Shown here piece by piece: positions 1 to 54,590 of a stretch of DNA of 54,590 bases. The position numbers were made by a program, and so were the translations under genes. Under the pieces are notes generated by a model. That model worked only from the letters and a program-made list of their open reading frames with translations, was not told where the DNA came from and searched no databases. Origin of the DNA: Deltaproteobacteria bacterium HGW-Deltaproteobacteria-22. Lineage in GTDB: Bacteria > Myxococcota_A > Polyangia > HGW-17. The stretch covers positions 1 to 54,590 of the forward strand of contig PHAZ01000006.1 in assembly GCA_002841825.1 (NCBI GenBank), in the 5' to 3' direction. Each line of letters opens with the position of its first letter. Position 1 is the first letter of the stretch.

Positions 1-111
1 CCTGAGCCCGCGCCTGAGCCGGTGGTTGCCGAAGAGGCCGCCCCTGAGCCCGCGCCGGAACCGGTGGTTGCCGAAGAGGCCGCGCCTGAAGCCGCGCCGG
101 AACCGGTGGAT
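1..111 (+). repeat. 42-bp in-frame tandem repeat (PEPAPEPVVAEEAA), about 2.6 copies, may extend beyond the window
   Basis: Units 1-42 and 43-84 plus a partial unit 85-111, with synonymous variation. Confidence 0.85.
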
Positions 112-351
112 TCCGTCCCGGAGCCGGTTTCCGAGGAAGGCGAGCGCACCATCCCGATCGATCCTGGCGCCACGATGCTGGATCTGGCCGCCGTTTCCGA
201 CGCCATGCCCGTTGAGGACACCGCCGCCCACGAGGGTTCCTCCGACGGCAGCGGTGAAGAGGGTTCTTCGGCCGAGGATGATGGATCCTCCTCCGGTGAC
301 GAGGAAGGCGGAGACAAGAAGAAGCGCCGCCGTCGCACGAAGAAGAAATGA
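1..351 (+). CDS. 5'-truncated hypothetical protein; acidic Pro/Ala/Glu-rich C-terminus with polybasic tail
   Basis: Frame is open from base 1 (PEPAPEPVVAEEAA repeats) to TGA at 349-351 and ends KKKRRRRTKKK; the start lies outside the window. Confidence 0.7.
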   Translation, partial: PEPAPEPVVAEEAAPEPAPEPVVAEEAAPEAAPEPVDSVPEPVSEEGERTIPIDPGATMLDLAAVSDAMPVEDTAAHEGSSDGSGEEGSSAEDDGSSSGDEEGGDKKKRRRRTKKK

Positions 352-363
352 GACCGCGGGCGA

Positions 364-1239
364 TTGATGACCCTTCTTCCTGGCATCGTCTTTCCCTCCA
401 GTCCGGTGCCGTCCGAAGCCCTGGCCGACGGGCTGCGTTTTCTGCCCCGACATAAACTGTTCTCCCCCGAACCTGATCAATGGCCCTTCCTGGCCGGCTC
501 TGATGCGGATCGGACCCGGCTCTTATGCGAGGCCCTGCGAGATCCCGAGGTGGATCTCCTCATCGCTGCGCGTGGCGGGCATGGGGCGCTGCGCCTGGAT
601 CGGGACCGCATCCTCGGGACCCTGAAGGAGCACCCCAAGCCCATCATCGGCTTCTCCGATGTGACGGCCCTGCATTTTCTCTGGCAGGTCGCGGGCGTGC
701 CCTCGGTGGCGGGTCCGAACGTGACCCAGCTTCCCTTGCTGCCCGCCGACCAGACAGACCGTGTGCTGCACCTGCTTTCAACCGGGGAGCTCGGGCCGCT
801 GGGCGTCCCGCTGACAGCCCACAGGGATGCGCAGGGACAGACCGTTGCCGGTCCGCTGGCAGGGGGAAACCTGGCTGTGATCGCCTCGGCGGCGGGTACG
901 CCATGGGCGCCCTCGTTCTCCGGCCGGATCGTGTTCCTGGAGGAGGTGCACGAGGCCCCGTACCGGATCGATCGCATGCTCTGGCAGATCCTGCACGCCA
1001 CGGACCTGACGCGGGCAGCCGCGATTGTGTTCGGCGAGTTCACCGAATGTCCGGGGTTCAGGATGGACCTGCTGCTGGCCACCTGCGGGCAGTTCGCGCC
1101 CGGGGTGCCCCTGTTTTCCGGCTTCCCCTCCGGGCACGGCGCGACCAACGTCGCCTTCGTCTCCGGGGCGGTGGCCCGCATCGACGGCCGAACCGCCACG
1201 CTGACCCAGCCCGGGGTCCGTTTTTCAGCAACATCATGA
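364..1239 (+). CDS. ldcA: LD-carboxypeptidase (peptidase S66, muramoyltetrapeptide carboxypeptidase family)
   Basis: ARGGHG, IIGFSDVTAL (catalytic Ser), GGNL, FLEEVHEAPYRIDRML (Glu), GHG (His); start at 364 or 367. Confidence 0.9.
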   Translation: MMTLLPGIVFPSSPVPSEALADGLRFLPRHKLFSPEPDQWPFLAGSDADRTRLLCEALRDPEVDLLIAARGGHGALRLDRDRILGTLKEHPKPIIGFSDVTALHFLWQVAGVPSVAGPNVTQLPLLPADQTDRVLHLLSTGELGPLGVPLTAHRDAQGQTVAGPLAGGNLAVIASAAGTPWAPSFSGRIVFLEEVHEAPYRIDRMLWQILHATDLTRAAAIVFGEFTECPGFRMDLLLATCGQFAPGVPLFSGFPSGHGATNVAFVSGAVARIDGRTATLTQPGVRFSATS

Positions 1240-2792
1240 AGCTCATCGTCTCCCTGCTCGATCAGCAACTGGCCTATCATTTGCCCCATCTGGGCGGCGA
1301 GCCGGTGAGGGTTTCCTACCCAGGGGAGCGCATCGCGACCCTGTGCGGCGAGATCCGCAACGTCACCTTCCGCATGGTGCACTCGGATCTGGGACTGGAG
1401 AGCGGCTATGGCCAGCTCGAGGCGCTCTCACGCGCCCTGTCCGGACTGATCCTGCCCACCGAAATCGCAGGGCATCTGAGGCGGGCCGACGGTTTCCTGA
1501 CGCTTCAGATCGAGCCCCGGTTGCAGCACATACCCTGGGAATGGCTGCACGACGGCGAGGACTTCTGGTGTCGCCGTTTCTCGATCGGGCGGGTCCACCG
1601 CCAGGGCGCCGCGGCCCTCCTGCGCGAGCCTGCCAGGCCTGTGAAGATGCTCGTGGTGGTGTCCGATCCGGACCGCGATCTGCCCGGTGCGCTGCCCGAG
1701 GCACGCAAGCTCGTCCGGGCCCTGGATCATGAGCAGGCCTACGTCGCGCGGCTCATGGTCAATCCTACGATTGAAGAATTGATCAAGAATTTCAATCAAT
1801 ATTCCGTGGTGCACTATGTCGGCCACATGAAGTCCGTCCCCGGGGAGGACGGTCCGCTGCCGGCCTGGCAGTTGAAGAACGGCACCTTCGGCGTTCCCGA
1901 GATGGCCGCCTGCTTCTTCGGCGGCTGCCGCGTGCGGCTGGTGTACTCCAACGCCTGTCCTGGGCTCGCGACGGATCCGGGCGCCGCTGCCACCTGGCCA
2001 CGGGCGCTTTCGCAGGCCGGCGTCCAGGCTGTGATCTCCACGCTGATGGACGTGCCGGACCGCTCCGCCGCGGAGATGACGGCGGGCTTCTACGAGGATC
2101 TGGCCTCGGGAAAGAGCCTCGGGGAGGTGCTGTCCCTGGCGCGGGAGCGTGCGCGCACCCGGCTCGGGAAGCTCGACATCACGTGGATGCTGCACATGCT
2201 GCACGGTGATCCGGATCAGGTCCTGCTGCCCGTCAAGTCCACGCTGGAGAACGGGGCGCGGCTTCGGGTCTCGGGTCCTGTGCCCTACAAGGCGCCGCTG
2301 ACCCCCCAGCCCCCGGCCAGGAACACCTGGCGCCGGTTCGAACTGGGGCTGTTCGGCGCGCTGCTTCTGCTCACCGCGGGCCTGCTGGCCCGTCCACTCT
2401 GGGAGCGTTCGACGGAGTGGAAGCCGCTGCCGATGCCGGTGGAGCTGGAGCCGTTCTCGGGACGGATCCTGTTCTCCGGTTTCGAGGGAGCCGATCCGGC
2501 CTTCGCCACGGAGACCCTCGAGGCCGAGCAGTGTTTCATCCGGACCCTGACCACCCTGCCGGGAGTCCGGCTGCAGGACGGGCGGGAACGTCCGGCCATG
2601 CTCACCACGCCGTTCATGGAAATCAGCGGGCGGGTGGTCATGGGCTCCTCCGGGGAGGGCAAGCTCCTGCTGATGGTCAAGCGCACCTCGGATCGCATCG
2701 TGCTCTATGCCGATGATTTTCCCCTGCCGATGGCCGACGAGACCCCGTGCGTCCGGCTCCAGGACTGGATTCGCCGCAAATACGATCTGTAG
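1236..2792 (+). CDS. CHAT-domain (caspase-like, clan CD) protein with one TM helix and a C-terminal extracytoplasmic domain
   Basis: LQHIPWEWL, VVSDP..LPGA..EA, VHYVGH (His), YSNAC (Cys), FY..L..G..L..AR, then hydrophobic LGLFGALLLLTAGLLA. ATG at 1236 overlaps the ldcA stop (ATGA); the upstream part of track ORF 525..2792 is not supported. Confidence 0.85.
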   Translation: MKLIVSLLDQQLAYHLPHLGGEPVRVSYPGERIATLCGEIRNVTFRMVHSDLGLESGYGQLEALSRALSGLILPTEIAGHLRRADGFLTLQIEPRLQHIPWEWLHDGEDFWCRRFSIGRVHRQGAAALLREPARPVKMLVVVSDPDRDLPGALPEARKLVRALDHEQAYVARLMVNPTIEELIKNFNQYSVVHYVGHMKSVPGEDGPLPAWQLKNGTFGVPEMAACFFGGCRVRLVYSNACPGLATDPGAAATWPRALSQAGVQAVISTLMDVPDRSAAEMTAGFYEDLASGKSLGEVLSLARERARTRLGKLDITWMLHMLHGDPDQVLLPVKSTLENGARLRVSGPVPYKAPLTPQPPARNTWRRFELGLFGALLLLTAGLLARPLWERSTEWKPLPMPVELEPFSGRILFSGFEGADPAFATETLEAEQCFIRTLTTLPGVRLQDGRERPAMLTTPFMEISGRVVMGSSGEGKLLLMVKRTSDRIVLYADDFPLPMADETPCVRLQDWIRRKYDL

Positions 2793-2798
2793 GAGCCC

Positions 2799-2830
2799 GT
2801 CGGGAAAGACCTCGGTCGGATTTTCCCGAC
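2799..2830 (+). terminator. Hairpin downstream of the CHAT gene, possible terminator
   Basis: GTCGGGAAA (2799-2807) pairs with TTTCCCGAC (2822-2830); no U-tract follows. Confidence 0.4.
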
Positions 2831-2861
2831 AGGATCCTGGCGAAAACCCCACCGAAAAGCC

Positions 2862-2889
2862 TTGCATTTTGTCCGGAAAGTTCTAAGTT
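2862..2889 (+). promoter_or_regulatory. Possible sigma70 promoter for birA-oad
   Basis: TTGCAT-N16-TAAGTT in an AT-richer intergenic gap. Confidence 0.3.
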
Positions 2890-2958
2890 CGCGTCGCGCG
2901 GGAGAGGCGGGCTTCCTTCGAGGTTCACCGTTGCCGCCGCGAAGATCCGGCTGCCCCC

Positions 2959-3708
2959 ATGCATGAATGGAATCACCCCTTTCAGTTCCTGCCCGTCGCC
3001 GATTCCACCAGCGCGATTCTCAAGGCTTTCGTGCAGAAGGATCAGTTCATCCCGGGCGCCGTCGCCGCGCGTGAGCAGACCGCCGGGCGCGGGCGCGGGG
3101 ACAACGTATGGCAGTCCCCTCCGGGGGGCCTGTACCTCTCGGTGGCGCTGCCGGTCCCGGACGCCGCGCTGCTTCCGCTGATCGGCCCGGGCATCGCCTG
3201 CGACGTGGCCCGGTGGCTCAACGAGCGCTTCGCGGTGGAGGCGCGGATCAAGTGGCCCAACGACTGGCTCGTCGCGGACCGTAAGCTCGGCGGGCTGCTC
3301 ATGGAGCTGGTGCGCTCCCCGCAGGGCAGTCTGGTGGTGGTGGCCGGCATCGGGCTCAACGTGTTCCACGCGCCCACGCTGCCCGGTCGGCGCGCGTTTC
3401 TGCCCACGGCGCTCCACGAATGGGCCGACCTGACGGGCCAGGACCTGGTCCTGCTGGCGCGGGAGCTGGCCGGGATCGTGGGGCAGAGCGCCTCCGTCCA
3501 CGCCTCGATGGAGCCGCGGCTCCGAGCGTTTCTCGTCGGGCACAGCGCCACGCTGGGACGTGAGGTGACCGTGGATCTCCCTGGCGGGGAGCGCGTCACC
3601 GGCGTCGCCGAGGGCTTCGCGCCCGATTTTTCCCTGTTGGTGAAGACCGCCGATCGCATCGTGCGCGTTGCGGCGGGAGACTGTTTTCATGAACCGGTAC
3701 CCGGTTAA
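2959..3708 (+). CDS. birA: Biotin--protein ligase without an N-terminal HTH
   Basis: DST, AREQTAGRGR..W.SPPGGLYLSV, IKWPND, KLGGLLME, GIGLNV, C-terminal SH3-like region. Confidence 0.92.
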   Translation: MHEWNHPFQFLPVADSTSAILKAFVQKDQFIPGAVAAREQTAGRGRGDNVWQSPPGGLYLSVALPVPDAALLPLIGPGIACDVARWLNERFAVEARIKWPNDWLVADRKLGGLLMELVRSPQGSLVVVAGIGLNVFHAPTLPGRRAFLPTALHEWADLTGQDLVLLARELAGIVGQSASVHASMEPRLRAFLVGHSATLGREVTVDLPGGERVTGVAEGFAPDFSLLVKTADRIVRVAAGDCFHEPVPG

Positions 3709-3720
3709 GGAGGTTGCACG

Positions 3721-3996
3721 GTGACACAGGCATTGACGACCACAGCTTTGGGAATGACCATCGTATTTCTCGTGCTCGCGCTGATCTACGGCAGCATCGT
3801 GATCCTGGGCCTCTTTGAGCCCAAGGCGTCGGTGGCCGCCGCGACGATCCCTCCCTTCTCCACCGCGCCTGCCGGAGGCCCTGCCGCCGTGACGCCCGAA
3901 GAGGAGGCGGCCATCCACGCGGCCATCGCCCACCACACCGGCCGCGCCCCCGAAACGTTTCAAACCCGGATTTCCCCGGTTAAAAAGGAGTCCTAA
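3721..3996 (+). CDS. oadG: Na+-translocating decarboxylase gamma/delta-type subunit (OadG family)
   Basis: GMTIVFLVLAL TM segment, Ala/Pro linker, EEEAAIHAAI helix; AGGAGG RBS; position before the alpha subunit. Confidence 0.8.
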   Translation: MTQALTTTALGMTIVFLVLALIYGSIVILGLFEPKASVAAATIPPFSTAPAGGPAAVTPEEEAAIHAAIAHHTGRAPETFQTRISPVKKES

Positions 3997-3999
3997 ACC

Positions 4000-5766
4000 A
4001 TGGTGAAAATTACCGAGACCATCCTGCGGGACGCCCATCAGTCCCTCATCGCCACGCGCCTGCGCATCGAAGACATGATTCCGGCCCTCGAGCTGCTGGA
4101 TTCCATGGGCTATCACTCCCTGGAAGTGTGGGGCGGCGCGACGTTCGATTCCTGCATGCGTTTTCTGGCCGAGGATCCCTGGGAACGGCTGCGGACCATC
4201 CGCAAGGCCGTGAAGAAGACCAAACTGCAGATGCTCCTGCGGGGTCAGAACCTCGTGGGCTACCGTCACTACGCCGATGACGTGGTGGACCGCTTCGTCG
4301 AGCTCGCCGCCAAGAACGGCATCGACATCTTCCGCATCTTCGACGCGCTCAACGACGTCCGCAACATGGAGCAGGCCATCCGCGCCGCCGTGAAGACGGG
4401 CAAGCACGTGCAGGGCACCATCTCCTACACCCTGTCGCCGGTGCACACCGAGGATCTGTTCGTGACCTTCGCCAAGGAGCTCAAGGGCCTGGGCTGTCAC
4501 TCGATCTGCATCAAGGACATGGCCGGCCTCCTCGATCCGGCCGCCTGCACCAGCCTGGTGTCGCGCCTGAAGAAGGAAGTCGCGCTCCCCGTGCAGGTGC
4601 ACACGCACTGCACGTCGGGCCTGGCCCAGATGACCTACTTCGCCGCGGCCGAGGCCGGCGCCGACGTCGTGGACTGCGCCCTGTCGCCGTTTTCGGGGGG
4701 CACCTCCCAGCCGCCCACCGAGAGCGTCGTGTTCGGCTTCGCCAAGACCCCGTACGACACGGGCATGGATCCGACCGCCTTCAAGCCCCTGACTGCCGTC
4801 TTCAAGGAAGTGCGCAAGAAGTACGACTCCATGGTCTCCCCGATCTCCGAGCGCGTGGACGTGGACGTGCTGATCTACCAGATCCCCGGCGGCATGCTCT
4901 CGAACCTGGTCAGCCAGCTCGAGAAGCAGAAGAAGCTCGACCGCTACGAGGACGTGCTCCTCGAGGTGCCCCGCGTGCGCACCGACATGGGCTATCCGCC
5001 GCTGGTCACCCCCACGAGCCAGATCGTCGGCACCCAGGCGGTCATGAACGTCATCGCCGGCGAGCGTTACAAGATGATCACCAAGGAGACCAAGGAATAC
5101 GTCCGCGGCATGTACGGCCGCACCCCGGCCCCGATCTCCCCGGAGATCCGCAAACTGATCACGGGCGACGAGCCCATGGTCGACGGCCGCCCGGGCGATC
5201 ACCTCAAGCCGGAGCTGCCCGAGATCAAGGAAAAGTACAAGGACCTGATCAAGAAGGAGGAGGACGTGATCTCCCTGGCGCTGTATCCCGAGGTTGCGGC
5301 CAAGCTGCTGTCGGGCAAGGCCGAGGCCGAGCCCATGCCCTCGGTCGCCGCCCCTGCCGCGGCAGCCGCGGCCCCGGCCGCTGCTCCTGCCGCCGCCGCC
5401 CCTGCCATGACCGGCCCCGGCCGGTACCAGGTGCAGGTCAACGGCAAGGTCTTCACCGTGGACGTGGCCCCGGTCACGGCGGGCTCGGCGCTCCCGATGC
5501 CGGTGGCGGTCTCGGCCGCCCCGGCTCCGGTCGCCGCCGCGCCGTCCGCTGGCGCGCGGGCATTGCCCAGCCCGCTGCAGGGCACGGTCTTCAAGATCCT
5601 GGTCAAGGTCGGCGACCGCGTGGAGACCAACTCCCCGGTCCTGATCCTGGAAGCCATGAAGATGGAGAACGAGATCACGGCGCCGTTTGGCGGCGTGGTG
5701 AGTCAGATTCTGGTCAAGGAGGGACAGGGCGTCGACGCCGATGCGCCCCTGATAGTGCTCGAATAG
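4000..5766 (+). CDS. oadA: Oxaloacetate decarboxylase alpha subunit (carboxyltransferase plus biotinyl domain)
   Basis: [36 protein letters not shown], Ala/Pro linker, EAMKM biotinylation motif. Confidence 0.93.
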
Positions 5767-5776
5767 GAGGTCTTCC

Positions 5777-6937
5777 ATGTCCGGTGTAGAAAATGTCATC
5801 CAGTCCATGGGCTTCATGAACCTCACCTGGGGTCATGTGGCCATGCTTGGCATCGCCATGATCCTCCTCTACCTGGCCATCGTGCGCCAGTTCGAGCCGC
5901 TTTTGCTGATCCCGATCGCCATGGGCGTCATCCTCGCCAACGTGCCCATCGCCGACGTCATGGCCCATCCCGACCTGACCAAGCCCTTCGTTCCGGCGGA
6001 CCTGAGCTCCTGGGGCGTGGTGTACGTGGTGTACTTCTGGGGCATCAAGTCCGGGTTGTTTCCGCTGCTCATCTTCATGGGCGTGGGCGCCATGACCGAC
6101 TTCGGGCCCCTGATCTCCAACCCCAAGACGATCTTCCTGGGCGCGGCCGCCCAGTTCGGCATCTTCGGCACCCTCATCGGCGCGGTGGCCTTGGGCTTCC
6201 CCATGCATGAGGCGGCCAGCATCGGCATCATCGGCGGCGCCGACGGTCCGACGGCGATCTTCACCACCACCAAGCTGGCCCCGCACCTGCTGGGCCCCAT
6301 CGCGGTGGCGGCCTACAGTTACATGGCCCTGGTGCCCATCATCCAGCCCCCGATCATGCGGCTGCTGACCACGAAGAAGGAACGCGCGATTCGCATGGAG
6401 CAGATGCGCCCGGTGAGCAAGCGGGCCAAGATCATCTTCCCGATCATGGTCACCCTGGTGACCATCGTCCTGATCCCGGACGCGGCCCCCCTGGTGGGCA
6501 TGCTCATGTTCGGCAACCTGGTCAAGGAGGCCGGCGTCGTGGACCGCCTGTCCAAGACCGCGGCCAACGAGATGATCAACATCGTGACGATCCTGCTGGG
6601 CCTGTGCGTGGGCGCCACCATGGACGCCAACACGTTCATCAACGTCAAGACGATCAAGATCGTCGTGCTGGGCCTCATCGCCTTCTCGGTGGGCACCGCC
6701 ACGGGCCTGCTCTTCGCCAAGCTCATGAACTGGTGGTCCGGCGGCAAAGTCAACCCGCTGATCGGCTCGGCCGGCGTCTCCGCGGTGCCCATGGCGGCCC
6801 GCGTGTCCCAGAAGGTCGGCCGTGAGACCGATCCGAACAACTACCTGCTCATGCACGCCATGGGCCCCAACGTGGCCGGCGTCCTGGGCTCGGCCATCGC
6901 CGCGGGCGTGCTCATCGCCGTGGTGGGCGGCGGCTGA
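5777..6937 (+). CDS. oadB: Na+-translocating decarboxylase beta subunit
   Basis: [57 protein letters not shown]. Confidence 0.96.
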
Positions 6938-6944
6938 TCGCACC

Positions 6945-7514
6945 ATGCGCCTGATCCTTGCGAGTCAGTCCCGCTACAAGAAAGAGTCCCTCCAGCGGCT
7001 GGGAATCCCCTTCGACTGCGAGGACCCCGCCATCGACGAGAGCTCGCTGCCGGGCGAGGCCCCCGAGGAGCTCGTGCTGCGGCTGTGCGTCGGGAAGGCC
7101 GCGACGGTCAGCGCCCGGTGTCCCGGCGCGCTGGTGATCGCCGCGGACCAGGTCGCCGAGCTCGACGGGGAGATCCTGACCAAGCCCGGCACCCCCGAGG
7201 GCGCCCGCGCCCAGCTTCGGCGCATGGCCGGCCGCACCCACCGTCTGCTCACCGCCGTGGCGGTCACCGACGGCGTACGCACCGGGCGCCGCCTCGAGAT
7301 CCACGTGATGACCATGCGTCCCCTCTCCGACGAGGCCATCGCCCGCTACGTGGCGCGCGACAACCCCGTGGACTGCGCCGGCGCCTACAAGATCGAGCGG
7401 GCCGGCATCGCCCTGTTCGCCTCGGTGGTGGGCGCCGATCCCCAGGCCATCGTGGGCCTGCCCCTGATGACCCTGGTGGATCTGCTCGGTCGCTTCGGCG
7501 TCGAGGTGCCGTGA
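6945..7514 (+). CDS. maf: Maf-family nucleotide pyrophosphatase (YceF-like)
   Basis: LILASQSRY, IDE, VIAADQV, KPGT, CAGAYKIE; ATG at 6945. Confidence 0.9.
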   Translation: MRLILASQSRYKKESLQRLGIPFDCEDPAIDESSLPGEAPEELVLRLCVGKAATVSARCPGALVIAADQVAELDGEILTKPGTPEGARAQLRRMAGRTHRLLTAVAVTDGVRTGRRLEIHVMTMRPLSDEAIARYVARDNPVDCAGAYKIERAGIALFASVVGADPQAIVGLPLMTLVDLLGRFGVEVP

Positions 7515-7539
7515 ATTCCCCCTGAACCCGGAGGTCCCC

Positions 7540-7869
7540 ATGTGGACGGTCGCCCTGCTCGTCGCCTCCAACGTGTTCATGACGTTCGCCTGGTACGGTC
7601 ACCTGAAGTACAAGAGCTCCCCGCTGATGCTGGTGATCCTGGCCTCCTGGGGCATCGCGTTCTTCGAGTACTGCCTGCAGGTGCCGGCCAACCGCATGGG
7701 CCACGGCCAGTTCAGCGCCGCCGAGCTCAAGACCATGCAGGAGGTCATCACCCTGATCGTCTTCTCGGTCTTCTCGGTGACCTATCTCAGGGAGGGCCTG
7801 CGCTGGAACCACCTGGTGGGCTTTGGCCTGATCATCCTCGCGGTCTTCTTCGTCTTCAAGAAGTGGTGA
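7540..7869 (+). CDS. Small DMT-family membrane protein (DUF486-like)
   Basis: SNVFMTFAWYGHLK, SWGIAFFEY.LQVPANR.G, LK.MQEVITL; four TM helices; GGAGG RBS. Confidence 0.88.
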   Translation: MWTVALLVASNVFMTFAWYGHLKYKSSPLMLVILASWGIAFFEYCLQVPANRMGHGQFSAAELKTMQEVITLIVFSVFSVTYLREGLRWNHLVGFGLIILAVFFVFKKW

Positions 7870-7922
7870 TGCGTCATTCACCCCGGCAAAGTGCGTGAAG
7901 GAAAGACAGGGGACAAGAGACT

Positions 7923-7989
7923 ACGGAAAAGACGAATAAGAAGAGGCCACGGAAAAGACGAATAAGAAGAGGCCACGGAAAAGACGAAT
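7923..7989. repeat. 26-bp perfect tandem repeat, about 2.6 copies, intergenic
   Basis: ACGGAAAAGACGAATAAGAAGAGGCC at 7923 and 7949, partial at 7975; no spacers. Confidence 0.92.
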
Positions 7990-8149
7990 GAGCGGATCCG
8001 CGCCTTGCGCGGGAAGAATCTTGGTGGTGGTGACGCATGCCTTTGTCGCTGTTGCCCCGTTAACCCACCCCAGTAATTTTCCGTAAACAACTACTTGACA
8101 CGGACCTTTCCGTCTTTTTTGTGGTCTGCCTTGTCTTTTCTTCTTCTTC

Positions 8150-9952
8150 TTACTTCTCAGGCAGGGCGTCCAGATACGACCAGCGCTCGTAGGCGGCCTC
8201 GATCTCGGCGTCCAGGGCGTGCATGCGGTCGGTCATCTTCGCGGCCTCGGCGGCGCGCTCGCGATAGAACTCCGGGTTCGACAGGGTGGCCACGAGGGTG
8301 TCCTTCTCGGCCTCCAGGGCGGCGATGCGCGCCTCGATGCCGGCGAGCTCCCGGGTCTCGGCGAAGGTGCGCTTGCGGGGTTTTTCCTTGGGCGGCGCGC
8401 TCTCGCGGGGTTTTTCCCGGGGCTCCTTCTTCGGCTCGGCCTTGACCGGCGGCGGGGGCAGATCCGACCAGCCGCCGACGAACTCCTCGACGAGGCCGTC
8501 GCCGGCGAAGCGCCAGCAGGAGGTGACCACGTTGTCCAGGAAGCGGCGGTCGTGGGAGACGATGAGCACGGTGCCCGGGTACTCCGAGAGCAGGTCCTCG
8601 AGCAATTCGAGGGTGTCCATGTCCAGGTCGTTGGTGGGCTCGTCCATGATCAGGACGTTGGACGGCCGCGCGAAGAGGCGCGCCAGCAGCAGGCGGTTGC
8701 GCTCGCCGCCGGAGAGCACGCCCACGGGGGTGTCCATCTGGTCGGGGGTGAACAGGAAGTCGCGCAGGTAGCCGATGACGTGGCGCTGGACGCCGCCGAT
8801 GTCCAGGAACTCGCGGCCGTCGGCGACCATGTCCCGCAGGGTGCGATCCGGGTCGAGCTCCTCGCGCAGCTGGCCGAAGAACTGGATCTCCAGGTTCACG
8901 CCGGTGCGGACGCGGCCCTCCTGGGGGTCCAGTTTACCGAGCAGCAGCGACAGCAGGGTGGTCTTGCCGCAGCCGTTGGGGCCCACGATGCCGATGCGGT
9001 CGCCCCGGGCGATGACGGTGGAGAAGTCGGTCACGATGGGGCGGCCCGGGAACGCAAAGCGCAGCCCGATGGCCTCGATGACCAGCCGGCCGGACTTGCG
9101 GGCCTGCTCGATGCGCAGCTGGACCGTGCCGATCTGCGAGCGCATGGCCGCGCGCTCCTTGCGCAGCTCCATCAGGCGGAAGACGCGGCCCTCGTTGCGG
9201 GTGCGCCGAGCCTTGACACCGCGGCGCAGCCAGGTCTCCTCCTGCTCGAGGAGGCGGTCGAACTTGTCGACCTGGACGCGCTCGACGGCCAGGGCGGCGG
9301 CCTTCTTCTCCTGGTACAGGGCCCAGTTGCCCGGCCACGAGGTGATCTTGCCGCGGTCGAGATCGAGGAAACGGGTCCCCATGCGTTCGAGGAAGGCGCG
9401 GTCGTGGGTGACGAACACCACCGTCTTGATGGCGCGCTGGATGAACTGCTCCATCCACAGCACCGCCTCGACGTCGAGGTGGTTCGTCGGCTCGTCCAGG
9501 ATCAGCAGATCCGGGCGGGCAGCCAGGGCGCCGGCCAGCCACACGCGGCGCCGGGCCCCGCCCGAGAGGGTGTCCACGGGGTCTTCGGGGGAAAGCGCCA
9601 TGCGCGAGAGGGTCTCCCGGACGGCCTGCTCGTCCTCGTCGGTGAGGGGCTCGTCGACGGAGACGCCGCGGCTGGTCTGCACGATGCCGATCACGGTCTG
9701 CAAGATGGTGCCGGTGATGTTTCGCGGCACCTCCTGGGGCAGCGATGCGATGCGAAGGCCGGGCTCGATGGCGAGCTCGCCGGCGTCGGGCACGAGCTCC
9801 CCCGAGAGGATCTTCAGCAGGGTGGACTTGCCGCTGCCGTTGACGCCGAGCAGGGCCACGCGTTCGCCGCGGTCGACGAGGAGATCGACGCCGTCGAGGA
9901 GGGCGTGCCCGCCGAAACTGTACCGGATGCCTTTGAGTTGGATCAGTGCCAT
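8150..9952 (-). CDS. uup: ABC-F family ATPase, Uup-like
   Basis: Two ABC domains (GVNGSGKST, GPNGCGKTT; LSGG, LDEPTNHLD, MDEPTNDLD), RRGVKARRTRN linker, C-terminal coiled-coil domain, no TM. Confidence 0.92.
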   Translation of the reverse strand: MALIQLKGIRYSFGGHALLDGVDLLVDRGERVALLGVNGSGKSTLLKILSGELVPDAGELAIEPGLRIASLPQEVPRNITGTILQTVIGIVQTSRGVSVDEPLTDEDEQAVRETLSRMALSPEDPVDTLSGGARRRVWLAGALAARPDLLILDEPTNHLDVEAVLWMEQFIQRAIKTVVFVTHDRAFLERMGTRFLDLDRGKITSWPGNWALYQEKKAAALAVERVQVDKFDRLLEQEETWLRRGVKARRTRNEGRVFRLMELRKERAAMRSQIGTVQLRIEQARKSGRLVIEAIGLRFAFPGRPIVTDFSTVIARGDRIGIVGPNGCGKTTLLSLLLGKLDPQEGRVRTGVNLEIQFFGQLREELDPDRTLRDMVADGREFLDIGGVQRHVIGYLRDFLFTPDQMDTPVGVLSGGERNRLLLARLFARPSNVLIMDEPTNDLDMDTLELLEDLLSEYPGTVLIVSHDRRFLDNVVTSCWRFAGDGLVEEFVGGWSDLPPPPVKAEPKKEPREKPRESAPPKEKPRKRTFAETRELAGIEARIAALEAEKDTLVATLSNPEFYRERAAEAAKMTDRMHALDAEIEAAYERWSYLDALPEK

Positions 9953-9956
9953 GATG

Positions 9957-11672
9957 TCAGGGGATCCGCGTCATCTGCCCGGACAGGAACCGGTACAGGC
10001 GGGGACGGCGCTGGTTTTTTCCGTTCGTATCGAAGACGCGGCCCAGGCCGGGGCCCTGGTTCCACTGGGCGATGGCCTCCCGCAGAAGGATCCGCGAGCC
10101 CGCGCTGCGAACCGCCGGGATCGGGAGGGACTTGATCCACCAGTAGGTCTCCGACGCGACCGAGAGCACCACAGGGGCCTTGAGGCGGGTGAAGAAGGCG
10201 TTCATCGTGTTGAACTCCGGGTCGGGGGCGCCGGAATAATAGCCCGGCGCGAAGATGCCACCCTCCAGGTAGCGCGCGTTCCGGGAGACGATGGACGGGG
10301 ACAGGGCCTCGGCGGTCGCCAGCAGCAGGAAACCCTTGCCCTGGGCGTTGATCGGCGCCGGGAAGGCGCCGGCGACGGCCAGCCGCCGGGCCAGGGAGGC
10401 GACGCGCTCGGCGGCGTCCGGGATGAGGATCCCCTGGGCCGAGGACAGGTTCGGCAGGTTCAGCCGCTGTGGCAGTTTGGCCGGATCGTAGGTCGAGGAG
10501 AAGACGACGGTGCCACGGTTCTTCGTGATCGCTGCGGCGGCGGCGACGGCCAGCTCGCGGCCCGACGTCGTGTCCGGGACCAGGATGCCCAGGCGGGTGG
10601 CCTTCTCGGAGACGGCCTGCAGGATCAGGGCCTCCACCCGGGCCTTGCGCGTGGGCTGGGCGTAGAAGACCGCGGCCGAAGGGGGCAGGTCCGTGCCGTC
10701 GGCCGGGGAGAGGAACAGGAGGTCCGCGCCGGCGGCGAGGACCAGCCGGGCGCTGTCGGGATCGGGCGGCAGGATCACGGCCAGGGGCCGATCCTTGAGC
10801 AGGATCTCCTCCTGCAGCAGCTGCAGGGCGGTGCCCGGCGAGGAGTTGGTGTTGTGCACCAGGATCTCGAGGGCCGGGATCTCGGCCCTCGCTGACGCGA
10901 GGGCTTGCAGCATCTGCAGTCCCAGGGGGGACCAGGCGCCCGTGACCGGCACCAGCGCGCTGATGCGCCACGGTGTGCCGGAGGGATACGGGTGCTGCAG
11001 GTTGTACACCGCGGTCAGTTTGGCCAGGGTCTCGAGCTCGGCCACGGTCATGGGCTCGGACAGCCAGTGGTGACGAAGGCGCCTGGCCGCCAGGACCCAG
11101 TAGGCCGCGATGCCGCTGTAGGGGGTGAGATCAGGCAGCCGGTCGCCGGTGAGCAGGGACGGGAGCCACTCGAACAGGGCCTGCTTGACGGCCGCCGTGG
11201 CCCCCGGGGCAGCGTACAGGTGGTCTGCGAACAACAGAAGCCCCTCGGGCCGGCAGCGGGTGTAGACGCCGAGCATGCCGTCGATCTGGGCCCAGAAGTC
11301 GTCACCGGAGAGGACCGGGCGCACGGAGATCACGCGCTTGCCCAGATACGTCGCCGTCAACTGTTCCTTCTCGGCGGCGGTGAAGGTGTCGAGGAAGACC
11401 CGGGCCCGGTCGAGGCGTCCGGTGCAGGCGTGGTGCACCGTCAGCAGCATGCGGGCCGCGCGGCGCTCGGGGGGCTCGGGCGGCACGGAGCCGTCGGGGT
11501 TCTCCGGCATGGGATCAAGCAGGGGTTTGAGGCGGACGAAGGCCTGGGGCTCCTGGCCCGAGGAGAAGTCCGCGGCGGCCTGGTACAGGGGCAGGTAGAC
11601 CGGCGGCACGACGTTGCCGGTGACGGTGCCCTGGGGCGTGGAGAGAAAAAGACAGGTGAGGATCCAGAGCAT
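9957..11672 (-). CDS. Exported protein: helical N-terminus plus type-1 periplasmic-binding-fold C-terminus (LpoA/penicillin-binding-protein-activator-like)
   Basis: Short signal peptide; ISALVPVTG..S.LG..M, ILVHNT, LGILVPD...G, GILIPD pattern typical of PBP type-1 folds. Confidence 0.6.
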   Translation of the reverse strand: MLWILTCLFLSTPQGTVTGNVVPPVYLPLYQAAADFSSGQEPQAFVRLKPLLDPMPENPDGSVPPEPPERRAARMLLTVHHACTGRLDRARVFLDTFTAAEKEQLTATYLGKRVISVRPVLSGDDFWAQIDGMLGVYTRCRPEGLLLFADHLYAAPGATAAVKQALFEWLPSLLTGDRLPDLTPYSGIAAYWVLAARRLRHHWLSEPMTVAELETLAKLTAVYNLQHPYPSGTPWRISALVPVTGAWSPLGLQMLQALASARAEIPALEILVHNTNSSPGTALQLLQEEILLKDRPLAVILPPDPDSARLVLAAGADLLFLSPADGTDLPPSAAVFYAQPTRKARVEALILQAVSEKATRLGILVPDTTSGRELAVAAAAAITKNRGTVVFSSTYDPAKLPQRLNLPNLSSAQGILIPDAAERVASLARRLAVAGAFPAPINAQGKGFLLLATAEALSPSIVSRNARYLEGGIFAPGYYSGAPDPEFNTMNAFFTRLKAPVVLSVASETYWWIKSLPIPAVRSAGSRILLREAIAQWNQGPGLGRVFDTNGKNQRRPRLYRFLSGQMTRIP

Positions 11673-11676
11673 GGGT

Positions 11677-12963
11677 TCAGTTCCGCTTGAGCACGATCAG
11701 GTGGTAGTTGCGCTTGCCCGATCGCAGCACGAGGTATTTTTCGAAGAGGAAGTCGCCTTCGGAGACGGTGCGGTCCTTGTCCGTGACCTTCTCCTGGTTC
11801 AGGGAGACGCCGCCGGACTCGAGGAGGCGCCGGGCCTCGCCCTTGGACTTCACGAAGCCCGAGAGCGCGCACAGATCCACCAGCGGGAGGGCCGAACCGA
11901 GCACGGAGGATTCGAGGGTGAAGGCGGGGACGTCGGCGAAGATGCCGGCGAGCTCCTCGGCGCGCACCTCACGAAGGTCGCCGCCGAAGAACACGCGGGT
12001 CCCGCGCAGGGCCGACTCCAGCCCCTCCTGGCCGTGGACCAGCCGGGTCATCTCCTCGGCCAGCCGGGTGTGCGCCGCGCGCAGCTCGGGCTTCTCCCCG
12101 TGGGTCGCTGCCAGTTCGGCGATCTCCTCGAGGGGCACGAACGTGAAGTAGTTCAGCAGCTTGATGACGTCGTCGTCGGCGGTGCGCAGCCAGAACTGGT
12201 AGAAGTGGTAGGGGCTGGTGCGGCTCGGATCCAGCCACACCGTGCCGGCCTCGGTCTTGCCGAACTTGGTGCCCGCCGAGGTCGTCAGCAGCGGCACGGT
12301 CAGGCCGTGCACGGTGCTCCCGGTGAGCCGACGGATCAGATCCGCGCCGGCGGTGATGTTGCCCCACTGGTCGGAGCCGCCCAGTTGAAGCGTGCAGCCG
12401 TCGTTCTGGAACAGGTGCAGGAAGTCGTAGGCCTGCAGCAGCTGGTACGAGAACTCGGTGTAGGAGATGCCCTGCTCCCGGTTCTCCAGGCGCATCTTCA
12501 CCGACTCCCGGGCGATCATGGCGTTGACGGAGAAGTGTTTTCCCACGTCGCGCAAAAACGACACCAGCGACAGGCCCGACAGCCAGTCCGCGTTGTTGCG
12601 CACCAGGGCGCCGACCCTGGGATCCTCGAGATCGAGCATGGCGCGCAGCTGGTCGCGGATGCCCGAGACGTTGCGGCCGAGGACGCCCTCGTCGAGGAGC
12701 TGGCGCTCGGCGGACTTGCCCGAGGGGTCCCCGATCATGCCGGTGGCGCCGCCCACGAGGATGATCGGACGGTGCCCGGCGCGTTGCAGGCGCGCCATGG
12801 TGATCATCGGCAGCAGGCTGCCCACGTGCAGGCTGTCGGAGGTGGGATCGAAGCCGACGTAGAAGTTGACCGGCGCGTGCTCGTCGAGATGGGCGCGCAG
12901 GGCGGCCTCGTCGGTGGAACTGTGGAACAGGCTGCGTTGGTGGAGTTCATCCAGGATGTGCAT
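11677..12963 (-). CDS. tyrS: Tyrosine--tRNA ligase
   Basis: YVGFDPTSDSLHVG, QLGGSDQWGNI, KFGKT, C-terminal S4 domain. Confidence 0.97.
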   Translation of the reverse strand: MHILDELHQRSLFHSSTDEAALRAHLDEHAPVNFYVGFDPTSDSLHVGSLLPMITMARLQRAGHRPIILVGGATGMIGDPSGKSAERQLLDEGVLGRNVSGIRDQLRAMLDLEDPRVGALVRNNADWLSGLSLVSFLRDVGKHFSVNAMIARESVKMRLENREQGISYTEFSYQLLQAYDFLHLFQNDGCTLQLGGSDQWGNITAGADLIRRLTGSTVHGLTVPLLTTSAGTKFGKTEAGTVWLDPSRTSPYHFYQFWLRTADDDVIKLLNYFTFVPLEEIAELAATHGEKPELRAAHTRLAEEMTRLVHGQEGLESALRGTRVFFGGDLREVRAEELAGIFADVPAFTLESSVLGSALPLVDLCALSGFVKSKGEARRLLESGGVSLNQEKVTDKDRTVSEGDFLFEKYLVLRSGKRNYHLIVLKRN

Positions 12964-13017
12964 TTCTCATGGCTCCAATTGAAAAGCGGGGGGCTCGGAA
13001 AAGGATCGGACAGGCCG

Positions 13018-15891
13018 TCAGTTCTTCGTGGGCTCTTCGATCGCGGCGAGCAGTTTCTTGACTTCCTCGAGCTCCTTCATGCCCAGGCGGCCGAGGATCT
13101 CACGGCTCTCCTTGAGCGCGGCGTGGGCCTCCTTGTCGCGGCCGGCCTCGATGAGGAACTCGGCGTAGCGCTTGAGTGAGAGGGCGATCTCGCGCTCGAG
13201 CTTGAGCATCTTGAACAGGTCGATGCCCTGCTGGAAGTGGCCGATGGTCTCCTCCAACTGGTGCGCCGCGCTCTCGGAATCACCCGCGGAAAAGGCCGTG
13301 GAGGACAGGATCTCGGCGATGGTGATCGCCGCGCGGGCCTTGAACTCGAGGATGTCCAGCTCCTTGGCCAGGGCCAGGGCCTCCATGGCGAAGTCCATGG
13401 CCTCCTCGTTCTGGCCGAGCTTCTGCAGCACCAGGCCCATGTTGCGCTTGGCGTCAAACTGCACGCGCTTCTCGTGCATGTCCGTGGCCAGCTCGATGGC
13501 GCGCTCCAGGCGCTTGCGGGACTCCTGGTACTTGCCCATGCGCAGCAGCGCCTCGCCGAGGTTGTTCTGCAGCTTGGCCTCCATGGGGCTGTAGCCGATG
13601 TTCTGGGCGATGGTCAGGCCGCGCTGCCAGTCCTCGACGGCCTCGTCGAGCTGGCCCTGGTGGAAGTGCAGGATGCCCAGGCTGTTGAGCGTGCGGCACA
13701 CGCCCGACTGGTCTCCCAGGCTGCGGTTGATCGAAAGCGCCTCGTTGAAGCAGGAGGCGGCCTCGTTGAACAGGCCCTTGTCGATCTCGATGAAGCCGAT
13801 GTTGGTGAGCACCACCGCGATGGAGCGGGCGTCCCCCAGCCGTCGGCGGATCTCCAGGGCCTCGCCGCAGGCGCGCATGGCCTCGTCGAAGTCGCCCAGG
13901 GAGTAGAGCACCGTGCCCAGGTCGTCGTGGGAGGAGGCCACGCCGCGCAGATCGCCGGCGGCCTCGAACAGGTTCAGTCCGCGCTTGAGGTATTCCAGCG
14001 CCAGGCTGAGCTTGCCCTGCTGGCGGTAGAGGCGCCCCATCTTGTTGAAGGCGACGCCGCCCTTGGCGCGGGAGGCCATGACCCAGGAGAGCCGCAGCAT
14101 CTTCTCGTAGCAGGAGAGCGAGCGGTCGAACTGGCCCTTGATCTCGTACACGTTGCCCAGGTCATGCCACATCTGCATGCGCAGGCTCACCTGCTGCGGG
14201 TTCTGGACGGACAGGGCCTGGATGTACAGCCGGATGGCCTTGTCGTTGAGGAACACCGTGCGGGCCAGATCGGCGGCCTTCTGGTAGGAGAGGGCGGCCT
14301 TCTCGGGCGCGCCGGCGAGCTCCAGGTGGCGTCCGACCTCCTCGAGCAGCTCGGGCGTGGGATCGAGCAGGTGCAGTTGCAGCCACTCGGCGGCCTGGTA
14401 GTGGAAGATCTTCCGCTGCTGCTCCTTGGTGGAGTCGTAGACGATGTTCCAGATCGGCGGATACTTGAAGCGGAACTGCCTCTCGCCGGGCAGAGCGCTG
14501 ACGGGCACGGTCTCGATGAAGCCGCGGACCACGTGGCGCTCGAGGCTGTGGGCGACCAGGTTCACGGTGAACTCGCCCGATCGGGTGATCGAGTCCAGCG
14601 AGGGACCGTCGTGGTCGGTCTTCATGTCGTCGGCATAGATCGAGCGGCGGATCAGGGAGACCACGCCGTCCTGCCAGAACGTCTCGCCGAAGGTGGCCGC
14701 CCGGTTGAGGATGTCGTGATCGCCGTCGGGCAGCAGGTAGATGCGGGCCCGCAGGATGCCCTCGAGGGTGTAGGGCAGCTCGGTGGTGGCCAGCATGGAG
14801 AGCCGGAACTTCCAGGGCGTGCCCGAGACGTCGAGGACCTCGGACTCGATGAGCAGGCGGGCGAGCTCCTCGATGGCGCGGGGGCTGCGATCCATGTGCT
14901 CCTGCACGTGGTTGACGACCGCCTTCGGGATCTTCTCGACGGAGGGCAGCAGGTGGCCCAGCAGGGACTCGGCGTCGGACGAGCCGAGGACCGGCAGGCG
15001 CAGGCGCAGCGTGGCGTACTCGCCCGAGGACCACTGCGGATACCGCGTGAAGAGGTTGTCGCGTCCGCCCGTCAGGATCAGCACCGGCAGGCGCTCGAGC
15101 CCGGCGGCGAGATAGTTGATCAGGTTCACCGTCTCGGGCTCGATGGCGTCCACGCCATCCATGATCAGCAGGAGGACCTTGTCCTCGGCCATCAGGGACA
15201 GGATGCGGCGCAGCGCGATGAACACGCGCAGCTCGATCTGGGAGGGGACGCGCAGCAGCGGCTCGAGCACAGGGCTGCCCTCGAGCTCGAAACCCAGGAA
15301 CTGGGTGAACAGGTGGGCCGTCTCGGTGAGCTGGGCGCCCTGCAGGTAACGCTTCAGGCTCTCCTCGAACTTGGCGCAGACCGTCTCGGCGTCGTTGTCG
15401 GCGAAGTCCAGCTCGAAGAACCGGGCCAGCGCGTCGATGACGCCGGTGTACGGCGTCGCCAGGAGGACCCGCGGGGTGCCCAGCAGCACGTGGACCGTGC
15501 CCTCGGCGGCCAGCTGCCGGCCGAACTCCTCGAGCAGGCGCGTCTTGCCGATGCCGGCAGGGCCGTGCACGGTCACAAAGGACAGGCGGTGGTTCACCGT
15601 GACGCGGTTGAGCTCCTCGCGAAGGCGTTCCAGATCGTCGGTCCGCCCCACGAACACCGGGGAGGGGCCCACAGAGCGCAGGCCGCGTGGCTTCTTCTCG
15701 AACGGGGAGTCAGGATCGTCATCGAAGCCGGCTTCGGTGGCCAGGGCGGCCTCGACCTTGCGGGGCGTGGATTCGATCTCGGCCTCCGAGGAGGTCTCGG
15801 TCCGGGAGGACAGACCGAACTGGTATCCGCAGACCTGACAGACGGCCTCGTTATCGGACGGCAAGGGGACACTGCAACGCGGGCATTTCAT
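13018..15891 (-). CDS. Zinc-ribbon + STAND-type (AAA_16-like) NTPase + TPR-repeat protein
   Basis: CPRC-x11-CQVC; FVGR..L..L; GPAGIGKTRL Walker A; LLIMD Walker B; about 10 TPR-like repeats. AGGAG RBS before the ATG at 15891, which overlaps the upstream gene's stop. Confidence 0.85.
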   Translation of the reverse strand: MKCPRCSVPLPSDNEAVCQVCGYQFGLSSRTETSSEAEIESTPRKVEAALATEAGFDDDPDSPFEKKPRGLRSVGPSPVFVGRTDDLERLREELNRVTVNHRLSFVTVHGPAGIGKTRLLEEFGRQLAAEGTVHVLLGTPRVLLATPYTGVIDALARFFELDFADNDAETVCAKFEESLKRYLQGAQLTETAHLFTQFLGFELEGSPVLEPLLRVPSQIELRVFIALRRILSLMAEDKVLLLIMDGVDAIEPETVNLINYLAAGLERLPVLILTGGRDNLFTRYPQWSSGEYATLRLRLPVLGSSDAESLLGHLLPSVEKIPKAVVNHVQEHMDRSPRAIEELARLLIESEVLDVSGTPWKFRLSMLATTELPYTLEGILRARIYLLPDGDHDILNRAATFGETFWQDGVVSLIRRSIYADDMKTDHDGPSLDSITRSGEFTVNLVAHSLERHVVRGFIETVPVSALPGERQFRFKYPPIWNIVYDSTKEQQRKIFHYQAAEWLQLHLLDPTPELLEEVGRHLELAGAPEKAALSYQKAADLARTVFLNDKAIRLYIQALSVQNPQQVSLRMQMWHDLGNVYEIKGQFDRSLSCYEKMLRLSWVMASRAKGGVAFNKMGRLYRQQGKLSLALEYLKRGLNLFEAAGDLRGVASSHDDLGTVLYSLGDFDEAMRACGEALEIRRRLGDARSIAVVLTNIGFIEIDKGLFNEAASCFNEALSINRSLGDQSGVCRTLNSLGILHFHQGQLDEAVEDWQRGLTIAQNIGYSPMEAKLQNNLGEALLRMGKYQESRKRLERAIELATDMHEKRVQFDAKRNMGLVLQKLGQNEEAMDFAMEALALAKELDILEFKARAAITIAEILSSTAFSAGDSESAAHQLEETIGHFQQGIDLFKMLKLEREIALSLKRYAEFLIEAGRDKEAHAALKESREILGRLGMKELEEVKKLLAAIEEPTKN

Positions 15892-16718
15892 GGTGAACCG
15901 GCTCCTTTCCGAATGTTCTGGCACCAGGCGCTCATCCTGGCCCGGCGACGGGCGGCCTCCTGGAGGCGAACCAGCGGGGGTTCAGGGGGCTTTCCGGAGC
16001 GGGGCTGCCAGAAAGCTTCGATTTCATTGGAAAATTCAACCACGGGTTCCCCACGGGTGACCCGCTGGCAGTTGTCGAGGTAGACCGAACGGATGATGCG
16101 GGGCACCGCCTCGACCGACCACGCATTGGTGTCGTGAAACAGGGCCACGCCGCGGCCGAACTGGGCCAGATCGCGCAGCACGTTCTGGAACGCCAGGTTG
16201 ACGTGCCGCTGGAACGGGTCGTTGGAGTCGACGTTCCACATCACGTTGGTGTACTTCAGTTCCCGCAGCACCACGCGGGAGGCGCCGGTCATGCCACCGA
16301 AGGGCGGCCGGTACAGCCACGGGGCGACGCCGGTGACCCGGGTGATCGCGGCGTGGGTCCGCTCGATCTCCTTGCGCTGCACCTCGGGGGGGGTCTGGGA
16401 CATCATGGGATGGGTCTGCGTGTGGTTGCCCACGACGTGACCCCGGCGATGGGCCTCCTCCAGGATCGCGCGGTTCTTCTGGGTGAGCGGAAGCGTGCCC
16501 GAGAAGCGGCGGCCGTTGACGAAGAAGATGGCCTTCACCCCCAGATCGTCGAGGTAGTCCAGAAGCACCGGTGTGGTCTCCCAGGCCGGGCCATCGTCAA
16601 AGGTCAACACGAGCTGGCGGCCCTGGGCCCAGTTGCCGTCGACGTCCTGACCGTCGGCCGTCTGGGGCGGAGTCTGGGAGAGAAAAAGACTGGTGAAAAT
16701 GAGGACCCACAGGTTCAT
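15888..16718 (-). CDS. Exported polysaccharide deacetylase (NodB/CE4)
   Basis: LTFDDGP, GNHTQTHP, RPPFG, WNVDSND, LFHD; signal peptide. Confidence 0.92.
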   Translation of the reverse strand: MNLWVLIFTSLFLSQTPPQTADGQDVDGNWAQGRQLVLTFDDGPAWETTPVLLDYLDDLGVKAIFFVNGRRFSGTLPLTQKNRAILEEAHRRGHVVGNHTQTHPMMSQTPPEVQRKEIERTHAAITRVTGVAPWLYRPPFGGMTGASRVVLRELKYTNVMWNVDSNDPFQRHVNLAFQNVLRDLAQFGRGVALFHDTNAWSVEAVPRIIRSVYLDNCQRVTRGEPVVEFSNEIEAFWQPRSGKPPEPPLVRLQEAARRRARMSAWCQNIRKGAGSP

Positions 16719-16791
16719 GAAAACCCTTTCAGAGCGGAGCGCATCCTATCACAAGGGCCCCTTCCAATACCAGAGTCTTTTCTTGGGCCGT

Positions 16792-18948
16792 TTACAGGCC
16801 GTAATAGCAGCGGTTGGCCACACGCCTGGATCCCGGGGGACACTGCAGGGGCTTGGGGGGCTGACACTTGCCTTCGCGGTCGCGCAGCTGCTTGCCGGGG
16901 CAGGTCCGTTTCCAGTCCTTGTGGAAGGGCAGGCACACGTTGAGGCGGTCCGAGGGTCGGCCGTGGCCCGCCGGGCAGGGAGAGGGCACGCAGCGGCCCT
17001 GGGGGTTGGCGAAGGTGCCCGCCGGGCAGGTCCTGGGTGGCGCGAGGCAGGCCTGGGTCTTGGAATCCCGGACCGTGCCCGCAGGACAGGTCTCCTGGAC
17101 GCAGGCACCCGAGGGCAGGCGCTTCCAGCCCGCCGGACAGGTCCCGGTCACGCATTTGCCGTCGGCGTTCCGGATGGTCGTCCGGGGACAGGTGTCCTCG
17201 ACACAGGTTCCGTCCGTGCTGTGATGGTAGCCGGTCGGGCAGGCCTTGCGCGGGCCTGGGCCCGGCGGGGGCGGATCCCTGGGCGGCGGCGCAAGGGAGA
17301 TGCAGGTCTCCGAGATCGGGTCGCGGCGCGTGTTGGCCGGACACATCTTCGGGACGCACCGGGTGCCGTCGGAGGAGAAGCGCTCATGCTCCTCGCACTC
17401 CACCGGACCCTGGCATTTGCCGTCGGCGCCGCGCTTCTGGCCCTTGGGGCAGGACTGCCACACGCAGACCTGGGCACCCTCGGGGCGGAACTTGCCCGCC
17501 GGACACGGTGAGCAGCGCATGCCCGGATCGCGGAACCCGGTGGTGCCGCAGTCGACCGGAACACAATAGTTCAGGCCGTCGGGCCTGAAGAAGCCCTCCT
17601 TGCAGCGACAGGCGCCCGTCTCCGGGTGCTTTTCGTGGCCCTCGGTGCAGGTGGCCGGTGCGCAGTGCCTGCCGTCAGGGCTCAGGAGGGTGCCGGCCGG
17701 GCAGGCGCAGTCATGGGACTTGGGGTCGCGGATGGAGCCTTCGGGGCAGGTCTTCGGGACGCAGGAGGGCGCGATGGCCGGCCGGAACAGGCCCGCGGCG
17801 CAGGGGACGCACTGATGCTCGGCGTTGCGATCGTGATGGAGCGGACAGACCTGCGGAACGCAGCGGGTCGCGGACGGATTCATCATCTGGTCGACCGGGC
17901 ACACGCAATTTCCCAGCGTGTCGCGCACCGCACCCGCGGCGCACTGGATGGGCACGCATTGCAGACGACCCACCGGCCGGATCTGGCCCGACGGGCAGGG
18001 CGGGAAGGCGCACTCGTCGGTCTGCGGATCCCGCTTGACGCCGCGCGGGCAGACCTTCTGGACGCAGCGCTTCTGATCCACGGACAGCCTCAGCGGTCCG
18101 GCGCACGTGATGGGCACGCACTTCTGGGTCACCCCGTCGCGCTGGGTGCCGGTCGGGCACGAGAGCTCCACGCAGTAGTCCTTGTCCATGGGGCGGACCA
18201 GGCCGGCCGGGCAGGGGATCCATTCGCACTGGCGGGTGGAGGCGTTCCATCGCTTCTGGGCATCGCAGGAGCGCGCAACGCAGGTGAACGAGCCGGCGGG
18301 GCGCCATTGCCCGGCCTCACAGGGATAGCACTTCAGATCCGAGGCTAGGTAGGCCTCCTCTCCGCAGTCCTTCAACTGGCACTGGCCGTTCTTCAGTTCC
18401 ATGCCCGGCTTGCAGGCGCACAGGCCGTCGGGGCCGCGCACGGATCCCCTTGGACAACTGGCCGAGGACACGCACGTGCCCTTGGCGTCGGCGACGGTCC
18501 CGCGTGGACAGCGCGCCACGCAGGTGTCCAGATCGGCCACGCGGAACTGCCTGGCCGGACATCGCTTGGGCACGCAGACGCCGGCCTTCGGGCTCCAGCG
18601 GTCGTTGGCGCCGCAGCGCGGCTTGCAGGTCATGTCCTTGGCCCGGATCTGGTCCGCGGCGCAGGATCGTGGCACACAGCGCGAGGCCCCCGGAAGGATG
18701 GCGGTGCCCGCGGCACAGTAGCACCGTCCGTCGCTGCCCCTGAACTGCCCAGGCACGCACGTCACCGGCACACAGTAGCCGCCCTTGGGATGGGCATGCA
18801 GTTTCTGGTCCTTGGGGCAGTGGCAGACCCCGGCCTTGTCACGGTTGGCGCCCGTCGGACAAGGAGCTTTGGGCTTGGACTGGGCCATGGAAACTTGAAA
18901 GTTCAGGAAGAACGCAAAGATCACCACTGGACGAAAAATATTTTTCAT
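16792..18948 (-). CDS. Secreted cysteine-rich tandem-repeat protein (718 aa, 39 C-x10-14-C modules)
   Basis: GGAGG RBS, signal peptide MKNIFRPVVIFAFFLNFQVSMA, then 78 Cys in consensus CPxGxxRxxxGxC modules; coding-like GC3 bias. Confidence 0.85.
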   Translation of the reverse strand: MKNIFRPVVIFAFFLNFQVSMAQSKPKAPCPTGANRDKAGVCHCPKDQKLHAHPKGGYCVPVTCVPGQFRGSDGRCYCAAGTAILPGASRCVPRSCAADQIRAKDMTCKPRCGANDRWSPKAGVCVPKRCPARQFRVADLDTCVARCPRGTVADAKGTCVSSASCPRGSVRGPDGLCACKPGMELKNGQCQLKDCGEEAYLASDLKCYPCEAGQWRPAGSFTCVARSCDAQKRWNASTRQCEWIPCPAGLVRPMDKDYCVELSCPTGTQRDGVTQKCVPITCAGPLRLSVDQKRCVQKVCPRGVKRDPQTDECAFPPCPSGQIRPVGRLQCVPIQCAAGAVRDTLGNCVCPVDQMMNPSATRCVPQVCPLHHDRNAEHQCVPCAAGLFRPAIAPSCVPKTCPEGSIRDPKSHDCACPAGTLLSPDGRHCAPATCTEGHEKHPETGACRCKEGFFRPDGLNYCVPVDCGTTGFRDPGMRCSPCPAGKFRPEGAQVCVWQSCPKGQKRGADGKCQGPVECEEHERFSSDGTRCVPKMCPANTRRDPISETCISLAPPPRDPPPPGPGPRKACPTGYHHSTDGTCVEDTCPRTTIRNADGKCVTGTCPAGWKRLPSGACVQETCPAGTVRDSKTQACLAPPRTCPAGTFANPQGRCVPSPCPAGHGRPSDRLNVCLPFHKDWKRTCPGKQLRDREGKCQPPKPLQCPPGSRRVANRCYYGL

Positions 18949-19280
18949 GGAACCTCCAACCATCCGTCTGAAAACAAGCAGGAAAAATGCGAAAACCGGG
19001 AAAAAGACGGATGCCTGTTCGATTTTCTTCATATCCCAAGGACCGAAACATCGCAAATAAAGTGACGGATCTGATTTACGCAATTATTTCAAACACTTAC
19101 AGACTTTCCGGAAAAGAAGAGCCTGCTTTTTGACTATGTACCGCGCCCATGTTCCGTACGTCTTTCAAGCGTTTTTCGGACCCGGTTTTGGAAAATTCGG
19201 AGCGTCCTTGCCATCCGGAAGTCAAACGGGTTAACTCAGTAACACTTTGCGGCCCCGTTGTTCGCAACGTCTGAAAGAAC

Positions 19281-20579
19281 ATGAACATTTCGTTGTGGAA
19301 CCACATCTCATCCTTACTGGAGCAGGAAATCCTGCCGCTGAACTTCAGCCTGTTCCTGTCGGATGTGGTGGTTTCCGGCGACGGGGACGAGTTGATCCTG
19401 TCCTGTCCCAACGAGTTTGTGCTCGAGCAGGTGCGATCCAACTACGAGGAGCGCATCCGGGAGCTGGCCCGGCAGATCTCCGGAAGGGAAATCGCCGTCC
19501 GGGTCACCAGCGGTCCGCAGATCGCGAACCCGCCGGTCCGGCTGATGCCCGCGACCCCCGCCGGGGAGTCCCCGTCCCCGCCGGATCCGTCGACCTTCCT
19601 GCTCAACGCCGAGGTCGTCGAGGGTCCCGAAAACCTGTTCGCATGGCAGGCCCTGCGCCAGGCCATCGCCTTCCCCGGCCGATACAACCCGCTGTTCGTG
19701 TACGGTAAGACCGGCGTCGGCAAGTCGCGGTACCTGCAGACGATCGCCAGCGCCTACGAGAAGCGCGGCAGGAAGGTGCTTCTCCTGCGCGGTTTCGAAT
19801 TCATGAACCAGTACATGATGGCCGTGCAGAAGAACGCCTATGAGGCGTTCTACCAGCACTTCTGCGGCCTGGATCTGCTGTGCATCGACGACGTTCACTA
19901 TCTTGAGGGCAAGGACCGGACCCAGGAGACCTTCACCAACATCTTCAACGGCCTGTTCGACTCGGGAGCCCAGATCGTCCTGAGCGCCGACCGGCCTCCC
20001 AACGCCATCACAGGCATGATGGAGGCGCTCGTCTCGCGTCTGACCTGGGGATTGATCCTCGAGATCGCGCCGCCCTCGGAGACCACCCGGCGACGGCTCG
20101 TCGAGCGCTGGAGCGCCCACGCGCAGCCCCTGCCGGCCGCGGTCGTGGAGCGCCTGGTGGCCCACCCCTTTGCCAGCGTGCGTGCCTTCGAGGGGGTCCT
20201 GACGCGGTTGTGGGCGCAGACGGAGATCTTCGGCCGTCCGGTGGGCCTGCGGGAAGTGCAGGAGGAGCTGGAGAGGACCGGGGAGGACGCCGCACCCCTG
20301 GGACTGTCCGAGATTGAACGGCTCGTGTGCGATCATTTCAACCTCTCCTCGCGGGAGTTGACCGGAAAGGATCGCTCCCTGCGTGTGGCGCGTCCGCGCC
20401 AGTTGGCGATGTACCTGGCCAAGAAACACGGCAGCTCCAGCTACCCCGTGATCGGCGAGTTCTTTGGCCTCAAGAGCCACTCGTCGGTGATCAGCGCCTG
20501 CAGGCGCATCGAGAAGTTGCGGCGATCCGACCGACAGTTGTCCCTGGATCTCGATGAAATCGAAAAAAACCTGAAATAG
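19281..20579 (+). CDS. dnaA: DnaA-family replication initiator homologue (divergent, possibly a paralogue)
   Basis: YNPLFVYG..GVGKS, LLCIDDVH, SADRPP, LVSRLTWG, SVRAFEG, domain IV RPRQLAMYL...IGEFFG..HSSV; all four domains present. Confidence 0.85.
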   Translation: MNISLWNHISSLLEQEILPLNFSLFLSDVVVSGDGDELILSCPNEFVLEQVRSNYEERIRELARQISGREIAVRVTSGPQIANPPVRLMPATPAGESPSPPDPSTFLLNAEVVEGPENLFAWQALRQAIAFPGRYNPLFVYGKTGVGKSRYLQTIASAYEKRGRKVLLLRGFEFMNQYMMAVQKNAYEAFYQHFCGLDLLCIDDVHYLEGKDRTQETFTNIFNGLFDSGAQIVLSADRPPNAITGMMEALVSRLTWGLILEIAPPSETTRRRLVERWSAHAQPLPAAVVERLVAHPFASVRAFEGVLTRLWAQTEIFGRPVGLREVQEELERTGEDAAPLGLSEIERLVCDHFNLSSRELTGKDRSLRVARPRQLAMYLAKKHGSSSYPVIGEFFGLKSHSSVISACRRIEKLRRSDRQLSLDLDEIEKNLK

Positions 20580-20586
20580 TGGGGGC

Positions 20587-20672
20587 GACAGGTCCGACTA
20601 GTCTGACAGGTCTGACAGGTCTGGGCGACCGTGAGACCGGTCGCTGGTCTGACTGGTCCGACAGGTCTGACA
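20587..20672. repeat. 9-bp tandem array (GACWRGTCY) interrupted by a hairpin
   Basis: Units at 20587, 20596, 20605, 20614, 20651, 20660, partial at 20669; stem GCGACCG/CGGTCGC at 20625-20644. Confidence 0.85.
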
Positions 20673-20730
20673 ATTGTTTCTGTGAAAGCGTGGAAAGAGA
20701 GAAAGGGTGGGAACGAAATCGAAGGGGATG

Positions 20731-21993
20731 CTACTCGGGAGCGGGTTCGCCGCCGCCCTCGCCGCCAGCCTCGCCGCCGCCTTCGCCGTCGACTTCAGCG
20801 CCGCCGCCCTCTTCCGTGTCGCTTCCGCCTTCGGAGGTCGTGGCCTCCTCGGCGTTCTTGCGCATCATGGTGGAGACCTTGGCTTCCTTCTGCATGTTGG
20901 CGTTGGCGTTGGAGGACTTGCCCATGGCCAGCAGGCCGATGGGCATCAGGGAGAGCACCATGGCGATGAAGCCCAGCGTAAACAGGGCGCGGCTGATCGG
21001 GGTGTGCTCCATGGCCATGCGCTCGAAGCGGGTGGCTTCGCTCACGGGCAGGGCTTCCATCGGGATCGGCTTCTCGACCTCGGGGGGATTGAGCTTGTAT
21101 TCCCCGCCGCTCATTGAGGGCATTTCCTCGCGCATCTTGCCGATGCGTCCGGTGGCGGCCATGGCGATGGCGACCAGGGGACCCACGCCCAGCAGCGCGA
21201 CGATCATCACGACGATGTCGCCAGAGTAGAAGCCGGCGACGTAGTACCGATACAGGTAGGCTGCGAACATGCCCACCAGGAACACGCCGGCGACATGGAT
21301 GAAGCCATCGCGGTTCTTCTTGTGAGACATGTAGGCGGCCCCGGCCATGATCAGGAGCAGGAGGATGAAGATCAGGATAGTGAACGCCATGTCCCTGGAC
21401 AGGACGGAGTCGGACACGGAGGACAAGACGGAGAGCTTCTGGACTTCCATCGGGGCCATGCCCAGCACGTCGGGTCCCTTTCCGTCCTTGCCGGTCTTGC
21501 CGACAAACATCGCTTCGGTGGCGTAACACTTGAAGCCGTTGTTCTTGCGGACCACGTCATTGAGTTTGCCGCAGGTCTCGGCCTTGGAGGCGTAATCCTC
21601 GGCGAACTTCTTGTCGATTTCCTTGAAGTCCGGGGACGCAAAGGCGCCGACCATCTTGCAGGTCAGGTATTCCGACTCCAGCGCGAACATCTTGGGAGTG
21701 CAGTCCGTGGCGTTGTCGATGACCACGCATTCCTTGTTTTTCAGGCGGTCACCCGAGCACGGGGTCGGGGATCCGACCTTGAACATGCCCAGGGGAATGA
21801 TCAGGGTGATGAAGCTCAGTCCGACACCGATCAGCAGCATGTTGGACATGCTGCTTCCGAACTTGTTCGGCCCGGGGGAGCCGTACGATGATCCCGTGGA
21901 CCCGTAGTCGAACTGACCTCCCGCGGGCGGCGGGGGCGGCATGGGATTCTGATTTTGCGGTTCCAAAGGCTGCATTCCGTTTTGATCGTTCAT
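20731..21993 (-). CDS. Hypothetical polytopic membrane protein (about 5 TM, six-Cys loop, Gly/Glu tail)
   Basis: Long ORF with hydrophobic segments; GGAGGA RBS before the ATG at 21993 (alternative start 22005). Confidence 0.78.
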   Translation of the reverse strand: MNDQNGMQPLEPQNQNPMPPPPPAGGQFDYGSTGSSYGSPGPNKFGSSMSNMLLIGVGLSFITLIIPLGMFKVGSPTPCSGDRLKNKECVVIDNATDCTPKMFALESEYLTCKMVGAFASPDFKEIDKKFAEDYASKAETCGKLNDVVRKNNGFKCYATEAMFVGKTGKDGKGPDVLGMAPMEVQKLSVLSSVSDSVLSRDMAFTILIFILLLLIMAGAAYMSHKKNRDGFIHVAGVFLVGMFAAYLYRYYVAGFYSGDIVVMIVALLGVGPLVAIAMAATGRIGKMREEMPSMSGGEYKLNPPEVEKPIPMEALPVSEATRFERMAMEHTPISRALFTLGFIAMVLSLMPIGLLAMGKSSNANANMQKEAKVSTMMRKNAEEATTSEGGSDTEEGGGAEVDGEGGGEAGGEGGGEPAPE

Positions 21994-22294
21994 GCGGTCC
22001 TCCATGAAAGTGATTGATTCCTAACCTACCGGAAGATACGGAGTCAAGAACTAGTTCTCCGTTTTTTCGAGAAAAACGCGAAAAAACGCACTCCGGCGGG
22101 ATCGGATCCGGGGTTCCCCGGTGGGAGGGAACAGGTGGGCAGCATCCATGGGTCCGGACCTTTGGAAGACCGGCTCTGCAGAGTCGGTCGATCGGCGTCA
22201 CGTTGAGACGGCCGAACCGGAACCACCACCGGCGCGTCGACCGCAGCCGGAAGGGAAGCGGGACGGATCCGGAGATCGGAACCGCTTCAGGAGC

Positions 22295-22323
22295 TGTCCA
22301 CCGGCTCCCGGGTATGGTATAAA
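22295..22323 (+). promoter_or_regulatory. Possible extended -10 promoter for the radical SAM/LDT genes
   Basis: TGgTATAAA at 22315-22323; weak -35 TGTCCA 17 nt upstream of the hexamer. Confidence 0.4.
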
Positions 22324-22382
22324 GCCGTTCTGTCGAAGTTGCAATTATTGTTTTACTGTATTTTTCCAGTGAGGAGAGAAAA

Positions 22383-23471
22383 GTGCTGTTATTGATTCAA
22401 AAACTTGGCTATTTTCCACGCACGGCCGTGTGGGAACTGACCCTTGGCTGTAATCTTTGTTGCAGGCACTGCGGGTCCCGCGCGGGCCAACCCCGGGAAC
22501 GCGAACTGACCGCGGATGAGGCCTTCAGGCTCGCGGACGAACTGGTGGATCTCGGGCTGGAGCGGATCACCTTGTCCGGTGGCGAGCCCACCCTGTGTGA
22601 ATACTGGGTCGAGCTGGGCGCCCGGTTGGTGAAGGCCGGCGTCAAAGTGAACCTGATCAGCAACGGCATGGGTTGGAACGGGGATCACGCGCGCCGGGCC
22701 AAGGAGGCCGGATTTGAATCGGCCGCCTTCTCGGTCGACGGCTTCGCGTTCGCCCACGACTACATCCGTGGCGTGGAGGGCGCCTTCGATCACGTGCTCG
22801 AGGCGTTCGCTGCCTGCCGCGAGGCTGGGCTCCCGATCGGGTGCGTGACCACGGTCTACAAGCACAACTGGCGTGACCTGCGCAAGCTTCGTGCCTTCCT
22901 CCACGAGCAGGGCGTGCGCTCCTGGCAGGTGCAGATCGGCAATCCCGCGGGCAACATGAGTGATCATCCGGATCTGGTGATCGTGCCGCAGGATCTGCTC
23001 GAGATCGTCCCCGAGCTGGCCGCCCTTCGGCGCGAGGACGAGAAGCCAGACGTGTACATCGGTGACAACGTCGGCTACTTCGGACCCTATGAAAAGGATC
23101 TGCGGGACACGGGCCGGGAGATCGACTTCTGGCTGGGTTGCCGCGCCGGACTGCAGGTCGTCGGCATCGAGAGTGACGGCGGCATCAAGGGATGTCTGTC
23201 GCTGCCGTCGGAGCTCAACCGGGAGGATCGCTTCCTCGAGGGCAACGTGCGGCGGCGATCGCTCACCGACATCTGGTGCGATCCCGACGCGTTCTCCTAC
23301 AACCGCAAGTTCAACGTCAGTCGCCTCTCCGGCTTCTGCGCGCTCTGCAAGTACAATGAGGTCTGTCGCGGCGGCTGCCTGTGGACCGCGTTCTCGCATT
23401 CCGGCGACCGGTACGAGAATCCGTTCTGCTACTACCGCGTTGCGGTGGAAGCGGGCGTGCTCGAGCCCTGA
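22383..23471 (+). CDS. Radical SAM/SPASM-domain protein
   Basis: CNLCCRHC (CxxxCxxC), LSGGEP, SPASM Cys set GCRAG..GIESDG.IKGC...C..C....C.GGC...C; GTG start after GAGGAG. Confidence 0.92.
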   Translation: MLLLIQKLGYFPRTAVWELTLGCNLCCRHCGSRAGQPRERELTADEAFRLADELVDLGLERITLSGGEPTLCEYWVELGARLVKAGVKVNLISNGMGWNGDHARRAKEAGFESAAFSVDGFAFAHDYIRGVEGAFDHVLEAFAACREAGLPIGCVTTVYKHNWRDLRKLRAFLHEQGVRSWQVQIGNPAGNMSDHPDLVIVPQDLLEIVPELAALRREDEKPDVYIGDNVGYFGPYEKDLRDTGREIDFWLGCRAGLQVVGIESDGGIKGCLSLPSELNREDRFLEGNVRRRSLTDIWCDPDAFSYNRKFNVSRLSGFCALCKYNEVCRGGCLWTAFSHSGDRYENPFCYYRVAVEAGVLEP

Positions 23472-23478
23472 AGACACC

Positions 23479-24750
23479 ATGACCTTTTTCGTCCTCCTCC
23501 TCCAGTTGACGGTGCTCTCGGGCCCGCCGGGGAGCCCGTTTCCTGACTCGTTTAATTATGCAATATCTGCTCATAGTTCGGAGCGGGCCCGCGTGTTCGG
23601 GCGGCCCGATCTGGACACGCCGGTCATCGGGGTGATCGAGCAGGGCGGAGACTTTCCCATTCACGAGATCCTGGAGGACCGGTCCTGCCCGGGGGGGCAC
23701 TTCCTCCGGATCGCGCGATCCCACTTTGTCTGCTCGGCGCACTTTTCCCCCTCGGCCCGGTTTCCCGCCCGGGTCCCCGTGGTGGCGGTCGACGAAACGA
23801 TGGACTCGTCCCTGGCCTGGAGGCGCACGAAGGTCGCCACGCCGGTCTGGGCCTCCCGGGCGGACCGCCTCGCGGGAAAGCCGGCGTTTCTTCTGCCGCG
23901 CAACGCACACCTGCTGTACCGGAAGCGCTACGTCACCGTCGACGGGGAGTTGATGTACCTCTCTCTCAAGGACTATCTCGTGGCCAGTGCCGACCTGGAA
24001 GAGGCCAGTCCGTCGACCTTCTCAGGGAAGCGCACCGATGGAGCCGGAGATCTCGCCTGGGCGGTCGTGTACCGCTATCCGACCGTGCCGGTGGTGGATC
24101 TCGATCGGGGGCGCCCTCGGCGGCGCCTGCCGGACAAGACCTGGGTGAGGCTGGCCACCGCCGGGCCCGTCGAGCGCGACGGCAGGAAGTATTACAGGCT
24201 CGAGGACGGATGGGGCGTGTCCGGGGAGCACCTTCGACTGTTCACGCTCGGTGAGCCGCCCGAAGGGACCGCGCCCGGGGAGCCCTGGATCGAGGTGAAC
24301 ATGACCTCCCAGACGCTGGTGGCCTACGAGGGCGCCAGGCCGGTTTTCCGCACACTGATCTCCAGCGGCCGGGTGGGCACCGACACCGTGCCGGGCCTGT
24401 ACCGGATCTACTTCAAGCGGGCGGTGCAGGACGTCTCCCGCAAGCGCGGAAAGAAGGTGGACTATTTCTTCGAGTCCGTGCCCTTCGTGCAGTTCTTCCA
24501 CGGTGTCTTCGCGTTCCACTCCGCGATGTGGCACCACGCCTTCGGCTTCCCCCACAGCATGGGCTGCGTGGAGACCTCCCTGCGGGACGCGGCCTTCCTG
24601 TTCGGGTGGACCCATCCCCGCGTCCCTGACGGCTATCTCGCGCTGACCGACTCCGTGGAGGATCCGGGCACGCTGGTGCGCATCGTCAAGTTCCCGGGCC
24701 ACCGCGTGCCCACGCGGTTCCATCCCCGCGCCGTTCCACCGGAAGAGTGA
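23479..24750 (+). CDS. Exported L,D-transpeptidase (YkuD domain)
   Basis: Signal peptide; WIEVN...QTLVAYEG..PVF.TLISSG; FHSAMWH..FG..HSMGCV catalytic His/Cys. Confidence 0.88.
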   Translation: MTFFVLLLQLTVLSGPPGSPFPDSFNYAISAHSSERARVFGRPDLDTPVIGVIEQGGDFPIHEILEDRSCPGGHFLRIARSHFVCSAHFSPSARFPARVPVVAVDETMDSSLAWRRTKVATPVWASRADRLAGKPAFLLPRNAHLLYRKRYVTVDGELMYLSLKDYLVASADLEEASPSTFSGKRTDGAGDLAWAVVYRYPTVPVVDLDRGRPRRRLPDKTWVRLATAGPVERDGRKYYRLEDGWGVSGEHLRLFTLGEPPEGTAPGEPWIEVNMTSQTLVAYEGARPVFRTLISSGRVGTDTVPGLYRIYFKRAVQDVSRKRGKKVDYFFESVPFVQFFHGVFAFHSAMWHHAFGFPHSMGCVETSLRDAAFLFGWTHPRVPDGYLALTDSVEDPGTLVRIVKFPGHRVPTRFHPRAVPPEE

Positions 24751-24784
24751 CGGCCCCCGGCATCGAAGAAACAACTTTTCTCGG

Positions 24785-26386
24785 TCACTCCCAGTCGGCG
24801 GCGGACTTGAGCCCGGTGGACGGATCGGCGACCGGTGTCGGTTCGACAGGCGTCGGGGCCACGGCCGGCTTCGGGGCCGCGGTGTCCTTCGGGGCGGCAG
24901 CCGGCGTCTCCGATTGGGTGGAGCCGGGCCTGGCCGTTTTTACCTGCCCGGCCGGTGCCGGGCGCACGGTGGAGGCGGCCGGAATCACACGGGTGCGTGG
25001 GGCGGGCGTCCCGGGGGGCGACATGGCAACCGGGGGATCGGACGGCCTGGTGAAGGCGGCTTCGGGCGCCGCCGTCTGCGTACCGTCGAACTGGCCTCCG
25101 ACGAGGCGGATCCTTGTCCTCCCTCGATCCTCCGCTGCGTCGGCTTCGAAGCGCTGCCAGGCGGGGACCGGACCTGCGGCCAGCTCCCGGACCGGCCGGG
25201 CGAGGAAATAGCCGGCCCCGAGGCCGGTCAGCCCGAGCACCAGGAAGGCGAGCACCCTGCCCGGCGCGCGTCGACGGCGGCGGCGCGGCGATGGAAGCTC
25301 GACGACGACCACCGCAGGGCGGGCGCGCACAGGCACCGTGTCCGTGGGCTCTGCGGCCGGGGCGGGCTCCTCGCGGGTGATCGCGCGGTCCAGGAGGGTC
25401 GTGGGCCGGTCAGCCTCGCGGTCACCGAGCTCCCAGGTGTCGGAGCGTTCGTCGCGCGCCAGCAGGATCGTGCTGTCCTCCGGAGGCGGCAGAACCGTCT
25501 GGTGCGCCCGGATCAGCCGGGCCAGCGTGCTCGACGCGTCCCTGGGAAACAGTTCCTCGATCCGGGCGCGGGCCTGGGCGGCGTCGGTGAACCGGTTCCC
25601 GGGCACCGGATCGAGCAGGCCCTGCAGGAGACGGTCAACGCTCCCTTCCAGGGCCGGCTCCAGGCGGCTCGGCGGCAAATAGCGCCCGGCCATGACCTCG
25701 GCCATGGGATCGGCGCCCCGCCCCGCGCCGTACCTCCGCACGCCGGTGAGCGCCTCCCAGAGCACCAGCCCCAGGCTGAACAGGTCGCTGCGGACGTCGA
25801 TCGTCTCGCCGCGCGCCTGCTCCGGAGACAGGTATGGCAGCTTGCCCCGCACCATGTTCACGTGGGTATGGGACACGGCGTCGCGCATCTTGGCGATGCC
25901 GAAGTCGGCCAGCTTCACCTCGCCGTTGGCCGACAGCAGGATGTTGTGCGGGCTGATGTCCCGGTGGATCACCGACAGGGACCGCCCCTGGTCGTCGGCC
26001 AGTTCGTGGGCGTATTGCAGGCCCGCGAGCACCTTGGACGCGACATAGAAGGCCAGCTCAGGGTTCCAGGGTCCGGGAAACCGCTCCAGGGCCGTCTTCA
26101 GGTCCAGGCCCTGCACGAACTCCATGACGAGGTAGTACTGACTTCGGTCGCGGTTGAACTCAAACACCTGCACCACGTTGGGATGGTCCAGGCGGGCCGC
26201 CAGGGTCGCCTCGCGCACGAACATGTCGATGAACTCGGGATCGCCGGACATGTGCTCCCGGATCCGCTTGATGGCGACGAACTTCCTGAAGCCGCCCGGT
26301 CCGGTCGCCAGCGCACGGTACACGTCGGCCATCCCGCCCGACGCGATGCGCTCCAGTAACTGATATTTACCAACGTAGTCCTGCAT
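24785..26386 (-). CDS. Hanks-type Ser/Thr protein kinase with TM helix and Pro-rich C-terminus
   Basis: GGMADVY, VAIKRI, HRDISPHN, DFGIAK, YLSPEQ, DLFSLG; RRRRR then a hydrophobic TM. Confidence 0.94.
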   Translation of the reverse strand: MQDYVGKYQLLERIASGGMADVYRALATGPGGFRKFVAIKRIREHMSGDPEFIDMFVREATLAARLDHPNVVQVFEFNRDRSQYYLVMEFVQGLDLKTALERFPGPWNPELAFYVASKVLAGLQYAHELADDQGRSLSVIHRDISPHNILLSANGEVKLADFGIAKMRDAVSHTHVNMVRGKLPYLSPEQARGETIDVRSDLFSLGLVLWEALTGVRRYGAGRGADPMAEVMAGRYLPPSRLEPALEGSVDRLLQGLLDPVPGNRFTDAAQARARIEELFPRDASSTLARLIRAHQTVLPPPEDSTILLARDERSDTWELGDREADRPTTLLDRAITREEPAPAAEPTDTVPVRARPAVVVVELPSPRRRRRRAPGRVLAFLVLGLTGLGAGYFLARPVRELAAGPVPAWQRFEADAAEDRGRTRIRLVGGQFDGTQTAAPEAAFTRPSDPPVAMSPPGTPAPRTRVIPAASTVRPAPAGQVKTARPGSTQSETPAAAPKDTAAPKPAVAPTPVEPTPVADPSTGLKSAADWE

Positions 26387-26563
26387 GCCGCCTCCTGCCG
26401 CACAGAGGGTATTGTCCGGTTTTTCAGTCAGCCGTATCGTGAAAATGACAAAAAAGTGAAAAAATCAAGCTGAAACGGAAAACTACGGCTGAAAAAACGA
26501 CAGTTTTCAACATTAATGATTGAACCCAAGGCGGAATTCAGTACTGTGGTTGCGGGAGGGGCC

Positions 26564-29500
26564 ATGGCACTGCACGTCATTGAATCGAACCGGGTCAGCG
26601 TTCTGCTCGCGGCGCTCGACGAGCGCCTGGGGGCCTTCGACCTGTTCGAGACGCGCACCGTCCTGGTTCCGGGCCGGCACTTCTTCTCCGTGGTCAAGAA
26701 CGCCCTGGCCGGAGCGCGTGGCGCCTGCTTCCAGGTGGAGATCCAGACGTTCGATGCCTGGCTGTCCCGCCGGCTGCGAACCCACAGGCCCGGGGTCTGG
26801 CCGGCCGACACCGACTCCCTCGTGGCGGCCTGCTTCCAGGAGCTTGCGTTCTCCGATCTGACCGGGCAGCCCGCCTTCGCCGACCTTCGTGCCTACCTGC
26901 TGCAGGGCACCGGGGAGCTGCAGACCGACGTGGTCTGGCAGGTGGCGGTCCAGCTCGGGGACCTGTTCCGCCGGTATCACCTGGAGCGGCCGCAACTGAC
27001 CACGGCGTGGTCGGAGGGGAGGACCCTCACCGAGAGCCCTGTGGAGCGCTGGCAGTCCCAGTTGTTCACCCGGATCTTCGAGGCCGCCCGTGGGGTCGGG
27101 GAGTTCGGTTTCCCCGTGGACGAATTGATGGGCCACACCAGACCGGCGGAGCTCGCGCCGGCGCTGCACGTGCTGGTGCCGCACCCGTGGCCGCTGCGCG
27201 ACCGGACGTTTCTGCACTGGATGTCAGCGGAGACCGAGGTTCACCTGTACCTGTTCAGCCCCTGCCGCGAATTCTTCGAGCAGGTGCGGCGCGTCCACCG
27301 TGCCTCCGGGGAGGAGGGGGAGGGCCTGACGGGCAACCACCCGCTGCTCGACGCCTGGGGAGGTCCGCTGGCCGAGCCTGTGGCCTTCTGCCATGAGTTG
27401 AGCGGATACCAGACGCACACCCTCTATGAGGATCCCGGGGAGGCCACGAACCTGGCCCGGGTGAAGGGATCCATCCTCGACAACCGGGAGGGCGTCACGT
27501 TGACCGTCCCCGACGACAGCCTGCGGGTGTGGAGCTTTCCCTCCCGGCGCGAGGAGTGCGTGGCCATCCGCGACGATCTCATGGCCCGGTTGAAGACGGA
27601 TCCCCGGCTGCGGCTGTGCGACTTCGCCGTCGTGGTGCCCGAGGCCGGGGCCGGTCCCTCCGCGCTGGACGAACTGATCAGCGTGTTCTCGGAGGACCCT
27701 GCGCTGCCGCTGCATCGCGTGCGCTGGCGCTCCGACTCGGAATCCCGGATCCTGGAGACCGTCGGGCAGCTGCTCGAGCTGCCGCCCGGGGAGGGGCGGG
27801 CTGCGGCGGTGCTGGAGCTGGTGTGCAGCCCGGCCGTCGCCGCGTGGACGCCCGAGGAGGAGCAGTTGATCCGCCGCTGGATCGGCGTCACGGGCGTGAT
27901 CCGGGGCTGGCGCGACGCGGATCTGCTGAGGCAGGATCCGGCGCTGAAGACACACTCCTGGGAGCACGCGCTGTGGCGGCTCTCCCTTGGCGCGGTGACC
28001 GCCCCGGGGGGGGCGCTGCAACTGGAGGTTCCAGGAGCCGGGCCCCTGGGCGTTCGTCCGCTGGATTTCTCGGCCGACCAGTGGCCGCTCCTGGCCCGCC
28101 TGCTGACGATCGTGCACGGCCTGCGGCAGTTCTGCGAGGCGTGCGCGACCAGGCGCACCGTGGCCGGGTGGATGGAGTTCCTTGGCACGGAGCTGGTGGA
28201 TCTGCTCACCCCCCGGACCGAGCGGGATGAAAAGTTGATGGGGCATTGCCTCGAGGTGCTGTCCGCGCATGCCCGCCTTCCCATGTGGCGGCTTCGCGAC
28301 CCGCACCTGGCCTATCATGAGGTGCTGCCGATCGTGACCGCGGGCATCGAGAGCCTGCGCACAGGCCACTCGCCGTGGGGCGAGCGCAACGTGTGGGTGG
28401 GCCCCATCGCGGATCTTCAATTGCTTCCGTTTGCGCACGTGTACTTCGCCGGCCTTGAGGACGGCATCGTCGCTCGCGAGATCCCCGCCTCCCCGCTGGA
28501 CGCGAGGTCCGCCGAGGGCATGCCGGGCCCCGAGCCGACGTCCCGGGAGACGGAGCTTGGACGGTTTCTCACGGCGCTGTGCCATGCCGAAGACTCGGTG
28601 ACGTTCTCCTGGTGCGACCGGGATGCGGCCACCGGCGATCCGGTCGCCCGCGCCACGGTGATCAGGGAGTTGATCGAGGCCTTGGATCCGGGGGGGCAGG
28701 GGCTGGTGCAGGCGCCGACCTCGCCCATGGTGTTGCGCTCGTCGCGGGTCGCGGCTGCGGCGGAACGGCTCGCGAAGGCCGGCCTGGATCCGGCCGCGCT
28801 CCCGGACCCGGCGCCGGAGGCTCTGCGGGCTTTCCTGAAGATGCCGCCTCCGCTGGAGCCGCAAGAGCCCCGGGGCAGGATCCGTCGACTGTACTGGAAG
28901 GAATTCTCGCGCTTCGTGGAGTTTCCGCTGCAGGTCACGGCCTCCACCTGGTTTCACGCCGGGAGCCCGGAGCCCGGGGAGTTGTCCGAGCACGAGCCCG
29001 ACACCCTGGGTTCCCGGGAGCGCAACGCCTGGCTCGATCGGGTCGTGGCCAGGGAGCTCGCGGCCGGCACGGATCCGGACGAGCCCGGCCTCGATGCGCG
29101 CCTGGCCCGGGACGCCGACGATTTTCTGGAGACGGCCGCAGCCCAGGCCTGGGGACCCGCCGGGGTGTTCTCCCTCGCGAAGCGCGGACCCCTGGCCGAC
29201 GATCTGTGCGACACGGTACGCTGCACGCTCACCGCCGTGGCCTCCGTCCTGCCGGATCGTGCGGAATGGAAAGATTTTTGGCGTGCCTGCCCGGGGATGG
29301 ATCCGTCCCTGGAGCCCGCTGCCTCGCCTCCGGTCCGCCTCGCTGCGGCCGGGGCCGCGATTTCAGGCCGCCTGCCGTGGTATCACCGGAGCCGGGGACT
29401 CCTGCTGGTGCTGGACTATGTCAAGAAGGGCGACACGCCCGTGGCGAGGGTCTGCGACGCCTGGGTGGCGCTGCAACTGTACCGGGTCATCGCTCCGGAG

Positions 29501-29977
29501 GCGGCCCTGGACACCGCGCGGATCCTGCTGGTGCGTCCGTTCGCCAGGAAGGCGCAGCAGCAGCTGGCCTGGGAATGGCCGGCGCCGGATCCGGCGCAGG
29601 CCCTGGAGTACCTGGAGCAGCTGGCCGGTGCCATCCCCGATCCGGAAAACCTCGCGTTCTTCACGGCGGACCTGGCCATGGAGTGGCTCTCGGGAGCTTT
29701 CATGGACTTCGATTCCTGGTACGGGAAGCGGGCTCCATCCCTGCTCCATGCGTGGGAAAACAGTGACTTTGACACCTTCCGCCTGGAGCCGATCTGGAAC
29801 CTCGGACCCCTGATCGATGCGTCCAGGGCCCGGGCACTGGCGCAGCGTCTGTTCCTGGACCCGCAGGCGCCCGTGGCATGGCAGTTCCAGAACCGGATCC
29901 GGCCGGTGGTCACAGGCGTCTTCCCGGATGCGCAGCCGGCGGGCGACGGACAGGAGGGCTCCGATGGAGAAGCCTGA
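26564..29977 (+). CDS. recC: Exodeoxyribonuclease V gamma subunit
   Basis: LHVIESNR, VLVPG, QLGDLF.RY..ERP, LYLFSPC.EF, NHPLL..WG; GGAGG RBS; first gene of a recC-recB-recD run. Confidence 0.85.
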   Translation: MALHVIESNRVSVLLAALDERLGAFDLFETRTVLVPGRHFFSVVKNALAGARGACFQVEIQTFDAWLSRRLRTHRPGVWPADTDSLVAACFQELAFSDLTGQPAFADLRAYLLQGTGELQTDVVWQVAVQLGDLFRRYHLERPQLTTAWSEGRTLTESPVERWQSQLFTRIFEAARGVGEFGFPVDELMGHTRPAELAPALHVLVPHPWPLRDRTFLHWMSAETEVHLYLFSPCREFFEQVRRVHRASGEEGEGLTGNHPLLDAWGGPLAEPVAFCHELSGYQTHTLYEDPGEATNLARVKGSILDNREGVTLTVPDDSLRVWSFPSRREECVAIRDDLMARLKTDPRLRLCDFAVVVPEAGAGPSALDELISVFSEDPALPLHRVRWRSDSESRILETVGQLLELPPGEGRAAAVLELVCSPAVAAWTPEEEQLIRRWIGVTGVIRGWRDADLLRQDPALKTHSWEHALWRLSLGAVTAPGGALQLEVPGAGPLGVRPLDFSADQWPLLARLLTIVHGLRQFCEACATRRTVAGWMEFLGTELVDLLTPRTERDEKLMGHCLEVLSAHARLPMWRLRDPHLAYHEVLPIVTAGIESLRTGHSPWGERNVWVGPIADLQLLPFAHVYFAGLEDGIVAREIPASPLDARSAEGMPGPEPTSRETELGRFLTALCHAEDSVTFSWCDRDAATGDPVARATVIRELIEALDPGGQGLVQAPTSPMVLRSSRVAAAAERLAKAGLDPAALPDPAPEALRAFLKMPPPLEPQEPRGRIRRLYWKEFSRFVEFPLQVTASTWFHAGSPEPGELSEHEPDTLGSRERNAWLDRVVARELAAGTDPDEPGLDARLARDADDFLETAAAQAWGPAGVFSLAKRGPLADDLCDTVRCTLTAVASVLPDRAEWKDFWRACPGMDPSLEPAASPPVRLAAAGAAISGRLPWYHRSRGLLLVLDYVKKGDTPVARVCDAWVALQLYRVIAPEAALDTARILLVRPFARKAQQQLAWEWPAPDPAQALEYLEQLAGAIPDPENLAFFTADLAMEWLSGAFMDFDSWYGKRAPSLLHAWENSDFDTFRLEPIWNLGPLIDASRARALAQRLFLDPQAPVAWQFQNRIRPVVTGVFPDAQPAGDGQEGSDGEA

Positions 29978-32900
29978 TCTGATGCGGCGGGTGTTCTCCG
30001 GACCGTCGCCGACCTGCGCCCTGATCGAGGCCTCCGCGGGCACGGGCAAGACCTACACGATTGAACACCTCGTGCTCGACCGTGTGAAGGCCGGGGTTCC
30101 GATCTCCGAGATCCTCCTGGTCACCTTCACCCGGAAGGCCGCAGGCGAGTTGCGTGATCGCGTCCGTCTCCGCCTGAGCGCGAATGCCGGGACCGATCCC
30201 CTCGTGCGCCGTGCGCTGTCGGCCTTCGACTCGGCCACCATCACCACGATTCATGGCTTCGCCCAACTGGCGCTGTCCTGGTTCTCCATCCACACGCCGT
30301 ATCCGTTCGAGCAGGAGCTGGCCTCCCTGGAGGACCTGTTCCCGGAGGTGCTGCGGGATCTGATCCGCGGTCCCTGGTACCGCGACCCCACGGCCGCGTC
30401 GGTCCTGCTGGGCTGGCTCGGCGCGTCCAGTCACAACACGCTGGTGAAGGCCCTGATGCACTGCGCCGAGTCGGCGCTGCCCATGCGCTTCTCCCGGGAG
30501 CTTTCGCGGCTGGCCGGTCCCGCGGTGGCCGAACTGAAGACCCCGCAGCTGCGACAGGCCTTCGACGCGGTGCTCACACGGGCCGGTCCCAAGGACAGGC
30601 AGAGACACACCTACCCCGGGCTCGTCAGCCGGCTGCTGGAACACGCGGTCTGCTGGCAGGACGGCCTGATGGTCCTGATGATGATGGAGAAGGCGCCGCT
30701 CAAGGGCTTCATGAAGACCTGCGAGGACAGCCTGGACAGCCTGGACCCGCCCCTGCGGGCGGCGCTGGAGACCTGGCTGGAGCTTCCCCGCTCGCTGGAC
30801 GGGCGGAGGCCCTATTTCCGTCACATGGCGGTGATGGTCCTGCTCCCGTCCGTGCGCATGGCGCTGGACGAGGCCAAGCGGCAACGCCACGTGATGACCT
30901 ATGACGACATGATCCAGCGGCTGGCCCTGGCGCTCAAGGATCCTGCCACCGGACCGGAGCTGGTGCGCGGCCTGCAGGCGCGCTTCCGCGTGGGGATCGT
31001 CGACGAGTTCCAGGACACCGATCCCGTGCAGTGGGAGATCCTCCGGCGGCTCTTCCTGGAGCGGTCCGACGGGGCGCTGGTGGTGGTGGGGGATCCCAAG
31101 CAGGCGATCTACCGCTTCCGCGGCGCGGACATCCTGACCTACCAGGCGGCACGCCGTCACCTGCAGGCGGTGGGCGGGGTCCATGTTCATCTCGAGACCA
31201 ATTACCGGTGCACCCGGGACATGGTCGACGCGGTCAACCATTTCTTCCGCGACGGGGAACCTTCGAGCGTCTTTACGGTCCAGGACGTCCGGTACGATCA
31301 CCCGCTGGACTGCGGGAAGCCCGATCTGCGGCTGGAGCCGCGGCGTCCGCCGGTGGTGATCCTCGGACAGCAGTACTGCCCCCATGTCACGAGGGACCGC
31401 TGGGCCTTCGAGCTGGCCCGGCAGATCGCCGGGGAGATCCGGGAACTGGTGGGCTCCGGGACGCGGCTGGCCGAACCCGGTCAGGTCCCCCGGATCCTCG
31501 GCTACCGGGATGTCTTCATCCTCGTGCAGAAGCACGCCGAGGGCCGGATCGTCTCGGGCGTCCTGCGCGAAGCGGGCATCCCGTTCTCGTTCTACCGAAG
31601 ACAGACCCTGTTCGAAGGGCCCGAGGCCCGCGGGCTCCTTGACGTGCTCGAGGCCGTCCTGCGCCCGCATCACCCCTCCCTGCAGAACCGCGCCTTCGTG
31701 ACGCCGTTCTTCGGCATGGATCTCGTCAGGCTCGCGCAGGCCGGCGGACTGCCGCGGCACCATCGGGCGGTGCGCACCCTCCTGGCCTGGAACGAGCTCG
31801 CCCGCGACGGGGAGCTGGCCAGTCTGCTCTCGGCGCTCTGGTTCGACAGCGGCGTCCGGGAGCGGCTCTTTGCCGGGGCCGCCACGCGGCGGGACGCGAT
31901 CAACCTGGAGCGGATCTTCGGCATCCTGCGGCACGAGCTGGTGGCGCGTCCCATGACGGCGGACCTGCTCGTGGGCCGCCTGCGGGAGTGGGTATTGAAA
32001 GGATCGCGGGAGGCCGACTCGGAGGACCTGCTCATGGAGGTCACCGATCCCGGGGAGAACGCCGTGCGCATCCTCACCATGCACAACGCCAAGGGGCTCG
32101 AGGCGCCGGTGGTGTTCCTGTACGGCGGGTTCTCGAAGAACCAGCCGCCGCCGGTGCACGAGTTCCATTCCCCGACCGAAGGCTGCCGCGTGATGCACGT
32201 CGGGAAACTGGAGGCCAAAGATCCGGAGAGGCCATTCTATGAGGAGGAGGAGCTCGGGGATGCCCAGCGCCTGATGTATGTGGCCATGACGCGTGCCAAG
32301 GCCCTGTGCTACCTGCAGATCATCGCCGAGCCCCTGCCCGATCCCGAGTCGGGAAACCAGGCGGGCTTCAAGGAACTGTTCCGCGGCGCCAAGGCGACCG
32401 TGCGGGACCGCGTGACGACGCTGCGCGACGAGGTCGGGGAGGATCCATGCGTGGCGGAGTGGTTCGAGGTCCGGACCAACGGCGTGGAATGCCGGGACTG
32501 CCATCCGTACCTGCCTGCGCCGGACCGGGAGGCCGTCACGGAACCATCCGGGACTGATACCTCCCTCGAGACGCTGGCCGAAGAGGTGAGGTCCTGCCTG
32601 GAGGTCGCAGACAACGGGTCGGTCGGGCTGCGCTCGCGGGTCGGAAAGCCGGTCTATTCCTATTCCAGCCTGAAGAAGCGGGCCGAGATCTCCGAGGAGG
32701 CCCGCGTGGTGAGCGTGGCCGACGCCCTGCCCGAGGTGCCCGCGACCGATCCGCCGCCGGGCGTTCATACCGGGCTGTGCGTGCACGAACTGTGCGAGAC
32801 CGTCGATCTTTCCTCCCTGAGGACGTTGGACACCGTCGCAGACTGGCTGGCCGATCCCGACGTGGAGGTGTGGATCCGGGCTGCGGTGGCCCGGCAGGAG

Positions 32901-33398
32901 CTTCCGGAGGCCTGCTGGCGGCGGGTCGGGGAGATGGTGTTTTTGGCTTTCCGGACGCCTGTGGCAGTTCCCGGCTGCGGGCTGCCCCCCCTGGGCGACT
33001 GTGATCGGATCGCACGGGAGCTGGAGTTCCGGATTCCTTACGATCCGGCGCTGGCCGGGGGCCTGGAGTCGATCCTGTCGCGTCCCCCGCAGGACGAGGG
33101 CTGGGTCATGGGCTTCTTTGATGCCGTGCTCCGGCTGGAAGGCAGGCTCTACATCGTGGACTGGAAGACCGACCTGCTGCGCGATTACACCCCGGAGACC
33201 GTCGCGGCGCATGTCCGTTTGCACTATGCGCTGCAGGCCAGACTCTACGCCGCGGCGCTGGCCAGGATGCTCGGCATCGGCTCGGAGGAGGCGTGGGAGG
33301 AGGCCTTCGGCGGCTTCCTCTACGTGTTCGTGCGGGGCTTCGGTCCCGGCTCCGGGGTGGTCCGGCTCCGGCCGGAGTGGAAGGAGCTCTCGGGATGA
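29964..33398 (+). CDS. recB: Exodeoxyribonuclease V beta subunit (helicase/nuclease)
   Basis: IEASAGTGKT, TFTRKAA.EL, DEFQDTD, VGDPKQAIYRFRGA, TMH.AKGLE, YVAMTRA; nuclease G..D...IVDWKT, Y.LQ. Confidence 0.93.
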   Translation: MEKPDLMRRVFSGPSPTCALIEASAGTGKTYTIEHLVLDRVKAGVPISEILLVTFTRKAAGELRDRVRLRLSANAGTDPLVRRALSAFDSATITTIHGFAQLALSWFSIHTPYPFEQELASLEDLFPEVLRDLIRGPWYRDPTAASVLLGWLGASSHNTLVKALMHCAESALPMRFSRELSRLAGPAVAELKTPQLRQAFDAVLTRAGPKDRQRHTYPGLVSRLLEHAVCWQDGLMVLMMMEKAPLKGFMKTCEDSLDSLDPPLRAALETWLELPRSLDGRRPYFRHMAVMVLLPSVRMALDEAKRQRHVMTYDDMIQRLALALKDPATGPELVRGLQARFRVGIVDEFQDTDPVQWEILRRLFLERSDGALVVVGDPKQAIYRFRGADILTYQAARRHLQAVGGVHVHLETNYRCTRDMVDAVNHFFRDGEPSSVFTVQDVRYDHPLDCGKPDLRLEPRRPPVVILGQQYCPHVTRDRWAFELARQIAGEIRELVGSGTRLAEPGQVPRILGYRDVFILVQKHAEGRIVSGVLREAGIPFSFYRRQTLFEGPEARGLLDVLEAVLRPHHPSLQNRAFVTPFFGMDLVRLAQAGGLPRHHRAVRTLLAWNELARDGELASLLSALWFDSGVRERLFAGAATRRDAINLERIFGILRHELVARPMTADLLVGRLREWVLKGSREADSEDLLMEVTDPGENAVRILTMHNAKGLEAPVVFLYGGFSKNQPPPVHEFHSPTEGCRVMHVGKLEAKDPERPFYEEEELGDAQRLMYVAMTRAKALCYLQIIAEPLPDPESGNQAGFKELFRGAKATVRDRVTTLRDEVGEDPCVAEWFEVRTNGVECRDCHPYLPAPDREAVTEPSGTDTSLETLAEEVRSCLEVADNGSVGLRSRVGKPVYSYSSLKKRAEISEEARVVSVADALPEVPATDPPPGVHTGLCVHELCETVDLSSLRTLDTVADWLADPDVEVWIRAAVARQELPEACWRRVGEMVFLAFRTPVAVPGCGLPPLGDCDRIARELEFRIPYDPALAGGLESILSRPPQDEGWVMGFFDAVLRLEGRLYIVDWKTDLLRDYTPETVAAHVRLHYALQARLYAAALARMLGIGSEEAWEEAFGGFLYVFVRGFGPGSGVVRLRPEWKELSG

Positions 33399-35374
33399 AC
33401 GAAGCTTCCCTGGTCCAGAAGATCCTCGGCCGTCTCGAACTCGAACCCGAGATCACGCGGGCCCTGTGCGCGCTGGCACGGACGCTGGAAGAGGCGCGCC
33501 TGGCCCCGGGGCTGGTGCTGTGGGCCTGGGACCTGCTGGGCGTCTGCCAGCTCACTGTTTCGGAGAAACTGACGGTGGTGGCCCACCTGCTGGCGCTGTT
33601 CCTGGCGGAGGGCCGCGGCCACACCACCCTCGATCCGGAGGGTCCGGAGCTGGCCGAGATCGCCCGCCGGCTGCGGGAGGCCACCGAAGACGGGCCGTTC
33701 ACGGCGCCACGGCTGGCGGCGGAGTTCCGTCGGTTCCTGGAGAACCGGTCCCTGGTGGCGCTGCTCGGAGATGGCGCCCCGGATCCTGCGGCGCCTGATT
33801 CCCTGAAGCCCGGCTGGGCCGCTCCGCTGGTGTTCTGCGACGGCCAGTTGCAGTTTTCCCGCACCCGGTGGATGGAGCGTGAGTGTGCGCGACTGCTGCG
33901 GGAGCGGTTCGGGACGGTGGACGAGGCCGCGGATCACACCGATCCCTTCGCCGGGTTTGCCGGCGAGCTCGACGACGTCCAGCGGCGCATGATCCGGCAG
34001 GTGCCCGGCAAAAGGGTCTTCTGGATCTCGGGAGGCCCCGGCACCGGAAAGACCTCGTGCATCTACGGCCTGCTGTGGGCCCTGGGCCGCTGGTCTCCCG
34101 GGCTGGACGCGGGCAGGATCGCCATCGCCGCCCCCACCGGAAAGGCGGGATTCCGCATCACCCAGAGCCTGAGGCGCATGGCGGCCGCAGGAGGCGGTCC
34201 TGGCAAGGCCACCGGTCCCGGCGATGCCGTCGGTCCCTACGACGCGGCCATCCTGGACGGACGGCTGGACGCGTCGACGCTGCACCGCCTGCTGGACTAT
34301 CGTCCGGGCACGGACCGGTTCGGGCGCCATGAAGGCTCGCCGCTGGAGCTGGACTGGGTGATCGTCGACGAGAGCTCGATGGTGGATCTGGTGCTCTGCC
34401 ACGCGCTGCTGAGGGCGCTGCCCGCGACGGCCGGCCTGATCTGGATCGGCGACCGTGACCAGCTGCCGGCCGTGGGCCGCGGCGCCCTGTTCCAGGCCAG
34501 CTGGGAGCAGGGCCCTGCGCGGTATCCGGACCATTATTTCCGCCTGGAGCGCAACTACCGCGCCGAGCAGGGCCTGGCCGGGGACATCCGCCGGGTCATG
34601 GACCGCGGGGAGAAGACCTGGGAAGGCCCGGTCGCCGGCTTTCCGGCCCAAAACCGGCTGGTCCTGCACCGCACCGAGTCCGCCCGGCAGTGGCATGAGT
34701 TCCTCGACCAGGTCTTCTCCCGGACCTTCGATCGATCGTACTGGGACGCGGCCCTGGACGCCTTCGAGTGGGACCCCTCCCAGATCGCCGTCGAGCCCGG
34801 CGGGCATCCCCGGTACCCGGAGATCGTGGAGCTCCTTCGACGGGCCGGGAGCGCGCCGGTGCTGTGCGTGACCCACGCAGGATCCCGCGGGACCGTCGCC
34901 GTCAACGAATACTTCCACCGCAAACACCCCTGGGGGACCTTTGGCCTCCTGCCGGGCGAGCCGGTGATGGTGCAGGTCAACGACTACCAGCGCAGCCTGT
35001 GGAACGGCGACTTCGGTGTGGTGCTGCACGCGACGTGGCAGGGGGAGCCGCTGCCGTGTGTGGCCTTCCTGCAGGGCGACCAGTTGAGGATCTTCCCGCT
35101 CGCGGGACTGCCGCTGGCCCGCGCCTTCGCCTTCTCGGTGCACAAGAGCCAGGGCAGCGAATTCCCGGAGGTGACCCTGGCGCTGCCGGAGGTCCCCTCC
35201 CTGATGCTCACCCGGGAGTTGATCTACACGGCCATCACCCGCGGCAGGTCCTGCGTGCGGATCGCGGGCACTCCCCCGATCCTGCAGGCCGGGCTCTCCA
35301 CCACGGTGGAGCGCCGCATGAACCTGTCCCGCTGGCTCTTCGGGGACCAGGCGAAATGCCGACAGCCGCCGTGA
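33395..35374 (+). CDS. recD: Exodeoxyribonuclease V alpha subunit
   Basis: GGPGTGKT, APTGKA, TLHRLL, VDESSMVD, GDRDQLPAV, VHKSQGSEF, ELIYTAITR; ATGA overlap with recB. Confidence 0.93.
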   Translation: MNEASLVQKILGRLELEPEITRALCALARTLEEARLAPGLVLWAWDLLGVCQLTVSEKLTVVAHLLALFLAEGRGHTTLDPEGPELAEIARRLREATEDGPFTAPRLAAEFRRFLENRSLVALLGDGAPDPAAPDSLKPGWAAPLVFCDGQLQFSRTRWMERECARLLRERFGTVDEAADHTDPFAGFAGELDDVQRRMIRQVPGKRVFWISGGPGTGKTSCIYGLLWALGRWSPGLDAGRIAIAAPTGKAGFRITQSLRRMAAAGGGPGKATGPGDAVGPYDAAILDGRLDASTLHRLLDYRPGTDRFGRHEGSPLELDWVIVDESSMVDLVLCHALLRALPATAGLIWIGDRDQLPAVGRGALFQASWEQGPARYPDHYFRLERNYRAEQGLAGDIRRVMDRGEKTWEGPVAGFPAQNRLVLHRTESARQWHEFLDQVFSRTFDRSYWDAALDAFEWDPSQIAVEPGGHPRYPEIVELLRRAGSAPVLCVTHAGSRGTVAVNEYFHRKHPWGTFGLLPGEPVMVQVNDYQRSLWNGDFGVVLHATWQGEPLPCVAFLQGDQLRIFPLAGLPLARAFAFSVHKSQGSEFPEVTLALPEVPSLMLTRELIYTAITRGRSCVRIAGTPPILQAGLSTTVERRMNLSRWLFGDQAKCRQPP

Positions 35375-35393
35375 CGGTGTTTTCCTCCGGAAG

Positions 35394-37931
35394 TTGTGCT
35401 ACAGTGTCGGATGCGAAGGGAGTGACGAAAAGTCCGGTTTCTACGCGACCGACGGCGACGTGCCCGACGACCAGGGGACCGACGTCCCCGACGTGCCCTG
35501 TCCGCAGGATCAGGTGTGCGGGGAGACCTGCTGCAACGCCGGCGACGAGTGCGTGTTCAACCAGTGCCTGCCCCCGTGCGAGTTCGAGCGCTGCCGCATG
35601 ACCTGCTGCGGCCAGGGCGAGGAGTGCGTCAACGAGATGCAGTGCCTGCCCGTGTGCGAAAACGAGCGCTGCGGCGACAACCTGACGGTCTGCTGCGACG
35701 AGGGCCAGCGGTGCCTCGACGGCGTGATCTGCGTGACCGAGTGCAATCTTGGCGAGACCGTCTGCGGCGGGAACCTCGACACGTGCTGCCCCATCGGCGA
35801 CCTCTGCCTCAACAACGCCTGCGTCACGCCCTCGAACATGTGCAGCGACAACTACGACTGCCCCGACGACTCGTACTACTGCGACACCAGCGTCTGGCGC
35901 TGCCTGCCGGTGGGCACCGGCGAGATCTGCTCGGGCGAGCCGACCTTCTGGCCCATCGAGCCCGTGATGGAGTGGTACTGGCCCGGCATCACCTACAACG
36001 CCGTGTTCTACGGCAACGTCATCGCCAGCCCGGCGGTGGGTGACGTCGACGGCGACGGCGTGCCCGATGTCGTCTTCCCCGTGTACGCCGGCGCCGACAT
36101 GAACAACACGCTGCTGGTGGCCCTCTCGGGCAACGGCGACGGGGCGGGCAATCCGCGGGTGCTGTTCACCATCCCCTCGGCGGCCGATCCAGTGGGCCCC
36201 AAGCCCTACCGCAGCGCCTCGGTGGCCCTGGCCAACTTCGACGACGATCCCGCGCTGGAGATCGTCTACAACATCCACGGCGGCGGCATCCGCATCGTCA
36301 AGGGCGACGGCCTGACCGAGGTCTGCGACCACAACCTCTATCCCGCCTGCACGGGCCGCCGGACCACCGGCGTGGCCGTCAACATCACCGGCGGTCCCCA
36401 TGTGTCCGACCTCGACCATGACGGCATGCCTGACATCCTCGTGTACTGCACAGCCCTCAACGGCCACGACATCTCCAACGCGGCGCTGGATTTCGCCGCG
36501 GTCGCCGGCTGCGCCTTCAACACCACGGTGGCCGATCTCAACGAGGACGGCTTCCCGGAGATCGTCGACGTGAAGAAGGCCATCACCATCAATCCTGCCA
36601 CGCCCGGCGGCATCCCCCTGTGGAGCAACGCGCTGACCCAGACCGCGGGCTTCATCGCCGTGGCCGACATCTTTCCCGATATCCCCGGTCCCGAGGTGAT
36701 CTTTGTGCGGACCAGCCTCTTCATCCTCAACGGGCGCACCGGCGCGATCCTGGTCGGCGCCGGCGGCTCGATCATCTCCACCGCCGTCGCGATCCCGGGC
36801 GGCGGCAGCGGTGGCGCGCCCACGGTGGCCGACTTCGACGGCGACGGCCTGCCCGAGATCTCGACGGCCGGTCAGGCCTTCTACGTGGTGTACGATCCCG
36901 ACTGCTGGGATCCGCCCCTTCGCACCGGCGGACTGTGCGCGTCGGGTGCCACCAACTTCATGCTCTGGCAGACCCCCACCCAGGATCTCAGTTCCTCGCA
37001 GACCGGCTCCTCCGTGTTCGATTTCCAGGGGGACGGCATCGCCGAGGTGCTGTACAACGACGAGTGCTTCTTCCACATCTACGACGGACAGACCGGCACC
37101 GAGCTCGTCGACCCGAAGATCCCCAGTTCGTCGCGCACCGACGCCGAGTACAGCCTCGTTTCCGACGTCGATGGGGACGGCAACGCCGAGATGCTGGTGA
37201 TCTCCAACGCCGACCAGGCCATCATCCGCGACAACTGCCACGTCAGTTGGAAGACCGCCGGCGTCTCCATCGACTGGCTGTGCCAGTACACCACCTGCAC
37301 CGCGGGTCCGGGCTGCACCGGCGGCATCGGCGGCACCTGCGCGGGCACCGGCTACCAGTGCGACGCCGCCGGCATCTGCCGGCAGCCCGCGGGCACCCAC
37401 GGCGTGCGCGTCTACGGGGACGCCTACGATCGCTGGGTTCGCACGCGGCCGGTCTGGGGCCAGTTCAACTACCACGTCACCGACATCGAGTCGGCCAACG
37501 GAGAGTGGAACGTGCCCCTCTACGAGCCCCACAACTGGCTCAGTTACAACAACTACCGCCAGAACGTGCAGGGAGGCGCCCTGTTCCCGGTGCCGGACCT
37601 GGCCTTGAGCGTGTCGGCCACGGTGGTCTGCCCGCGCGAGGTGCGTCTGCTCGTGGTGGTGCGCAACCTCGGGTCCATGGGCGTGCCCGCGGGCGTCGGC
37701 GTGCGGCTGGTCCGCGAGGACACGGGCACGGAGCTGGCCACGCTGACCACCGCGACCACGATCCTGCCCGGCGGGCTCGAACGCCTGCTCCACGTCTATG
37801 AGGATCTCGAGCTCAACGTGGACATGACCTTCTCGGCCTCCCTCGACGACGGCAACGTCATCGAGGAGTGCGAGGAGACCAACAACACCGCCCTCTCGGA
37901 GCCGGTCCGCTGCGAACCCCTGGGTAAATAA
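35394..37931 (+). CDS. Cys-rich + FG-GAP/VCBS-repeat + CARDB-like surface protein (start uncertain)
   Basis: N-terminal CC-containing repeats; eight DxDxDG-type motifs (e.g. GDVDGDG, ADFDGDG, FDFQGDG); C-terminal VRNLG...LPGG...EECEETNN. Confidence 0.85.
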   Translation: MCYSVGCEGSDEKSGFYATDGDVPDDQGTDVPDVPCPQDQVCGETCCNAGDECVFNQCLPPCEFERCRMTCCGQGEECVNEMQCLPVCENERCGDNLTVCCDEGQRCLDGVICVTECNLGETVCGGNLDTCCPIGDLCLNNACVTPSNMCSDNYDCPDDSYYCDTSVWRCLPVGTGEICSGEPTFWPIEPVMEWYWPGITYNAVFYGNVIASPAVGDVDGDGVPDVVFPVYAGADMNNTLLVALSGNGDGAGNPRVLFTIPSAADPVGPKPYRSASVALANFDDDPALEIVYNIHGGGIRIVKGDGLTEVCDHNLYPACTGRRTTGVAVNITGGPHVSDLDHDGMPDILVYCTALNGHDISNAALDFAAVAGCAFNTTVADLNEDGFPEIVDVKKAITINPATPGGIPLWSNALTQTAGFIAVADIFPDIPGPEVIFVRTSLFILNGRTGAILVGAGGSIISTAVAIPGGGSGGAPTVADFDGDGLPEISTAGQAFYVVYDPDCWDPPLRTGGLCASGATNFMLWQTPTQDLSSSQTGSSVFDFQGDGIAEVLYNDECFFHIYDGQTGTELVDPKIPSSSRTDAEYSLVSDVDGDGNAEMLVISNADQAIIRDNCHVSWKTAGVSIDWLCQYTTCTAGPGCTGGIGGTCAGTGYQCDAAGICRQPAGTHGVRVYGDAYDRWVRTRPVWGQFNYHVTDIESANGEWNVPLYEPHNWLSYNNYRQNVQGGALFPVPDLALSVSATVVCPREVRLLVVVRNLGSMGVPAGVGVRLVREDTGTELATLTTATTILPGGLERLLHVYEDLELNVDMTFSASLDDGNVIEECEETNNTALSEPVRCEPLGK

Positions 37932-37940
37932 TAAGAAAAA

Positions 37941-38411
37941 TCAATCATCATCCTGGATCATGGAGATGGCCGCCAGGCAGAACAGGGCGCCGATGGTGAA
38001 GGCGGCCATGGACAGGTAGTCGGTGGGCCTCCAGGGGCCCTTCACCCGTGCGTCGACCTCAAGGTAGTCAACCGTTTCAATCTTCAGCCGTGTCGACGAT
38101 TTTTTCCCCTTCAGGGTGAGCGTGTCCGGAGTGAGCGCGGCGGTGAATGGAACCGGGATTGGAACGGCCATCCGATCCTTCGTGATGACCCGCAACCTCG
38201 TGACGGACTCCACGATCAGTGGCCCGGTCCCCTTGGAGTGGAGCGTCTCACCGAGGGGATGCCGGACCCGCGCCAGCTTCTCCACCTGCCCGATCTCCGT
38301 GACCGGCACGCTCAGCCGGGTGGGCCGGATGCTCGAGCACGAGGCCAGCAGGAGCAGCGCCAGCAAGACACCGCAGTTTTTTTTCACACTGTGCGAAATT
38401 GGTTCGTTCAT
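37941..38411 (-). CDS. Hypothetical lipoprotein with C-terminal hydrophobic helix
   Basis: LLALLLLASC lipobox; C-terminal LSMAAFTIGALFCLAAI. Confidence 0.6.
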   Translation of the reverse strand: MNEPISHSVKKNCGVLLALLLLASCSSIRPTRLSVPVTEIGQVEKLARVRHPLGETLHSKGTGPLIVESVTRLRVITKDRMAVPIPVPFTAALTPDTLTLKGKKSSTRLKIETVDYLEVDARVKGPWRPTDYLSMAAFTIGALFCLAAISMIQDDD

Positions 38412-38426
38412 GACGCACTCCCCGGG

Positions 38427-39410
38427 TCAAAAGTTGAAGCCGCACACGATGGCGAACGACACACGGATGATGGTCCTGGTCACGTCGGTGCGCATCTCGA
38501 AGCCCAGTCGCATCGGGGCGGTCCGCTTGACCAGTTGCAGCGTCACCCGCCCCCCGTACTCCGCCGGCGTGCCCTCGCGATACTCCACGCGAATGGGCTC
38601 CACCTGCACGCCCACCGGCAGTGCTGATGGCGCATATTGATAAAATAGACCTGTCGGGTTGTACATGGACCATACCTGCTCGTGGTAGTCCCTGTTGTTG
38701 TCAAAGGTCGGCTCCTGCCACCCGATCAGCCGGAACAGGCTGATGCCGGCCACATGATCCCCATGAATATGGAAGCCCAGGCGCACGGACAGTTCGATTC
38801 CCCAACGCAGGGGGTCGTCCAGGCGGCTGTCCTGTCGTGCATACATCTGGGTGGCCTGGGTAAACAGGAAGTTGGTCTCGACATAAAAACCCGGCACAGG
38901 GAAGCCCGGCTCAGGCAGTTCAAGCGGCTCGGGCCAGTCTTTGCTCCGAGCGCGGATCCCGGGCAGCAGGTGATCGAACTTTCCAGGGGGCGGAACGACC
39001 GGCCTGGGCACGAGATTGGAGCGGTAGAAATAGGCATGGATCGGCCGCGTGGTCGGCAGCACGCGATCGTTCAGGATCTCGAATCCGTCCACGGACTCCG
39101 GGAGTTTCATCTTCTGCACGATCACCCAATGATCATCCGCGCCCACGCGCAGGATCCAGAGCCCGTGCGTTCCCATCGCCAGGATGGCGTGATCGGCGAG
39201 GCGCTTGGCTTTTCTGGGAATCTGCGGCAACTTCACCCGGTCCACCTCCCGATTCTTGAGCAACAGGACCAGGGCACGCGGGGCCATTCCAATGCGGAGG
39301 CCATCCGGGAGCGGCCGGGGAGAGACCTCGATTTGGACGCGATCATCGGCGGCCGGGGTGGCGGGTCCGGCCGGGGAGGCGATCAGGAGCAGGAGGATCA
39401 GGCAGGGCAT
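38427..39410 (-). CDS. Hypothetical exported protein; beta-strand-rich C-terminus ending in Phe
   Basis: GAGGT RBS, signal MPCLILLLLIASPA; alternating hydrophobic strands, terminal ...CGFNF. Confidence 0.6.
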   Translation of the reverse strand: MPCLILLLLIASPAGPATPAADDRVQIEVSPRPLPDGLRIGMAPRALVLLLKNREVDRVKLPQIPRKAKRLADHAILAMGTHGLWILRVGADDHWVIVQKMKLPESVDGFEILNDRVLPTTRPIHAYFYRSNLVPRPVVPPPGKFDHLLPGIRARSKDWPEPLELPEPGFPVPGFYVETNFLFTQATQMYARQDSRLDDPLRWGIELSVRLGFHIHGDHVAGISLFRLIGWQEPTFDNNRDYHEQVWSMYNPTGLFYQYAPSALPVGVQVEPIRVEYREGTPAEYGGRVTLQLVKRTAPMRLGFEMRTDVTRTIIRVSFAIVCGFNF

Positions 39411-39515
39411 GGAAACACCTCGCAATGGGAGAATCCAGAGCAATTCGCGTGCCGAATCATAGGAAGCCCCTTGTGCGCCAGGAGATCTTGTCGGCGTCGA
39501 TGACGCTGCAGGCGA

Positions 39516-41126
39516 TCACCTTCGTCGGTGGCTGCCCGGCCGGCCGGGGGCGATGGGGCGCAGCAGCCGCGGCAGCTCCCAGGACAGCGTCAGCGGATGG
39601 TAGTAGTGCACCGAGCCGCTCTGGCGCAGCAACTCAAGCACCGGGCCGAGCTTGATCTGCCACTCGAGATCGAGGAGGTCGCGGCCGTGGGGCCGCAGGG
39701 TCAACTGGCTCTCGTCGAGCAGCATCCAATGGAAGCGGACGCCCTTTTTGGCGAGGTGGCTCAACTGGGCCGCCAGCGGGGCCGTCTCGGGGAGGGGATC
39801 CCACGGCGAAAACACGACCACATGGGGCGCCGGGGCCCGGCGCAGGCTCTCGAACAGGTGGGACAGTCCGCTGGCGCGCGGCGCTCGCGTGGGCATCTCG
39901 AGGCCGGTGTAGGCGCAGCACTGTTCGAGGGCGCGGTCGGGATCCGTGGTGGAGAGCTCCAGGGCCTGCAGCCCCTGGATGCGCGGGAGCCGCGCCATGA
40001 TCCGGCCGATCTGCTCGCAGCGATCCTCGGGCTCGGGCGGCAGCAGCTCGGGCGTGCCGACCCCGAACACCCAGAGCACCCAGGCACGGAAGCGCTCCCA
40101 GCGCTCCTCCCAGGACAGGCGGGCCGAGACCGGTGTGCGGTAGCGGAACCGGACCAGATCCTGCAGGCCGTCGCGGATGCGCGGATGGCGCGAGTGCCAC
40201 ACGCCGTCCTCGTGGAAGCCAGCCAGTCCCACGGGAGCCTGGGCCTGCTGAAGGCTGTGGAACAGCAGCGGAAGCCCGGCGGCGTAGTGGTCGAACGGGC
40301 TGTAGCCGGCGACCCCGGAGAAGGTGGACGGGCTCAGGTCGACCTGGACGGACCACTTCCCGACCACCACCGGGATCGACAACTGGATGATGTATTTCTG
40401 CTGGCGAAGGGAAGCCGAGGGGATGATCGCCCGGGGAGGGTCGCCCGGGGAGAACGGCCGCAGTTCGGCGAACTCGCCGTCCTGTCCGGGGATGGGTCGA
40501 CGATCAGGCTGGGTCTGCTCGACCTGCGGGTGCTTGCGGAGGAACTGCGCGGCCGCGGGCTGGGCGTGCAGCATCAGGGGCAGGCTCAGCACGTATTCGC
40601 GCGGGGCCGCCCCCAGGGGCGCGCGGATCACGATCGAGAAGCCGTAGAACCAGACGGGCCCCGGCCGCACCGGGATCAGTTCGACCTCGAAGGGCAGCTC
40701 GCAGGCCGCCGGGATGTCGAAGCGGAAGTGTCCGGCGCTGGAGAGGCCCGGGCAGAAGCGCGTCTCCAGGCTCACGCTGCCCAGAGGGATGGGCAGGTGG
40801 TGCTCCAGCCGGCAACGGATCACGAACGGGCGCCCGACGACCAGGTCATCCTCGGGTGGGATCACCATGCCGCGCAGGGGATCCTCGTGGAGCGACGAGA
40901 ACAGCATGCGCTCGCGCAGCCGGATCCATCCGGCCCAGGCGAAAGGGATCAGCCCCGGAACCAGCAGGTCCGCGCGCAGCAGCACGGCGCCGGCGGCCAG
41001 GAACACCAGACCCCCCAGGGTGAGCATGGTCAAGCTCGGCGCGCCCGGATCGGCGTGGGCCGATTTTTCCCTCCGGGGTGCCTGCTCCCTCCCCGCGCCG
41101 GACAGGGGATCGGAGAACGGGCTCAT
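39516..41126 (-). CDS. DUF58-domain protein with N-terminal TM segments
   Basis: GEFAELRPFSPGDPPRAI..SASLR matches the DUF58 pattern; ATGA-coupled to moxR. Confidence 0.8.
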   Translation of the reverse strand: MSPFSDPLSGAGREQAPRREKSAHADPGAPSLTMLTLGGLVFLAAGAVLLRADLLVPGLIPFAWAGWIRLRERMLFSSLHEDPLRGMVIPPEDDLVVGRPFVIRCRLEHHLPIPLGSVSLETRFCPGLSSAGHFRFDIPAACELPFEVELIPVRPGPVWFYGFSIVIRAPLGAAPREYVLSLPLMLHAQPAAAQFLRKHPQVEQTQPDRRPIPGQDGEFAELRPFSPGDPPRAIIPSASLRQQKYIIQLSIPVVVGKWSVQVDLSPSTFSGVAGYSPFDHYAAGLPLLFHSLQQAQAPVGLAGFHEDGVWHSRHPRIRDGLQDLVRFRYRTPVSARLSWEERWERFRAWVLWVFGVGTPELLPPEPEDRCEQIGRIMARLPRIQGLQALELSTTDPDRALEQCCAYTGLEMPTRAPRASGLSHLFESLRRAPAPHVVVFSPWDPLPETAPLAAQLSHLAKKGVRFHWMLLDESQLTLRPHGRDLLDLEWQIKLGPVLELLRQSGSVHYYHPLTLSWELPRLLRPIAPGRPGSHRRR

Positions 41127-42061
41127 ATCAGATCGAGATCCTGGATCAGTCTATGCACGATGCTCTCGGGGGTGACGCCGCGGTTCTCGGCCTCATAGGA
41201 CAGCCTCAACCGGTGGCCCAGCACCGGGATCGCCAGCGCGCGCACGTCCTCGGGGGTGGCGAAGTCGCGCCCCTGCAGCACGGCCCTGGCCTTGGACGCG
41301 CGCAGCAGCGCGAGCCCGGCGCGTGGCGAGGCGCCCAGCTCCAGTTGCGGATGCCGGCGCGTCGCACGCACCAGCGACAGGGCATAGCGCATCAGCGGCT
41401 CGGAGACCTGCACCCGCTCGACGAGGGCCTGGGTCTCCACCAGTTGGGCGGCCGAGAACAGCGGCGCCGGCAGCGGAGGGATCACGTGATGGGCGTGCAT
41501 CATGGAGAGCTCCTGCTCCCGATCGGGATAACCGAGGCGGATCCGGATCAGGAAGCGGTCGATGGTGGCCTCCGGCAGCAAAAACGTGCCCGCGCTCTCC
41601 TGGGGGTTCTGGGTGGCCAGCACGAAGAACGGCTCGTAAAGTGCGTAGGTGGTTCCGTCCACGGTGACGCGGTTCTCCTCGAGGGCCTCGAGCAGGGCCG
41701 CCTGGGTCTTGGCCGGCGCGCGGTTGATCTCGTCGGCGAGCAGGACCTGGGTGAACAGGGGCCCGGGGATGAACTTCTGGGACTGGAAGTCCGGGCCGGG
41801 GATCCGCATGCCGGTGATGTCCGACGGCAGCAGGTCGGGCGTGAACTGGATGCGCTTGGCCGACAGCCCCAGCAACGCAGCGTAGTACCGCGCCAGGGTC
41901 GTCTTGGCCACGCCGGGCACGCCCTCGAGCAGGATGTGGCCTCGCGCCAGCAGGGTGATGCAGATCTCCTGGACGATGGACTCGGGCCCGAAATAATACT
42001 TTTTCATCTCCTGCTGGAGACGGGCGAATTGCGCTTGAATGTCAACAAGATTCAATACCAT
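41123..42061 (-). CDS. moxR: MoxR-family AAA+ ATPase
   Basis: HILLEGVPGVAKT, RIQFTPDLLPSDITG, LADEINRAPAKTQAALLE, ATQNP, GASPRA; start may be a few codons upstream. Confidence 0.93.
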   Translation of the reverse strand: MVLNLVDIQAQFARLQQEMKKYYFGPESIVQEICITLLARGHILLEGVPGVAKTTLARYYAALLGLSAKRIQFTPDLLPSDITGMRIPGPDFQSQKFIPGPLFTQVLLADEINRAPAKTQAALLEALEENRVTVDGTTYALYEPFFVLATQNPQESAGTFLLPEATIDRFLIRIRLGYPDREQELSMMHAHHVIPPLPAPLFSAAQLVETQALVERVQVSEPLMRYALSLVRATRRHPQLELGASPRAGLALLRASKARAVLQGRDFATPEDVRALAIPVLGHRLRLSYEAENRGVTPESIVHRLIQDLDLI

Positions 42062-42260
42062 ATGATTCACCAATGGCCCATCCTGAGCCCAGGTTCCAGC
42101 GCCGGGTGCCAGAATACGTTGTTCCCGCACGGCGCCTTCCATTGATAGTTGAATTCAGGCGGTTTGGCGAGGCCAAAGTGCTGCAGGACCGGCGCAGGTT
42201 CCGGGCCGTGTACGCAGGTATTGCTTGCAGCAAAAGGGGTTTTGCGGTATGGCACCATCT

Positions 42261-43151
42261 ATGTCCGATGTCATTCACTTTACCGCCGTCATTCCGGCTG
42301 CAGGAATCGGGAGCCGTCTGCTGCCGGCCACCAAGGCCATTCCCAAGGAACTCCTTCCCATCGTGGACACGCCCGCGATCCAGTATCTGGTCGACGAGAT
42401 CGTCGCCTCCGGGATCTCGCGGATCGTGTTCATCACGGCCAAGGGAAAGGAGGCCATCATCGACCACTTCGACTCCGCGCCGGATCTGGAGGCGCTGCTG
42501 GCCGGTCGCAACAAGCTCGACCTGCTCGAGAAGGTGACCGCCCCCACGCATATGGCTGAGTATGTGGCCGTGCGGCAGGAGCGGCCCCTGGGGCTCGGAC
42601 ACGCGGTCCTGATGGCCAAGAAGGTCGTAGGCGACACGCCGTTCGCGGTGCTCCTGCCCGACGATCTGATCGACGCGAAGCGGCCGGCGCTTCGTCAGTT
42701 GATGGACGTGTACGAGGCGCGCCACCCCCACGGAGTGCTCGCCTTGATGGAGGTGCCCGATGAGGACGTGTCCAAGTACGGCATCGTCGCCGGGCACATG
42801 CTCGACGACCGCGTGATGGAGATCACCGGCATCGTCGAAAAACCCTCGATCGAGGCCGCGCCCTCGCATTTTGCGGTCATCGGGCGCTATGTGCTGCACC
42901 CGGACACGTTCCTGCACCTGGAGCGGATTCCCCGCGGCGCCGGTGGCGAGATCCAGCTCACCGACGCCCTCGCGGAGCTGGTGCGCACCGGAAAGACCCT
43001 TCTCGGATGCCTGTTCGAGGGGCGTCGTCACGACACCGGGGATGTGTTCGGCTATCTCGAGGCGAACATACATTATGCGATGAAGCACCCCGATCTGGCC
43101 AGGAAGCTGCGCGCCAGCCTTCCCGAGTGGTTGGAAGAACCCACCCTGTGA
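42261..43151 (+). CDS. galU: UTP--glucose-1-phosphate uridylyltransferase
   Basis: AVIPAAG.GSRLLPATKAIPKELLPIVD, RQ..PLGLGHA, LLPDD, VEKP, GEIQLTDA. Confidence 0.95.
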   Translation: MSDVIHFTAVIPAAGIGSRLLPATKAIPKELLPIVDTPAIQYLVDEIVASGISRIVFITAKGKEAIIDHFDSAPDLEALLAGRNKLDLLEKVTAPTHMAEYVAVRQERPLGLGHAVLMAKKVVGDTPFAVLLPDDLIDAKRPALRQLMDVYEARHPHGVLALMEVPDEDVSKYGIVAGHMLDDRVMEITGIVEKPSIEAAPSHFAVIGRYVLHPDTFLHLERIPRGAGGEIQLTDALAELVRTGKTLLGCLFEGRRHDTGDVFGYLEANIHYAMKHPDLARKLRASLPEWLEEPTL

Positions 43152-43164
43152 CCGGCTCCTCCCC

Positions 43165-45537
43165 ATGACCCGCCGGCTCGTCTCCGTGGGCGTCCCCGTC
43201 CCGCTCCACCAGACCTTCACCTACCACTGTGACGGCACCCCGCCGCCGCCGGGGACCCGTGTCTTCGTGCGCTTCGGCGGTCGCCGCCTGATCGGCATCG
43301 TGCTGCCCGGGACGCCGACGTTTGACGGTGTCACCGTCCCCCTCGGGGAGATCGTGGATCCGGTGCCCGTGTTCACGCCTCCGGTGCTGCGTTCCCTCGT
43401 CTGGGCGGCGGGGTACTACCACCACCCCATCGGTGAGGTGCTGCGGTCGGCCCACCCCCAGCTCGACGAGATCCGCACGCGCCGCCGCTTCCGGGCGATC
43501 CTGCCGCCGAAGAACGACTACACCGGCTGGGTCGACCCGTGGACGGGCCCGCTGAGCCACATCCGGCCGGGAAACCTCTACGACAAGAAGACGTTCCATC
43601 GCGCCGGCAAAAACGATGCCTGGATCCAGAAGGCCTGCGCCGCCGGGTGGCTCGTGGCCGAGGAGGACGAACAGAACCGACGCGTCGGCGCCGTGGTCGC
43701 GATCACGGCCGTGGAGGAGCCCGACGGCGAGGCACTCGACCTGCTGCGTCGCCGTCCCGTGCGCTTTCACCTGTACTGCCAGCTGGCCGAGACGGCCCTG
43801 CCGGTTCCGGTCTCCGACGTGCTGCGCGAGCATCCGAACGCGCAGCCCCACCTGGCCGCGCTGCGCAAGGAGAACCTGATCCGGATGGAGAAGGTGACCA
43901 CCCTCGCCGCGCCTGCGGATCCCTTTGCCCAGCTGCCCGAGTGTGCCCCCGAGCCCACCCTCACCGCGCAGCAGCGGGAGGCCGTGGAGCTGGTCCGAAG
44001 CCACGCCACGGGTTTTGCTCCCTTCCTGCTCGAGGGCGTGACCGGCTCGGGCAAGACCGAGGTGTACCTGCAGGTGCTGCGCGGTGTGCTCGGCCGCGGC
44101 CAGGGCGCGGTGATCATCGTGCCCGAGATCGCGCTCACGCCGCAGCTGGCCTCGCGCTTTGAGGCGCGCTTCCCCGGTCAGGTGTCGGTGCTGCATTCGG
44201 CCCAGCCTGCGGCCGTCCGTGCGCGGGAGTGGCGCGCGCTGGCCTCCGGACAGAAGCGGATCGCCCTGGGCGCCCGATCGGCGGTGTTCGCTCCGGTCCC
44301 CGCCGTCGGCCTCATCGTGGTCGACGAGGAGCACGACGCCTCCTTCAAGCAGGAGGACGGCTTCCTCTACAACGCACGTGACTTCGCGCTGGTCCGGGCC
44401 AGGGAGGAGGGCTGCCCCATCGTGCTCGGGAGCGCCACGCCCTCCATGGAGGCCCGCGCGCTGGCTGGCAAGGGCCGCTGGGGTCACTTCCGCCTCACCC
44501 ACCGGCCCGTGGCGCGTCCGATGCCCGCGGTGCAGTGCGTCGACCTGCGCGTCTTCGACAGCCGCGACCTGATCACGGCGCCCCTGGCCGTCGCCCTCGC
44601 GGAGAACCTGGCCGCCGGTGGTCAGAGCATCCTGTTCCTGAACCGCCGGGGCTTCTCCGGGCGGCTGCAGTGCGCCGTCTGCGGCACGGTCGAGGAGTGT
44701 CCGCACTGCGCGGTGTCGCTGACCCTGCACCAGGCGCAGAAGAGCCTGGTCTGCCATTATTGCGGGACCCGCAAACCGCTGCCGGTGCGCTGCGCCTGCG
44801 GCGGCGAGTTCGTGCAGGCGCGCGAGGGCGTCGAGCAGGTCACCGGCGCGCTGCAGGAGCGCTTCCCGACCGCGCGCATCGCCCGGCTGGATCGCGATTC
44901 TACGCGCTTTGCCGGACTGGTCCGCCTGCTCGACCGCATGCGTGCCGGCGAGATCGACATCCTCGTGGGCACGCAGATGATCGTGAAGGGTCACGACTTT
45001 CCCGGCGTCACCCTGGTGGGGGTCCTCGACGCCGATCACAGCCTGTTCTTCCAGGACTTCCGGGCGGCCGAGCGGACGTTCCAGCTGCTGGTGCAGGTCG
45101 CCGGGCGCGCGGGCCGGGGGGACCAGCAGGGCCGGGTCCTGGTGCAGACGCGCCGGCCGGATCATCATGCGATCTACTTCGCCGCGGCGCAGGACGTCGA
45201 CGGCTTCGCCCGTCGCGAGGAGATGGCCCGCCGGGAGTTGAAATATCCACCATTCGGCCACCTGGTGCTGTTGCGGCTGCAGTCCGCCGATGAGACGCTG
45301 CTGGCGAACCAGGCCGAGGCGTTGGCCGCGTCCCTGCGCGGCGACGCCGGGACCGTGGAGGTGCTCGGCCCTGTCCCTGCCCCGATCTCCCGCATCCGCA
45401 ACGTCTTCCGCCACCAGATCCTGCTCAAGTGCACCGACCGCAAGGCCCTCCACGCCCTGGTCCGCCGTGCGGCGGCCTTCGAGCTCCCCACAGGCGTCAC
45501 CTGCCGCCCGGACGTGGATCCCCAGAACATGCTGTAG
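43165..45537 (+). CDS. priA: Primosomal protein N'
   Basis: GVTGSGKTEVY, PEIALTPQ, VDEEHD.SFKQ, SATPS, Cys-rich zinc region, GTQM..KG.DF, QVAGRAGR. Confidence 0.95.
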   Translation: MTRRLVSVGVPVPLHQTFTYHCDGTPPPPGTRVFVRFGGRRLIGIVLPGTPTFDGVTVPLGEIVDPVPVFTPPVLRSLVWAAGYYHHPIGEVLRSAHPQLDEIRTRRRFRAILPPKNDYTGWVDPWTGPLSHIRPGNLYDKKTFHRAGKNDAWIQKACAAGWLVAEEDEQNRRVGAVVAITAVEEPDGEALDLLRRRPVRFHLYCQLAETALPVPVSDVLREHPNAQPHLAALRKENLIRMEKVTTLAAPADPFAQLPECAPEPTLTAQQREAVELVRSHATGFAPFLLEGVTGSGKTEVYLQVLRGVLGRGQGAVIIVPEIALTPQLASRFEARFPGQVSVLHSAQPAAVRAREWRALASGQKRIALGARSAVFAPVPAVGLIVVDEEHDASFKQEDGFLYNARDFALVRAREEGCPIVLGSATPSMEARALAGKGRWGHFRLTHRPVARPMPAVQCVDLRVFDSRDLITAPLAVALAENLAAGGQSILFLNRRGFSGRLQCAVCGTVEECPHCAVSLTLHQAQKSLVCHYCGTRKPLPVRCACGGEFVQAREGVEQVTGALQERFPTARIARLDRDSTRFAGLVRLLDRMRAGEIDILVGTQMIVKGHDFPGVTLVGVLDADHSLFFQDFRAAERTFQLLVQVAGRAGRGDQQGRVLVQTRRPDHHAIYFAAAQDVDGFARREEMARRELKYPPFGHLVLLRLQSADETLLANQAEALAASLRGDAGTVEVLGPVPAPISRIRNVFRHQILLKCTDRKALHALVRRAAAFELPTGVTCRPDVDPQNML

Positions 45538-45637
45538 TGACGCCGGAGCCCGTGCATTTCCGTCGGGATGTTTTGCGCTCGCCGCAAGTCACACAGGTTC
45601 CGGGACAGGGCAAAATCCCCGGCAGGCCAAATCTGTG

Positions 45638-45666
45638 TTGACACCCCGGGCCTCCACGGGGATACT
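45638..45666 (+). promoter_or_regulatory. Sigma70-type promoter upstream of the FGGY kinase
   Basis: TTGACA (45638-45643), 17-nt spacer, GATACT (45661-45666). Confidence 0.65.
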
Positions 45667-45735
45667 CGGGATCACCTGAAAAAAGTGTTGGTCTACGGTT
45701 GAGTCGAGTCATGAGAACATCGGAGCAGTAACGGT

Positions 45736-47160
45736 TTGACGGATCAAGTAGCATCCCTGGATCTCGGAAGCACCTGGATCAAGGCCGGAGTGTTCACCCC
45801 CGGCGGCCGGTGTGTCGGCGTCGCGCGGAAGCAGGCCCCCGGGCCGGCTTCAGATACCGGCCTGTTCTCCGCCGACGCCTGTCTCGAGGTCGCCATGGAC
45901 GCCCTGCGGTCCGCGGTGTCGGCCTGTCCGGGCGGCGGCGCGAACGTGGTGGGCCTGGCCTGCTCGGGCCAGCGTGCGACGATGCTGGTGGTCGACGGGT
46001 CGGGGCACCCGCTGACCCCGGCGGTGTCCTGGCAGGTGCCCTCCGCGGACCCGGGGGTGGAGGCCGTCCGTCTGCTGCTGGGGGAAGCTTCGTTCACGGC
46101 GAGGACCGGGCTGCCATTTCTCCCGATCTTCCCGGTCTTCCGCCTGGCGGACAGGGGCTCCCCCTGGGCCAGGGCGGTGGCCCGCGGTGGAACCGTGATG
46201 TCCCTGGGTGACTTCGTGCTGGGTCGCCTGGGCGCTGCTGCTGTGACCGATTATTCCCTGGCGGGGGCCACCGGCCTGCTGGACGGGCGAAGGCTGCAGT
46301 GGGACGAGGAATTGATGGCCACGGCCGGGGTTACCCCGGGGTGTCTGCCGCGGCTGATCCCGGCCGGGTCCGTCGTCGGGACCCTGGACTGGGCGTCGGC
46401 GGCCGCCACGGGCCTTCGCACCGGAACACCGCTGGTCGCCGCCGGCGGGGACCAGATGTGTGCGGTGCTGGGCGCGGGGATTGTGGAGCCCGGGGATGCG
46501 CTGATCAGCCTCGGAACCTCGGCAGCCGTGCTGGCGCCGGTGGGAGGATTCAGGGAGCCCGTGCCCGTCGTTCTGCCGCATGTCCTCCATGGGCAGTGGG
46601 TGGTGGAGGACTTCCTCGGACCTTTCGGTGCGGTGCTCGACCGGATCGTCCGGCTGCAGGGATGGGAGTCGGCCGGGGAGATGGCCCAGGCTGCACGGAA
46701 GCGGACGATCCCCCTGGAGGCGCCATCGTTTGTGGCCGACCTGCGGTCCCCTCCGGAGCACGACCTCGCCGCGGCCTTTTCCGGCGGATCGATGGATCTC
46801 CTGAAGGATCGGGATCTGACAGCCGCGCTCGTCATCGAGGGACTCGCCTTCACGGTGGCCCGGGCCGTGGAGGCCCTGGGCCGGCAGGTCGGGATCGGGC
46901 GGTTGCGGCTCGCCGGCGGTGGCGCCCGGAGCCAGGTTCTGGTCGAGGCCATTGCGGGCGCCATGGAGCGGCCGCTTCTCCGGTGTGGGCAGTCCGAGGC
47001 CGTGCTGTTCGGCGCGGCCTGTCTGGCGCAGGCGGGGGTGGGACTGGTTGCTGCCGTCGCCGAAGCGGCCGTGACCGCGGAAAGCACCGGGGAACCGGTG
47101 GATGCGCGACCTGACCCGGAACGGGTGCAGGCGCAAAGATTCCGGCGATTTGTCTCCTGA
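45736..47160 (+). CDS. FGGY-family carbohydrate kinase, substrate unknown
   Basis: SLDLGST..KAGVF, SGQR, GGDQ..A.LGAG, SLGTS, LAGGGARS; TTG start. Confidence 0.85.
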   Translation: MTDQVASLDLGSTWIKAGVFTPGGRCVGVARKQAPGPASDTGLFSADACLEVAMDALRSAVSACPGGGANVVGLACSGQRATMLVVDGSGHPLTPAVSWQVPSADPGVEAVRLLLGEASFTARTGLPFLPIFPVFRLADRGSPWARAVARGGTVMSLGDFVLGRLGAAAVTDYSLAGATGLLDGRRLQWDEELMATAGVTPGCLPRLIPAGSVVGTLDWASAAATGLRTGTPLVAAGGDQMCAVLGAGIVEPGDALISLGTSAAVLAPVGGFREPVPVVLPHVLHGQWVVEDFLGPFGAVLDRIVRLQGWESAGEMAQAARKRTIPLEAPSFVADLRSPPEHDLAAAFSGGSMDLLKDRDLTAALVIEGLAFTVARAVEALGRQVGIGRLRLAGGGARSQVLVEAIAGAMERPLLRCGQSEAVLFGAACLAQAGVGLVAAVAEAAVTAESTGEPVDARPDPERVQAQRFRRFVS

Positions 47161-47173
47161 AAGGAACAGAGCC

Positions 47174-49177
47174 ATGCTGCACGACAGCGACCAGAAGCGC
47201 GCGATTTCCCCCATCTCCAACGAGGAGCTGGCGAGAATCCGCGAAGAGGCGATGGACTTCGCCAACGTGGGCATCTACCGGTACCGGATGGACGGGACGG
47301 TCGTGTTCATCGACGCGGGGGTGCTCCGGTTGCTGGACATGGAAGACGAGATATCCGACCCGTCGGAGTTGTTCGGCAGGAACATTTCGGAGTTGATACA
47401 GTACGTGGAACATCCCCGTTCCCTGCGCCAGCAGGTGATCGAACATGGTCCGCTCAAAAATGTGGAATACCGCTACCGGACGCTCAAGGGGGAGGACCGC
47501 TGGGTCTATCACAGCGTGCTTCTGGTGAATGACGCCGTGACGGGTGAACAGGAGCTCCTGGTCCTGGCCAGGGACATCACGGAACTGAAGAAGAGCGCGC
47601 TGGCCCTGGCCGCGTCGGAAAAACGCTGGAGGACCCTGATCGAGGGTTCGCAGCAGGGTATCATGGTCTGCGCAGGATCACCGGCCCGCATCATGTTGTT
47701 GAATCCGGCGCTGCTCGGGATGCTGGGACAGCCAGAATCCGCCTGGCAGGGCCGGGAGGTTCATGACCTGATCGGGAGGTTTCACCCGGAAGATCGGGAG
47801 GCGGCCCTGGCCCGTTTCTCGGCGCTCCCGGAGACCGACCCTGGAACCGTGCGAACAGAGCTCCGCCTCCTGGATCCAGGAGACCGGACGATCTGGGTGG
47901 AACTGAGATCCTCGGTGATTGAATTCGACGGTCGACCGGCCGTGCAGACATGTGTCACGGATGTGACCACCCGCATCGAGGCCCTCCGGCAGCGGCAGGA
48001 GATCGAGGCGAAGATGCACGACGCCCAACGCCTGGAGAGCCTGGGCGTGCTGGCCGGAGGTGTCGCACACGACTTCAACAACCTCCTGGCGGCGATCATG
48101 GGGAACGCCGAATTCCTGCGGGACGGTGTGATCGGTTCCCCGGACCTGGAAGTCCATGTGACGGAGATCTCCCATGCCGCGGAGCGTGCCGCGGATCTGT
48201 GCCGCCAGCTGCTGGCCTATTCGGGGCGCAGGAAACTGGCCAAACAGCCCCTGGACCTGAATGCCCTGGTCGAGGATACAACCCGGCTCATCGATGTCAC
48301 CGTGTCCAGGCGCGTGCGGCTGGTCCGGGAGTTGACGCCGGGGCTTCCCTGCATCTCCGGCGATGCCTCACAGGTGAGGCAGGTCGTGATGAACCTGGTC
48401 ACCAACGCCGCCGAGGCCCTGGGGTGCGAACCGGGGGGCATCACGATCAGGACCGGAACCTCCCCCATGAGCCGGGGTGACTTGAGCCGCCATATCATGG
48501 GAGAGAGCCTGGCGCCTGGACCCTATGTCCATGTCGAGGTGCAGGATGACGGCTGTGGAATGGAAGAGGACGTCTGCAAGCGAATCTTCGATCCGTTCTT
48601 CACCACCAAGTTCACCGGAAGAGGACTGGGGCTTGCCGCGGTGAGGGGAATCGTACGGAGCCATGGTGGGGCCTTCGACGTGCAGAGCCGACCCGGTCAG
48701 GGGACACGCATCCGGGCCATCTTCCCGGTGTCCGATCAACCGATGATCTCACGGAAGGACACCCCGATCATCGCCGACTGGCGCGGCTCGGGCACCGTGC
48801 TGCTGGCCGATGACGAGGCCGGCCCCCGGAACATCACGGCGCGGCTGCTCACGGCCATCGGCTTCGAGTGTGTGTGCTCCCAGAACGGGGAGGAGGCGGT
48901 CCGACGGTTCCGGGAAGATCCGGATCGCTTCCGGCTGGCGGTGCTGGATGTGGTCATGCCCGTGTGCGATGGTCCGGGATGTCTGCGTGAGCTGCGTCGG
49001 CTTCGACCTGATCTTCCCGTGCTTTTCATCAGCGGCTACGACGACGATTCCCTGAAGACCGAGCTGGCCGATCCTTCGACTGCGTTTCTGCAGAAGCCCT
49101 TTCGCATGACGAACCTGAGGGAGCAGTTGCGCCGGCTGTCGGCTGGGGAGGAACCGGATCGCGGATCCCTGTCCTGA
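47174..49177 (+). CDS. Cytoplasmic hybrid sensor kinase PAS-PAS-HisKA-HATPase-REC
   Basis: RDITE PAC motif, GGVAHDFNNLL, MNLVTNA, DDGCGM, FDPFFTTK, GRGLGL; REC ADDE/LDVVMP/QKPF. Confidence 0.93.
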   Translation: MLHDSDQKRAISPISNEELARIREEAMDFANVGIYRYRMDGTVVFIDAGVLRLLDMEDEISDPSELFGRNISELIQYVEHPRSLRQQVIEHGPLKNVEYRYRTLKGEDRWVYHSVLLVNDAVTGEQELLVLARDITELKKSALALAASEKRWRTLIEGSQQGIMVCAGSPARIMLLNPALLGMLGQPESAWQGREVHDLIGRFHPEDREAALARFSALPETDPGTVRTELRLLDPGDRTIWVELRSSVIEFDGRPAVQTCVTDVTTRIEALRQRQEIEAKMHDAQRLESLGVLAGGVAHDFNNLLAAIMGNAEFLRDGVIGSPDLEVHVTEISHAAERAADLCRQLLAYSGRRKLAKQPLDLNALVEDTTRLIDVTVSRRVRLVRELTPGLPCISGDASQVRQVVMNLVTNAAEALGCEPGGITIRTGTSPMSRGDLSRHIMGESLAPGPYVHVEVQDDGCGMEEDVCKRIFDPFFTTKFTGRGLGLAAVRGIVRSHGGAFDVQSRPGQGTRIRAIFPVSDQPMISRKDTPIIADWRGSGTVLLADDEAGPRNITARLLTAIGFECVCSQNGEEAVRRFREDPDRFRLAVLDVVMPVCDGPGCLRELRRLRPDLPVLFISGYDDDSLKTELADPSTAFLQKPFRMTNLREQLRRLSAGEEPDRGSLS

Positions 49178-49185
49178 GTCGGACG

Positions 49186-49686
49186 TCACCGTCGGGCCAT
49201 GAACAGGCGCAGGGCGGTGGCCTCTTCCTCAAGGATCTCGGCGGCCTTCTTGTAGATCATCTTTTCGGCGACCGAGCCCAGCAGGGGAAAGTGGATCTTC
49301 AACTCTCCGCTCATGACGCGTGCGCAGCGGGCCCCCGCGTCGGAGATGCGGATCTCCCCGTGGTTCTCGAACATCCTGGCGATCTTCGACTTGGTCGGCA
49401 CGTTCCTGTAGGTCATCACGCGGCGCCGCTTGTCGAAGGTGCTCTGCTCCACCCATTCGAAGGCCTCGGGCGGGATCTTCTTGGGGCCGATCTTCTCGAT
49501 GACGGGCTGGATCCGGTACCGCACGCGGCGCACGATGGTGTCGTCGGTCTCGGTCCGCTCGAGCAGCTCCATCTCCTTGAGGGACTTCATGTGCTGCGTG
49601 AGGAACGCGGCCACGTCCGGATGCATCATCGCCGAGATCACCTGCTCGGCCGACGCGTCGAACTCCTGTCGGATTTCATATTTCAT
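49186..49686 (-). CDS. START/SRPBCC-like protein (DUF2505-like)
   Basis: 166 aa; beta-sheet pattern typical of a helix-grip fold; AGGAGG RBS; ATGA overlap with the upstream gene. Confidence 0.65.
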   Translation of the reverse strand: MKYEIRQEFDASAEQVISAMMHPDVAAFLTQHMKSLKEMELLERTETDDTIVRRVRYRIQPVIEKIGPKKIPPEAFEWVEQSTFDKRRRVMTYRNVPTKSKIARMFENHGEIRISDAGARCARVMSGELKIHFPLLGSVAEKMIYKKAAEILEEEATALRLFMARR

Positions 49687-50804
49687 GGGGAACCCTCCTT
49701 GATCAGGGCGCACAGTTTCTCCTGCATCCCGGGGTCCGCGGCGGTCCTTGCGGACAGGAACCCGAGATAGGAGGTCTTCTTCGGACCGTCGAGGCGGCGC
49801 AGGTGGTCCTGGATGCAGGCCCGGTCGAAGGACTCGAGCACGCAAAGGGCGGCGGCCTGCTCGAGGAGCGGCAGCAGCAGCGGATCATCGGCGGTCAGCG
49901 ATGAAAGATAGGCCAGCGTGGCGGCGTCGACGAGCTCGGGACGCTTGCCGATGACCGCCGTGCGCAGGCGGGCGACGGCAAGCAGGCTCTCGTGCTGCGG
50001 TTCCACCTTGCCCAGCAGGGCCAGCCAGTGGGCGGCCAGCGGTCCCTTGCCCTCCCGGAGGTAATACCACACCAGGGAGAAGCGTGCGTAGTTGGCGTAC
50101 AGCGTCTGGGAGCGCGTGCGTCCGGCGATCTGCAGGAAGTCGACGGCCTCGGGCAGGCGGCCCAGCAGGCTCAGCGCCCAGGCATTGAGGTAGAGCGCCT
50201 CGGACCAGAAACGGTACGGAGGATGAGGCCTGACCTTGGTCAGGAAGAAGGTCGCCTTGCCCAGAAATTCGTTCACCTTCGCCTCCGCCTCGGGGACGGT
50301 CCTGGGTGCCTCGAAGCCGGCGGCCGGATCGATGGCGGCCACGGCGCCGGCCGTGATGCGGGTCTGCAGGTACAGCGCCCGCATGAAGTAGATCTTTCCG
50401 GCGGCGTGGGCGTCCTCGACCTTCTCGATGGGAATCTCCCCCTCGGTGGGCACGTTGGCCAGATGCGAGGCGAGCTCTTGGTTGATTGGCAGCAGGTTGG
50501 GCGGATCCGTGGGGACGATGGGATCGGGCCAGGCGAAGGCAGGGATCACAGGCGCCTTCGGGAGCGTGCACGGGGGAGGGGCCTGTGGGGCCGGTGCGAC
50601 GGCGGCCTGTGCTGGGGTCTGCGGCTTCATGTCGTTGGACGGTGGGGGGGCCGGCTCGGCCACGGACCCTGCCGCCGGTGTTGGTGCATCGGCACGCGGC
50701 GCGAACGGCTCGCCGGCGGACCCGGGACGGGAGGCCAGGAACCATCCCAGCACGGCCGCGATCAGCACCAGGGGAATGCGGGTCAGATAGAACTTCGTGA
50801 TCAT
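49683..50804 (-). CDS. Hypothetical membrane-anchored/exported helical (TPR-like) protein with Pro-rich linker
   Basis: N-terminal hydrophobic segment, Pro/Ala linker, EALYLNAWALSLLGR and ARFSLVWYY repeats. Confidence 0.6.
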   Translation of the reverse strand: MITKFYLTRIPLVLIAAVLGWFLASRPGSAGEPFAPRADAPTPAAGSVAEPAPPPSNDMKPQTPAQAAVAPAPQAPPPCTLPKAPVIPAFAWPDPIVPTDPPNLLPINQELASHLANVPTEGEIPIEKVEDAHAAGKIYFMRALYLQTRITAGAVAAIDPAAGFEAPRTVPEAEAKVNEFLGKATFFLTKVRPHPPYRFWSEALYLNAWALSLLGRLPEAVDFLQIAGRTRSQTLYANYARFSLVWYYLREGKGPLAAHWLALLGKVEPQHESLLAVARLRTAVIGKRPELVDAATLAYLSSLTADDPLLLPLLEQAAALCVLESFDRACIQDHLRRLDGPKKTSYLGFLSARTAADPGMQEKLCALIKEGSP

Positions 50805-50813
50805 GGGCGGAAT

Positions 50814-52189
50814 CTACATGGTGCGTGCGGCAAGATCAAGTGCCTCACACTGTTGCCGGATCTTTCGCTTCTGCGGCTCGGTCAGGGCGAGGGTGATCAG
50901 GAACGACAGGCCGTCGGAGAGCGGAAAGGCCGCCCAGACGCCCCAGAGGCCGATCATCGGAGGCAGGATCAGCACCAGGGGGATGAAGAAGAACACCTGC
51001 CGGGACATCGACAGGATGAAGGCGGGCCACGCGTGGCCCATCGCCTGGAACATGGTGACGCCCACGACGTGATACCCGACCACCGGGATGCCCAGGGAGG
51101 CGATGCGCAGCACCGGGGTGCCCTCGGAGACGAGCTCGGGCGAGGTGGAGAACACCAGGATCAACTGGGCGGGGAACACCCACAGGACCAGGAACGCCCC
51201 GGCGGCGATGCAGGTGGCGATCACCGTGGAGAGACGGATGGCCTCGCGGCTCTTGCAGGGATTGCCTGCGCCCTCATGGTAGCCCAGGATCGGCTGAAGG
51301 CCCTGCACGAGCCCGAACAGCGGCATGAACAGGAACATCACCAGGCGGTAGTAGATGCCGTAGATCGCCAGGTGGAGATCCGTGCCGTAGTTGTGGATCA
51401 TGTGGTTGATCAGGATGGTCATGATCGAGGAGGCGGCGTTGCGCGCGAACACCGAGGCCCCCAGGACCGTGATGCGCGCGATGGGCTCCCGACGGGGCAC
51501 GATGGACTTCCAGTGCAGGCGAACGAAGGAGCGTCTGGACAGGAAATAGAACAGGAGCCACAAAAACGAGGCCCAGTTGGCCAGCACCGTGGCCCAGGCG
51601 GCTCCGGCGACACCCCCGTCGAGCCACCAAATGAACAGCGGATCGAGGAGGATGTTGAGGCCCGCCGAGATCAGCATCGTCCCCATGGCGAGGCGGGCGT
51701 TGCCCTCGGCGCGCACCAGGTTGTTCAGGGCGACCGAGCCGCAGAAGGGCAGGTAGCCCCAGACCATGACCTCCACATATTCGTGGGCATAGCCCAGCGT
51801 GGTAGGGGTGGCGCCGAACGCTCGGAGGATGGGGTCGACCCACAGGGACACCGCCAGGGTGAAGACCAGGCTGGAGAGCATGGTTAAAAAGAAAACATTG
51901 CCCAGGTACCGCTCGGCCTCGGTCCGTCGGCCCTTTCCGATCTCCAGGCTGACCATGACCCCGCCGCCGACGCCGATGGACTGGCACAGACCCATGAGCA
52001 GCATCTGCAGGGGAAACGCGATGGCGAGGCCGGCGATGGCGCCGACGCCGACGAAGTGGCCCACGAAGATGGTGTCCACGATGTTGTACGAGGCCATCAC
52101 GAGCATGCCCACCGTGGCAGGGAGCGAGAGGCGCCAAAGCAGGCGCGGGATCGGCTCGTCCCGCAGGTGGTCGACGTGGGAGGGCTCCT

Positions 52190-52193
<4 letters not shown>
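50814..52193 (-). CDS. MATE-family efflux transporter
   Basis: LSLPATVGM...YNIVDTIFVG, RAEGN, NILLDPLFI, GVAGAAWAT, GLQPILGY, GLWGVW.AFP; ATG at 52193 overlaps the ispA stop. Confidence 0.92.

Positions 52194-54590
<2,397 letters not shown>

What the first reader, a model, noticed from the sequence alone, without database searches (positions are those of the whole stretch)
364..2792. LD-carboxypeptidase translationally coupled to a membrane-anchored caspase-like CHAT protease
Seen: ATGA overlap at 1236-1239, an intact His (VHYVGH)/Cys (NAC) dyad, a shared downstream hairpin, and no TPR array or Cas gene. Established: S66 LD-carboxypeptidases trim muropeptide tetrapeptides; CHAT proteases act as regulated switches (e.g. 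TPR-CHAT with type III-E CRISPR). Inference: a two-gene unit that links cell-wall turnover or damage to regulated proteolysis, either signalling or defence.
Basis: partly seen in the sequence, partly recalled or inferred. Interest (0 to 1): 0.62.

Follow-up and report, generated by a model that had tools for sequence, protein, structure and literature searches.

The report
LdcA gene coupled to membrane caspase-like protease
The gene for a housekeeping cell-wall recycling enzyme overlaps by four bases the gene for a membrane-spanning caspase-like protease in one family of Myxococcota; the pairing is real and inherited, but sister lineages carry the same protease behind other housekeeping genes, so it looks like an uncharacterised envelope-anchored regulatory protease, not a dedicated wall-damage or anti-phage switch.

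Summary
An intact S66 LD-carboxypeptidase gene (367-1239) overlaps by ATGA (1236-1239) a 518-aa CHAT protease gene (1236-2792). The His197/Cys241 dyad is invariant, there is one TM helix, and there is no TPR or Cas gene.

New points:
- The organism is a Polyangia (Myxococcota) MAG. This is its only S66 gene and its only CHAT gene.
- The protease is bitopic: cytoplasmic CHAT domain, then a periplasmic TolB-N/PelC/CsgG-like domain with a conserved Cys pair.
- The adjacency is found in every species of one family where both genes could be placed, and in 3 metagenome contigs. It survives loss of the downstream synteny.
- The pair is the tail of a tight seven-gene envelope cluster, not a free-standing unit.
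- The sister family has the same cluster ending in ldcA without CHAT. Other families place the orthologous CHAT gene directly behind dapL, folK or an Rrf2 regulator. The protease therefore does not need LdcA.
- There is no PADLOC hit, no phage match and no mobile context, so defence is unsupported.

The closest architectural analogue is HetF (CHAT-TM-ectodomain, divisome protease). Relatives in other phyla are cyclase-CHAT-TM-TPR-CsgG-like proteins in ECF sigma/anti-sigma operons. Verdict: a real, lineage-specific operon fusion around an uncharacterised transmembrane signalling protease. Interest is moderate.

The parts
1..351 (+). 3' end of the upstream operon gene: an acidic low-complexity protein with a poly-Lys/Arg tail. 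In relatives its N-terminus is weakly PilZ-like.
   Evidence: ORF. Homologous full-length genes sit directly before ldcA in L038, L021, L131 and L119. TIGR02266 gives a weak hit, E 0.0026. Its stop at 349-351 lies 15 nt before the ldcA ATG.
367..1239 (+). ldcA: cytoplasmic S66 LD-carboxypeptidase, 290 aa from ATG 367 (TTG 364 is the alternative start). Triad: Ser97 (nt 655-657), Glu192 (nt 940-942; aligned with the first Glu of the LE[ED]V motif of PA5198) and His257 (nt 1135-1137).
   Evidence: Pfam S66 N and C domains. NCBIfam muramoyltetrapeptide carboxypeptidase, 111 bits. Best PDB relative is PA5198 LdcA, E 1e-32, with the triad aligned. It is the only S66 gene in the genome. There is no N-terminal signal sequence: the S66 domain starts at residue 7.
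1236..1239 (+). ATGA start/stop overlap between ldcA and the CHAT gene.
   Evidence: Sequence. The same overlap is present in the 8 relatives listed. Genus g2 has a 0-30 nt gap with a TTG start instead.
1236..2792 (+). Gene for a 518-aa bitopic membrane CHAT protease.
   Evidence: It is the only CHAT gene in the genome.
1425..2156 (+). CHAT caspase-like protease domain (aa 64-307). Catalytic His197 is nt 1824-1826 and Cys241 is nt 1956-1958.
   Evidence: PF12770, 74 bits (one search gives the same coordinates). Foldseek matches to Csx29, separase, SAVED-CHAT and DdvA at E 5e-11 to 1e-6. The dyad is invariant in 24/24 sequences.
2259..2291 (+). Conserved juxtamembrane linear motif RLRVSGPVPYK (aa 342-352) in a low-confidence linker. 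Family pattern: R-[ASG]-x-x-P-[YWFA]-K.
   Evidence: Alignment of 24 Myxococcota homologues. pLDDT is below 50 for aa 335-362. Its role as an autocleavage or docking site is inference.
2328..2402 (+). Single transmembrane helix (aa 365-389), N-in/C-out.
   Evidence: AF2 helix at 362-389. The hydrophobic core is LGLFGALLLLTAGLLA. There are 3 Arg with no acidic residue on the N side, against net charge 0 on the C side. There is no N-terminal signal peptide.
2448..2789 (+). Periplasmic TolB-N/PelC/CsgG-like alpha/beta domain (aa 405-518) with the conserved Cys433/Cys505 pair.
   Evidence: The domain model has pLDDT 88. Foldseek finds PelC, the TolB N-domain (TMq 0.60-0.65) and the CadC periplasmic domain at E 2e-4 to 2e-3. 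In the 15-sequence domain alignment Cys505 is invariant and Cys433 is kept in at least 90% of rows. The sequence family is confined to 15 representatives of 1.84 billion proteins.
2799..2830 (+). Local hairpin after the stop codon. It is not conserved and is not a canonical terminator.
2862..2889 (+). Conserved promoter-like box (TTGCAT, 16 nt, TAAGTT) ahead of birA. It marks the end of the ldcA-CHAT transcription unit.
   Evidence: The block is conserved in the intergenic alignment of 6 relatives; coordinates. It was not called by the consensus scan. Function is inferred.

Best explanation
ldcA encodes the lineage's single housekeeping cytoplasmic murein-tetrapeptide LD-carboxypeptidase. The next gene encodes a single-pass (N-in/C-out) membrane protease. 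It has a cytoplasmic, catalytically intact CHAT (caspase/separase-type) domain, a disordered juxtamembrane linker with a conserved R-x-x-x-P-Y-K motif, one TM helix, and a small periplasmic TolB-N/PelC/CsgG-like domain with a probable disulphide.

In one family of Polyangia the protease gene was placed directly behind ldcA. There it forms the last gene of a seven-gene, co-directional envelope cluster: OmpA-type peptidoglycan-binding outer-membrane protein, small membrane protein, 161-aa protein, SPFH/zinc-ribbon protein, PilZ-like acidic protein, ldcA, CHAT. It is expressed by read-through transcription and by termination-reinitiation at ATGA.

The protease itself is a vertically inherited, single-copy Myxococcota gene. 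It works without LdcA: sister families express it behind dapL, folK or an Rrf2 regulator.

The most likely mode of action is a HetF-like or anti-sigma-type transmembrane regulatory protease. The periplasmic domain docks to or senses an envelope component. This controls the cytoplasmic CHAT domain, which cleaves one or a few cytoplasmic regulators and possibly itself at the juxtamembrane motif.

Shown here: gene identities, topology logic, folds, conservation, synteny. Inferred: co-transcription, signal, substrate, autocleavage.
For: - Identities and intact catalytic residues.
- Single copy of each gene in the genome.
- S66 is present in 55/61 relatives, almost always as a single copy.
- Pair and ATGA overlap are conserved in family f1, and the pair is kept where birA-oad synteny is lost.
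- Tight seven-gene cluster with 17-71 nt gaps, including OmpA and SPFH proteins.
- Sister family f2 has the cluster ending in ldcA without CHAT.
- dapL-CHAT in f3 and f4; folK-CHAT-plsY in three further families; Rrf2-CHAT in f2.
- The CHAT tree follows taxonomy.
- CHAT fold and TolB-N/PelC/CadC-like ectodomain.
- Relatives in Nitrospirota and Desulfobacterota are [cyclase]-CHAT-TM-[TPR]-CsgG/LpoB-like proteins, some next to ECF sigma plus zf-HC2 anti-sigma genes.
- HetF precedent: CHAT-TM-ectodomain, binds FtsI, cleaves PatU3 after Arg (PMC8406250, PMC9457339).
- No defence or mobile signature.
Against:
- f3 orthologues end right after the TM helix, so the ectodomain is dispensable for at least part of the function.
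- HetF similarity is architectural only: the NCBIfam HetF model scores 11 bits against a cut-off of 1200.
- Two of four upstream partners are meso-DAP/peptidoglycan enzymes. This may mean the neighbour matters more than this reading allows.
Confidence: 0.5

Rival explanations
1. One reading: LdcA and the CHAT protease form a dedicated two-component module. Muropeptide turnover or wall damage, sensed through LdcA or its products, switches on regulated proteolysis.
For: - ATGA coupling is conserved across about 25%-identical orthologues, and the pair is retained after downstream rearrangement.
- An OmpA-type peptidoglycan-binding protein sits in the same cluster.
- The ectodomain fold is shared with envelope proteins (TolB-N; a weak LpoB hit in a relative).
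Against: - The pairing occurs in only one family.
- The sister family has ldcA in the same cluster without CHAT.
- Orthologous proteases are coupled to dapL, folK or Rrf2.
- LdcA is an ordinary single-copy orthologue with no family-specific feature beyond a short loop deletion.
- LdcA is cytoplasmic while the sensor-like domain is periplasmic.
Confidence: 0.17
2. Cis-substrate model: the protease cleaves, and so controls, the enzyme encoded immediately upstream (LdcA here, DapL in other families). This would tie meso-DAP and stem-peptide supply to envelope status.
For: - Two of four independent upstream partners act on meso-DAP chemistry.
- Protease-next-to-substrate arrangements are known for Csx29-Csx30 (literature cited).
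Against: - FolK and an Rrf2 regulator are the partners in other lineages.
- No shared cleavage-like motif was seen in LdcA.
- The argument is post hoc and rests on only four contexts.
Confidence: 0.1
3. Historical accident: the adjacency is an inherited operon fusion with no functional meaning, and the protease has a role unrelated to the envelope, such as general proteostasis or developmental cell death.
For: - The upstream partners differ between families.
- 4-nt overlaps are common and hard to undo once formed (general knowledge).
- f3 orthologues lack the ectodomain.
Against: - Membrane anchoring is universal in the family.
- The envelope-type ectodomain has a conserved Cys pair.
- Relatives sit in ECF sigma/anti-sigma and outer-membrane protein operons.
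Confidence: 0.18
4. Anti-phage or abortive-infection system in which the CHAT protease is the effector or switch.
For: CHAT proteases act in type III-E CRISPR, SAVED-CHAT/CBASS and the DdvA system. These are the structural neighbours found (see also PMC11506125).
Against: - No PADLOC hit for either protein.
- No TPR, SAVED, Cas or gasdermin partner.
- The gene is single-copy, core and vertically inherited among housekeeping genes.
- No phage hit, and only 5 remote plasmid hits.
Confidence: 0.04

Closest known systems
HetF of Anabaena PCC 7120 (divisome-associated CHAT protease)
   Same: It has an N-terminal CHAT protease with a His/Cys dyad, one TM segment and a C-terminal non-catalytic domain. 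It is chromosomal, single-copy and non-defence. It is functionally tied to peptidoglycan synthesis: it binds FtsI and cleaves the division inhibitor PatU3 after Arg (PMC8406250, PMC9457339).
   Different: - There is no orthology: the NCBIfam HetF model scores 11 bits against a cut-off of 1200.
- HetF's C-terminal domain is TPR; here it is TolB-N/PelC-like.
- HetF is about 830 aa; this protein is 518 aa.
- No ldcA, dapL or folK coupling is reported for HetF.
[Adenylate cyclase]-CHAT-TM-[TPR]-CsgG/LpoB-like proteins of Nitrospirota, Desulfobacterota and Omnitrophota (uncharacterised; found here)
   Same: They belong to the same CHAT subfamily, at 30-40% identity over aa ~25-340. A single TM helix follows the CHAT domain, and the C-terminal extracytoplasmic domain is of the CsgG/TolB-N class.
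   Different: - They carry extra cyclase and TPR modules.
- They are encoded beside ECF sigma, zf-HC2 anti-sigma, TPR-CsgG-like and FadL-type outer-membrane genes, not housekeeping enzymes.
- None has an S66 gene within 6 kb.
DdvA (Myxococcus xanthus transmembrane anti-sigma factor with TPR-CHAT)
   Same: It is a myxobacterial single-pass membrane protein with a CHAT domain, proposed to signal across the membrane by proteolysis at a juxtamembrane linker (PMC11506125). It is a structural match at E 3e-7.
   Different: - Its topology is the opposite: the CHAT domain is periplasmic and a zinc anti-sigma domain is cytoplasmic.
- It has a large TPR scaffold.
- It regulates a CBASS/CRISPR island.
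- No sigma-factor partner is present here.
TPR-CHAT Csx29 (type III-E craspase) and SAVED-CHAT
   Same: These are the best structural matches of the protease domain, at E 5e-11 to 1e-8.
   Different: This protein has no TPR or SAVED domain, no Cas7-11, Csx30 or CBASS neighbours, and it is membrane-anchored.
LdcA (PA5198 of P. aeruginosa; E. coli LdcA)
   Same: Both S66 domains are present, the Ser-Glu-His triad is aligned, and the protein is cytoplasmic.
   Different: Identity is about 30-35%, below the NCBIfam equivalog cut-off (111 against 378 bits). Activity on tetrapeptide was not tested.

Membership tests
Peptidase S66 (LD-carboxypeptidase LdcA) | N- and C-terminal S66 domains | tested here: met
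   PF02016 at 67 bits and PF17676 at 99 bits, both above cut-off.
Peptidase S66 (LD-carboxypeptidase LdcA) | Ser-Glu-His catalytic triad | tested here: met
   GFSD, LEEV and SGHG align with the triad motifs of PA5198. They are conserved in family f1/f2 orthologues.
Peptidase S66 (LD-carboxypeptidase LdcA) | Equivalog-level score for muramoyltetrapeptide carboxypeptidase | tested here: not met
   NF008424 scores 110.9 bits against a cut-off of 378. The protein is a family member, but E. coli-type equivalence is not established.
Peptidase S66 (LD-carboxypeptidase LdcA) | Cleaves the meso-DAP-D-Ala bond of murein tetrapeptide | not testable with these tools
   Needs an enzyme assay.
CHAT (PF12770, clan CD cysteine proteases) | Profile match above the gathering score | tested here: met
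   74.4 bits against a cut-off of 24.
CHAT (PF12770, clan CD cysteine proteases) | His-Cys catalytic dyad | tested here: met
   H197 and C241 are invariant in 24/24 homologues.
CHAT (PF12770, clan CD cysteine proteases) | Caspase/separase-like fold | tested here: met
   The AF2 model (pLDDT 82) matches Csx29, separase, SAVED-CHAT, DdvA and caspases.
HetF family | Sequence membership (NCBIfam NF045509) | tested here: not met
   11.4 bits against a cut-off of 1200, E 0.069.
HetF family | CHAT - one TM - C-terminal TPR architecture | tested here: not met
   CHAT plus one TM is present, but the C-terminal domain is TolB-N/PelC-like, not TPR. The resemblance is architectural only.
Type III-E craspase TPR-CHAT (Csx29) | N-terminal TPR array and a neighbouring Cas7-11/Csx30 | tested here: not met
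   No TPR hit. The neighbours are ldcA, birA and oadGAB.
Known anti-phage defence systems (PADLOC-DB) | Match to any defence-protein model | tested here: not met
   0 families for both proteins at E<=0.1.
DdvA-type anti-sigma factors | Cytoplasmic zinc anti-sigma domain, periplasmic TPR-CHAT, cognate ECF sigma gene | tested here: not met
   The CHAT domain is N-terminal with no signal peptide, so it is cytoplasmic. There is no zf-HC2 or sigma gene nearby.
TolB-N / PelC / CsgG-like periplasmic alpha/beta domains | Fold similarity of aa 405-518 | tested here: met
   Foldseek probability 1.0 with E 2e-4 to 1e-3; TMq is 0.60-0.65 to the TolB N-domain and 0.62 to CadC. There is no Pfam sequence hit for the window protein. 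Relatives hit CsgG and LpoB models.

The most novel reading that the evidence does not exclude
The Myxococcota CHAT-TM proteins are envelope-sensing transmembrane caspase-like proteases. They regulate supply of the meso-DAP stem peptide by cleaving the enzyme encoded directly upstream: LdcA in this family, DapL in two others. This would be a protease/cis-substrate switch coupling periplasmic wall status to cytoplasmic peptidoglycan-precursor metabolism.
Probability: 0.1. Interest if true: 0.75.

Novelty: new variant of a known kind. Interest (0 to 1): 0.4.

Why it matters
CHAT proteases are known almost only from defence systems (craspase, SAVED-CHAT, DdvA) and from HetF. This work defines a vertically inherited, single-copy, housekeeping-context family of bitopic CHAT proteases in Myxococcota. 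It is linked by sequence to cyclase-CHAT-TM-CsgG-like proteins in ECF sigma operons of other phyla.

That points to a broader, unstudied class of transmembrane 'caspase receptors' in bacteria. The repeated tight coupling to ldcA and dapL gives a concrete hypothesis to test: envelope status controls stem-peptide metabolism by proteolysis. If the link is only co-expression, the finding is still a useful annotation, but an ordinary one.

Tried and rejected
- PADLOC scan of both proteins found nothing.
- The terminator/promoter consensus scan found no terminator after the CHAT gene and no promoter before ldcA.
- The hairpin as a shared terminator is rejected: it is not conserved and the spacer is not significantly structured.
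- A search for S66 near 70 CHAT loci from other phyla found none.
- The metagenome scan gave only 4 loci, and none is an independent lineage.
- A word-indexed homologue search gave only 9 close relatives.
- An exhaustive profile search with the ectodomain found 15 representatives, most of about 500-540 aa (the length of the CHAT-TM proteins), so the sequence family tells nothing about other contexts.
- A literature search for CHAT plus LD-carboxypeptidase returned 0 papers.
- LdcA alignments showed no family-specific feature that would suggest adaptation to the protease, apart from a short loop deletion shared with the CHAT-less sister family.
- Phage and plasmid collections gave no relevant match.
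- One script call returned no answer and was repeated.
Full report
**Observation**

- An ORF at 364-1239 has a TTG start. ATG 367 fits the N-termini of homologues better.
- It ends in TGA inside ATGA at 1236-1239. That ATG opens a 518-codon ORF running to 2792.
- Pfam finds both LD-carboxypeptidase S66 domains in the first protein.
- Pfam finds a CHAT domain (aa 64-307, 74 bits) and nothing else in the second: no TPR.
- NCBIfam calls the first a muramoyltetrapeptide carboxypeptidase relative, at 111 bits, below the E. coli equivalog cut-off.
- The S66 Ser-Glu-His triad aligns with P. aeruginosa LdcA PA5198, its best solved relative (E 1e-32).
- VHYVGH (aa 192-197) and SNAC (aa 238-241) carry the CHAT dyad H197/C241. 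Both residues are invariant in 24 of 24 Myxococcota homologues.

The 'shared downstream hairpin' is real in this sequence: 2799-2830, dG -20.6 kcal/mol, z -2.1. It is not a terminator, for four reasons:
- it has no U-tract;
- it was not called by the terminator scan;
- it lies in a spacer that folds no better than shuffles;
- it is deleted in a 99%-identical relative and absent in the others.

What is conserved in that spacer is a promoter-like TTGCAT-16 nt-TAAGTT box ahead of birA.

**The two proteins**

LdcA starts its catalytic domain at residue 7 and has no signal peptide, so it is cytoplasmic. It is the only S66 gene in this 87%-complete genome. S66 is present in 55 of 61 related genomes, almost always as a single copy. 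It is therefore the housekeeping ldcA.

The CHAT protein is also the only one of its kind in the genome. An AlphaFold2 model built on 12 homologues (pLDDT 82) shows these parts:
- a CHAT fold at aa 1-325;
- a low-confidence linker at aa 335-362;
- one long helix at aa 362-389, with the hydrophobic core LGLFGALLLLTAGLLA;
- a compact beta-alpha-beta(4)-alpha domain at aa 405-518.

Foldseek matches the protease part to Csx29, separase, SAVED-CHAT and DdvA, at E 5e-11 to 1e-6. The C-terminal domain was modelled alone (pLDDT 88). It matches PelC, the N-terminal domain of TolB (TMq 0.60-0.65) and the periplasmic sensor domain of CadC. This agrees with an earlier first-stage note on the same stretch.

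Topology follows from three points:
- there is no N-terminal signal sequence;
- three Arg with no acidic residue precede the helix, against net zero charge after it;
- the C-terminal fold is extracytoplasmic, and it holds a Cys pair (C433/C505) conserved across families.

The topology is therefore N-in/C-out: protease in the cytoplasm, small domain in the periplasm.

The linker holds a short motif, RLRVSGPVPYK. It recurs as R-[ASG]-x-x-P-[YWFA]-K in nearly all Myxococcota members.

**Who has the pair**

Contig titles of relatives place the organism in Myxococcota, class Polyangia. All are MAGs.

The full-length protein family occurs in 29 of 61 related genomes. S66 lies directly upstream in every species of the window's own family (f1) where both genes could be placed:
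- all six other members of genus g1 in which the genes were found, both g2 and both g3;
- three metagenome contigs.

In genus g4 the two genes sit at contig ends, which is consistent with an assembly break. The one g1 genome that lacks CHAT also lacks S66.

ATGA is preserved in the six g1 relatives examined and in both g3 genomes. The g3 genomes are AT-rich and share only about 25% CHAT identity and about 35% LdcA identity with the window. Genus g2 has a 0-30 nt gap with a TTG start.

The pair stays together where the downstream birA-oadGAB-maf block is lost or replaced: G005, G011 (obg follows) and G008.

**It is not a two-gene unit**

Upstream genes are conserved as strongly as the pair. The order, with gaps of only 17-71 nt in L038, is:
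1. an OmpA-family outer-membrane protein with CarboxypepD_reg domains;
2. a small membrane protein;
3. a 161-aa protein;
4. an SPFH/Band_7_1 protein with zinc ribbons;
5. a weakly PilZ-like acidic protein ending in a poly-K/R tail;
6. ldcA;
7. CHAT.

Window bases 1-351 are the tail of gene 5, and its stop lies 15 nt before the ldcA ATG. No promoter-like site was found in 1-364. The pair is the end of a seven-gene envelope-flavoured cluster.

**The protease does not need LdcA**

The sister family f2 has the same six-gene cluster ending in ldcA with no CHAT gene behind it. Its CHAT orthologue lies on another contig, 6 nt after an Rrf2-type regulator.

In families f3 and f4 the orthologous CHAT gene follows LL-diaminopimelate aminotransferase (dapL; NF006756, 523 bits, above cut-off) with gaps of about 6-50 nt.

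In three further families and in other Myxococcota MAGs it follows folK and precedes plsY. One of these junctions is again a 4-nt overlap. dapL lies 1.6-2.6 kb upstream in three of these loci and about 4.5 kb upstream in a fourth.

In family f1 dapL lies elsewhere. In the other families ldcA lies elsewhere.

A maximum-likelihood tree of the proteases follows taxonomy, so these are orthologues that changed neighbours.

f3 proteins end right after the TM helix. Membrane anchoring is therefore the universal feature, not the ectodomain.

**Wider family**

None of 70 CHAT loci from other phyla has an S66 gene within 6 kb. Their architectures are informative.

Relatives in Nitrospirota, Desulfobacterota and Omnitrophota are [adenylate cyclase]-CHAT-TM-[TPR]-CsgG/LpoB-like proteins. 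Some are encoded next to an ECF sigma factor, a zf-HC2 anti-sigma factor, a TPR-CsgG-like protein and a FadL-type outer-membrane protein. CHAT-TM-(CsgG/TolB-N-class ectodomain) is therefore a recurrent transmembrane signalling design, and the Myxococcota protein is its minimal form.

At sequence level the window's ectodomain family is tiny: 15 representatives among 1.84 billion proteins, most of about 500-540 aa, the length of the CHAT-TM proteins.

**Defence?**

Nothing supports it.
- There are no PADLOC hits.
- There is no TPR, SAVED, Cas or gasdermin partner.
- There is no phage match, and only five remote CHAT matches in 72,556 plasmids.
- The gene is single-copy and vertically inherited, among birA, oadGAB, maf, dapL, folK and plsY.

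**How it most likely works**

Shown:
- a cytoplasmic, intact LdcA;
- a bitopic, intact CHAT protease with a periplasmic envelope-type domain;
- a conserved operon position with start/stop overlap.

Inferred:
- The seven genes are one transcript, and the protease is translated by reinitiation at ATGA. No Shine-Dalgarno-like sequence precedes it in the window.
- The ectodomain docks to or senses an envelope component.
- The CHAT domain cleaves one or a few cytoplasmic targets, and possibly its own juxtamembrane motif.

Two precedents frame this reading. HetF cleaves the division inhibitor PatU3 after Arg while bound to FtsI at the divisome. DdvA is proposed to self-cleave at its linker.

The link to LdcA is best read as co-expression inside an envelope operon. 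A closer link cannot be excluded: two of the four independent upstream partners (ldcA, dapL) act on meso-DAP stem-peptide chemistry. With only four contexts and a post hoc category, that is suggestive, not significant.

**Comparison and novelty**

The protein is a CHAT family member; profile, dyad and fold were all tested and met. It is not a member of three related groups:
- HetF: 11 bits against a cut-off of 1200, and a different ectodomain;
- Csx29-type TPR-CHAT;
- DdvA-type anti-sigma factors, which have the opposite topology.

No paper in the searchable library combines CHAT with LD-carboxypeptidase, and none describes this architecture. I rate it a new variant of a known kind, a membrane-anchored regulatory CHAT protease, with moderate interest.

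**Limits**

No multimer prediction was possible. All relatives are MAGs. My gene calls in the GC-rich loci came from a simple GC3-filtered ORF procedure and were cross-checked by tblastn.

Noticed in passing
window 2862-2889: A conserved promoter-like box (TTGCAT, 16 nt, TAAGTT) lies in the CHAT-birA spacer. It is the only part of the spacer conserved across six relatives, which suggests that birA-oadGAB has its own promoter.
   Followed up: partly
window 1-351; L038:2517-7991; L131:3-2600: Upstream of ldcA, families f1 and f2 share a tight five-gene cluster: an OmpA/CarboxypepD_reg outer-membrane protein, a small membrane protein, a 161-aa LIMLP_15305-like protein, an SPFH/Band_7_1 protein with triple zinc ribbons, and a PilZ-like acidic protein with a poly-K/R tail. 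Its function is unknown.
   Followed up: partly
window 2259-2291 (aa 342-352): A juxtamembrane short linear motif, R-[ASG]-x-x-P-[YWFA]-K, is conserved across Myxococcota CHAT-TM proteins in an otherwise disordered, variable-length linker. It is a candidate autocleavage or docking site. It is absent in genus g2.
   Followed up: partly
L060:3850-11319 (Nitrospiraceae); also L057, L061, L062, L088: Related CHAT proteins are adenylate cyclase-CHAT-TM-(TPR)-CsgG-like fusions. They sit in operons with an ECF sigma factor, a zf-HC2 anti-sigma factor, a TPR/Glucodextran_B/CsgG-like protein and a FadL-type outer-membrane protein. This looks like an uncharacterised envelope signalling system.
   Followed up: partly
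L067:4165-8384 and 12 other Leptospira loci: Leptospira carries a conserved four-gene block around a 605-aa CHAT protein: a 305-aa protein with a weak sigma-70 region-4 hit, a ~240-aa protein, the CHAT protein, and another ~240-aa protein. One copy lies on an L. interrogans plasmid record (NZ_CP092665.1).
   Followed up: no
L033, L034, L035, L036, L032 (family f3): The orthologous CHAT proteins of family f3 stop a few residues after the TM helix. They have lost, or never had, the periplasmic domain, yet they keep the dyad and the juxtamembrane motif.
   Followed up: partly
window 2959-7514: Downstream block: birA (biotin ligase without a repressor domain), oadG, oadA, oadB (Na+-pumping oxaloacetate decarboxylase) and maf. 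A biotin ligase next to its biotin-enzyme client is conserved in genera g1, g3 and g4.
   Followed up: no

What the first reader, a model, noticed from the sequence alone, without database searches (positions are those of the whole stretch)
13018..18948. Candidate new three-gene system: Cys-repeat secreted protein + exported CE4 deacetylase + STAND-TPR
Seen: same strand, a 73-nt gap, then an ATGA overlap between the deacetylase and the STAND gene, all divergent from dnaA. Established: CE4 enzymes de-N-acetylate GlcNAc polymers (chitin, peptidoglycan, PNAG). Inference: a module combining an extracellular glycan-binding scaffold, a glycan-modifying enzyme and an intracellular NLR-like switch, for example for prey or host contact or for masking the cell's own wall. 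I know of no named system with this layout.
Basis: partly seen in the sequence, partly recalled or inferred. Interest (0 to 1): 0.7.

Follow-up and report, generated by a model that had tools for sequence, protein, structure and literature searches.

The report
Deacetylase–STAND gene pair, not a trio
The three neighbouring genes are real, but only the exported sugar deacetylase and the ATP-switch/TPR protein form a gene pair conserved across a group of uncultured myxobacteria. The cysteine-repeat secreted protein belongs with dnaA and sits beside the pair only in this genus.

Summary
Three minus-strand genes lie at the stated coordinates, with a 73-nt gap and then an ATGA start/stop overlap, and they diverge from dnaA.

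The trio occurs only in 6 close genomes of one genus, where tyrS and dnaA are syntenic too.
- In the sister genome of that genus and in other genera of the family, the Cys-repeat gene stays divergent from dnaA, while CE4-STAND sits elsewhere.
- CE4→STAND is an old two-gene unit. One well-supported STAND clade (Polyangia/Haliangiales-type MAGs) holds 58 of 60 CE4-linked copies. The junction is usually ATGA/GTGA or under 25 nt.
- The CE4 catalytic motifs are invariant, and the two proteins' divergences track each other (Mantel r = 0.93).
- The 73-nt gap holds a conserved extended −10-like block, also present where the Cys gene is absent. This suggests the pair has its own promoter.

The STAND protein is single-copy in close relatives, more conserved than tyrS within the genus, and matches no specific defence model. 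It looks like a housekeeping signalling STAND, not an immune NLR. The function of the pair is unknown. My best guess is co-expressed envelope-glycan de-N-acetylation plus a cytoplasmic switch. Interest is modest.

The parts
16792..18948 (-). Secreted cysteine-repeat protein: 718 aa, 39 two-Cys beta-hairpin modules. It is NOT part of the conserved pair; its conserved partner in position is dnaA (divergent).
   Evidence: 78 Cys with alternating spacing. No Pfam, NCBIfam or PDB sequence match. AF2 pLDDT 76: a signal helix, then a rod of beta-hairpins whose fold hits are EGF/TNFR-like arrays. Divergent from dnaA in 4 genera of the family without CE4/STAND downstream.
16743..16781 (-). Conserved block in the 73-nt gap: AAAAGACTCTGGTATTGG (16781-16764) and the extended -10-like TGATAGGAT (16751-16743). 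Candidate own promoter of CE4-STAND.
   Evidence: An alignment of the CE4 upstream regions of 7 genus members keeps TGnTAGGAT (TGGTATAAT in L053, TGATAGAGT in L055). L055 is G005, where the Cys gene is not upstream. This is inference from conservation only; the generic promoter scan found nothing.
15888..16718 (-). Exported or membrane-anchored CE4 (NodB-fold) de-N-acetylase, first gene of the conserved pair.
   Evidence: PF01522, 103.7 bits. Best PDB relative is S. pneumoniae PgdA 2c1g, E = 5e-25, with catalytic motifs aligned. TFDDGP, H..H, R-P-x-[FY]-G, D and L-x-H-D are invariant or nearly so in 54 STAND-linked orthologues. An N-terminal hydrophobic segment is conserved.
15888..15891 (-). 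ATGA stop/start overlap between CE4 and STAND, with a GGAG Shine-Dalgarno inside the 3' end of CE4.
   Evidence: ATGA/GTGA or a gap under 25 nt recurs in families f1-f4 of the order, at GC contents of about 39% to over 65%.
13018..15891 (-). Cytoplasmic STAND NTPase: N-terminal zinc ribbon, disordered linker, P-loop NOD, helical and winged-helix parts, and about 12 TPRs. Second gene of the pair.
   Evidence: AAA_16 and TPR families. Alignment A1 has invariant GxxGxGK[ST] and a Walker-B Asp. AF2 pLDDT 84, pTM 0.68. Best fold match is the STAND-TPR protein PH0952, 6mfv, E = 5.5e-16. No TM segment.
11677..12963 (-). tyrS (tyrosyl-tRNA synthetase), 54 nt downstream of STAND. Context: it follows the pair throughout family f1.
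   Evidence: PF00579, E = 2.4e-84. Synteny.
9957..11672 (-). Peripla_BP_6-like protein, 4 nt after tyrS. Context: it follows the pair throughout family f1.
19281..20579 (+). dnaA, divergent from the Cys-repeat gene. The Cys<>dnaA arrangement is conserved across the family.
   Evidence: Arrangement. It is the only strong Bac_DnaA hit in the family's genomes.

Best explanation
The region is two independent conserved units placed side by side.

Unit 1 is a monocistronic gene for a secreted rod-like protein made of 39 disulfide-stapled mini-modules. It sits divergently next to dnaA in every genus of this family that I could examine.

Unit 2 is a two-gene operon. An exported CE4 (NodB-fold) metal-dependent de-N-acetylase comes first. 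A cytoplasmic STAND ATPase follows, built of a zinc ribbon, a P-loop NOD and about 12 TPRs, and its start codon overlaps the deacetylase stop. The operon is inherited vertically through a large Polyangia (Haliangiales-type) clade. In this family tyrS and a PBP-like gene follow it. A rearrangement inside this genus, after G005 branched off, placed unit 2 behind unit 1.

Shown:
- the anatomy;
- the clade-wide linkage and co-descent of CE4 and STAND;
- intact catalytic and nucleotide-binding motifs;
- the absence of the Cys gene from the unit.

Inferred:
- CE4-STAND is transcribed from its own promoter in the 73-nt gap.
- The two proteins are made together.
- CE4 removes N-acetyl groups from peptidoglycan GlcNAc or another GlcNAc-type envelope polymer in the periplasm.
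- The STAND protein acts as a housekeeping ATP-driven switch or scaffold in the cytoplasm. Its very conserved TPR array would bind an endogenous partner rather than a foreign one.
- The pair therefore serves a shared envelope-maintenance programme, not a physical complex.
For: Trio limited to one genus:
- tblastn on fetched loci finds PBP-tyrS-STAND-CE4-CYS<>dnaA only in G006, G003, G004, G001 and G007, plus the window.
- G005 has CYS<>dnaA on C38 and CE4-STAND-tyrS-PBP on C68.
- In other genera of the family, genomes G012, G009 and G011 keep CYS<>dnaA with different downstream genes (G008's contig ends inside dnaA). In G010 the contig shows the Cys gene without CE4/STAND downstream.

Pair conserved:
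- CE4 lies immediately upstream of STAND in families f1-f4, f6, f7 and f18, with ATGA/GTGA or a short gap and an internal GGAG.
- Of 71 loci from 185,579 species genomes that had room upstream, 56 have a CE4 hit upstream of STAND and 55 of these are on the same strand.
- In a 141-sequence STAND tree, one clade (support 100, 87 rows) holds 58 of the 60 CE4-linked copies. Outside it only 2 of 54 are linked. A phylum-wide sample gave 5 of 58.
- The divergences of the two proteins track each other: Mantel r = 0.93, matched by 0 of 999 permutations.

Enzymes look competent:
- CE4 motifs are invariant in 54 orthologues, and the best PDB match is PgdA.
- STAND has an invariant P-loop and Walker B and a STAND-TPR fold.

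Housekeeping character of STAND:
- Within the genus it is 81-99% identical, against 74-99% for tyrS. Between genera it is 53-60%, against 60-62% for tyrS.
- The TPRs hold many invariant columns.
- PADLOC gives only a generic TPR match.

Own promoter: a conserved TGnTAGGAT block is kept in G005, which has no Cys gene upstream. Upstream genes elsewhere are divergent.
Against: - No transcript data exist. All 15 public runs that hold the sequence are DNA metagenomes. Operon structure and the promoter are therefore inferred. No terminator was found after the Cys gene, so read-through from it is not excluded.
- CE4 and STAND work in different compartments, so the functional link has no demonstrated mechanism.
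- The pair is not obligate. About 20 of 78 clade members with room lack an adjacent CE4, which needs roughly 14 or more changes on the tree. STAND homologues in other Myxococcota classes have no CE4 neighbour.
- In the Kofleriaceae-type subclade the zinc ribbon is lost and the genes are 70-150 nt apart rather than overlapping.
- The substrate of CE4 is unknown, and motif 4 has Pro in place of the usual Trp in this genus.
- All genomes involved are MAGs.
Confidence: 0.72

Rival explanations
1. One reading: the Cys-repeat protein, CE4 and STAND form one three-component system (extracellular scaffold, glycan-modifying enzyme and intracellular NLR-like switch).
For: Same strand, a 73-nt gap and no terminator detected between the Cys gene and CE4. 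The layout is kept in 6 genomes of the genus. Both the Cys protein and CE4 are exported.
Against: - The 6 genomes are close relatives in which tyrS, PBP and dnaA are syntenic too, so the layout carries no extra information.
- G005, of the same genus, and other genera separate the two units.
- CE4-STAND exists in dozens of lineages without a close Cys homologue.
- A conserved promoter-like block sits in the gap.
- There is no evidence that the Cys protein binds glycans.
Confidence: 0.04
2. CE4 and STAND are merely long-lived neighbours (inherited synteny and operon compaction) with no functional relationship. The STAND protein works alone, as it does in other Myxococcota.
For: - STAND homologues in most other Myxococcota classes lack a CE4 neighbour.
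- The pair has been lost repeatedly within the clade.
- The two products are in different compartments.
- In this family the same co-directional block also holds the unrelated tyrS.
- A high Mantel correlation is expected from shared vertical descent alone.
Against: - Adjacency with the same order and strand survives across at least 7 families and a GC range of about 39% to over 70%, while every other neighbour changes.
- The stop/start overlap with an internal SD is kept in four families.
- The STAND-linked CE4 is a distinct orthologous group: its E-values are 1e-53 or better, against about 1e-15 for paralogues in the same genomes.
Confidence: 0.2
3. The STAND protein is an NLR-like immune or conflict sensor, and CE4 is its effector or a co-opted partner.
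For: STAND NOD-TPR architecture. Multicellular-type bacteria are rich in STAND conflict systems, and a published phylogeny finds defence and non-defence STAND clades interspersed (PMC13581612).
Against: - No effector domain is present, and the zinc ribbon is dispensable in a subclade.
- PADLOC gives only a generic TPR hit.
- The gene is single-copy in close relatives, vertically inherited, and slower-evolving than tyrS within the genus.
- The TPR 'sensor' is the most conserved part.
- The neighbours are housekeeping genes.
- CE4 is exported, so it cannot act on a cytoplasmic invader.
Confidence: 0.04

Closest known systems
MalT/PH0952-type STAND ATPases with TPR sensors, and the cyclase- or kinase-AAA_16-TPR signalling proteins of Myxococcota and Actinobacteria
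   Same: P-loop NOD, then helical and winged-helix parts, then a TPR solenoid. The best fold match is PH0952 (6mfv), E = 5.5e-16. Pfam AAA_16 and TPR_MalT both score over their cut-offs. Distant sequence relatives carry adenylate cyclase or Ser/Thr kinase N-termini and double zinc ribbons (P0018-P0020, P0024).
   Different: There is no output domain: no HTH, cyclase or kinase, only a 25-aa zinc ribbon that one subclade has lost. It is translationally coupled to an exported enzyme gene, which I found described for none of these families (literature searches).
Peptidoglycan GlcNAc deacetylase PgdA (S. pneumoniae, 2c1g) and other CE4/NodB enzymes
   Same: NodB domain with all metal-binding and catalytic residues (D-D, H-H, R, D, H) aligned. 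Extracytoplasmic location.
   Different: Only about 90 bits to PgdA and far below the NCBIfam equivalog cut-offs (101 vs 800), so the substrate cannot be assigned. It has a short C-terminal tail with a conserved Cys pair. Motif 4 Trp is Pro in this genus.
Deacetylase plus TPR-protein pairs of synthase-dependent exopolysaccharide systems (PgaB/PgaA, PelA/PelB)
   Same: A CE4-type deacetylase is encoded next to a large TPR protein.
   Different: In those systems (from my own knowledge) the TPR protein is periplasmic and fused to an outer-membrane porin, and a glycosyltransferase synthase is in the operon. Here the TPR protein has a P-loop NTPase, no signal peptide and no hydrophobic segment. No synthase is nearby.
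EGF-like / TNFR-like cysteine-rich repeat arrays (e.g. the Chlamydomonas mastigoneme protein 8wa2, LRP2 EGF arrays, TNFR CRDs)
   Same: The Cys-repeat protein is predicted to be an extended rod of small disulfide-stapled beta-hairpin modules. Foldseek E-values are 6e-10 to 1e-3.
   Different: There is no sequence-family match (Pfam best E = 0.022). TM-scores are very low (at most 0.12) because the models are flexible rods. The module has two Cys and about 18 aa, not the six Cys of EGF. This is resemblance only.

Membership tests
Proposed three-gene system (Cys-repeat + CE4 + STAND) | The three genes co-occur as neighbours beyond closely related genomes | tested here: not met
   The trio occurs only in 6 genomes of one genus. 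It is split in G005 and absent next to the Cys gene in three other genera of the family. 50+ CE4-STAND loci have no Cys gene.
Proposed three-gene system (Cys-repeat + CE4 + STAND) | Co-transcription of all three genes | not testable with these tools
   No RNA runs hold the sequence. A conserved -10-like block in the gap argues for a separate start.
Conserved CE4-STAND gene pair (defined here) | Same order and strand, adjacent, across independent lineages | tested here: met
   58 of 78 clade members with room upstream. ATGA/GTGA or a gap under 25 nt in families f1-f4.
CE4 / NodB polysaccharide deacetylase (PF01522) | Pfam score over the gathering cut-off | tested here: met
   103.7 bits vs 23.1.
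CE4 / NodB polysaccharide deacetylase (PF01522) | Five catalytic motifs (TFDDG; H[ST]xxH; RxP[YF]; DxxD[WY]; LxH) | tested here: met
   TFDDGP, HTQTH, RPPFG, D(SN)D and LFHD are present. The key residues are invariant in 53-54 of 54 orthologues. Only the motif-4 aromatic is Pro here.
Peptidoglycan GlcNAc deacetylase PgdA (NCBIfam NF045820 equivalog) | Score over the curated equivalog cut-off | tested here: not met
   101.2 bits vs 800. Substrate not assignable.
STAND NTPase (AAA_16 / MalT-like) | Walker A and Walker B; NOD followed by helical and winged-helix parts and a repeat sensor | tested here: met
   GPAGIGKT and hhhhD are invariant. AAA_16 scores 78 bits vs 32.6. The AF2 model and the 6mfv match agree.
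STAND NTPase (AAA_16 / MalT-like) | Nucleotide-dependent oligomerisation switch | not testable with these tools
   Needs biochemistry.
Anti-phage NLR-like / Avs-type defence STAND | Match to known defence models, an effector domain, and a patchy or defence-island distribution | tested here: not met
   PADLOC gives only a generic TPR match. There is no effector, and the zinc ribbon is lost in a subclade. The gene is vertical, single-copy in close relatives, and has housekeeping neighbours.
Synthase-dependent EPS deacetylase/TPR-porin pair (Pga, Pel type) | Exported TPR protein with a porin, and a synthase gene in the operon | tested here: not met
   The STAND protein has no signal peptide or hydrophobic window and carries a P-loop. 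Its neighbours are tyrS, a PBP-like gene and dnaA.
XrtA/PEP-CTERM system deacetylase (TIGR03006) | Score over the curated cut-off | tested here: not met
   24 bits vs 276.2.
EGF-like / TNFR-like cysteine-rich domains (for the Cys-repeat protein) | Sequence-profile match, or a confident structural superposition | tested here: inconclusive
   There is no Pfam match over any cut-off. Foldseek E is down to 6e-10, but TM is at most 0.12 on rod-like models.

The most novel reading that the evidence does not exclude
The CE4-STAND operon could be a trans-envelope feedback module specific to Haliangiales-type myxobacteria. The periplasmic deacetylase would generate de-N-acetylated muropeptide or amino-sugar fragments. 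After uptake, these would be the endogenous ligand read by the ultra-conserved TPR array of the effector-less STAND ATPase. The STAND protein would then oligomerise and, through its zinc ribbon or the acidic N-terminal motif that replaces it, control a cell-wall or developmental programme. That would make it a housekeeping 'self-monitoring NLR' rather than an immune one.
Probability: 0.1. Interest if true: 0.6.

Novelty: new variant of a known kind. Interest (0 to 1): 0.3.

Why it matters
As a new three-gene system the finding does not stand, and establishing that is the main result.

What remains is a cleanly defined and so far undescribed conserved pairing: an exported CE4 deacetylase with an output-less STAND/TPR ATPase, in a large and almost entirely uncultured branch of Myxococcota.

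If the pairing is functional, it would be an example of a STAND switch used for envelope housekeeping rather than immunity or transcription. It would also give a handle (a defined enzyme partner) on a widespread family that public records call only 'tetratricopeptide repeat protein'.

The Cys-repeat protein is a separate, unannotated repeat family. Both are of moderate, specialist interest.

Tried and rejected
- **Transcript evidence.** The look-up of sequencing runs returned only DNA metagenomes (groundwater, biofilm, marine sediment), so junction-spanning reads could not be checked.
- **Generic promoter/terminator scan of 12800-19400.** It found no promoter-like site, and terminator-like hits were at chance level with none in the gaps.
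- **oriC idea for the Cys<>dnaA spacer.** There is no DnaA box (TTATCCACA, up to 1 mismatch) in the 332-bp spacer. The single window match is at 51392, below chance expectation.
- **A hidden third conserved gene around CE4-STAND.** I clustered the ORFs within 3.5 kb on either side in 73 paired loci. Only subclade-specific neighbours appeared (TerC, class IV aminotransferase, ABC-F, tyrS), and nothing was clade-wide.
- **Defence-system membership.** PADLOC gave nothing specific.
- **PDB sequence search with the NOD/helical part alone (residues 78-560).** No hit. The fold search was needed instead.
The neighbouring dnaA is the only strong Bac_DnaA hit in genomes of this family, so it is the real but divergent DnaA.
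- **Literature.** Two full-text searches found no description of a CE4-STAND pair.
- **Upstream element outside the genus.** I looked for the same element in other genera and found nothing recognisable.
Full report
**1. Observation**

The window has about 67% GC. On the minus strand lie five co-directional genes:
- a 718-aa Cys-repeat protein (16792-18948);
- a 276-aa CE4 deacetylase (15888-16718);
- a 957-aa AAA_16/TPR protein (13018-15891);
- tyrS (11677-12963);
- a Peripla_BP_6-like protein (9957-11672).

dnaA (19281-20579) is divergent on the plus strand. The Cys-CE4 gap is 73 nt. The CE4 stop and the STAND start share ATGA at 15888-15891, and a GGAG lies inside the 3' end of CE4.

**2. 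The three proteins**

*Cys-repeat protein.*
- It has 78 Cys. Their spacings alternate strictly between 12-13 and 2-6 residues, giving 39 modules of the form C-P-x-G-x-x-R-x(5)-C-V-P-x-x.
- It has no Pfam, NCBIfam, PADLOC or PDB sequence match.
- An AF2 model built on 11 orthologues (pLDDT 76, pTM 0.26) shows an N-terminal signal helix followed by a long rod of beta-hairpins.
- Foldseek finds only EGF-like and TNFR-like disulfide arrays, at very low TM.
- Nothing points to glycan binding.

*CE4.*
- It is a bona fide NodB-fold enzyme. Its best solved relative is pneumococcal PgdA (E = 5e-25), with the catalytic residues aligned.
- In 54 STAND-linked orthologues, TFDDGP, both His, the Arg, the motif-4 Asp and L-x-H-D are invariant or nearly so.
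- Nearly all orthologues start with a hydrophobic signal-like segment followed by a variable linker. A conserved Cys pair flanks the C-terminal tail. These features fit an extracytoplasmic enzyme.

*STAND protein.*
- It has a CPxC...CxxCG zinc ribbon, a disordered acidic linker, an invariant P-loop and Walker B, and about 12 TPRs.
- The AF2 model (pLDDT 84, pTM 0.68) matches best the STAND-TPR protein PH0952 (6mfv).
- It has no hydrophobic segment.
- Public records call its relatives only 'tetratricopeptide repeat protein'. Distant relatives carry cyclase or kinase N-termini.

**3. Is the trio a unit?**

The organism is an uncultured member of Myxococcota. Its relatives carry Polyangia, Haliangiales or Kofleriaceae names.
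- I fetched about 18-20 kb around every Cys-protein homologue in 19 related genomes. The full block PBP-tyrS-STAND-CE4-CYS<>dnaA appeared only in five other genomes of the same genus.
- The sixth genus member, G005, branches first in the STAND tree. It has CYS<>dnaA on one contig, with a convergent gene downstream, and CE4-STAND-tyrS-PBP on another.
- Other genera of the family have only about 39-40% GC. Where the flanking DNA could be read (G012, G009, G011), they keep CYS divergent from dnaA with unrelated downstream genes, and they carry CE4-STAND-tyrS-PBP elsewhere.
- Strong Cys-protein homologues are confined to families f1 and f2.

**4. What is conserved**

- CE4 sits directly upstream of the STAND orthologue, on the same strand, in families f1, f2, f3 and f4 of the order and in f6, f7 and f18. 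The junction is ATGA or GTGA, or under 25 nt, in f1-f4.
- A scan of one genome per species (185,579 species) with a STAND alignment found 200 relatives. Of the best 80 loci, 71 had room upstream. Of those, 56 carry a CE4 hit upstream of STAND, 55 of them on the same strand.
- A sample of 301 Myxococcota genomes shows that the STAND family is widespread (99 genomes at E ≤ 1e-60). Outside the clade it is almost never next to a CE4 (5 of 58).
- A tree of 141 STANDs resolves one clade (support 100, 87 rows) that holds 58 of the 60 CE4-linked copies.
- Within that clade the link was lost repeatedly, and a divergent gene then lies upstream.
- In the Kofleriaceae-type subclade the zinc ribbon is replaced by a short acidic N-terminus, and the genes are 70-150 nt apart.
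- The pairwise divergences of CE4 and STAND correlate (Mantel r = 0.93, matched by 0 of 999 permutations), so the two genes have descended together.
- No third gene is conserved across the clade.

**5. Transcription**

No RNA data exist. The 73-nt gap contains AAAAGACTCTGGTATTGG and an extended -10-like TGATAGGAT. This reads TGGTATAAT in G007. In G005, where the Cys gene is not upstream, it reads TGATAGAGT. I take this as a dedicated CE4-STAND promoter. That is an inference. Read-through from the Cys gene is not excluded, because no terminator was seen.

**6. What kind of STAND?**

- Within the genus the STAND protein is the most conserved gene of the block, at 81-99% identity. The others are tyrS 74-99%, CE4 76-98%, Cys 62-97% and dnaA 57-99%.
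- Between genera of the family it is 53-60% identical, against tyrS 60-62%, CE4 46-54%, Cys 38-42% and dnaA about 36%.
- The TPR array holds long invariant stretches.
- It is single-copy in close relatives, sits among housekeeping genes and matches no specific defence model.
- A published phylogeny finds defence and non-defence STAND clades interspersed (PMC13581612). This protein behaves like a non-defence one.

**7. Mechanism**

Partly shown, mostly inferred. The two genes are made together. CE4 is exported and de-N-acetylates an envelope GlcNAc polymer, with peptidoglycan the closest precedent. The STAND protein is a cytoplasmic ATP switch or scaffold whose TPRs bind a conserved endogenous partner. 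The link is most likely shared regulation within an envelope programme. A direct complex is unlikely, because the two proteins are in different compartments.

The main rival (about 0.2) is that the adjacency is inherited synteny without a functional link. It is supported by the repeated losses and by STAND homologues that work without CE4 elsewhere.

**8. Verdict**

The trio is not a system. A CE4-STAND pair is a real, undescribed and moderately interesting conserved unit. The Cys-repeat protein is a separate, unannotated secreted repeat protein tied in position to dnaA.

Noticed in passing
window 19281-20579 (dnaA) and 18949-19280 (spacer): The dnaA is unusually fast-evolving. It is about 36% identical between genera of the same family, against 60-62% for tyrS. 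Its Bac_DnaA scores are 120-170 bits in this family, against 225-240 in sister families. It is still the only strong DnaA hit per genome. There is no dnaN next to it and no canonical DnaA box in the 332-bp spacer.
   Followed up: partly
G000:C80:11269-11727 (own genome, another contig): A second, weak Bac_DnaA-domain hit (72.7 bits) in the window's own assembly. It could be a paralogue, an Hda-like protein or bin contamination.
   Followed up: no
L018, L019, L020 (G012, G009, G011) versus the window: Genera placed in the same family differ hugely in base composition (about 39-40% GC against 65-67% here), yet they keep the Cys<>dnaA and CE4-STAND-tyrS-PBP arrangements.
   Followed up: no
L108, L111, L117, L125 and others (Kofleriaceae-type STAND orthologues), N-termini: The zinc ribbon is replaced by a short acidic N-terminus with conserved P[LV]TW[DE] and ERTPSFEPADFG motifs. 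This may be an alternative partner-binding peptide.
   Followed up: partly
window 9957-12963: tyrS is followed after 4 nt by a fast-evolving Peripla_BP_6-like protein with an N-terminal hydrophobic segment. The tyrS-PBP pairing is kept in every genus of the family.
   Followed up: no
window 22383-23471: A radical-SAM/SPASM protein gene lies about 1.8 kb beyond dnaA and is syntenic in the genus (81-98% identity). A 424-aa minus-strand ORF without any Pfam match (20731-22005) lies between them.
   Followed up: no
P0017-P0020, P0024: Distant STAND relatives carry adenylate/guanylate cyclase, Ser/Thr kinase and double-zinc-ribbon N-termini. The zinc-ribbon-only protein here looks like a stripped-down member of that signalling family.
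   Followed up: no
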